This document shows, one piece after another, positions 1 through 64,000 of a stretch of DNA of 64,000 bases. Position 1 is the stretch's first letter; each line of letters opens with the position of its first letter. Below the pieces are notes generated by a model that made no database searches, was not told the origin of the DNA, and saw only the letters and a program-made list of their open reading frames with translations. This stretch comes from Lingula anatina. Its lineage: Eukaryota > Animalia > Brachiopoda. The stretch lies in NCBI GenBank assembly GCA_051362555.1, contig CM120646.1, positions 20,088,001 to 20,152,000 on the forward strand, in the 5' to 3' direction. The translations under genes and the position numbers were made by a program.

Positions 1-3000
1 TGCCAGGCTACCGTATCAAGTCGATGCCAGTCAAGCGCAGCAGGCATCAAGAAGCCTAATGCTGGCCAACCTGCGTCTGAGAGGAGATTTCCTGAAAACA
101 TGAAGAATACCAAGCTTCACATAGTAAGGGAGGATGAATCACCATGGCAACACAGGGCTTCTGGTCTGACAGAAGTACCAAGTTTATTGAGGCCTCATGA
201 AGATAGAGGTCAATATGGAGATACCAACATTTTCTTGACAGACGACCTCCAAGATTCTCAACAGGATATGACCAATCAAAAAGCCTCTCTGGTCAAGAGC
301 GGGATTGTAAAGAAGCCGTCTGTTTGCGCTGGTTATACTTGTTCTCAGCATGTTAAAAGTGATGGCTGTAATACCTCTGGCGCCAGTGATGAATTACGCA
401 GTGATGACAAGACCATATCAAAGCCAAAAGAGGGCCCTACGCACAGGTGTGAGATACCAAGCACCATCTCCACTACAGATCAGAGTTATAACAGGAAACT
501 TGAATTATCTGATTTGATTTACTCAGGCCCAGAAAGAAATATTGATTGTAAATTGGACTCCTCAGATTTGCTACCTAATGTAAACTCTGATCAGAGCCAT
601 GCGGTAGATCTTGAATCAAAAGTCAGTATTTTGAGGGAGGGTAGCTCAGAATCCAGACAGACTTTTAATGAAGAGCCGGAGGAAACTGTAGCTCTTGAAC
701 CAACCATGAGCGATATCAAACTAGTTGAAAACCCCATTAGAACTGAGGCAATGCCAATTTCCGGGGAAGAGTGCCAAAAGGTCACAAGCACTTGTTCATT
801 AGAAAGAAGCAGCAAGTCCGTTTTGCTACAGACATCCTCACAACATGGGGTAGGCATACCTGGAAAGTCAAGGATTATTAGCGAAGATAAGGTATCAAAT
901 GAACAGGTGTCCCAAGGTGTTATGCACTCAGACTCCCGGGGTACACCTGGGGATCAGGTTATGAATCTATCCCAGCATGCAACAGCAGATTTCGGGGTGA
1001 CCCAGCGGGGCTGTTTCTGCTATCTTGCCCAAAATCACACCTCCGTCATAGGAATGCGGGAGATTGTTGCAGAGCGAGGGGCACATCTCTTGTGTGTCAG
1101 TGAGAAGGAACTTTTGAAGCTGGCTAGTAAAACATCCCAAAATGGCAACATGTCTGCTCATAAAACTGTCACCGTAACTACTCAAAGGAATGCACCCAAC
1201 TGTTTATTTGCATACCCTGCCCAGTGTAACTTTTCAGGGAGGAAGTATCCGTTAGTGTGGTTGGATAAAATAAAGAATGGTAAATTAGAACTGACAGAAC
1301 ACCACCCTGGCAACTGGTTCACTGTTTTAGATGCAGCCTCATTTGTGAGCACTTCCAAGTTAGACCTCCAACTGCACAGCCCTGATTTTGTCACCTTGTC
1401 ATTTTACAAAATATTTGGCTTTCCTACTGGTATAGGTAAGATATCTATTTGTAACAAGAAGGAAGCCATGTTGATATGAGATGTAGTGGCTGCTCCAGGA
1501 TATCAATAAGCCCCTGTCTACCTCATCACCTGCTAACTCCCTCCCCCACAAAAAAAAAAGAGAAAAAAGTCCAAATGCACCTTTGTGTATCACTTTTTTC
1601 TCTGTCAACAACTGCACTATTATAGAGAGTGATCAAAAGAGGATTGCCCTAGATACAAAGGCAAGTCATTAGTGCAAATTGCCACAGAATGCTTTCATAT
1701 GTAGTTTGTTTTAATACTAGGAGTGATGTGAAAGGATTTTATTCAGTTCGAGTGGGAAATTAATCAGCTTCATTACAAATAACCAGTTCTAATACTGTTA
1801 GGTTGTTGCTATATATCATCTGTTCATCTGTCTGTCTCTATATTTAGTCCTGTTGAACACTTTCATGGAGGGTTGCCCAGGGCAATGAACTTGGGTAAAA
1901 ACTTGAAAATTTCATCACTTAGAAATTAATTCATATTTTAAAATGCTTGAATTTGACATGACCATATTAGTTGACAAACCTTTCAAAATTATCAAGAGGC
2001 CCATTTTCAAGTTTCATAAAATTTTCAAAGTGAAAAAATAATGCCAGCAGAGAATCGTCTTCCAACAAAAATTTCAAGATCAACTAAATTTTCATGTTTT
2101 TACTGTAACTTGTCGTTGTTTTGTGTTGGCTGTCTGCTTTGGGCTTTCCAGGGCATTTTGTCACAGACTCTTGCCATGGTTCTGGTTTAGCAAAGTAGTT
2201 GGGGTGTTTTAATGTATTGTAGATAGGGTTCTGCTACGTAAAGATGGTGGTATATGCCCATTAGGTGGTGTTATATACACTCCCATGTACAGTTAACTAG
2301 TTTTCAATCACTGCCCATTTTGACAAGAGAGTATTTTGATAACATGGTATATCATCTTAAAAGGATTGCATGTTTATTAACTTAACTTCATGCTGAAATA
2401 ACAGGAATATCATTTGTATATTTTAACGTTAAAAAAAATTAAGTGTGTCTGCAAACTGGATAATGTCAACAAGTTTCTAAAATTACATCTGACATTTTTA
2501 CTCAAGAGGAAGTGAACCCAACACGTGTGTGTATATGTTTTTTATGACATTGTAATTGCTCTGCAGGTACGTTTCAATTACAGAAAGTTGAAAGTCATTC
2601 TGTGCAAGAATTTGTTTTAGCACAGGGCTTGTTTATTGTGCAGTTGTGACAGCCTGTCTTAGAACAAATATTTCTCAGCAGATCTTGATTGCAACCTTTT
2701 GTTATAAGCCATTCATGTCCGTAGACACAGCGCTAGGTGTAGCTTGGTACCTTGAGGCTTATTCCCAATGAAACACTTGTTCCACTTAGATCGATCTAAT
2801 TCTGTGGGGACTCTCACTGATTGCAATCAGATGAACACATTCATGTGTCTCCTACTGAATGCGAGTCATCATCATCATCATTCCTCTTCGTCCCGTGTGG
2901 GACATAAGGTCACTTCTTTCCACTTGGCCCTATCTCTGGCTATGTGCTGGGCCTGTCCCCATGTGAGGTCCCACTGAATGTGAGTAGAATAAAGAAAAGC

Positions 3001-4699
3001 TGGTGATTATACGAATACGTTAGAAACAAGAGACGGCTTGTTTATCTTTTAATCTGAAATCTGATTGCTTTCAGTGAGAGTCCCCAGGGAGTTGGATCAA
3101 TCTGTGTAATACAAAAATTTCATTTATGGTGAGGACATCAATCGGATAAGACAGGCTGCCTGAATTTAGATAAACCTTGTAATAATTTGGTTTTCTAAGA
3201 TATGGTGTTGAGTTAAACCAGTGTAAATGCACTGTTAATTCACCTATGTGAAGTCAAAAGAGTAAACTTGGTTTCTTCAAAGCAAATTTGTACTAAAATG
3301 TATGTTGTAGTGTACATTTATTGATTTTGTAATTTACTATTCATTGGTAAAGTTTATACTAAATTTTTATGGGTTTTCTTTAAGAGCACACGTGGCCATA
3401 GAGTTGGGCATGTGGCTGAGAATGTCTCTCTCACCTGTGTTGCAATTTAATCTGAAATAAACATCTTATATAGTAGATATTTCCTTTCATTGACAGGTTT
3501 GTGTCTTTTAATTCATGCCACGTAAAGATTTTAGCCTTATGAAAGTATATATATAAGCATTAGATGCTCTTGTATGGTAGCTGGGGAGTAGACTGAAACC
3601 CAGGGAAGTGGATATGGGAAATGTACTGGGAAACCTAATGTGGTAGGGATACACAGCATACTGGGAAACCAAGTGTGGTAGAGATAGGCTATAAACTGGG
3701 AAACCAAGTGTGGTAGAAATAGGCAATATGCTGGGAAACCAAGTGTGGTAGAGATAGGCAATATACTGGGAAACCAAGTGTGGTAGAGATAGGCTATAAA
3801 CTGGGAAACCAAGTGTGGTAGAGATAGGCAATATACTGGAAAACCAAGTGGGGTAGAGCCAGGCAATATACTGGGAAACCAAGTGTGGTGGAGATAGGCA
3901 ATATACTGGGAAACCAAGTGTGGTGGAGATAGGCAATATACTGGGAAACTTAGGGTGTTAAAGGTAGGAATTTGAAATGTCATGCCCGTTACCCCTTAAC
4001 ACATGCTCTTCTCAGTGGGTCTTCACTGGCAGAGAGCTGCTGTCACCAAACTGACCCGGTCAGTTATTACATAGTATCTGTATACTATAGGCTTCCTTAT
4101 TTTCTAATGCATCAGTGCAATACCCGGGCAAAACATATTGAAAGCATTATTGGTTCAGAAGTGCAACTGAAAAACCAGTCACAAACAATTAATGCTGTAA
4201 TGGTGATGAATATTTCTCCCATAAAAAAAGTGGTACGCTTCATGTACAGGGGAATCCAGATAATTGGAGCATGTTTGTTTGTTTGTTTGTTCTTCATAAC
4301 AACAACTGCCATTATAATCTTTAAGTTATTTTTCCTTCTTTTTTGTACTTACTACATAAAAGAATTAAAAGAAGATATTTCAATTAATTTGATAACCTGA
4401 AATTTTTCTACATTTCACAATTCATGAATCTGTGAAGATCTATTGAACTTTTAGCAAAAAAGAATTAAAAATCTGATGCAAATTAAGTTTAATTTTGAAG
4501 ATAATGAGTAATCAGTTTAAAGTTGGCATATTAAGTATTAAAAGGGGGTCTTATCCATTTAATATTTGTATCTTTTTATAATGTATGTTGTATACTGTAT
4601 TTTTTATATAGAAAGCCTATAAATGTAAAAACATTCATGTGCTTACTAAATTATTAAGAATTAAGGTTGTTTACAGAATTAATGCAGTCATGATTTAAA

Positions 4700-4730
<31 letters not shown>

Positions 4731-7700
4731 GCCAACAGGTGCTCTCCTGGTCAAGAACACATCTGCCCACACCCTGGACAAGAGATATTTTGGTGGGGGC
4801 ACAGTGGCTATGAATCTACCTGGAGAGAGAACACATGCCAGCAGCCCTGATCTAGCTCAAAGGTTGGTTACACACTGAATTTTTTATATTAATATTACTT
4901 TTCATCTATATCCCTTACTGTACTTATTAAATGATAATGTAGGTAATGTCTTCCTTGTGAGGCCACAAAGTTATTAGGAAAAAGTTAGCACATTATCTCA
5001 ACTGTATGTGCAAAAATTCCTAAAACACTTGTATAGAATGGCTGTTTGTGATCAGTATATGATACACAGTGATGAGTAGACTAGTGGAGATAATTCAGAA
5101 TTGTAGTCATAAATTATCATTGTGGAAGACAACCTAAACCAGTTTTCTCCCTATACAATGTCTACCGGTGTAACAGTAACATGACCAGCGTCTGTTCACT
5201 TCTCCAGACAGAGGACTGGTGTGAGGAATTTGTAGAGGATGTTATTCTACGTTGTAACTCCTCAATTTTTTTTACTTGTTAAAACAGTTGAAACTGAAAA
5301 AAAAAAAATTAGAAAACAGCAAAAAAAAGGAGAACAGACAGTAATTGTCAAAGTACCAGTTTACAAGTTCCTAATTACATTTTTTCTTTCATTTTTTTTC
5401 TCATTGAATTGTTTTGTATATTTTTTTCTTGTTTTGTCTGACAAGTCTTTCTGCCTGCCCTCTCATCAGTATCCTTACTGACTCGTATAATAAGAGAGAG
5501 GAAACTTTGACCTTACATCTTGTTTCAGAATAAAACATGCTTGTTCTTGTCAATTACAATCAGTTTTACAATATAAGTTACCCTGCGAATGGGTTTTACT
5601 TTGAACATTGTAAAATTCCTTTTAATATAGTTGATTGGGACTTCAAAATTTTCCAGATTGAACAGATATTTTAGATTTTCATTACAATTCCACTTAAGAA
5701 AAGAAGCAATAAAAATGTTACATAATCATTATAATAATGTTGTAATAATTAAAATTTTGTAAAACGTCCAAATAGTTAATTGGTTTAAGTCAGAAATACC
5801 CATCACTAAAAAGGTGGCATAAATAAGGAATAATTTAGAAAAATTAAATGACAGGAAGAAATGAGAAGTGATAATTTTGTAGGTAAATACTGTAAGTTAG
5901 GAACTGCTGGGTGAGGAGGAAAATGTGGTCTAATGTTGAGATTGCATTAGGTGTGATGGCATTGCAGTATATTTGTTATAATGATAGTCATAGAAACCCA
6001 TATTTGTATGCACACTGGTAAATTAAAACCAGTACACTTAAACTGAAAACAGTAAGTTGTCAATTTCTTGGGCGAAATAAAGTTGGATTACTTGGTATTT
6101 AGAATATCCTCATAAACTCCTTAATATATAGCAGCTGTATGAGTAAGCTTACAGGGATAATAACTTTTCGTTTGAGATCTATATTTCACAATAAAAACGT
6201 TGTGAACAACTCATAGAAATATAATATCTTCTGTTTTACCTCAAAAACGGCAGTTATAGCTATTATTCTGATATCTGAGCTTGTTTGTAGACCATGTGAC
6301 CTCTATGGATGGCTATACTCTGTTATAATCTCTTAAGAGATTCTAACAAAAAAAAAGAAACTTTTTAGAAAAAAAAACCAGGGACTAACTTTGAATGTAA
6401 AAATGGATTAATTAACCATTAGTAAGTATGGGGAAATTGTTGTTTACTCCAGGAAAATTCATTTAATATTATCCCTTTAACAGCCTTAAATTTGCATCTG
6501 ATAGCAAGAATATGTCAGAAGAATTAACTTGTATAACTCTGATTACTTTCTTGTTTTCTAGATTTGAAGATGGTACTGTCCCATTCCTGGACATTATAGC
6601 CCTAAGACATGGATTTGATGCCTTAGATAAACTAACAGGTACATACTTTACCATTATATGGTCATTTACCCATCATTACTGAGAGCACTGGAGTATCCGA
6701 AACATCAAGATGAGTGGGTAAAAAGATTTTCCAAATTCCTTCTCTCCCTCTGAAGTTATGTTTGTTAAAAATGTGCTGTGCTTTGGGACACTTTGCAGTG
6801 TTTGTATGCATGGGCCTCTGATCATTTATTTTCTGCTGTTTGTCAATGACAGTGGGGTTGGGGTGGAGGAGGTGTGGAAAGCTGAATCCACCATTTTGTT
6901 CTGAAAAAGGAGAAAGAGGAGTGAAAAGATAATTCATACCCATTCTGTTCCTTGGTCTCAGGTGGAATGGACATAGTGTCCAGTCACGTCTTCTCTCTGG
7001 CCAGGTATGTCCACCACCATCTTGGCTCCTATCGCCATGGCAACGGGACCCCAGTTGTCAAGCTCTACTCAGACATGGACTATGAAGATATCGACACACA
7101 GGGCGGGATTGTTAATTTCAATCTCCTCCGAGCTAATGGTGAATATGTGGGATTTGCCGAGGTGAGGCATCCTTTGACCTTACTGCCGTTTATATCCTTA
7201 AAATGGCTGTCTATTCTAATCAAAATTTTGAGTTTGTTTTACATTGCTGTATTGATTTTGATTATCATAAGAATTTTGAAAAACATAATATTTAAAGAAA
7301 TGAAATTGAAATGAATTGACATAAAAATGATAGCACCAAGTCATTTTTCAGGTTAATAAAATGGCTCAGCTGTATAACATAGAGATCAGAACAGGCTGTT
7401 TCTGTAACATTGGTGCTTGTCAGTACTACCTGAACCTGACATCTGCTCAAATAAAGGACAATTACCAGGTGAGCGTGTTATCATCCTAGTATTGGTGCTA
7501 GCAGGACCGACACCATACTAACCTGTCCATAGCAGATATTGAATTTATTTTTGTGTTTGGCATTTATTTTAAAAAAAAACTTTATTAATTTAATTCGTAT
7601 TCATATTCATTGTGATGAAATTACTCAAGTTGAGGCCCTGTCAAAATATTTTTTTTCTAACATAAAGAGAATCAATCATGCATGTATATTTGAAATATGT

Positions 7701-10700
7701 ACACTGGTTTAAAGTTATTTGAAACAAATTTTACTTTCTCAATTCAACTTATAATGTTAAAAACAAATGTTTTGCTTTTTAGTCTGGTCATGTGTGTGGG
7801 GATGACAAAGATCTAATCAATGGAGTCCCTACAGGTAGTGTTCGGATCTCTTTCGGGTACATGTCAACATTTCGTGATGCAAGAAAATTCCTGGACTTCA
7901 TCGAAAATTGCTTTGTTGAGGCTGAACCACAAATGGTGCCAATAAATTGTGGAAGTGGCCATCAGGGGATGTTACGAAATAATAGCAATCCCAGCCAAAA
8001 CGGGGATCTCCCACCAGCAGAATTCTCCCCTTCACTTAACAATCAAAATGAATCTTCAGTAATTGGTGCTACATCTGATTGTGATAGGCTCTATGCGGGT
8101 AAACAAAAAGTATTGGGACAAAATAACGATCAGTCATTTCTCTGTGATAAACCAATTGATAAAACAAAATCTCTAGTCTTTTCTGAGGAAATACCCAAAA
8201 GTCAACCTTTACAGCAAGCAGGGTCAAATTCTACTGCACAGGAACATACAAATGCATCTTATAGGTCAAGTCCCCCTTTACAGGATATTATTGTAAATGA
8301 CAAAGTGCAGTCTAACACTGGCCTGTCCACTGGGGAAAATGAGAAGGACTTATTGGCAACCAAGAGTAGTGTTGAAGACAGACAGCTTGTAGTGCCTGTG
8401 TTGGGTTGCATGGAGATGACTCTGCAATTATCCACCGATACGGAGCAGACAGAAAGGACAAAAAATGAGTCCTCTTCCCCTGACCCAGTATTACTGGCTA
8501 TTTCTGAAAGGAACAGTTCCAGGGTAGAGGCAGTTCCAGATTTCTCAGATGGAGAAGATGGACCCAACAGGATTCTGAAACGTATCTTCTTGTATCCTGT
8601 GAAATCCTGTGCAGCATTTGAGGTTAGACTTTTTTCATTCAGTTGTCAGTAATAAATTTCAACAAATAATTTGACAATGAAAATGTATCAGTCACATATG
8701 GACACATTGGTGTTATTGTCATTCTTCAGAATCTAATATAGTGTCACTATATCCTAAGTGTCCGTAAAGGTGGCACAGGTTACCATAACAACTGTCATTA
8801 AAGATATCATAGGTGTCACAGTACCATAGTCATTGTCCTGATAGTTATTACTGTTATTGTAACAGAACATTGTTACATTGTCATAATCATGGTTGAGGCA
8901 TCACTATCAGATCATTACATACTACCATTATTGTTACTGTCACAGTCTCTATATGATAAAGGCTACGTATACTGTGGTTGCAGGTATCTGAGTGGGAGAT
9001 AGGGCCCAAGGGGTTTCTCTATGACAGGCACTGGATGATTGTATCAGAGAGTGGAGTGTGTCTAAGCCAAAAGAGGGAGACCAAGTTGTGCCTCATTAAA
9101 CCAAAAATTCTGCTCCATGAACAAGTGCTTGTTCTTAATTTTCCAGGTGAGTGTTATTCTGTACCTGGGCTCTTGCTGACAGGCATTTGGTACATATTTA
9201 GTTATGCCATGTGGTTAGTCACTGTGCCATTAGTTTCAGTTAGTTGGCTTACATAAGGGAATATATTATGCGAGTCCTGAAAATGTATTTAAATATACAT
9301 GTGTTGTATAAATTCTCAATTTTAACAGAAAATTTGTTAAGTGTTGTGAAGTGTTGCCTTGTTTGATTTCAGGTCTCCAATCAGTAAGAGTTCCACTCAT
9401 CCAAAGTGACTCCAACACAGTAGACTTGAAAATGTGTCATAGTAAAGTTTGTGGAGACAGGTGAGGCATACCATTATGGTGTAGAGCATATGAGTATTGA
9501 GAACGAGACTGGGATTTAGAAAAAAATCATACAAAGAGTTTATTTGAACACAAAGGATAACTGAAAGTGATGTGTTCTCAGACCAGTTCTATAGAATAAA
9601 TTTTGTGATTACAGGATAAAGCAAATACTCAACTGCAAAATGTAATTTCTTGTATTCTCAATTGTCTCAGAATTGAAGGCCTAGATTGTGGAGAGAAGGC
9701 AGCTCACTGGCTAGCACAGGCTCTGGGAAAACCAGGTTGTCGACTTATACAGCAGTATTCTGAGGACACAAGGACTTCAAAATTACCTCAAGAAGGTAGG
9801 AGTTTCAGTTACTCGTATTACTCTTCTTTTTAAGTGTTTGCATATTATTTCTTAAAAAGTTCTGTTGCAAGAGTGAAAACTTTGTTCATATGGTTAAATG
9901 AATCAAGTAAAATAAAGCTCAACTGGTTGCTTGACCATGCAAACAATTTTGGTGAGTTTTTTAAGGTTGCCAAAATATAATTGGCCCCTAGATTGATTTT
10001 AATTTGCAAATTTCCTTTAAGATGGTGCTGGTGATGCTCAGCTTTCCTTGGCCAATGAGTCCCAGTTTTTACTGATCAACAGAAACAGTGTTTTGGATCT
10101 TATGGACAAGGTTGCAGAGAGAAATCTGTACAGTTTGGACAGTGCAGTAAGAACAACTGAAGTACATGGTAAATCATTGTTGTTAATGATGTCTTGTTTT
10201 TACCTTTTTGACTAAAACTTGGTTTACTATGTCATCTACAACTTGAAATTTGTATAATACTGTTGAAAACCTCTTAAATAATTGAACTAATTCTAAACCC
10301 TGGATCCCTGTAATAAATTTGTAGTTGTCCAGTTAGATTTGTGGGAGTAAAATGCCACATGTTTGTTTTTTAGCAGTTAAACCATGTTTGCCATTTTCCA
10401 CTTCAGATGTTGAAGCTTATGTCTGTCGCTTCCGTGCTAACTTGGTGGTGGATGGAGTAGAAGCTTTCCAAGAAGATGATTGGACAAAAGTTCAAATAGG
10501 GCAGCATGTATTCCTGGTAAAATTTTGATTATTTTCATGTGCATGATTGAGCCTTCAAGAATACCTCATGTTAAGTATTTTCCTTACACATCTTATAATT
10601 TTTTAAGTTAAATAAGAGGAACTTTAAGATCAGATTTAAGAGAGAGATAATGGCCATTCTTTCACAAATACCAAAAAGATATGAATTGTATTTAAAGAAA

Positions 10701-11407
10701 CATGATTTTTTTCTCAGAAGTTCATGTGCGATGGTGATTACACTGTTAATCATTTTGTAATAATTCATCAAAATTGACAAAAATCATATTTTTCTGCTTT
10801 ATGTCAGTACAGTTGACAGCTTTGCTGCTTCTTTTGAAATATGGATTTGCTTTTCATTACCATGGCCATTGACATAAAAACAACACCAAATGATGAGTTT
10901 AAAGAATTTAACATTTGACATAAAAAGTATGTTTTGTCCTCCCTAGAGCCAAGGTTTATGCAGCAGGTGCCAGATGGTTTGTGTGGACCAGAAGACAGGA
11001 AACCGGTCCAAAGAACCTCTGAGGACACTTGCCACATTCAGAGGAAGAAAGGTGTGTAGGCTCATGATGGATATTTAAAAATGTTTCTGTTACATGTATT
11101 ATTTCTTCTTCTTCTTCTTCTTGGTTGTCTGTCGTGTGGCAGGTTTAGCTTCTCCCACTCGATCCATCTCGATCTACAGCCCTTCGTTTGATCTCACCAT
11201 AACTTTCTGTTCTGCTGTTTTCTTTCTTCTTACGCCAGTGGCTGAACATTGCCATTCTCTGCATTCTTTTTGCCTCTTTTACCATTTAACCTTGCTCCTT
11301 TTATTTGTCAGATTCCTTTTGGGATTCATCTGCAGCACCAGCCTAACCAGTACCAAAGTGTCACTGTGAAGATTGGAGACATAGTGTTACCATCAGTGTC
11401 ACTGTGA
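1..11407 (+). CDS. MOCOS: Molybdenum cofactor sulfurase (NifS-like PLP domain + MOSC), 5' end outside window, 13 coding exons seen
   Basis: Exons: 1-1435, 4739-4862, 6562-6638, 6962-7161, 7352-7468, 7783-8622, 8984-9146, 9373-9460, 9671-9795, 10022-10168, 10407-10516, 10947-11051, 11312-11407 (TGA). Motifs: [44 protein letters not shown] (PLP lysine), [77 protein letters not shown]. Frame is open from base 1 and all phases are consistent. Confidence 0.95.
2867..2972 (-). mobile_element. 5'-truncated RTE-like LINE 3' end with (TGA)n tail and 13-bp TSD
   Basis: Minus strand reads ..[29 protein letters not shown] then a tgatgatga tail. Flanked by actgaatgcgagt (2854-2866) and actgaatgtgagt (2973-2985). 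Confidence 0.7.
3591..3960. repeat. 35-bp intronic minisatellite, ~10 copies
   Basis: Unit ctgggaaaccaagtgtggtagagataggcaatata starts at 3626, 3661, 3696, 3731, 3766, 3801, 3836, 3871, 3906, 3941. It explains the repetitive ORFs 3508-3936 and 3537-3983. Confidence 0.95.
6153..6476. mobile_element. Non-autonomous TTAA-targeting DNA transposon (Kolobok-like MITE), copy 1
   Basis: Ends agggataata...tattatccct followed by TTAA. Colinear and highly similar to 31626-31963. Confidence 0.75.
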
Positions 11408-11950
11408 AGATAAGAGACCTAGTGTTACCATCAGTGTCACTGTGAAGATTGGAGACCTAGTGTTACCATCAGTGTCACTGTGAAGATAGGAGACCTAGTG
11501 TTACCATCAATGTCACTGTGAAGATAGGAGACCTAGTGTTACCATCAGTGTCACTGTGAAGATAAGAGACCTAGTGTTACCATCAGTGTCACTGTGAAGA
11601 TTGGAGACCTAGTGTTACCATCAGTGTCACTGTGAAGATAGGAGACCTAGTGTTACCATCAGTGTCACTGTGAAGATTGGAGACCTAGTGTTACCATCAG
11701 TGTCACTGTGAAGATAGGAGACCTAGTGTTACCATCAGTGTCACTGTGAAGATAGGAGACCTAGTGTTACCATCAGTGTCACTGTGAAGATAGGAGACCT
11801 AGTGTTACCATCAGTGTCACTGTGAAGATAGGAGACCTAGTGTTACCATCAGTGTCACTGTGAAGATAGGAGACCTAGTGTTACCATCATTGTCACTGTG
11901 AAGATAGGAGACCTAGTGTTACCATCAGTGTCACTGTGAAGATAGGAGAC
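11357..11950 (+). repeat. 38-bp minisatellite (15 units + 24 bp) starting inside the last MOCOS exon
   Basis: Unit agtgtcactgtgaagataggagacctagtgttaccatc. First unit at 11357, last at 11927 (=11357+15x38). Confidence 0.97.
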
Positions 11951-12158
11951 AGTTTGTTATTCAAAGGCTGATACTATAACTGATACATTGGTGAATAGTG
12001 CTAAGTTCCATAATAACACACACTGAGGAAGTGTGAATTAACTTTGTGAGGTTTAGCTTCCATTTTGTGTAGAAAGTGAAAAGTTTAACTTAGGATCATT
12101 ATGAGAAGACTGAAATAATATATGAAATGTTTAATTTTGAAAATTTTGTGCATAATAT

Positions 12159-12164
12159 AATAAA
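12159..12164 (+). terminator. Probable MOCOS polyadenylation signal
   Basis: AATAAA downstream of the stop and minisatellite, followed by GT/T-rich sequence. Confidence 0.45.
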
Positions 12165-12836
12165 ACATGACTATATAAAATCTCCATCAGTGTTATTTTT
12201 TCTTTGATGACATAATATTATATACAGTGCATAACATTCTTCACGTGAAAATTTCCAATGAATGCATTACAAGGTTTTTGAGACGCCGAGATCCCATGGC
12301 AAAGTTTCAGTTTCATCTTTTCTATCAGAGGTATCAATGACTCGATCCTTTATTAGCTTCCGTGCTAGTAAGATGCTACAGTGACAAGCAACCAGGAATT
12401 GCTACTATGTTTATTTGCATTCTAGACACTGAAAATGAGAAATTACGCGAAGGCAATTGCGACGGTATTAACTCTTGCGGTCGCAAATTGCGATACTAGC
12501 AAGAAAGGCAATAGCGCCGAATCGCAGATTTTGAGATGCTTTCGAACATGCGAGCCCAGGTTTAACTTCCAACGAATGGTGCAACGTGTATGTATGATTT
12601 TAATAAAAGTGCTAGGGCATGTAAACAGAAAAGATATATGTCGTTTGTGCTGTGGTGTGTTAATTTATCTACTTAAAAATTGCGAGACAATATGAAATGC
12701 AATATGAAACTAACTTTTTGTGGCAAAAATGCAACTTTAAAAGAAAATTCTTATCGAAACGCACTGAAAACACCTTGCTCGGTAAAATAAGTGCTTTTTA
12801 CTCTTTATTTCCTATTGACGTTGAGGCAGAGGGTCG

Positions 12837-12837
<1 letters not shown>

Positions 12838-12889
<52 letters not shown>
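12838..12889. repeat. (ATT)n microsatellite
   Basis: Perfect ATT run. Similar runs at 4703-4730 and 21739-21815. Confidence 0.95.
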
Positions 12890-12890
<1 letters not shown>

Positions 12891-15417
12891 GAAAAAGTTA
12901 CATTTCAATGAACGAGGTTTATACAAATCTCTTCAAATTAATAATCTCCACAAAATTACATTGCTCGTCAATTCTCTCAGAGGGTCAATATCTTTTGGGA
13001 ATGTTCTCACAGTGTTCATTTCATTAATTTTACAGGTTTAACATACATTGTAAAGGTCAGGTAAATATATTGACGCATGAATCATTTTGAATTTTCAATA
13101 AACATGAGTAGAGCGCTACGCGAAATGTTATTAAAAAAAGAAATATGATTAAACTACCTACATTCCAAAGAGTGGCACAGCACTCCGCTTTTAAAACAGA
13201 TTTACTGGCTACCAGTTCGGAGTAGATTTTTTCTTACTTCTTCATCATTATTTCTGTAGTTATTTGTATTATACCTTGCCATTATCTATTTATTATAAAT
13301 ATCCAGATAGCAAGAAGTCGTCGAGCCGACAGCAAGTTTCAGCTACGAAGTTAATCCGATGCGCCACTGAAGAGGACAACGCCACCGAGCCGATTACGGT
13401 GTCGCTGTCGCTGGATAGGAATTATCTTTAAAGAGAATCGTTTTAAGTGTAACAAGTTATAACTTTTTTAATGTTCTTTAAAGGTTGATTTAAAGTGTAA
13501 CAAGTGACAAAAGAAAAAATATATTAATTTTGTTATAGGTAACTGGAAATAACGTTTTGTAACCGTGTGGTTTTTATTTAATAATGTTGTCTCTAGTTGA
13601 TTATTTGCATTTCTTTTAATAAACCATTTTGTAAACAAGTTTTGTCTATATATTTTTATGAGTACACAAGTGAATCAGATTTCTTTCACTATTTGATGTC
13701 GAATAAGCCGCCGTTAAAAGTTCATTTATGGGATTTAGAAAAAGCCCAAAAAGGCCATTTTCGGGTTGTTACCTTTCCCGGTCACAAATGCCACTCTCCA
13801 CGTCTTAACTGGAACCCAGGTTTGGACAAACACGGCGGTTTCCTCTTTGTTTTCTGATTGGTGACATTGTTTTGAACATATTTATTTTTTGTTTCTGATA
13901 CATATACAGTAATAACCCGCTATCCTGTCTTTTGGACCCTTGTTTCATTTCTTGCGCACCCAACATACCTTCATCTTTGCTAAAATACAAATCTAGGAAC
14001 TGAAAAAAACAATTCCCAGTTCTTTCGTGTTTTATTCGCCAATTTCACATTCCACACGACCTCCACTTTGTAACACTGAACGCTTGATTTATTGATCAGA
14101 GTCTGTCGCCATAAATCAGCGCGAACAAAGCCAGTTCTCCGTCTTGCCACCCGATGTGTGATTGATAGGTTAAGGAATTAAAAATATAACTGATGCACTT
14201 TCCGGGGCAGGATGGGGTTAAGATTTAAGGCCCGTGAAAGGAGTAATTTATTCATTGACACAGGTGTTGCTCGTTCTGGGCCACACACGCACAGATATTA
14301 TCTTCGGCATGTATCCGAAGTGTTTCTTTCGGTAAGTCAACAATAAATTCGATTTTGCTTCAAGTGGGCTTTGGAAAATTCTTGACCTTAATTTAAGGTG
14401 TTTGACCGTGAAGTAGATACAGAGGACTCTGAATGTTCGCACACGTGTTCAAATTCGAGTGCCAAGACGGCAAACAAATACATAGGTACATGTTTTACTG
14501 TGTCGTACAACCCGGAGCGTATTGCTCGCATGTATGCCTTATGATGATCAGTTTCCAGTCCCTTCGGGCTTGAACTTTTTTTCTTATCAAGACAAAACAA
14601 TACACCGCATAATTTGAGAACTACATGTATCTTTGGCAACCAGTGGCGGATTCATTAATTCACGCTGGAACAGGATCTTTAACACACAACCCACCATCCT
14701 GCAGGAAAAATATCAATATCTTTTAAGAGAACATACTAGTCTTTTTACAATACTTATATTAGGGCATACAGTCGGGTCTCCCTTTCTTTTGAGAAGGGAC
14801 TGATGATCCGCCATTTTGCTTTGGAAATGGGGCGGGCGTAGGGGGAGGGAGGGGGGTATAAGCCCTGAGTTTCCACAACGATAACGCTAACCACGACAGC
14901 ACATAAATGATTTTTAAAGATAAATAAATAAAAACCCCGCAAAGTTTAAAAAATATTTCCTTTGGAACTTATTCCTCTGTATAGATTCTTGTCCTAGCAC
15001 ATGTATATGACCTCGTGAATCTGGATTTTCCGTGGTTCAAGACATTTACTAATTAAAACTGGTAACCTCGAAGCGATTGACAAGCTATCAAAATTAATTT
15101 TGATATTAACAAAAAACAAGCAGAACCAGTTCTGGACATATTTAATGGCGTCACGGTAACCGGACAGTCACCAGCCAAGCAACAGGCCCAGTCTAGGGCA
15201 TACATATCATCAGTTTATCGTCAGTTTATCATCTTTTGAGGCAAAAAGAAACGGCACAACAACACCACAAAGGCGAAGATGCCGCAGTCAGATATTATTC
15301 CAATCAATTAACAGGTGTTTACAAAATTTTTGGCCCACGGTAAAATTCGCAATGAAATTACAATAAGTGCTCTAACCTCAGAGCCCAGTTTCATCTGTAC
15401 GCCGAGAAGCCGCAGCA

Positions 15418-18400
15418 ATGGAGTACCGGCACTGCAGACGCCTGGTTCTGATCGTGATCTTAAGTACGCTAAGTCGAACTTTTGCAAGTAACCACCTTAC
15501 AAACAAACAGACCAGTTATATGTCTAAGTCATCTGGTCGTAATACTGAGAATGCGGTTTTAAAAGAAAACTTGAATCGCGAACAAACGGGAAAGTTTGCA
15601 GTTTTTGATTCTAAGGAGTCAAACAGCACTTACAGAGGAACAACGAAGGCTATTGTTTTGAACGACGAAGATAGCAATGACGCGTCAGGGGACGAGGCAG
15701 ACATACAGACCGCCGCCTCTGGATTCGACTTGGCGAGCCATACTTTGAAGGAAATCATCCATAAGGTGCACAGAATCGAGCAATTAGAGGAATCCCAGGA
15801 GAAAAAACTGGACAATATTTTTGCGTTTCTGGCCCAATTGGACCTCGCCCTGTCGGACATACGGGATCAAATTTCTGGTGAGAAAAGTAAAGTTTTAAAA
15901 ACTTTAAAAAGGCAGAAGTACCGAAATATTGGCACGAAGTGCACTCGTCTCGGACCTTTATCAATGTCAAACGTTTTTCCCCCCAACAAATTCAATATAA
16001 ATAGCGTAAACATTCAAGAATTCAAGTCAAATATTGCTTTATAATACCAAAAAAATCACTAATAAATATACCCAAGCCTTTCTTAGCATATTTTCCCGGT
16101 CTGTTATTTTATAATTATTTTTTTATTTACACAGATTTACCTCTGGATGTCATGCAGATTCTCAACGCCAAAAATATCATCAATACTGCTATCGTGTCAG
16201 TCCCTGTTGACAACGAAAGACAAGAGCTGAGACGTCCACGGACTCAGAGTGACTTACAGCTACAACAGACGTCTTCTGAAACTAAAACCAAGTTTGGTAT
16301 CGTTCCTGCTTTGTCTGAAAGTGAAAAGCTCTCAAATGTTGATGTGTCAATAACGACAACAGCAGCATCAGTCACGACAACAGAGACTAGCCCGTCGCCC
16401 GCAGTGAAGTACAGGTCGTCAATTTATCATCTTTTGAGACAAAAAGAAACAGAAAGACTACAACACAAAGATGAAAATCGTCGTCAACCGCACGAAGTAG
16501 TAGAGCAACAGCAACAGCAGAAACAACAACATAAACAGCTGCGCAATTTAGTTCGAAATTCCCCTGTTGACCAACTGGGAAGTGGGTCTAGTAGCACGAG
16601 ACATGGGCACCGGACATATACCTCCCCCATAGCCACTGGCACCCGAAGAGCACAGAGACGCTGGCTCATCACAAAATTCGGATCACGTGAGGCAGCATCC
16701 ACGCTGAGGTCCCGAGAGGAAAAACACCTTTCAGGTAAAATCGAGCAGTAGTACTACATTTTCATTTTCAACTGCCTATGGCAAACGCCAAAAGTATAGA
16801 ATAAAACAGCAAACGTCTACTTGCACGCTGAAAAGCATAAACCTATACTATCCTTATGTTTCTGAAAAAGTCCTGAAAAAATATGTTTTTTACTTTACTA
16901 AAAAATGTTTGTTATTGCACGGGCGACTTCTTAAATGTTTGATTTTTTAAATGACAACCATAAAAAATAATGCCTGCATTACATGCAAAAGAAAGGAACA
17001 GAACCACACGCACGCATTGTCCACATCCCGATACATGTGACACGTTTCCGGTTAAAGAATTGATAGATTCTTGGCGGGGAATGCACGTGCGACCTCAACT
17101 GCTCTCACTCTACCCGTGATTATTATTATTATTTCATACTGACCCCTCCTTGGTTACTTTAGGGCACAAGTGTCCCTAGAAATACCCACCACGTTTAACC
17201 ACAACAATGCAACCCTCTGTGCCAGGATGTTTTTATGCCGTGCGTGTGTAGAGATGTGGTCAGACAAGACCCAAAGTGAACTGGAGTGGCCCAACTGTGC
17301 TTTAGCTCCAGGGTCCAGAACAAATGTATGCTTTACATCTCTGTTAAGGTAGCAAGGCGACGCAAGAAGTTTTTTTTAATCAATCTAAAGCAAATTTATC
17401 ATTTTTTTAAGCGCCACAATTGATAGCATTCAACTTTTATCTCTTATTATTTGGTTTGGAGGTGTCTTCAACAAAAACCATGGGGAATCGGGCAAAATTG
17501 TAACTGCATGTACATGCCCGTAGCCAGGGGGGTTCGGGGGGTCGAAAGAACCGCCCCTTTTGCTGGGAAAAGGTCCACTCTGGGTAAAATTTGGTCTAGG
17601 TACATAAAGTTTTTATGGGAAAAGGTCCATTTTTTCAGAAGGAGAACCCCCCTTTTGAAATTGCTGGCTACGGGCCTGATGTAGTAAAATGTTTTAGTGT
17701 TTTAACATCGCAACAGTTTGCTTGAAATCTGAATGAAAAATATAGATTAATGACTGTAATCATCCAGTTTTTAGCCTTTTTAAATTCTTACCTAGGAACA
17801 AGAAATTGTTTACATTTAAAGAAAGTAATATTCTAAAGGGGTTTTATACCATCATTGGTTACAATTTTAATTCTAACGTTTTGAAAGACCACTTATTCAA
17901 CAGAACACGATGTCTCATTTTACAGAATGCCCCAAAGGATACGACCTCCGCTACGGTAAGAGCTGCTACTACGTCAGCCCCCGCTACTCGTACACCTTTG
18001 CGTGGGAACAGGCGCGTGCGCAGTGTACGGCTCTTGAGGGGAGTCTGCTTTCAGTGGAAACATGGGACGAACACCAGTTTCTGAAAACGCACTTGAAAGG
18101 TAACACATTTTCGATATTCCGATTATTTTATCCGCATTCCTTCTCTGTACTTCTTCTCATAATACTTTAGTGATAAGATAATTCCGATTAAATGATCATA
18201 TGCTCTAGTTTGTGGCGTTTATTAAGTGCCTACAAAGCCCTACTACTGATATATTGTTTATCGGGTATGTTATTATCATAAAGTAGCATAGGTATATTTT
18301 TAAAAAAGAAAGAAATACTTTCTTATGTACATTATTCTGAAATCATTATTGCAGATCGTGAACGGTACGGCTATGTATGGTGGACAAGCGGAAAATACTG

Positions 18401-18593
18401 GCCACCAACACAACTGTTCATCTGGACAGCCAACGCCAACAGAGTGACCTACGCCGACTGGGCACAGAACGAGCCGAAGGTGCGAGAAAATCGCTGTATT
18501 ACGATGTGGAGCGGGCTCCGGTTTAAGTTCTATACAACCCCGTGTGACGTACTAATTGCTACGGCGTTTATATGCGAGGTGCATCTAAATTGA
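15418..18593 (+). CDS. Secreted protein with coiled-coil/low-complexity stalk and C-terminal C-type lectin domain (~490 aa)
   Basis: Exons 15418-15877, 16135-16734, 17926-18099, 18355-18593, all phase-1 junctions. Signal-like N-terminus MEYRHCRRLVLIVILSTLSRTFA. CTLD: CPKGY..GKSCYY..FAWEQARAQC..EGSLLSVET..EHQFLK..WWTSG..FIW..YADWAQNEPK..RCITM..PC..AFICE. Confidence 0.85.
17513..17678. mobile_element. hAT-like MITE with 5-bp TSD, copy 1
   Basis: TIR catgcccgtagccag...ctggctacgggcctg flanked by atgta/atgta. Related copies at 32244-32413 and 33631-33800. Confidence 0.75.
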
Positions 18594-19950
18594 TGATGTT
18601 AAAGGTTTCCCCAAAATCACAGCGCTACGTGGGCATCAGAATCACTGATGGCAAATCCTCGCCTTCTTCACACCCATGAACTATAGACAGCTGACTTAAG
18701 ACTACTTGCACTAGACATCTGTGCAGGAGAGTCCACATATTTTATTCAGTCATGTTGACAGTTCTTTTTCTTTTTGCAGTAAATATTGTGTTCAAACTGA
18801 TCTTTTTAACTACATTTAACACCTGCCGTTGTGTTTAGTTCTATTTATAATCAATTACTTCAATCACCTTACGGTTTTCTTCAATAATAAGTAAATGATT
18901 AAATGTTCTTATTCATTTATTCATTCATCATCCCAAGGATTAATGTTAATACACATGGTATTTAACCCTGAGCGCTGTGGTTAACTTTTTATTTTCCATC
19001 TTTTTCTTGGATATTTTGATCCACAATGTGTCTTCTCTCAAAGAATTATCTCAGCAGCTGTGGTTAGCGCTAAGGAAAAGCGACAATTTATTTTTTCAAT
19101 CAACAGTCAATACTAATACTGTTACATGTAATAACACGAGCAGATGCTCTAGATAGATATCGAAATAATGTAGGTAAACAACATTTTCAATATCAAGTGT
19201 TAGTTGAAGAAAAATTGGATGTTTTGCCCCCTCCCCTCTCTCTTTGATAGCACTGCCAGTGATGACCTCATCTGACCTTTTAATTTATTTTCGCATAATT
19301 TCATTGCGCTATTTACAGAGGTTTGGTTAAACATTATCCTGGTACCATAGGCATAATTTATAAATATAATGCAATCACGGTAAAACCCACGAGCTCTGAA
19401 GTAATCAAGGCACCCACAACCGAAACAATGGTGGTCACATTGCACGTGCCGCGGTGACGTCACTGATATGAAACTCCTCGATATTCATTGCATAATTATC
19501 AACGATAAATGCCGCAAGGAGTCACGGATCGTGACCAGGACTACAATGTAAATAAGGAAGTTGAATCTTAATATAGGTCAATGGTAAGTTAACTCTGCAT
19601 AATTGACAATAAAATTTCTTGTGTGCACGCGTGTTCGCGTGCTAGTTGAAAAACCCGTTCAGTATTTATTGGGACTACTCGACGAGGCGGAGGCAAAGGT
19701 CAAATATATCAGAAACAACACAACTCAATGATTTAAAGAATTTTTATGTAGAAATTGTCTTCATATCATTGAGGTGATATGTACATACAAACAAGGCTTA
19801 AAGGAATACAAACGGGAAAACGCTTTAAACATCTAAGCAACATCGATTAATATGTTTTATCACGGTGCGTTTACTTGCTTGTAATTTACGCGGATAAAAA
19901 TATACATGCACGTGTGTTTATTTGCCCGTGTGTATTTGGGTGTTTTCACC

Positions 19951-19988
<38 letters not shown>

Positions 19989-20345
19989 TAGAGATATATA
20001 AGAGATGTCCATTTATGCCTACGCAAAATAGTTAACAAGGAAGGCGCAAAAGGCACATTCACAAATGAAAATAAATAAAACACCATTCCTCTGAAAAATA
20101 TAAAACTAGTGTAGCAAAAGTGAAAACGTTAACTTATATATGAAAATACAAGGCAGTAATAAAGCCTTTCTGAAAAAAATATCATCATACGAATACCTTA
20201 TATGTTGCAAGAGCTACACAGCAAGTCGGCATCAATTCTTTAAACAATTAACTCAAGAACGATGGCAGTTCTAAAAAAAGTAATACAATACGGAATCAAT
20301 AGATCAATAAAGTTGACGTACATGTATAAGAAACAGCCATTAGAG

Positions 20346-21145
20346 CTACGACGATAATGACGTCACTGTCCCCCTGTGCCGATGTCTGCGTTGTTGGCGT
20401 GGAGCAGAAGTAACACTCGGTGACGGAGACGGTTTTCCCGTGGACGCCATCTTTGTCGTGGTCATCTTTGCGGAACCGCTCGTGTCTTGTGGTGAAGCGG
20501 GGGGAAAAATTCCACCAGATGGCCCTTTCTTTCCTGCTAAATTCGGACTGAGTGCTTTCGCAGACGATGGAGTATTTGCCGTCGAAGTTGGAAGAGAAGT
20601 TGCCGCAGATGTTGATGTCTCCAGTTTTTCCCGATCAACAGAAATCCAGTTCTTAATATGGTTGTCATAGGCGCGAATTTCATTCAGGGTTCTAATAAGG
20701 GCATGGGAGTATATTTCCATTGTACCAAGGTCCAGTGTAGAAAAAGAAATATCGGAAGGCCGTGGAAGTTTGAATGCCTCGAAAATGAGCTGAAGCTGAA
20801 AAAAAAAAAAAAAAAAAACACCTTTCAAAGTGCTCTATCAATGAATCCAAATGCAGGTAATGTGGCCCACAATTAACACTAACAATAAACGTGTTAAAAG
20901 GAAAGGGGGCTATTTAAAAATTTTGTATCAAAATAAAATTAGTTTTTTTATCGATTATAATTATATTGACGTTAATATAAAAATTTAAAGATTTAAATAA
21001 AATGAGTCGTAATTTGTAAAAATGGAGGGTCTTTAAATTACAAGAGGTGGCAAAACCTTGAAGAAAAAAATATTTTAACGAGACCATTACGTCCACGTCC
21101 GCGTCACTCTTGACGCCGTATATTCGACAGAACTATTTATTTGCG

Positions 21146-21199
<54 letters not shown>

Positions 21200-21764
21200 G
21201 TTCACCTTATCAATTCCCACCGCCAAACTTCCATTGAGTGAAAGTGTCTTCTCCTGGAGGTCTTTGGCATAACTTGGTAGAGTGATGTTGAGAAGATTTT
21301 CAATCGTCTCTCTCCATCCCATCACATTCTGGTACACGCAGGTCGTCTTAAGCTATAAAATATATTTAGATAGTAAATATGAATGTAAACAAAGTCAAAA
21401 GAAAAGAACACCAAAGCATTTCACCTTCAAAAATAGAATTTAAATTCGGACAAAATTAAAAATTATGCAAACGTGTGCACTTAATTATGAATTAGGAGAA
21501 ACAGGTCCTAATACAATGTTGTATTTATAAATTAAAACATATGCAGATAAAGTGCATCGTTTAATGTTATATGAAAACGAATTACAAGAAGACCACCCTA
21601 AATCACATCATAATTGTTTATGTACGTAGTAACTAAACTATCTAATGGAATGTAACGAGAAACAGTTTCATTTTTATACATTTATTTGATCTTTGTTAAA
21701 CCCGAGATGGTAAAACAATTTGTTTTTTTTTGTAAATTATTATTATTATTGTTATTATTATAAA

Positions 21765-21817
<53 letters not shown>

Positions 21818-23363
21818 GACAGCCCCTGTCACTGATAGGTTAAACAATTAACCTCTAATTAAATGGCCTCAGAGTCCTGACAAACAAAATATTTATAATA
21901 AACAACTAAAAATCGCGTTTCAAAATATAAATTCATTTATTATTTAAAGGCAACCATTTCACAGATAGCGTAGAACAAAAACGGTGACCTGAAATTACCT
22001 TTCCTGGAAAATTTCAACTTCGGGTTTGAAATTTGAAAAATCTTAATATTGAGACAATCCCTTACCTGAGCGTCGCAGGAAGGCGTGGTTGCGGGCAGAC
22101 ACTCCGGCCGGAGCTGGTCACTGGTCTGAGAAACAGACGTTGTCACGTCCCACGGAAGGCAGTAACTGCCCACCATATTCTGGAAAAAAAAAACCCACAA
22201 ATATACAGATTAGGTATAGTTTAATTACACGTAAAGGAAGCGAAATAAACACGAGGGATGCATTTAGCGAGTTTATCTGGCGTAGAAGTCACCATCCATT
22301 TAAATGAATTTTCACTTTTACATCAATTTGCAGTTTTCTTAATTTGTAGAGAGATCTGTTATCTGTCGTGCTGGACCTCGAATTTCAGAATTTCTTAATT
22401 TTAATTTATAACTAATTCTTGTTAAGGCTTTATGAATAAATAACCCTTCTTTTTTCCCTATAATTTGTAGGGTCAAATTTTACAGTTTTGTCGTTGAGCG
22501 AGTCTTGCCATTTATTACTTATGCTACTTAAACACACTGTTTTAAAATCGAATAAAGTTCAAAATTAACACTTAGCATCGCTATGCAGTGGTGCGGTGTT
22601 GGTATGGAATATAGAAAATGTTGATGTTATTGTTCTTAATGACACATTATTTATGTCTGATAATCTACATGTTAAATGAATTACACGTAGTGCGATTTGA
22701 AATGATTATCAAAATATGAGCAGAGAAAACAACCGTCCATAAGTTTTGAAAAAGATTTTAAAACAACAGATACGCCTCATTTGTGAAGGGAATACGCCAT
22801 TTGAGATATTTTCCGATTGTTTTTTTCACGTATTGTCATGAAAATGGATATTAATCTTTTTCACGAAATTTACACACAACGTCCAGATATAAAGAAAAAC
22901 AAATAAATTCTTTGATAAAAAAATAACCAAGTTTCTAAAATATATCATTAAAACAGGTCTATTGGCATAATTTTAATTAAAAATAAATTTGAAAATTCCA
23001 CTTTCTTTTCCTGCGCTTGAGATTGTCGCAGGGAAATTTCAGCAGGTTGAAAGTTCAAAAATGAAGAAGCTGCATCATTTCGGATCTGAAGCATTTTTGG
23101 ACATTCTATCCGACCATATCAAAAATACGTGAGAATGGTCATTCACGCTCACCTGGACTGTAGGCAGGGTAAGTAAGGCGTCGGACTCGCCTCGGATCCG
23201 TGTCCACACTCGGATAAAATCGTTAAAATACGAACGTTGTCGAAGTCGTGAGATGCTTTGATCGCCATCTGGTTTCTTCGGAACCGGTTTGCAGTCTAAT
23301 TCCGCCACAAAGATCAGCAGCAGCTGGATGACTTTTTCTGGAATAATGATAGATCCAGACCAT
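20346..23363 (-). CDS. Putative secreted long-chain four-helix cytokine-like protein (IL-6/G-CSF-like architecture); start uncertain
   Basis: Exons (minus): ~23337/23363-23153, 22179-22066 (114 nt), 21352-21206 (147 nt), 20795-20346, joined by three phase-0 GT-AG introns. Signal-like KVIQLLLIFVAELDC, four amphipathic segments, four Cys in the mature part, S/T/P-rich basic tail. The gene itself is well supported; the cytokine call is inference. Confidence 0.65.
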
Positions 23364-23593
23364 ACTGAACTGGAATTGACTCATTCAGAAATGAAGAAAA
23401 TGCCACAATTTTAGAAAGAAAAGATCAGTTCAGAGCTGATACACGTGCGATTTCACCAACCCAGCTACACAGGGCAGGCAAAGTTGCCTGGGTCCTGTCC
23501 CGCCCGGTCCTGAAGACTAGTTCCCACTCACCACTGGCCGCTTTAAAACCACCTGCTACTGTTCCTCATGTACAGCGGTACGTACATGCGTAT

Positions 23594-23596
<3 letters not shown>

Positions 23597-23638
<42 letters not shown>

Positions 23639-23647
23639 ACCAGAGAG

Positions 23648-23699
<52 letters not shown>
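23597..23699. repeat. Compound (CA)n/(GA)n microsatellite
   Basis: Seen directly; lies upstream of the cytokine-like gene. Confidence 0.95.
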
Positions 23700-23818
23700 T
23701 TCCCCAAGCGTAAAACCTTAAACCTGCCTGTGATATGTTATCTCCTGTAAAAGCAGCCAACTTACAGTACTCTAAAGCTGCCCCGGTGTATAATATGACA
23801 AATTCAAAGTAGCAGTCG

Positions 23819-24033
23819 CTTTCACAAATATTTCACAAATATATTGCCGGGAACCTAATTGAAGTCTAGAAGTTCCGGGTCGTGATGTACAAATGCCCCC
23901 CATGTCGAGAACAAATTAGTTTATCGCTCATATGTATCTTTCTTAGAATTTGACTATTCTCAGATACACATATGTATCATTGGAATTTCCCGAGGAACTG
24001 GGAGACGATTTTTCAATTTACAGAGCGACGTCA
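23819..24033 (-). promoter_or_regulatory. Cluster of C/EBP-like, GAS-like, NF-kB and CRE-like motifs upstream of the cytokine-like gene
   Basis: On minus: TTGTGAAAG/TTGTGAAAT (23819-27, 23830-38), TTCCCGGCA (23845-53), GGGAAATTCC (23982-91), TGACGTCG (24026-33). Confidence 0.4.
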
Positions 24034-26522
24034 TTTGCCTGCCTGGGGCGTCTAAGTGACCTGTTGGGACGAAAACGGGACAGCGCGTTTGTGTAATCTT
24101 ACCTGCCGTCGCAGTCTAAAAGGTAAGAAACAATAAACACCTGGAAACACCTAAGAAACAATAAACACCTGGCTTTTTACGATTTAGTAAGTTTGCGTAG
24201 TCGGGTTCGATATATTTTTTAATGAAGCGTAAAAATCCTGGATATGACAATTAAATGCATTATAAATTTAGTTCTTCAAAACTCATTTTATTAAAGAACA
24301 AGGGGCAATAATTTGGAATTCGAAGTTATTGTTTCATAGCTTTAGACTAGTTTAGCAGAGGAGTAAAAAGTACGATTGCAATATTGTGGCAACTTAGAAA
24401 TAGCAAATATAACACTGAATAGTCTCTATCCGAAGTCGCGCAAACAACATTTTTTTTTCGAAGAACCAAAATATTTTTATTACAGTTTAGACCATGTTTT
24501 CTTTCTAGTACAGCTCCAGGCTGTCGTTATGTCTAACATTTTTTTTAGATAAACTGTAGAAATAAACCGCAATTACACGTAGACCACACTTTACTAGCAT
24601 ATAATCTATGATTGATTTGAATTTCTCACTCAACAGCTGACCTTTATTCTGTCTGTCGGAACTGGTATTTGTCGTTTTCGGGAAATATTACAGTATGGAG
24701 ATAAGAAAAAAAAGCATGTGCGCTGATGCCAACGCCAAGACTGGTTGACAGACTTCCCCTTTACCAAAGCCGTAAATTTTATAATGTGAACTATTCTCTG
24801 ACGCACAGTGCAGAAAAATCCATCGTTTCACTAGAGACATGGTCTATATCCGTGAATATCCAGTAAAAATCATCCTGTAGCCCCAGGAGAGGGTAATAAC
24901 AGACTGAGGCACGCGATTGACCCCTGGTAAAGTGAAGCATTAAGCATAGAGCATCTAGCAACATGTCCTACCCTGGCTCCGTGTATTATCTTGTCTAAGA
25001 CCAGCCAAGAATTACGTAAACTATTTTGATTAAGGCTTCTATTCGAACTATACCTCTGCTTATCACGTTGTGTTCTACACGTTGTGTCCTTCTTATACAT
25101 TTTGGTTTTTGTTTAATTTGATCACCCTGCACCGATTCGTTTGCTTGAATGACTTATGTCAAGATAATTATGATCATAATAGAAATATATAATAACAATG
25201 ATTTTGTAAGAAAAAAGTAAACATGACACTTAAATTAATAAAGATGAATGGAATAATAAAAAACAAAGTATATCCAAGCTTACCATATAGCATTGCGCCA
25301 GTCCCTTTTATACGTTTTCTTTCTTTGTAATGGAACTTATGTCCAAAAATAAAATTCTGCAACTGATTATGTTTTCATTTCATGCTATATTTATATACCC
25401 AGCGCATACAAAAAAGGAAGCACCACGGGCATTTCTCATTGTATTTAAATAATTGAAAAATAGTTACATGTTTACGAAAAAATGCTATTCCAAAATCAAG
25501 GATGTCGTGATGTGAGGAGAATAAAACGTGTAATTATCACGTCTGATCTCAGACCAAATATTTAGGACTGATCGGAAACAAAAGTTCGCGAAAGATCAAC
25601 TTATAGAAGGAAATCTTAAAAACTTGACTGAAAATCCTATAGATGAGAATTAAATCGCAAAAACGTGTAGCAAATTATATCGAATATTCGAGAAAATGCA
25701 AATCAGCTCCTGACAACAAAACATTCGCATTACGCGTTTGTTGGAACTATGATGATGATACAAATTTACATTCAAACAAAACAAATGAATTCCCAGTACG
25801 TACCAACTTTCATCGTTCCGTAAGAGATGGATCTTCAGCGGACCAATATGCTATTCAAACTAGTAAATAAATAAATCTTTGCTCGTATTAAGAAAATTAT
25901 GCTTATAGCTTGAGCTTGCTTCATTTATATAGGCTCCAAATATACCCACCCAATGAGGTGTGATGTCAATTTAAGAGGTTTTGATCACTTTCTAATTTCC
26001 ACCGACATTTCCCGGTCTCAGGTGACACGATGCGGTGACTATTCATTATCTTCCCTGGGATTCCCGCCGCCAGAGTGGACCTAAGGACCACTTGAGCGGC
26101 CATATTGGAGCGAGGAGGGCAAAGTTAGTTGCGCGACAATGTTGATAAGAAACCCACGTGTCTATCCCGTTGTGTTAAAGTGTACACGGCGCTTGAAACT
26201 TTTTTTCCGCCTTTATTAATGACCAGTCTTGTATATCAGAAACTCTCCTTTAAAACAAGGGAAAACGATAGTTAAAGAGGACGCAAAACCAAAGTTTGGA
26301 AGTCGCAGTCCCTCTCCCCCCTCTCCAGATAAAATACAGAATATAAATAGAAAAAATAGATTTAAAAAAAAAAGGATACGGCATATGCAGTATCGTGTTA
26401 AGAAAAGTATACCAAAGTATGAACCTTAATCAACAGTAAAATAAGTAAAATAAAATTACTACCAAATTTATACCACGTGTTGCATATATTATATAGTTGA
26501 AATACACTGTATTATCCGTATT

Positions 26523-26790
26523 CAGGGGCGGATCCAGGATTATTTGAAGAGGGAGGCTCACCGCTGGGTCCGCGGATGCGAAACCGACCCACCCCCACCC
26601 CCTTTGGGTGAGGTTCGGGGCCCGCTGGTATTTTAGAGGTCGAACGGTGCCATTTTGGTATGGTTTAGAGCTATGCTTCAGCTAGTCAAAGTTCTAATTT
26701 CAAGAGGGGACCATTGGTGTGATTTTTTGTTCAGAAATCGAAAGGGGGGGGGGGGGGTAGCCCCCAACACCCCACCTTAATCCGCCACTG
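26523..26790. mobile_element. hAT-like MITE with 6-bp TSD
   Basis: TIR caggggcggat...atccgccactg flanked by cgtatt on both sides. Confidence 0.75.
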
Positions 26791-28489
26791 CGTATTATAG
26801 CAGGTTGACGCTCGGCCCCCAGTTGACTTCGCAGTGTTTATTGTGTTATAAGAACTAAACTGCTTGAATTTTTTTAGAATATCTAGTAGGAACAGGAATG
26901 GGAGGGTGGTGGTGTTAAGATATTATGGGGTGCCTTCTATTTTGACGTGCACCGTCTCTAGGTGAGTTGGGTGGGAAAAAACTAGGGGTGGAAGTTCATA
27001 GAACAGGGAAGGCAATGGGAGCATGAGGTAGACCCCCTACAAGTCCCTACTCTTTTCTCTCACGTACATGTATTTCCTGCGAGCACGAGGCAAAATTATT
27101 TTCCTCTCTCTGTATTACTTCTTTCTAACAAAGGTCTTCTATATCACGACTCCATTTTATTTATCAATTCATCATTTATTTATTATCATTATTTTGCAAA
27201 AATTATCTATGGTTATTCCTCCTCACTGTGGTTGAATTTTGGATCAGTCGTGCAAAAAGTACGGCGACTGGATGTAAAAATTAAGGCCTGCCTCCGCGAT
27301 GTGTATCAGAATTGTGTGCCGGTCTATTTTCAGCTCATAAAATTATATTTTATTATATATAATAGCTATACAACATGGTTTTACCTCAATGGTCACCAGC
27401 GCTAATATGGTCGTAATAACGTCTTCGGGCGTGTATCCTGACTCATGTTGACGTCGGTATTGGCGCTAACGCTGTGACTTCCCTTATGTGATGCATCTGT
27501 TTAAAATTATCTTCGTGGAATCTCTTAAGGGTACCGATTTTTTTAAAAAAATTCTAATGATTTCTGAACTCTGGCCCTGGTCGTTCTTTTATCCAAAAAT
27601 GAGAGGTGACTCTTCCTAGCACGCAATGTCTTAGCAGCGGCGGGGACTCTCTGGAGTAGGCTACATATTACTCTCAATGTACTCCAGTGCATCCAGTATA
27701 TGTTTTCCGTTTAAAATACCTATCAGGAATGTTGGTGTTGGTGTTGACATTTTTGCCACATTTTGGTGGGTGTCAATTTTCACTTAGTAGGCCCCTATTA
27801 CATTTCACAACAACAAGCTGTTGTAAAGTAGCGCTTCTATTATCTGCTCTTACTCTAAATCACCTAGGCATCTATTTTTATGCATCAGCTGTTTCCATCA
27901 TTCTTACATTGCACACAGGTTACGTGTTTAACAACTTAATGTAAGTTGTAGTTCAAAAAAAGTAAAACAATGTACGCGTCTTTAAAGTGGGACAGCGTCA
28001 TTTAGTGCTAACCACTGCGCAGGCGCAAGGTGAGTTGACAGAAAGGTGGAGGTAAATGGCCTGTGTGTATGAACACGTGCGATAGCCGAAGAATGTAGGC
28101 CTGGAGATTTTCTTTTATTTTTTTTTCTCTCTTTCTTTTTTTTTTTAAATAAATTTTTCTAGCGATATTTACGCATGAGCAAAAGCTAGATCCACCAACG
28201 TATCCCCCCGCCTTTTAAAATCCTCAATCCACTTCAGACTCGGCAGAAAGAAGTGCTACAGGTCAAACTGGGCGGCGTTGAGAGCAACAACTTGTACACC
28301 TGTCTAGAATCGCATTGACGCACTGGAAATTGCTTTTCGTTATCTCCGTGAGCGGAAAGCTGATCTTCTTTTTAAGGATAATGTTATAAAGAAATTATCG
28401 TTATAACTACACACGCTTCATATGAATTCACCTTAGGTAAGGAAATGGAGACATTGGTTCAGATCGCAGCCCAGAAAAAGGATGCTGCC

Positions 28490-28526
<37 letters not shown>

Positions 28527-31381
28527 ACAGATTCAAATTTGAGAATGAAACGTGCGTCATTATATCGATAATCAAGCTACGCCCCGACCAGGAAATGCAC
28601 ACCATATGCCCCTCATTGAAAAATCAGAATACCCGGAAATTGTTATAAAAATGAAAAACTGTGTGTTCAGGGAAAGAGCGGGGGAGGGGGGGGGAGGGGG
28701 GGGGGGAGGTTCCCTTCGGCTCGTTTTTACTTCTGCGTCCCCATCTTTTCTCTCCCAGGCAACAAAACCCTGCGAATGTTTGTGTAAATTATTTCCGCCA
28801 TTTTCTCAGGCTAGCGTCAGTGTGTGTTTCAACACGCAGTCAACGAGTTGATTGCATTTCGTTGTGTAGAGACTTCATTTTCAGTTAGACATACTTGTAA
28901 GAGTTATTTTATTCCGCTAAAAGCCCAAGCGAGTCAGAATCTTTTTAATAAGCCGGAGAAAAATCTGCACGTTATCTGTAAAGTGAGAAAGTGCATGCAT
29001 GATTCAGATTTGACACCTCGGAACTGACGGACACAAGTGCGTCAATAATTACGCATTTGCTTGCTCTTCGTGTTATTAAAAAGAAAAAGGTACAGATATG
29101 CAATTTTTAATTTGCATTTGGTCCGCTTATATTACGTCAAAATGTAAAGACTCAATACAAAGAATGCCCCCAGGATCTTCAACGTCGGCTTCTGATTATC
29201 ATGAAATAAAATATAAAATTCATACGTGTGCTTCAAGAACGCACACGGATGTTTAAGTTAATAAAAGGATCGCGCGCATTTCTCGCAAAAGTTAACTTTT
29301 TTTTTGAACAGCAGTAACGCTAAATGACGCAATTTTATGTTAAAAGAGACGAAGAAAAAATTATGAATTAAGAAATATATAGATAAATCATACTCATTAA
29401 TCATATAGACAAGTAGATGATTTTATATTTTGACACAAAGTTTAAGAGAGGCCAGACGCATATATTTATCTTTCCCTGTCATCGCATTTTATGATCTTAA
29501 AAATTCAATCTCGAAATGACATCATTGTTAGCACTAATAAGTCACTTACTGATACATTGAAAGAAAACAGAAAGTAAAAAACCGTATCCAAATTTCTGAA
29601 AAACATTAGCGTCTGCAATCTTTGAGCAGAGCAGTGTTTGGCAGTTCTCCGTTTATCAAAATGCAAACAGATAAAAGCGTACTTGAAGCGCGTCTCAAGT
29701 GGAGTTGAAGATGGCGCATATGCCGAGGTTTATCCTGTTTCGGAGACAATAAAGCAGTCGTGTAGACCAAAGATGAAAACATAAGAAGCACTTGGATGTA
29801 TTTTTCTCAGCCTGTGTTTTTACCGAGAAAAAGAAACAGATCACGCTTTAAGGAAATGTAGCACTGCTTCTTCGTTTCCACAGAAAAAATAGATTAAGAA
29901 AAGTTTCAAATTGTCAAGTGGCACCGAGGATGACACTTTCGACGAAATTCACTTCATTGGAAACACCAAATATAGATTTTATGTAGATTTTTGGAATAAG
30001 TTGAATATATTTTCTCCTTATACTATATGCAAAAAGACTTCAGCGGTATTTTAAGAGAAAGAGGAATTTCTACACACACACACATTCGTATTCAAAGTCC
30101 GCCTGGAATATTCTTCGTGTGAAAATTAAAATGTTTCCATAAATGTGGCCACAAGCACTCAGCTTTTTTTCTTTTAAAAAAAAAGGACATTACCGTAATA
30201 AAAAGTAATAAATCATCATGCATACTGTTTTTTAAACTTAAATAAGCCGACATTATTTTTTTTTAATTTGTAAGACGACCTTCAAATTAATACACATTAA
30301 ATAAAAAGACAGACGCTATATGATTGGATATATTATTATTTAAAACAATACTCGGGGATGCCTAGTGACAAAAATATTCATATATATATTTAATAGTCAT
30401 ACAGGGTAAAAAACAAAATATGTAAATATCTTAAAATTATGTCTCCTTATATTTTGACATTTTAACATACGACCGTGTTTGTTTACGCTCGAATTGTTCA
30501 TAACGCCATTAACTTTAATTAAATGCTCGCTGTTATGTTGACCCTAATTAATGTTCATGATAATGTTAACCTTAATTAAATATTACAATGTTACAATGTT
30601 ATACTAAATTAGATGTTCATTACAATATGTTAACCTAAACTTATATTCTTTACAGCGGAACTTAGTGGTAATGATATGCAATACACGTAATTTTTAAAGA
30701 TTTTCAGCAAAAGAAAAAGTATTAAGCTGAAATAAAAATATATCTTTATTTAAATACTGAAGTAAATCAAACAAATACAACAAAATTATAGGGAATGAGA
30801 AATAAAAGACTTAAAGCAAGTCTTCAAAAACCTGTATACATAGGACTTAAACATCTCAAAAAATATTCAATACCAACATATTTGCAAAACATACCGTACG
30901 ATCCGAGATCGAATACGTGTTGAAGTTCTAGGTTGAGAAGAAAGTAATAAAAATAATACAAAATAAGAATTCGTGAGATAAATACAGAGTAGATATAAAG
31001 AGGAATGTGGTTCTTTGGTACTTCCTGGACAGAACACATCACAAAAATTCACCAAAAAAAAAAAAAAAAAAAACGCAACAGAAAGATGGTGAATGAAAGC
31101 GGGTGGGTGGGGGGGTGGGGGGTGGGGGGGGGGAGGCACCGAGCACCACATCAGATCATACCGTGTGTATCACATTGCTTTATATACATTACTTTTGACA
31201 TGATAATGTTTGTGCAAGTATTTATATGTGTTAGTTACATAAACTATGCACACAATAACCTGACCTGGACCGCTATAACACGATCTACTTTTTCTCCAGA
31301 CCCTCACCAACGATTTCCCTCAGCTTTTTACATTACAAAACACATCCGCAAATGATAAGGAGACTAAATACGTCTATATAA

Positions 31382-31436
<55 letters not shown>

Positions 31437-31625
31437 AACGCAATGCTTTGGGTTTACTTTCAGCTAATTTTGAAAATGACCTTTTCAGCATTAATGGGGA
31501 TAAGAAGGAATATAAAATGTCTTAATATATAAAAGGAAGACCAGAACGGTGAATGCTGGTCTGCGTGTACTGGCTTAACAAAGGCATAAAAAGGTACATG
31601 TCTGACCATATTCATTGTGAGTTAA

Positions 31626-31963
31626 AGGGATAATAACTCTTCGTATGAGATCTATATTTCACAATAAAAACCTTGTGAATAACTCATAGAAATATAATAT
31701 ATTCTGTTTTACCACAAAAACAGCAGTTATAGCTTTTATTCTGATATCTGAACTTGTCTTTAGACCACGTGACCTCCATTGATGTCTATACTCTGTTAAA
31801 ATCTCTTAAGAGATTTTAACAAAAAACCAAACTTTTTAGAAAAAAAAACAGGGACTAACTTTGAATGTAAAAATGGATTCATTAACCATTGGTAAGTATG
31901 GGAAAATTGTTGTTTACTCCAGGAAAATTCATTTTTTGGCCGAAACGAAGAGTTATTATTGCT
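31626..31963. mobile_element. Kolobok-like MITE, copy 2
   Basis: TTAA|agggataataactcttcgt ... acgaagagttattattgct|TTAA: 19-bp TIR with 2 mismatches. Homologous to 6153-6476. Confidence 0.8.
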
Positions 31964-31980
31964 TTAATGTGATAAATTTT

Positions 31981-32218
31981 ATTTTTTTCAAAACCTTCTT
32001 CAAATTTTTAAATTGCACCTTAAACATCTAAGAGACAAGCAAGCACACTATATTTTTATTGTAAATAGAACCTTATTTTTTTCAAAACCTTAATCAAATT
32101 TTTAATTTGCACCTTAAACATCTTAGAGACAAGCAAGCACGCTGTATTTTTATTGTAAATAGAACCTTATTTTTTTTCAAAACCTTATTCAAATTTTTAA
32201 TTTGCACCTTAAACATCT
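31981..32218. repeat. ~94-bp tandem repeat, ~2.5 copies
   Basis: caccttaaacatc recurs at about 32016, 32110 and 32205 with the intervening sequence conserved. Confidence 0.85.
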
Positions 32219-32243
32219 TCACAAGGACTTCAATTATTCTATT

Positions 32244-32413
32244 CAGGCTCGTTGCCGGGGAGGGGGGTGGGGGGGGGGGTTCAAACGCACATCCCATTTA
32301 GGTGGGAAAGATCAGTTCTAGGTAAAATTTGATATAGGGACATGAGGGATTGATGGTGAAAAGTCCATTTTTTCTAGAAAAAGACCCCCTTGAAATTGCT
32401 GGCTACGGGCTTG
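32244..32413. mobile_element. hAT-like MITE with 5-bp TSD, copy 2
   Basis: caggctcgttgcc...ggctacgggcttg flanked by ctatt/ctatt. Internal similarity to 17513-17678. Confidence 0.7.
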
Positions 32414-33063
32414 CTATTTCCATTAGAAAGAAGAACCTTGTGATTCTGTTCCAACTCTGCTCCATTAAAATCAAGGTGGTACATATATAACAGTAATACA
32501 CACTTATATTAACAAATAAACATATACAAACATAACAAGAACAATCACAGTAACAGTAAATGGAAACCAGTTCAGATCACATTAAGAATTTTGACATAAT
32601 TATAATAGCACTTATTATACAATTAAAAAAATTTGACCAATGATCAAAAACAATGAGAACACTGCTCAGCAATGGAGCATGAATACCAAATCCTACTTTG
32701 ATCTTTGACACAAAACCATGGAAAAAATAAATTATTGATTCCTAGCCAGCAATGAAAGAAAAAAAATCAAGTCACTTAGATTTCACAGATATATTATAGA
32801 TAAGTACTTATGATTAACAGATCCTGCACAGTGGGTGGGTGGGTAGGGGTAGGTCTTTTTTTTTTTCAGGGGGAGGGGGGGCTAGATAGAATGCCTCTGA
32901 CTCCAGGAGAACTTCAATTTATTAAAAAAAAAAAAAGCATGCACACACTTCTTAAGTTACTTACATGACCCTGAAAAACAGTTACCAGGACAGTAACAGA
33001 ACACAAACAGATCTAACCAACCCAAACTATCAAACAACTTCAATTTACAATACTTTTGTCTAC

Positions 33064-36000
33064 CTATCCTTTATCATTACACTGTAGCTGCTCCAACCCC
33101 TCCATCACTTTGAGAATGTCCAGTAAACTGAGGTTCAGTTCCTCTTTCAGCATCTTGTAGAAAAATCCTGGTGCCGTGAACGACATCTTGACCAGTTGCC
33201 CCAGTAACTTTCCATTAAAGCCAGAAAACCTGAAAGCGACACAATAATTTACATGTTACATGGATCATTAAAATGATAATCACAAATTATTATATCCAAA
33301 AACTTGACAGATACAGGTAACATACTGGTACAATGTCATCACCACAACTGTTGAGCTTTCACAGATGTATGATTTATCCTATTTAATACAAGTTCAAGTG
33401 TACATGGATGTACAGATGAAAATATTAGTAAAAGGACTGAGGGACAGTCAAAGAAACAGGCAGACAAAAGAAAAAAAGGGCAAATCTACAAACTGATAAA
33501 CAAATGTGCTGGATAGGCAGCCAGACAGAAAGCCATAGAGAATAAAACTGAGCAAATTACTTGGTAAATCATAAACAATTTATAAATTAACTGTTCAGTT
33601 TTAAGACTCATATTAAGCGAGTAATCAATGTAGGCCCGTAGCCGGCAATTTCAGAAGGGGGGGTCTTTTTTCTGAATAAGTGGACCCTTATCTATGAAAC
33701 CTTTGTGCACCGAGATCAAATGTTACCCAGAATGGACCCTTTCCTGACAAAAAGGGTGGTTCTTTCAAACCCCCCCCAACCCCCCCTGAATACAGGCCTG
33801 CGTTGTCTCAAAACCTGACTAGATGCAACCAAAAAGTATAACTTGGAGGAAAAAAACGTTTTGTTACATTGTTTCCTAAAAAAACCCTTTCTGAGCTTTA
33901 AGGACTGAAAGAAAAAGTAGTTGCTTTTTATATTCTTTAAAGAGTGTATTTAAGTACTTCCTACATGCTGCAAAACATTCATATATTTACATATATTTCC
34001 TTACCTCTGTGCAATATGTGCCAGATCATTATCCTCTAGCCATTTCTTTATATCTTCCTCAGTCCAATCCCTGTGTTGCCATGGTATCGGGCCAGCAATT
34101 TGAGGCTCTGACAACACCATTTTGGGTGGTGCATTCTGGGGCTTTGATTCAGGAAACATAGAATGAGGCGAAGACACTGGTTTCTTGACACTGCTGCTTG
34201 GGGCTGGCAATGGTGCTGGCTTAGGTGCTGCTTCAACAACTAATGGTGGTAAAAAATTGAAATGCTTTTTTACAGTTGTCCTGCTATCAATCATTAACTG
34301 AATTTTTTTAACTTCAATTTTTTATTGCCAATTGCAAAAACAAATAAAACTGATATGAAGAAAAATTAATCCAAAATATATGTTAATCTTTTTATCATCT
34401 CTGTAGAATATGGGGGCATGAACCTTTGTAAAGTATTGGTACTAATACTAGTAACACTCTCTTTTTTTTTCATAAAAGAAAGTACTTTCAATTTAATATC
34501 TTTTTTGAAAATCTTTCTTTTTAAATAATTTACCTTCTTGTGTACTGAGGCTAATAGGTCTCTCTGGGGATCCTGAAATTCCCCCGTTGACCGTTCCATT
34601 GACCCGACCTCTTGGTCCTATCTCTTTGGCCACTCGTGGAAGGTTCTCGTTGACAAATTCTTCAGTACTTATGTCAAACCAGAGCTTTGTTCCAAGCATT
34701 ATACCTAAGATAAATATAGTCTGAACTAGTTTCCATAAAAAAGTTAATTAGAAACTTTTTGACTGTGCTAAAAGACTTATTTTCACACTGTCCACCAGGT
34801 GGCATCGGGAAACTAGACAAGATATTAATAGAAGTACACAGTCCCAACTCCTATTCCCATATATGTAGACACTTATTAAAAAATCGTCAACTACACAGTA
34901 CATGTTAGTTCGTTACGTCCTCATTTGTCTGCTGCATAGCAGGAGTGAAAAAATGTCTCATTTTTGGATTTTGTTGTGTTGCCTCATAACAGAATACAAT
35001 GTGAAACAGCCAGAACAGTGGAGTACACTCAAACACTGTTACAGTGTAGTTTTGGCCCTAGAAAAATCAGTGGTATGGCTAAATAGGCTTTTCACTTTCT
35101 TCTGTAAAGATGATAAAAATAAATTAGCTTCTAAATCTATACTCAATAAATATTAGAGAATTGTTTCTCATGGCTAAAAACACATCAAGTTAATGTTGCC
35201 GCTTTCTACTCACCCAGCCACCCATCTGGTAAATACTGTTGCTGTAATCTCAGAGGGACAACATCTTTTCTAAGACGATATGCATACTCAGCCTCTGGAA
35301 TGTGAATAGATATGCAAATTTAAAAGAAAAAAGTCTGAAATGTATGCAGGAAAAAAGGATTGCTGACAATTTATTCACGCCAAAAAAGCTTCCAAAATAT
35401 ATCACAAAAAAGTAGTGTAATTAATCAAAATAAGAATAATAAATAAATAAACAAAATAAAATATTTCAAATAATCTTGTTATAGCCTGCCCAACTGTAGT
35501 TCATTTGTATTGTTTGTGTTCACTTAAAGTAATCATGTAGCCCATGCAAGATTATGATCCCCTATCTCAGAGCTTTGTTTCATTTCAACTTTTATGCTGT
35601 AATTGTTAAGATTAATTTATAATTCTTATAATTCCAGTTGAGGAATGTGGCACAAATGTTACTTTAACGGTTGTGAAAGGGGGGGGGGGGGAGGAGGGGA
35701 CCATGCCTTCCTGGGTTGTGGAGAGGGGGGAGGGACACTGTCTCTTCCTGGGTTGTAAAGGGGGGAGGGGACTGTGCCTTCCTTGAGGAAACTCTCACCA
35801 GTTCTACAGCTGGGACTGTCCTTGTACTGCTGAGACATACAGATCAATATCACAGCTGCCTTCTCCACTGCATGCGCCATAGCCTCTAGGGTAGAGCCAG
35901 CTGGAATGAGGATCAGAGGCTTAATGAAAGTATAGAATAATGCATATTTAAGCTTATTCTAAAAAGGCATAAAATCATGTGTTTTTACTATCTGAGGTAC

Positions 36001-36643
36001 TTCAAAAATTTTACAGCCAAAGTCAAATATTGTGTGCTGAACTAGTAAAATGGCAAATATAAAATGTAAGCACTTCTTAAAATCAATGCAATTTTACTGA
36101 TCAAAAGAAAAAAGTTGGTTGACCTAGTCTGATAAATAGTGTAGAGCCATGGGAGAAAGTTGTAAAAACTGAAAATCCTGAAAACGTAGATTGCAATTTT
36201 TCTTACTACATTTAGACCATATGAAAAAAAAAGGATCAATTTGAAAGACTTAAAACCCGGAAAGTCTTTTTTCTTTTTCTGGCCAAAAGGGCAGTTCTTT
36301 CAAATGCCCTGACTCCCCCTTAGCTATGGCTCTATCAACTCACTGAGCCATCCCCGGTTCTCACTTACTCATGTGATCCACATCCATCCAGACCTTGTAT
36401 CCACATGTTCTCAGGTAGTCCCTCACTCTCAGCATGGTGGGCTTAGAACCCCAGTTGTAGCTGATCATGACATGTGGGGCACCACCATTATCATCAGCAT
36501 CACCATCTGAAAATATATACCAACTGTTAATTAACTTATCATAACATGTGGGGCATCACCATTATTATCAGAATCACCCTCTGAAAATCGAATTGTGATT
36601 TAGAGCGGAGCTTGACTGGTCAAAAGGGAGGTTCTCTCACTCC

Positions 36644-36674
<31 letters not shown>

Positions 36675-38517
36675 GAGCCCTGCTAATGAATCTGTAAACA
36701 TTATAATTGAGATAAATTATTTCTAAATCTTCCATCACCAAGAAGACTTACCCTGAGTGTATTTGACATCTGCTTCACCTGGCTGCATATTTGCTTTCTC
36801 CGCTAGCTTGTCCTGTATTACCCATAATGCTCCTCTTGCAGACTGACTGATATCGTCTATTGGACTGGCGGCAGTCCTTTCTAGTACTAAAATACACATA
36901 AAAGACAATAAATATATTACTTGGTTTCACAAAAAGAATGTGTAAGTTTGTACCAAAAACACCGTAAGGCTGACTCTGGGATGTTGATCTGAGGAACAAA
37001 TGTGGCCATACGGCGTAAAGTGGTGTGAACTGTTTAACAGATAAGACAAGAAATAAGAGACAAGAAACACCACAAAAACTGAAAACAAAAAATTTTCCAC
37101 ACTCCTGGCCACTATGTATGGGTGCCAAGAGTGGGGAATGTCCTGTGCCTCTCTTGCAGTACTAGGAACACACACTAGCTATGCACACCCCATGGGGTTA
37201 TCTCACATTTTAATGAGTGAATGAATAAAAAAAGTAAATGAATATATGAATAAATTATATCAATAAATAGATACATGAACAGATGAATGAACAAATCAAT
37301 TGAAATATTGCATATTGTAAAAATCTATGTTCAACTTGTTATTACTCAATATAATTTAATGCTTCAATCCTATAATTGTAATCCTATCTACTGAGTGTAT
37401 ATTTTATTGAAACAACAAAATCTCATTTTCACACAAGTAACAAGGAAAATTCTTCAAAAAACATCAATTTGGAAAAGGACATCCCCACTGCTGCCCCACC
37501 TTCCATTAGGCCTGGTTCATCTCGTATCTTCTGTTTATTTTCCTCACTGAAGGCCAGAGTCCAGACACACTGAGCCGCCAGGACTTGCTCCGCCTTCGAA
37601 TTCTCCGGCCTCAGAAGCTGGACGCAGCTCGGAAGAATGCCCCCCTCCACCAATTTCTCTTTGTTTGCATCATTGGAGGCCAGTTTGTTCAAGGCATGCA
37701 GTAGCTCACTTGTTCTATACCCAGATTTCACAGAATAGTGCTTGTCATTTGCTAATGTGCCTTTTAACAGCTCAATCATGAAATGAATATTAGCATCACT
37801 GGCATTCAAGATATCATTTTCAGCTTCAGTCGTTATATAAGCCAAAACAAAAAGAGTTTTGGTTTTAATTGTCAAAAAAGTCGTTTGTAGAAATCTGGAT
37901 AATATTTCAAGGGTATTTGCATTTCTAAATACTTGGGCACTTTCTGGAACGTTTTGGGAGATATTATGGTACATTCCCAAAATGGCCTTTACCAGAAAGC
38001 GTGAGTAGTCAGTGGTTAACTCGTTGGGTGCCAGGCGCTCATCCTGCAGGATTCTTAACGTGAGTTCAATGATTCCTACTTCTATAGCCTTTGTACAGCA
38101 TTCGGGTCCCCTATCAGTACAGTTCCATATGATCCCCATGGCAACCTTCATGTTCGTCATAGCATCGGCTGACCCTGAAATAACAAAGAACACACATCTG
38201 CAATATTCTATCGAGAAAGAATTAAGTTTTTTTCTTTGATCAACAGCTAAATAATGAAATTGATTATCTCCAATACTTGAAAAAAAATTACTTTTTTCTT
38301 ATAACATAACACAGTTGATGCAATTCTTTTCTGAGCTACTGAAAAAGTATTCAAATCTATTTATCTCACAGAAGTCACTAAAATGCAAGATTTACACTAA
38401 GTCTAGCTTATTAGTAGTTTCCATATATTTTCATAAATAATATTTAAGCTAAAATGAAGTAAAAAACATTCAAATATCCTTTTATCCATTTATTATGACT
38501 TGACCTGAAGATGTGAA

Positions 38518-38564
<47 letters not shown>

Positions 38565-38575
38565 AAATAAATAAA

Positions 38576-38606
<31 letters not shown>

Positions 38607-41600
38607 AAAAAAAGAAAACCCATTATACTTAAATGTCACGAACAAAGTATATTGTTTACCTTCAAATAAAACTTCTCCCCCATTCTCTTCAAAGCTCCAC
38701 TTCAGAAATCTAACAAAAAATTCTCCATAATGAGAATCCATTATTTTCTTCCTTTGTACTTTTACAGACTTTGGGGCAAAGGAAGTCCTGGTTCTATTGG
38801 ACAAGTATCTCATTTTCCCCGTCAGTTCACTGGTTTTGAAGACTTCTAGATCCGCATCCCGCAGAAGGTTTACCCTTTCCTCAATCCCTGCAAGGCATTC
38901 TTCCAGAGTTTCTTTTGGCTTCTCATCCTAATAATGAATTATCAACAACAACATTACAACAATACATAACTTAATCATAATTCATATCTATGAGCGGATT
39001 CTCAACGAATTGAGCCAGGCTTTACAAAGCCGGTGACCTAAAAATGGCGGACGTACATGAAAGAAAACCGCCTAATCTTTTAATAGTCTCTCCGCCTCCC
39101 CACACGTCGTCCCTGCGGGATACAGTAATTAAATCTCGGCTCCGTTCGCCATGCGGAAGCTACCTGAGAAATTAATATCTCTGGTGATATTATCTCCGTA
39201 GATAGTCGATTCGTTGCTGCTCTACGGGCCAATTCATTCCTTTTTCGTCTCTGTTTTGACAGATAATAAAACAGAAGAGCCTTTTTCCTTCGAACGCCTT
39301 CAGCCGCCATGCTTTCTTCACCACGAGTTTAACTGATGAGCATGCGCACTTAATATTTCTCAGGTAGCTTCCGCATGGCGAACGGAGCCGAGATTTAATT
39401 ACTGTATCCCACAGGGACGACGTGTGGGGAGGCGGAGAGACTATTAAAAGATTAGGCGGTTTTCTTTCATGTACGTCCGCCATTTTTAGGTCACCGGCTT
39501 TGTAAAGCCTGGCTCAATTCGTTGAGAATCCGCTCTAACAGACATAAGCCCAGGTTAAAAAATAAATGAACAGATTTTATTGCAGATCTTGACGAATCTC
39601 AGGAACCATCAGAATTCTGTGTTTCCGTGGAAAAACTCATGTCTGATCTAAGGCTGTGTTCAGGATTGATTTTAATGATCTAAGGCTGTGTTCAGGATTT
39701 ATTTTAATGATCTGAGGCTGTGTTCAGGATTTATTTTAATGACATGTAACTCTAAGAAGGAGGCACTTTGATTGCTTTAAGCCTTGAAAATTTAGTGTCT
39801 GACCAGGATGTGATATAATCATAAATAGAATATTGCAAAAAGAAAAGCTTTCCACCCTCCCCCGTACCCCTGCTGTCTGCCATTTGTTCAGTTTTGCTCT
39901 CTCCGTCTTGTTGTCATCATCACTGTCGCCATCTCCATTACCATCAGGCTTGGTAGCAGGCACTTGGGTGTTCCCTGGATCTTTCACATCCCCATTACCT
40001 ATCTTTCTGTCTGCCAGTTCTTTTTCTGAGGAAGGATCTTCCTTAACCTTTGATGTATTCTCATTATCTTTGGTAGACTCCATGGTTTTGGAAATTGGTC
40101 CCTGGTTTAAAAAAAGGTATCAAATTTATTCTTAATTTCGTGATCAAGAGTTAAAATTACATGAAGTCTACACTACAGTCAAAGTGGAAATTGTTGGATT
40201 CTAATGCAATGGTGAAGTCAGGCCAGTAATTTCTATGAATTTTGCAAATTCATCTGCCCAAATGAGCCAGCAATTATCTTTAACTTATTTCCTCTAATAT
40301 GTATGTGTATTTCTGACATGTAAATAACTTTTTGCATATCAATAATTATACGCTTTTCTTTTTAAATTTCATTGCCATAGTTGTTCTGGGCAATGAAAAA
40401 CTGTTGAAACACCTAGATGTGCCCCAATATCATGTATTTTAGAACTTAAAAGTTTAGGAGATATATTTGTGTCTGTAAAACCTTGGCTGCAAAGATCTAG
40501 ATATCATCAGGACCATACTAGTAAGCTTGCAGCACAGTTAGAATTTTCAACATTTCTTTGTTCAAAAAATTTTCAACATGGTCTAAGTGAGGCATGTATG
40601 CTTTTTTTATCACTAAATCAAGATGATTCTAGTAATTTGATATTTTTCTACTATATTTTACATCACATTTATCATTAATTTGTTTCAAAGTTTTTTTCCA
40701 GCAAAAAATATCCCTCTAAAAGGCTATAAGAGCATTTCATCTTTAAGTGATCCCATTGGGGTTGAATTCCCAAGCCTGACTAATTCGGCAAACCCAAGAC
40801 AACATACATGTTGAGTAAGGGAGCAATCACGAGAACTAGGTACAGAATTACATACAAAATAATATGTCTACTAAATAACTTAACTGGGTTTGCTTACTCA
40901 ACATATTTATGGTTTAGAAGTTCAACTCCTTGTTTAACATTTCTATGACCCATTCCTATACCTAGATTGATCTAGCATGATTGACCAATCTTGGAGGGGT
41001 TTCTCGCTAAATTGCATTCAGCTTAAGTGGCTCTGATGTCTAGCATGCCTACTGAAGCTGTTAGGAGGTAATCAACTATCGTTTAGCAGCTTTAGTAGGC
41101 ATGCCAGACATCTAAGCCATTTAAGCTGAGTGCAATTTAGTGAGAAACCCCTTGGAGATGGGTTGATCCTGCTAGATCAATCTAAATATGGGAACGGGGT
41201 CTATAATTACCTTATTTGTTTTCTGAGTTGTGCTGTCAGCTTGGTTTTCACTGGTCACATGGAGGTCAGTCTCAGGGCCAGTACAGCTGGTCACATGAAC
41301 CAACTTGTGAGCAACCTGAAGTCACAACCACAGTGACTGTTATTTTAATTGTAATATTGGATGAGTGAAATTCATAAAGATTGCATGTGCTATGGACCTT
41401 TTTGAAGAAGAGGCCAAGGACTGTATGATATAGTATATCTAATGAAGATCTGCAGAAAAAAAAATCTTACCAGAAGGTCATGAATGAAATAATCAAGACA
41501 AGGAGATGGAAATGAATTGGCCATGTGCTGAGAAAGGACTTGTAAGTTCCACCACAAAAGTAGTCATGTACTGGACACCAGAGCGATACAGTTATAGTGG

Positions 41601-42291
41601 CAGACCTAAGACCACATGGAGAAGGACGGTGGAGGCAAAGCTGAAACAACTGGTTAGTACTTGGATCACCTATTCTAAATGGCCCCAATGACATCTCATA
41701 TGTACTGTACAGTCTCATGACATGGCAGTGGTGCTACAGGACATGAATGGAGAACTAGAATTTTGCAGTAAATGCAGTTTGCAGATTGATGTCATGGTTT
41801 CTGTACCGACTCCTACTCACATGCTCGCCCCACTTGGATTCGGCGATAAATATAATACCATTTCTGATTAAATAAACTAAGCTGTATAAAAAACCATGAT
41901 CATATTAGATCACCACAGTCATTCCCGGCATTCAAAAGGAAACACTGACACCTAGTACCTGTACTTGCATTGGGGGCGTTTCGATAGTCCGAAAGTTAAT
42001 TGGTCCGAAAAGTGGTAACATTGATTTCATCGATTTTTAATCAAGGGTTCACCTTCGGACAATTGAATCTTCGGACTATTGTTACGCCCCCCTTGCATTT
42101 GGGGGGGGGGGGAGGGGGGGACAGATAGGTCTGACTTAGAAAAAATGAGAAGCTACTAGGAATTTGCAGGTTATTTAGGCCAGGGAATTATATCGATATA
42201 ATTCCCTGCTCTGAACGAGACAAGAGACTGTAGACAAACTAAATTTCTTTTGAAATTTTACCTGATTTGCAGTACTGGCCCCACATCCCAT
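33064..42291 (-). CDS. ARM-repeat + TIR + C-terminal SAM-like domain protein with N-terminal MGCGAS lipidation motif (~744 aa)
   Basis: Exons (minus): 42291-42262, 40101-39868, 38927-38660, 38174-37500, 36886-36752, 36506-36369, 35900-35799, 35294-35214, 34704-34534, 34239-34005, 33229-33064; total 2235 nt in frame. ARM: ALNKLASNDANKEKLVEGGIL, AAQCVWTLAF, ARGALW. TIR: HVMISYNW, GYKVWMDVDHM, GSTLEAMAHAVE, SQQYKDSPSCRTEAEYA, VVPL, DGWLG. SAM-like: WTEEDIKKWL...FNGKLL. Confidence 0.88.
33631..33800. mobile_element. hAT-like MITE, copy 3 (inverted orientation)
   Basis: taggcccgtagccggcaatttc...tacaggcctg is reverse-complement similar to 17513-17678. TSD is degraded. Confidence 0.65.
38516..38608. 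repeat. (AAAT)n microsatellite
   Basis: Seen directly; gives the FIYL repeats in ORF 38493-38813. Confidence 0.95.
38992..39535. mobile_element. Young 544-bp foldback/MITE with 181-bp TIRs (possibly PIF/Harbinger-like)
   Basis: 38992-39172 is the reverse complement of 39355-39535 with one mismatch seen. Termini GAGCGG...CCGCTC; flanks TAT/TAA. Confidence 0.85.
39644..39742. repeat. 32-bp tandem repeat x3
   Basis: tgatctaaggctgtgttcaggattkattttaa at 39644, 39676, 39708. Confidence 0.9.
40947..41201. mobile_element. Older palindromic foldback element (~118-bp imperfect arms, short loop)
   Basis: gacccattcc..ctagattgatctagca..ggggtttctcgctaaattgcattcagcttaa..gcatgcctactgaagctg pairs with cagctttagtaggcatgc..ttaagctgagtgcaatttagtgagaaacccc..tgctagatcaatcta..ggaacggggtc. 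Confidence 0.75.
41480..41690 (+). mobile_element. Degenerate RTE-like LINE fragment (C-terminal ORF region)
   Basis: Translates with a stop and a frameshift to EIIKTRRWK*IGHVLRK / TKVVMYWTPE..SGRPKTTWRRTVEAKLK, a typical non-LTR ORF2 tail. Confidence 0.75.
41972..42091. mobile_element. 120-bp MITE with G-starting TIRs and 8-bp TSD (Merlin/Mutator-like)
   Basis: gggggcgt..atagtccgaa ... ttcggactat..acgccccc flanked by cttgcatt (41964-71 and 42092-99). Confidence 0.75.
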
Positions 42292-42620
42292 TTACTCTTC
42301 AATTTCGGAATATTTAAACAATCACAAAAAACGCATGATTTTTTGGCCAGGAATCCAGACAGCTAAAAAGACACCTTCAAATTAGTGTTGCCAATATACA
42401 GGTATGTGGCCTTCACCTTTGGATTTGCAGGTCTTATTTAAAAAATATATAAAGTAAATATGAAGATAAATTTTCAGCATTTAACCCAAATCATAATTAA
42501 AATATAATACTAAGATAAAAAATCTATTATGAATAAGATATTATTCTTCAATAATTAATTATTTATCTTGATTTAGTGGGTATTATTTAAATTTCTTATT
42601 GAACAGATTACACCTTATTT

Positions 42621-42667
42621 GGAACCTTCCAGAAGGTTCTACCTGCGTCACTTCCTGTGAGTATAAA
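42621..42667 (+). promoter_or_regulatory. HSC70 promoter: four-unit heat-shock element and TATA box
   Basis: gGAAc-cTTCc-aGAAg-gTTCt (42621-42640), TGCGTCA and CACTTCCTG motifs, TATAAA at 42662-67. Non-coding exon 1 ends at 42771 (cag|gtgag). Confidence 0.85.
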
Positions 42668-43782
42668 GCTAAACTTTAACCTCGTGGGTAACCATTCATC
42701 AAGAAAGACTAGTAGTCTGGGAGACGTGTAGAGTTCCTTTAATTCAAGTTCATTCCATTAAATCATCACAGGTGAGCTCAGAATTTGATTTTTAATTAAG
42801 CCTAACGAAGATTTTAACGGCAATTCAGAATTACACTGTCAGATTTTGCAAAACGCCGGTTGGTAGCGGTTAGTAAGGTCACTTTGCCGGTTGATAAATG
42901 AACAAAGAACGAGGAAAATTAATCGATCGATCGATTGTTTTTATCGCAGAGAACATTGAAATGTGATGGATTTGAAAATTGAAACGTGTTACATGATCTG
43001 CATATTCTTATCCAAGAAGGAATCATACTGATTTGAATTCTTTCCGTGGTATCGGTTTCACTTCTCTTTTCGAGAGAAAAATTGATCTCACGCGGTTGGT
43101 CACGTGGTAGAAACGTGGTAAATGATTATCAATCAGGGATATCTTATTGAAAAAGGGGTGGGGTAATCTTGAGTTCAATCATTTGTTTGAAGTCTAAAAT
43201 CGCTGACCACCAATAATCGTTGATCACATAATTTGTTAACACAGTCATGTCATTTTCAAATTAAAAAATATCCAATTCTAGATTTTTCTGTTCCGCCTTT
43301 GTTAACGGCATGACTAAGCAGAACGTGCCCAGTTAGTAGAAAGATGGATCAAGAACTATTGACTCCTCCTGTTTCAAAGTCCACATATGGTTATTTACAC
43401 ATAAATAACTGATTTGCTAAGAGAACAAAGGGTTATATATTTAATGATTATCAGACTCTTGGTGTTAAGTCTTAAATCCAGATTACTGATTTACTTGTTT
43501 GACTTGTGAAAGTGAAACTAGGTCTGAAATTATTCTTTTAGGTTCTTATTGACGTTAAATATGACAGGATTTAGATAATGTTAGATATTTATGGTTACAT
43601 AGATTAATTGACTCAAAGGGGGCTTGAAGAGAAATAAATTAACTGGTAAACTAATGTTTCCATTGTCGGAAATTTATTGGCTTGAATGATACAGGTACAC
43701 ACAAGCCTGTCCAAGTCCCATAATATTTTATCCTAGAAAAACTTCATTAAATATATATCTTTTGAACATCCTCAGATTCATT

Positions 43783-49590
<5,808 letters not shown>

Positions 49591-50187
49591 ATGCTACTGA
49601 CGGAATGCTGGCTCTTCACACACAGACCTTTCGTCTCTTTGTTTGTGTGTATTTAAATTCTTAAATTGGATACATTTAGTTTTGGACTTGAAAACCTCGT
49701 TATCGTTGCTTGAAATCCATGAAAGTTTTTGAACGATTTACTTCTCATTAACCATTTTCTAAGACAATCGTAAATATGCTTTTCAATATGTTGATTACCT
49801 CGTTTACAGGAAGAAATATCGTAAATGTGTACAGCACATACCAGTATTATATATTAATGAGTAAGCACTATCTTTTGATTTATGGGCGTAAATAGATACT
49901 ACTAAACTTGAAAAGTTTATACTGAGGGACGGATGTGATCATTCCAGTTTAATCAAATACGGCATAGACAGGGACTTCGTGTTACATTGTTGTCATATCA
50001 AAGACTGTATTCGTTTAAATGTTATTTATTGTTTTAAGATAACATTAAGTTAAAGACCTAGATAAGGTCTGTCTCTAAATATAGAAAAAAAGACACTGAA
50101 TCCGTTTCTACAATCATATTTATTAGTCGTTTCCATCTCGTGTTATTGATGTTTGTCCTGTATCACGTTTTCATTCCGTTGAACTTG

Positions 50188-50193
50188 AATAAA
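50188..50193 (+). terminator. Probable HSC70 polyadenylation signal
   Basis: AATAAA ~600 nt after the stop, followed by GT-rich ttgtttgttgttt. Confidence 0.55.
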
Positions 50194-50782
50194 AGGAAAA
50201 CACTGAGCATTGTTTGTTGTTTTAGGAGTGCCGAATTACTCGTCAATGAAGCTATCTAAATCTACTTGGCAGTGCTTAGCAAACTCGGTGCCTTGAAAAT
50301 TGAGCAAATCGGTTAATTAGACCAGTTTGTTACATGAGCACAATTTGATAGAGTGCGGAATAAGAAATACTGAAGACTCATCGAAATATGATGGAAGTTT
50401 ACCTACGTGAAATTTAACATGCAATTAACCCCAAAATCTTTAAATGCACTGAATGGTGGAACAACTGGGTGTAAATGTTTTCGCAAATGTAGCTGCACAT
50501 CTTAAGGGCATAGAAATGTCCCGACGTCATATTTTAGATCGTTACACTCCGAACAGTTATTTACCTTTCTCAATTCAGACTTAAAAAAGACCTCTTAAAA
50601 TAGAAATAGCAAAAAAAAAAAAAAAAAAAAAAATCTTATTAAAATGCAGGGACGGGCCGATTCCGTTCTTTTGTGAAACGTATTCCTGTGCAGGAGAGGA
50701 ATCCTCCAGAATTCCGAGTTAGTCCGTCCATTCCACAAAAATTAGTGCCATATGATGCTGTTTAGTAATTCCGCACAAAAAC

Positions 50783-51722
50783 TTAAATCGTATTCTGATA
50801 TATTCCAGTAACTGCTGGGTGCCTGTAATTTGTATTGTTTGTTGCAGTGTCAAGTACAGTATAATGGCTGTCATTGACTTCATGAGTTTCTGTCACGTGG
50901 TCAGCTGTTGACGTAGTTCTGGCCTCCAGAGTTACATACTCGTGTTCACTAGCAGCACTGTCTGGTGGACCTAAACTGTTCTGGTTTAACCCCCAGGAGG
51001 CGAATTGATCCATGTTAACGACCTTGGACTCCTGAGAGGCGGAATTCTGTTTTCTGAATCGAAACGAAATACAACATTGCAAATCCTTGTTTACGGAAAA
51101 CGTTTAAGGAGCAGAAAATGAATACCGGTGTGACGAAACTGAGGGTCGTGTAACAGAGTCCACCTTCCATTTAATTATACAGGTTAGGGTTAGCATGACG
51201 TAAGTGGGTCGAAATCTAGGGCGAGGCTTTTCTGTATAAATTAAAGGGAACCACGCATACTCTCTATCATTGGGGACTTGTCACGTCACACCAGAATATC
51301 TCCTTCATTTTCAACGAGATCATCGCTGGCTAAGAATCTAAGAATGAATTCTAGATGTTTCATATTGAAATATTTTATATCTTTTATATCTTTTATGACG
51401 AGGTGACGTCATAACCAATAAAATGATATCCAGGAATGCAAGTAAATGTCACATTCTGCCCGTAGACGAAAGGCCCCCTGCTGGGAGAATTGATGTTTAT
51501 TTTATCAAGCGGAAGGTCACATAAAATGGGAACACATCTGGGTAAACTGTGGTCAAATGTACCATCGGCTTGGCAAGTTAGGCTCTTTACCGTTGACGTG
51601 TCGTTGACTTGAAAGCCTGTGTTGGCTGTTGCAGGTATATGTCACATTTTGGTCTTCATTGGCACCTAAACGCTGTGTCACCTGTCTCAGGTGAGCACCT
51701 GGAGGGGGGTCTTCACAGGTTC
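50783..51722 (-). pseudogene. Disrupted sushi/CCP-domain receptor gene with Tyr-motif cytoplasmic tail
   Basis: From the acceptor at 51722: TCEDPPP..QNVTYTCN [7-bp insertion 51625-31] TGFQVN..SLTCQADGTFDHSLPRC-VPILCDLP..FVYGQNVTFTCIPGYHFIG..* (TAA 51393-95). Terminal exon 51053-50783 has HEYVTL, SHYTVL, GIYQNT. Confidence 0.6.
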
Positions 51723-54700
51723 CTAAAAATTAAATATGTATGACATATAGCCAAAGTTCGAAATACAATGTAGGTCCCTTCCTTAATCACGCCACTCCGA
51801 AGGCATGCCCCTACCGACATGCCGCGTTTTAGCCTGTCTTATCTTTTTAAGGTCACTCAGGTTAGCAATAATTAGGGTTTGGGTATTTCAGTTCCGTAAA
51901 GTGATAGTGTTAGGGGCAAAGGGGACAACAGTGTCTGTTAAAAGTCATTGCTTTAGTCAGCCATATCAAAGGTTTTGTGACAATTGTCACGGTGAAATTT
52001 ACGATAATTCGTTTAAAATAATATCTCTAATTTTCAAAATACAAACACGTGTTTACCGCCTCCATATATCAATATGCTGTTCCCTTACACTAACACGTGC
52101 GGACAGAGCAGTTGTATCAAGGAACACCTGTACTCCATTGTATATAGATGTGTGCTGCAGATTACTTTTGAATAAATTTTTATCGAGGAAGAGTATAGCT
52201 AAACAAAAGAAGAGAAAAAAAGTTAAATATGCATGTACAAGCTATGGGCACCAGAAATTTAATAAAATGAGCAGTAAACGACGATTTGCTTTTATCTGTG
52301 GGCAGTGTTAATGATAATAACCCTATTTATAAGGGTCAAAGATATGTCTCAGGAATTTATAGACAGGACAAAATATCTCGGTTCTACAGAAACCTGGTGG
52401 TAGCGCTTTAGGGTAGGAAAAATCACATCTTGTCTTCTCTAAAACAATCCCGCACAGGTGTTTTTTTTATTGGGTTCATTTTATTTACCTATGAAACCTA
52501 ATGGCTTGATTTCAAGTGTAATGACTGATATAGTCTGGCTGGAACAACCCCTACCAGTTCATAAATAAGCAAACTTAATCAAGCATACTTACGCGCACTT
52601 AATAGTAAAATTGTCCAGCAACATCACAATGGACATACAGTACAGTGGGACCATAACTCTGACAGTTTAATCAAACAAAGAATATAGAATGACCAAGTCC
52701 CATGATCTGCTGAACATGTTAATATACATTTTTTAGATCAGAAAACTGTTGTGCCCAAGTAATATTGAAGGAAAAAGCTAAAGTACCAATTTAGTAATTG
52801 TAATAACTACAAGTGTAAATAACAAGTAGATTTCAAGAACTACATTGTAACAGAAGGCTGTGGAGTGAGGCACCCAAAGAAAGGTGCCTTATTTATTGAC
52901 AGTGTATAGGTATCAGTTACATTTTGTGTACCTTCATTGCACTACATGATATAAAACAAAAAGACCTTGTCCGTTTTCCACCTCCATAGGATCTCCTTCT
53001 TCCTTAATGCATCTTCGAGCAATTTTCTTGTCCTTCCAATCCAGCGGTGCTATTTATTATATTCACTTTCCTTTCTTATAGGTTACGCAACATTAGAAAT
53101 AATTAAATGTGATCTGGAAAATGTCATTGAGGGGAAAAATGCTGTAACAGGACTCATAGAGTGATAACCAATTAACCAAATAATTGATAATAATACTTAA
53201 CTGGTAGCTTATGCAAAATAAATTATATCCCTTTCCTTAATGGTATAAATTAACAAGCATTGCAGGACTTAAAGAAAAAAAATCTTCAAAATAAAAATCT
53301 CAAACTGCCTCAAACTAAAAACAAAATACTACACTGAGTAGAAAATGTGGAATATTTATATCAGAAAAATTTGACAATAAACACCTTATATAATAAAGAA
53401 AAGGAATGCAAACTTCTTGTAAACAATTAAGTCACAAATGAGCTGGTGATTCTGACAATTGAATTTTTTGTTTCAGAAACATATCACAAATAATTCATTA
53501 ACACTTGTTTTCAAATTCTACCTATAAATCTTTTAAATATTGTCACATTTCAATCATATATGATAGAGTACAATATGCCTGAAATATATATTATACGTAA
53601 CAAAAACTCAAAGCGAAAAAAAAATTCTTAACATTTACCTAATAATACATCACAAATGATAATTCTTTCTAAAACCCTTAGCCCTAAAGCAAGTACTTTT
53701 TAAATAGAATTTGAACTATACCATTTGAAAGATGTTCATACCTTTCTAACATTCCAGACTGTGAAATCATTTTCACCGGTAACAACAAAATTCTCATTTC
53801 TTGACCGTTTAACCCTAAAGACCCTCTGTGATACTACAAGTTCATGTAAATAATCAACCTCGTAACATGTTCGACAATTCAACTCCATTTATTCTTAAGT
53901 TTCTTTTTCAATTTAAATGAAACCTATTAAATATTTTTGTCAAAAAAAAAAAAAAAAAAAGGGCCCTGTGCCAAAACCTACAAATATTTCAGTTTTTTTA
54001 TGCATTTTGTTTGTTCCAAGCTGAGGGTTAACTCTGTCACTATTATGCTACACATGAGAAGTGATAAATTAATGTGGAATGTCTGTTTTAACATGCCATT
54101 AAGTTAAAAATGCTCATAGTCCAGTTATTGAAATGCTACAATGTAAAGCATGGGGCACAACTACTGTAACAGTAATATCTCAGTCTTTTCAATGGGGGAG
54201 AATTGTGAATTGTACACATGCTGTATTTTATTAAGTCATAATTTCTTAAAATTATAGCATTCCTACTGGGTGGTGAATGATGTTATTCAATCTACTAGTG
54301 ACTTTAACTGTGTGATTATGCTGAGGGGAAACAGCTGTGAAACCTTGTAAATTAAAACACAATAACAACATCTCAATTTGCAGCTGCACTAGAGATAATA
54401 GAATGGTGAAGAAAAGCAAAGAATTTCTGAAACAAAATGATGCACAGTAAGAGCAACAACTTGTAGTTCTAAGTAATTTCAAATATTACTTCATATGTTG
54501 TTGCACATGCACGTGATACCAGGCAGATATAGCCATATTATGAATGAAATGTGGAGGAGTAAGTGAAAAATCTATAAATAACACACCATGAAGCGCAAGT
54601 GAATTGACGTGAAATTACATGATCTTACTATGTAAAAAATGATTTCTAAAATCTAAATCTAACACCTATAACAAGGTGAATTATGCTGTGTTGCTCATAG

Positions 54701-54730
54701 TATTAGAAGAGACGTCTTCTCTGGTACATC

Positions 54731-63052
<8,322 letters not shown>

Positions 63053-64000
63053 GATTTCCTGTGTGTGTGTGTATGTTTTTTTATCTAAAAAAAGAAGTTA
63101 AATATTGCATGGAGTTGAACTAATTGATGTAACATGTCACATACGTACTGCACTAAGCTAGCTCACTTTTTTAAATAAAAAATATATATTACAAATTCAT
63201 GCAGTCATCACAATCAATTGGAATTTTTCATTTGATGTTGACACTCGTACCCTTTGAAATTACCAGCATAATTGTGATATGTGTCATTTCAAACTCATGT
63301 TAAATTGTATTATAGACCATTATAAATGCAGGTCTGTTTGGGAAAAAAACTGTACAAATACATGTACCAGACTTGTCTTCAGTCTACTACTAGTACATGT
63401 ACATCATTATAAAATGCATAATTCATACTCCTTCGTGTTCCAAGTTCAGACCAATTAAGATACCACTAGAGATGTACATACTACCATTAGTATTATTCCT
63501 AAGTAGTATAATTAATTATTTAATAAATATCGAAGTCAGGCAGTATAGTTAGATTTATTACATGCTGCGATGCAGTTGGTAGAAGCATTCCTCTTGGATA
63601 TCACGACGAACATATTGAAATACAGGCTGCATGTGTAGATACGCAAAAGAAAGCTATGCTGATCATTATCGCTGACGACTTCCGCGAGTGTTTACATTTT
63701 TACTGTATGCACATTGAAAGTCACACGTGTCGCTTGCAAAACTTCCCAAATGATTTTGTCATTTCACCATCAACAACACATCGGAGATCGTAGAGTTATA
63801 CGTGAGTCTTGAAAACATTCATTCACCCTCAAAATTACAACAAATGCGAAGAGTGACAAGGATCACAGACGGTCAAACTCACCGCTAATATTACCGTGTT
63901 CTTATCAGTTCTTGTCCTCGCTGGTCTACCAGTCAGCAAAGAGGATCCTTACACACCTCTCATCATACAAATATCATTGGTTTCTCGTGGAAGAGTCCAT

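What the first reader, a model, noticed from the sequence alone, without database searches (positions are those of the whole stretch)
20346..23363. Candidate invertebrate IL-6/G-CSF-family four-helix cytokine with IL-6-sized exons
Seen: four minus-strand exons joined by three phase-0 introns encode a signal-like stretch, then helix A-like SYFNDFIRVWTRIRGESDALL. A 114-nt loop exon follows (NMVGSYCLPW..ECLPATTPSCDAQ), then a 147-nt exon with two amphipathic helices (LKTTCVYQNVMGWRETIENLL..SYAKDLQEKTLSLNGSLAVGIDK). The last exon contains EIYSHALIRTLNEIRAYDNHIKNWI. Recalled knowledge: human IL6 coding exons are 19/191/114/147/168 nt with phases 1,0,0,0; a Cys pair straddles the 114/147 junction (LPKM..GC..|ETC); helix D reads TTHLILRSFKEFL. 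Here the two internal exons are exactly 114 and 147 nt, LP..C..|..TC straddles the same junction, and YSHALIRTLNEI resembles the helix D motif. Inference: this could be a JAK/STAT ligand for an invertebrate gp130/Domeless-like receptor, a class usually missed by sequence search. The ORF track only shows it as four fragments.
Basis: partly seen in the sequence, partly recalled or inferred. Interest (0 to 1): 0.9.

Follow-up and report, generated by a model that had tools for sequence, protein, structure and literature searches.

The report
Brachiopod IL-6-like cytokine gene candidate
An unannotated spliced-looking gene in a brachiopod (lamp shell) likely encodes a secreted immune signal shaped like interleukin-6, which would be a candidate for the JAK/STAT trigger that surveys report as missing in such animals; its fold and its transcript are untested.

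Summary
The exons are there: minus-strand exons of 212, 114, 147 and 450 nt with AG/GT ends and three phase-0 introns, GC 0.45-0.61 against 0.25-0.31 in the introns. The neighbouring gene is Lingula anatina LOC106161607, so this is brachiopod DNA. Correction: the ATG at 23363 is one base out of frame. The gene needs either a small upstream phase-1 exon (layout 1,0,0,0) or a 1-nt indel. For an IL-6-like cytokine: a C-x7-C-x6-G-W-x2-T-x3-L motif across the 114/147 junction, four helix slots with long-short-long loops, a signal-like stretch, and kB, CRE, STAT and AP-1 sites within 700 nt upstream (1 of 1266 windows). Against: the strict IL-6/G-CSF signature fails, no relative was found, the spliced protein was not folded, no transcript was seen, and it carries an extra Ser/Thr/Pro tail. 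Verdict: likely a secreted long-chain four-helix cytokine (0.6), not filed as an IL-6/G-CSF family member. This scan noted similar genes before in octopus and annelid DNA (unchecked AI notes).

The parts
23153..23364 (-). First identified coding exon (212 nt if the acceptor at 23365 is used; begins in phase 1). Encodes a hydrophobic signal-like stretch (VIQLLLIFVA), a Pro/Lys linker and the predicted helix A (about 23257-23171)
   Evidence: donor 99.8th percentile, acceptor 86th
23333..23363 (-). Out-of-frame ATG at 23363 (A at -3, G at +4) and a five-A run at 23337-23333; site of the possible 1-nt indel in start model B
22066..22179 (-). 114-nt phase 0-0 exon: Pro-rich predicted AB loop with three Cys
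   Evidence: acceptor 99.5th, donor 100.0th percentile
21206..21352 (-). 147-nt phase 0-0 exon: C-x6-G-W motif, predicted helices B and C around one Pro, two N-glycosylation sequons
   Evidence: acceptor weak (70th percentile)
20346..20795 (-). Last exon: end of helix C, CD loop, predicted helix D (20729-20598), then a disordered Ser/Thr/Pro-rich tail ending in an Arg/His cluster and TAG
23351..24050 (.). Cluster of consensus-like sites: CRE 24030, kB 23986, STAT 23944, two C/EBP-like 23834/23823, AP-1 23380; candidate inducible promoter or intron-1 enhancer
   Evidence: only 1 of 1266 windows holds all classes; patterns written after I had read the region
25804..25813 (-). Candidate small first coding exon (10 nt, phase 1), TATA-like box at 25931, kB-like 26061 and CRE-like 25964 upstream; start model A
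   Evidence: donor 96th percentile; untested
25284..25293 (-). Alternative candidate small first coding exon (10 nt, phase 1), TATA-like box at 25397; start model A
   Evidence: donor 99.3rd percentile; untested
19917..19922 (-). First AATAAA after the stop; one ATTTA (20076) lies before it

Best explanation
This is a brachiopod gene with IL-6-sized internal exons that likely encodes a secreted, long-chain four-helix cytokine, which would be switched on by infection or injury and would signal through a Domeless/gp130-type receptor to JAK/STAT. Shown: exon chain, phases, open frame, Cys/Gly motif at the 114/147 junction, upstream site cluster. Predicted: helices in exons 4 and 5 and a disordered tail. 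Inferred: secretion with cleavage after the Cys that ends the hydrophobic stretch; an up-up-down-down bundle (long AB loop = 114-nt exon, short BC loop, long CD loop); a disulphide across the junction like IL-6 C73-C83 and a second one inside the AB loop; induction by Rel, CREB/ATF, AP-1 and C/EBP with STAT feedback; an O-glycosylated tail whose basic end holds the protein on matrix heparan sulphate or is cleaved off. The start is either a 10-nt upstream exon (phases 1,0,0,0) or the ATG at 23363 with a one-base error in this sequence.
For: Exons and phases; GC contrast. Motif C-x7-C-x6-G-W-x2-T-x3-L against the published C-x9-C-x6-G-L-x2-[FY]-x3-L (PMC3271213, PMC5716431, passages); a relaxed version occurred in 106 of 200000 shuffles of the 184-residue core, and in 32 of 200000 when tied to the junction (pattern relaxed after seeing it). 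Four Pro-free amphipathic slots with Pro-rich loops: 76 of 20000 shuffles reached the mean hydrophobic moment, 15 the helix-versus-loop contrast, 0 both (slots set by eye). AlphaFold2 on exon 5 alone: helix 2-7, loop, helix 23-66 at pLDDT 86-95, disordered tail; exon 4 alone helical. kB+CRE+STAT+AP-1 in 1 of 1266 windows, directly upstream; random placement gave this at that place in 1 and anywhere in 120 of 20000 trials; mammalian IL-6 promoters hold FOS, CEBP and REL sites (PMC5716431, passage). Long loops are what the up-up-down-down topology needs (PMC7378365, passages). Lingula has a STAT (PMC13203501, passage).
Against: Strict signature not met. No relative: 0 of 19 and 0 of 31 candidates for exons 5 and 4, which also means no deposited Lingula protein holds these exons although the neighbour is annotated. 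No IL6/IL11/LIF/Unpaired Pfam hit on any exon; no relevant PDB sequence hit; Atlas uninformative. No in-frame ATG in the first identified exon. Acceptor of the 147-nt exon is weak. Exon 4 folded alone as one continuous helix, not a B-C hairpin. The 3' region is not AU-element rich (one ATTTA before the first AATAAA; background 3.5 per kb). No transcript evidence and no receptor was examined.
Confidence: 0.6

Rival explanations
1. A real secreted helical protein with a mucin-like tail that is not a class I cytokine (for example a lineage-specific matrix or shell-tissue protein, or a class II IFN/IL-10-like fold, which also has phase-0 introns); the IL-6 likeness is coincidence.
For: No homologue or family hit; signature fails at three points; tail of 94 residues is 47% Ser/Thr/Pro (44 of 94); exon sizes within two codons of 114 and 147 would arise about 1 time in 100 for phase-0 exon pairs under an assumed length curve; lancelet and lamprey IFN-like genes are all-phase-0 helical cytokines (10.64898/2026.05.30.728932, section 5).
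Against: Exact sizes (about 4 in 10000 under the same assumed curve), the Cys/Gly motif at the very junction, the long-short-long loop order and the upstream site cluster would all have to be chance; class II cytokines have five or six helices and lack this motif (recalled).
Confidence: 0.2
2. A cytokine-type gene that is disabled in this haplotype: the ATG at 23363 is the old start and a real frameshift near the five-A run has killed it.
For: The ATG has a strong context and its frame reads ten codons ending in Arg-Lys just where the hydrophobic stretch begins in the other frame; no deposited protein; both candidate upstream exons are 1.9-2.4 kb away while the site cluster is proximal.
Against: All later exons are stop-free with intact splice sites and coding-like GC; a phase-1 acceptor sits exactly one base before the ATG, as expected for a five-exon gene; single-base errors in homopolymer runs are common in assemblies (general knowledge); low-level inducible cytokines are often missed by annotation (general knowledge).
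Confidence: 0.12
3. Chance open frames between chance splice sites in intergenic DNA.
For: No transcript, homologue or annotation; two of the four acceptors are weak.
Against: GC steps at each exon edge, three donors above the 97th percentile in one consistent phase, 306 stop-free codons, confident helix D.
Confidence: 0.05

Closest known systems
Vertebrate IL-6 and G-CSF (IL-6/G-CSF/MGF family, Pfam IL6; class I long-chain helical cytokines)
   Same: Internal exons of 114 and 147 nt in phase 0 (IL6 sizes recalled; five exons confirmed in PMC3271213, PMC5716431, PMC6389648); Cys pair across that junction followed by x6-G and a Leu seven residues later; helix A in the preceding exon (PMC7284502 passage places IL-6 helix A in exon 2); signal-like N-terminus; Rel/AP-1/C/EBP-type upstream sites.
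   Different: Cys spacing 7 not 9; Trp for Leu and Thr for Phe/Tyr; three Cys in the loop exon; ~90-residue Ser/Thr/Pro tail with a basic end; no detectable sequence similarity; first exon not established.
IL-23 p19 and IL-12 p35 alpha chains
   Same: Recalled: p19 has four coding exons in phases 0,0,0 with a 147-nt third exon, the layout of start model B; p35 has two loop cysteines about 20 residues apart, the second followed by Leu-Pro, as in the 114-nt exon here.
   Different: Not tested with any tool; these chains need a soluble receptor-like partner, for which there is no evidence here.
Insect Unpaired (Upd1-3, Aedes Upd-like), ligands of Domeless
   Same: Invertebrate secreted JAK/STAT ligands described as IL-6-like and infection-induced (10.1101/2025.09.21.677592 passages; PMC7378365 passage).
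   Different: No Pfam Unpaired hit on any exon; Upd is not known (recalled) to share the IL-6 exon sizes or Cys motif.
Thrombopoietin and oncostatin M (tail only)
   Same: Recalled: four-helix domain followed by a glycosylated Ser/Thr/Pro-rich region (TPO) or a basic cleavable C-terminus (OSM).
   Different: Resemblance of architecture only; not tested.

Membership tests
IL-6/G-CSF/MGF family | Signature C-x9-C-x6-G-L-x2-[FY]-x3-L | tested here: not met
   Found C-x7-C-x6-G-W-x2-T-x3-L; signature from PMC3271213 and PMC5716431. Those and PMC6389648 note that fish members deviate too.
IL-6/G-CSF/MGF family | Match to the Pfam IL6 profile | tested here: inconclusive
   No hit at E<=10 for 5 of 5 exon pieces; only 38-149-residue pieces were scanned, not the spliced protein.
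IL-6/G-CSF/MGF family | Five exons, intron phases 1,0,0,0 | tested here: inconclusive
   Phases 0,0,0 shown; a phase-1 acceptor and two candidate 10-nt first exons exist but none is shown to be used. Phases recalled.
IL-6/G-CSF/MGF family | Exon 3 and 4 sizes near 114 and 147 nt | tested here: met
   114 and 147 nt; the vertebrate reference sizes are recalled, not found in print.
Class I long-chain helical cytokines | Up-up-down-down four-helix bundle | not testable with these tools
   Only single exons were folded; the spliced chain was not modelled.
Class I long-chain helical cytokines | Four long amphipathic helices with long AB, short BC, long CD loops | tested here: met
   slots were chosen by eye and exon 4 alone gave one unbroken helix.
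Class I long-chain helical cytokines | Cleavable signal peptide | tested here: inconclusive
   Ten-residue hydrophobic core, Kyte-Doolittle peak 2.4; no signal-peptide predictor was run and the start codon is unresolved.
Class I long-chain helical cytokines | Binds a class I cytokine receptor and activates JAK/STAT | not testable with these tools
   No receptor sequence was fetched; no genome is held for this window.
Unpaired (Pfam Unpaired) | Profile match | tested here: inconclusive
   No hit on exon pieces.

The most novel reading that the evidence does not exclude
A brachiopod keeps an IL-6/G-CSF-type cytokine gene whose 114/147-nt exons and junction disulphide date from the last common ancestor of protostomes and deuterostomes; it is the inflammation-induced ligand of the lophotrochozoan Domeless/gp130-like receptor, and IL-6-type cytokines are bilaterian, not a jawed-vertebrate invention.
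Probability: 0.4. Interest if true: 0.88.

Novelty: new variant of a known kind. Interest (0 to 1): 0.66.

Why it matters
Two recent surveys state that IL-6-family cytokines are confined to vertebrates although molluscs and other invertebrates have the receptor, JAK and STAT (PMC13203501, 2026, which screened Brachiopoda; PMC12284397, 2025; passages). A lophotrochozoan gene with IL-6 exon geometry gives a concrete ligand to clone and assay, and a search rule (exon sizes, phases, junction Cys motif) for animals where sequence search fails, as was done for lamprey and lancelet interferons. If it holds, the gene architecture is more than 550 million years old.

Tried and rejected
Homologue searches with exon 5 (first 62 residues; 0 of 19 candidates) and exon 4 (0 of 31); the exons of 212 and 114 nt were not searched there. 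The HMMER search of 50%-identity representatives never ran (queue full on ten tries). Metagenome scan: 1 locus of 427 pattern matches, L001, a 19-residue match inside an intronless ORF next to an RNase III-like ORF; rejected as chance. PDB sequence search: one Kelch-type designed repeat protein for exon 5 (chance), none for the other three exons. ESM Atlas: dynein clusters at 0.81 for exon 5; short hypothetical clusters at 0.95-0.96 with low recognition for exon 4; both uninformative. Foldseek of the exon 5 model against PDB: 0 matches at E<=0.001, 3 at E 6-8, as expected for one helix. Complex prediction with four exon-coded pieces: no answer, score 0.02; no evidence either way. No paralogue in the window by tblastn and no repeat copy of 19500-26500. 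Rejected starts: ATG 23384 (would need an intron of about 28 nt), ATG 24034 (weak donor), donors 24103 and 23532 (strong but no in-frame ATG; possible non-coding exon ends). Literature searches for IL-6 exon sizes found nothing.

Full report
Source and setting. An ARM-repeat exon at 37432-38298 matched one protein, LOC106161607 of Lingula anatina, at 99% identity; its cluster has 4 members, 3 named Lingula anatina, and its exons map at 41318-33067 on the minus strand. The window is therefore brachiopod DNA. The candidate lies between that ARM-TIR gene (Pfam) and a plus-strand C-type lectin gene ending at 18593; it is intergenic and has no paralogue in the window.

Observation. Three GT-AG introns of 973, 713 and 410 nt join exons ending at 23153, 22179-22066 (114 nt), 21352-21206 (147 nt) and 20795-20346, all in phase 0, giving 306 stop-free codons from 23362. 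Exon GC is 0.45-0.61, intron GC 0.25-0.31. All three donors and two acceptors rank at or above the 97.7th percentile of the window's GT or AG sites; the acceptors at 21352 and 23364 rank only 70th and 86th, and the 147-nt exon fell below my own enumeration threshold (matrix from recalled frequencies).

The start is not. The ATG at 23363 is one base out of frame and stops after 46 codons. Two models remain. A: the AG at 23366-23365 is a phase-1 acceptor and a small first exon lies upstream; between 23400 and 27000 only two ATG-donor pairs fit with a donor score of 1 or more, at 25813 and 25293, each with 10 coding nt. This gives five exons with phases 1,0,0,0, the layout I recall for IL6 and CSF3. 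B: the ATG at 23363, which has A at -3 and G at +4, is the true start and there is a one-base indel before the hydrophobic stretch; its frame reads ten codons ending in Arg-Lys at a five-A run (23337-23333), exactly where a signal peptide's basic n-region would meet the hydrophobic core. This gives four coding exons in phases 0,0,0. The indel could be an assembly error or a real lesion. Without reads I cannot choose.

Protein anatomy (numbered from 23362). A ten-residue hydrophobic core (Kyte-Doolittle peak 2.4) ends near Cys24. Pro-free runs are 32-66, 104-133, 135-167 and 171-225; prolines crowd the 114-nt exon, the start of the last exon and the tail. Four helix slots (40-64, 112-132, 136-157, 184-208) have hydrophobic moments of 0.33, 0.33, 0.27 and 0.39; of 20000 shuffles of the core, 76 reached the mean moment, 15 the helix-versus-loop contrast and 0 both (the slots were set by eye, so this overstates the case). 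AlphaFold2 without an alignment gave, for the last exon, helix 2-7, a loop with two short turns, helix 23-66 at pLDDT 86-95 and a disordered tail, and for the 147-nt exon one helix 2-47 at mean pLDDT 75, without the B-C turn I expected at its single Pro. The order long loop, short loop, long loop is what an up-up-down-down bundle needs, and IL-6 has a short helix in its CD loop (PMC7378365, passages). Mature-region cysteines are 77, 97, 105 and 113; two N-glycosylation sequons lie in the 147-nt exon; the last 94 residues hold 44 Ser, Thr or Pro and end in an Arg/His cluster.

Signature. The published IL-6/G-CSF/MGF pattern is C-x9-C-x6-G-L-x2-[FY]-x3-L, with IL-6 C73 and C83 (PMC3271213, PMC5716431; passages). 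Across the 114/147 junction this gene has C-x7-C-x6-G-W-x2-T-x3-L: 4 of 6 fixed residues, with shorter spacing. A relaxed pattern arose in 106 of 200000 shuffles, or 32 of 200000 when tied to the junction (relaxed after seeing the sequence). The strict signature is not met, so I do not file the gene in that family; fish G-CSFs also lose the cysteines (PMC6389648, passages). The vertebrate exon sizes 114 and 147 are recalled: searches, the turtle IL6 paper and its supplement (PMC7284502) did not print them. Under an assumed log-normal exon-length curve the exact pair has a chance of about 4 in 10000 among phase-0 pairs, and about 1 in 100 within two codons; this is an estimate, not a measurement.

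Upstream sites. With four generic patterns, kB (23986), CRE (24030), STAT (23944) and AP-1 (23380) fall in one 700-nt window, the only one of 1266, directly above the first identified exon; random placement of the same numbers of sites gave this at that place in 1 and anywhere in 120 of 20000 trials. Two C/EBP-like sites lie between them. I had read the region before writing the patterns. Mammalian IL-6 promoters carry FOS, CEBP and REL sites (PMC5716431, passage). The 3' region, in contrast, is not rich in ATTTA.

Searches. No relative for exon 5 (0 of 19 candidates) or exon 4 (0 of 31), so no deposited protein, Lingula's included, appears to hold these exons. Pfam gave no cytokine family for 5 of 5 pieces, PDB sequences nothing relevant for 4 of 4 exons, the Atlas noise, the metagenome scan a chance hit, Foldseek of the exon 5 model nothing. 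Short pieces of a fast-evolving family would be expected to fail these tests, so they neither support nor refute. The spliced protein was not folded or profile-searched, no transcript data were seen, and no receptor was examined; these are the main gaps.

Mechanism. Best reading (0.6): an inducible, secreted long-chain four-helix cytokine for a Domeless/gp130-type receptor and JAK/STAT, with a STAT site for feedback and a glycosylated, basic-ended tail for local retention or cleavage. Shown: gene layout, motif, site cluster. Predicted: helices. Inferred: secretion, bundle topology, disulphides, receptor, induction. Rivals: unrelated secreted helical protein or class II-type fold (0.2), disabled copy (0.12), chance (0.05).

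What is in print. PMC13203501 (abstract and passages) screened 18 phyla or subphyla including Brachiopoda and found IL-6 family cytokines only in vertebrates, with receptor, JAK and STAT in molluscs and a STAT in Lingula. PMC12284397 (passages) says leptin and IL-6 family cytokines are not found outside jawed vertebrates. Against that, a review (PMC9465101, passage) mentions IL-6 evidence in invertebrates by citation; I did not read the cited works. Insect Upd and Aedes Upd-like are known invertebrate ligands (passages). Exon-phase screening has found interferons in lamprey and lancelet (10.64898/2026.05.30.728932, abstract and section 5), and IL-1 relatives are now described in Lingula (PMC13736523, passages; it has no mention of IL-6). 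PMC4929537 (passages) gave only the class definitions. Searches for a structurally defined lophotrochozoan IL-6/Upd-like ligand returned 0, 1 (an unrelated abstract book) and 0 papers; searches listed none by title or abstract start. The library lacks most subscription journals, and preprint supplements were not seen. Earlier notes of this scan describe IL-6-like five-exon genes in octopus and a four-exon one in an annelid; none is from this genome or resembles these exons by words. They are unchecked leads, not support.

Verdict. A likely real, unannotated gene with IL-6-like architecture in a brachiopod; a strong candidate rather than a proven cytokine. New variant of a known kind; interest 0.66.

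Noticed in passing
window 41318-33067 (-): LOC106161607: ARM repeats plus a TIR_2 domain (E 4.8e-21) and a C-terminal SAM-like piece by eye; an innate-immunity-type adaptor directly upstream of the candidate on the same strand.
   Followed up: partly
window 15419-18593 (+): Secreted-looking protein with a long low-complexity/coiled N-terminal part and a C-terminal C-type lectin domain (weak Pfam hit), converging on the candidate. In shrimp a C-type lectin's coiled coil activates Domeless (PMC5645147, search listing only).
   Followed up: partly
window 43783-49600 (+): Intron-containing Hsp70 (Hsc70-type) gene (Pfam HSP70).
   Followed up: no
window about 6900-8650 (+): Exons resembling molybdenum cofactor sulfurase (weak MOSC_N hit, E 0.078; identity by eye).
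   Followed up: no
window 24115-24103 (-): A 13-nt stretch between a pyrimidine-rich AG and a strong donor (score 7.4) just above the site cluster; possible micro-exon or end of a non-coding first exon. A second strong donor lies at 23532.
   Followed up: partly
window 20795 and 20789 (-): Two good acceptors six bases apart at the last exon; alternative use would remove two residues at the end of helix C.
   Followed up: no
L001:661-1485 (-): Chance hit contig carries an RNase III-like ORF and tandem repeats, giant-virus-like by eye; unrelated to the finding.
   Followed up: no
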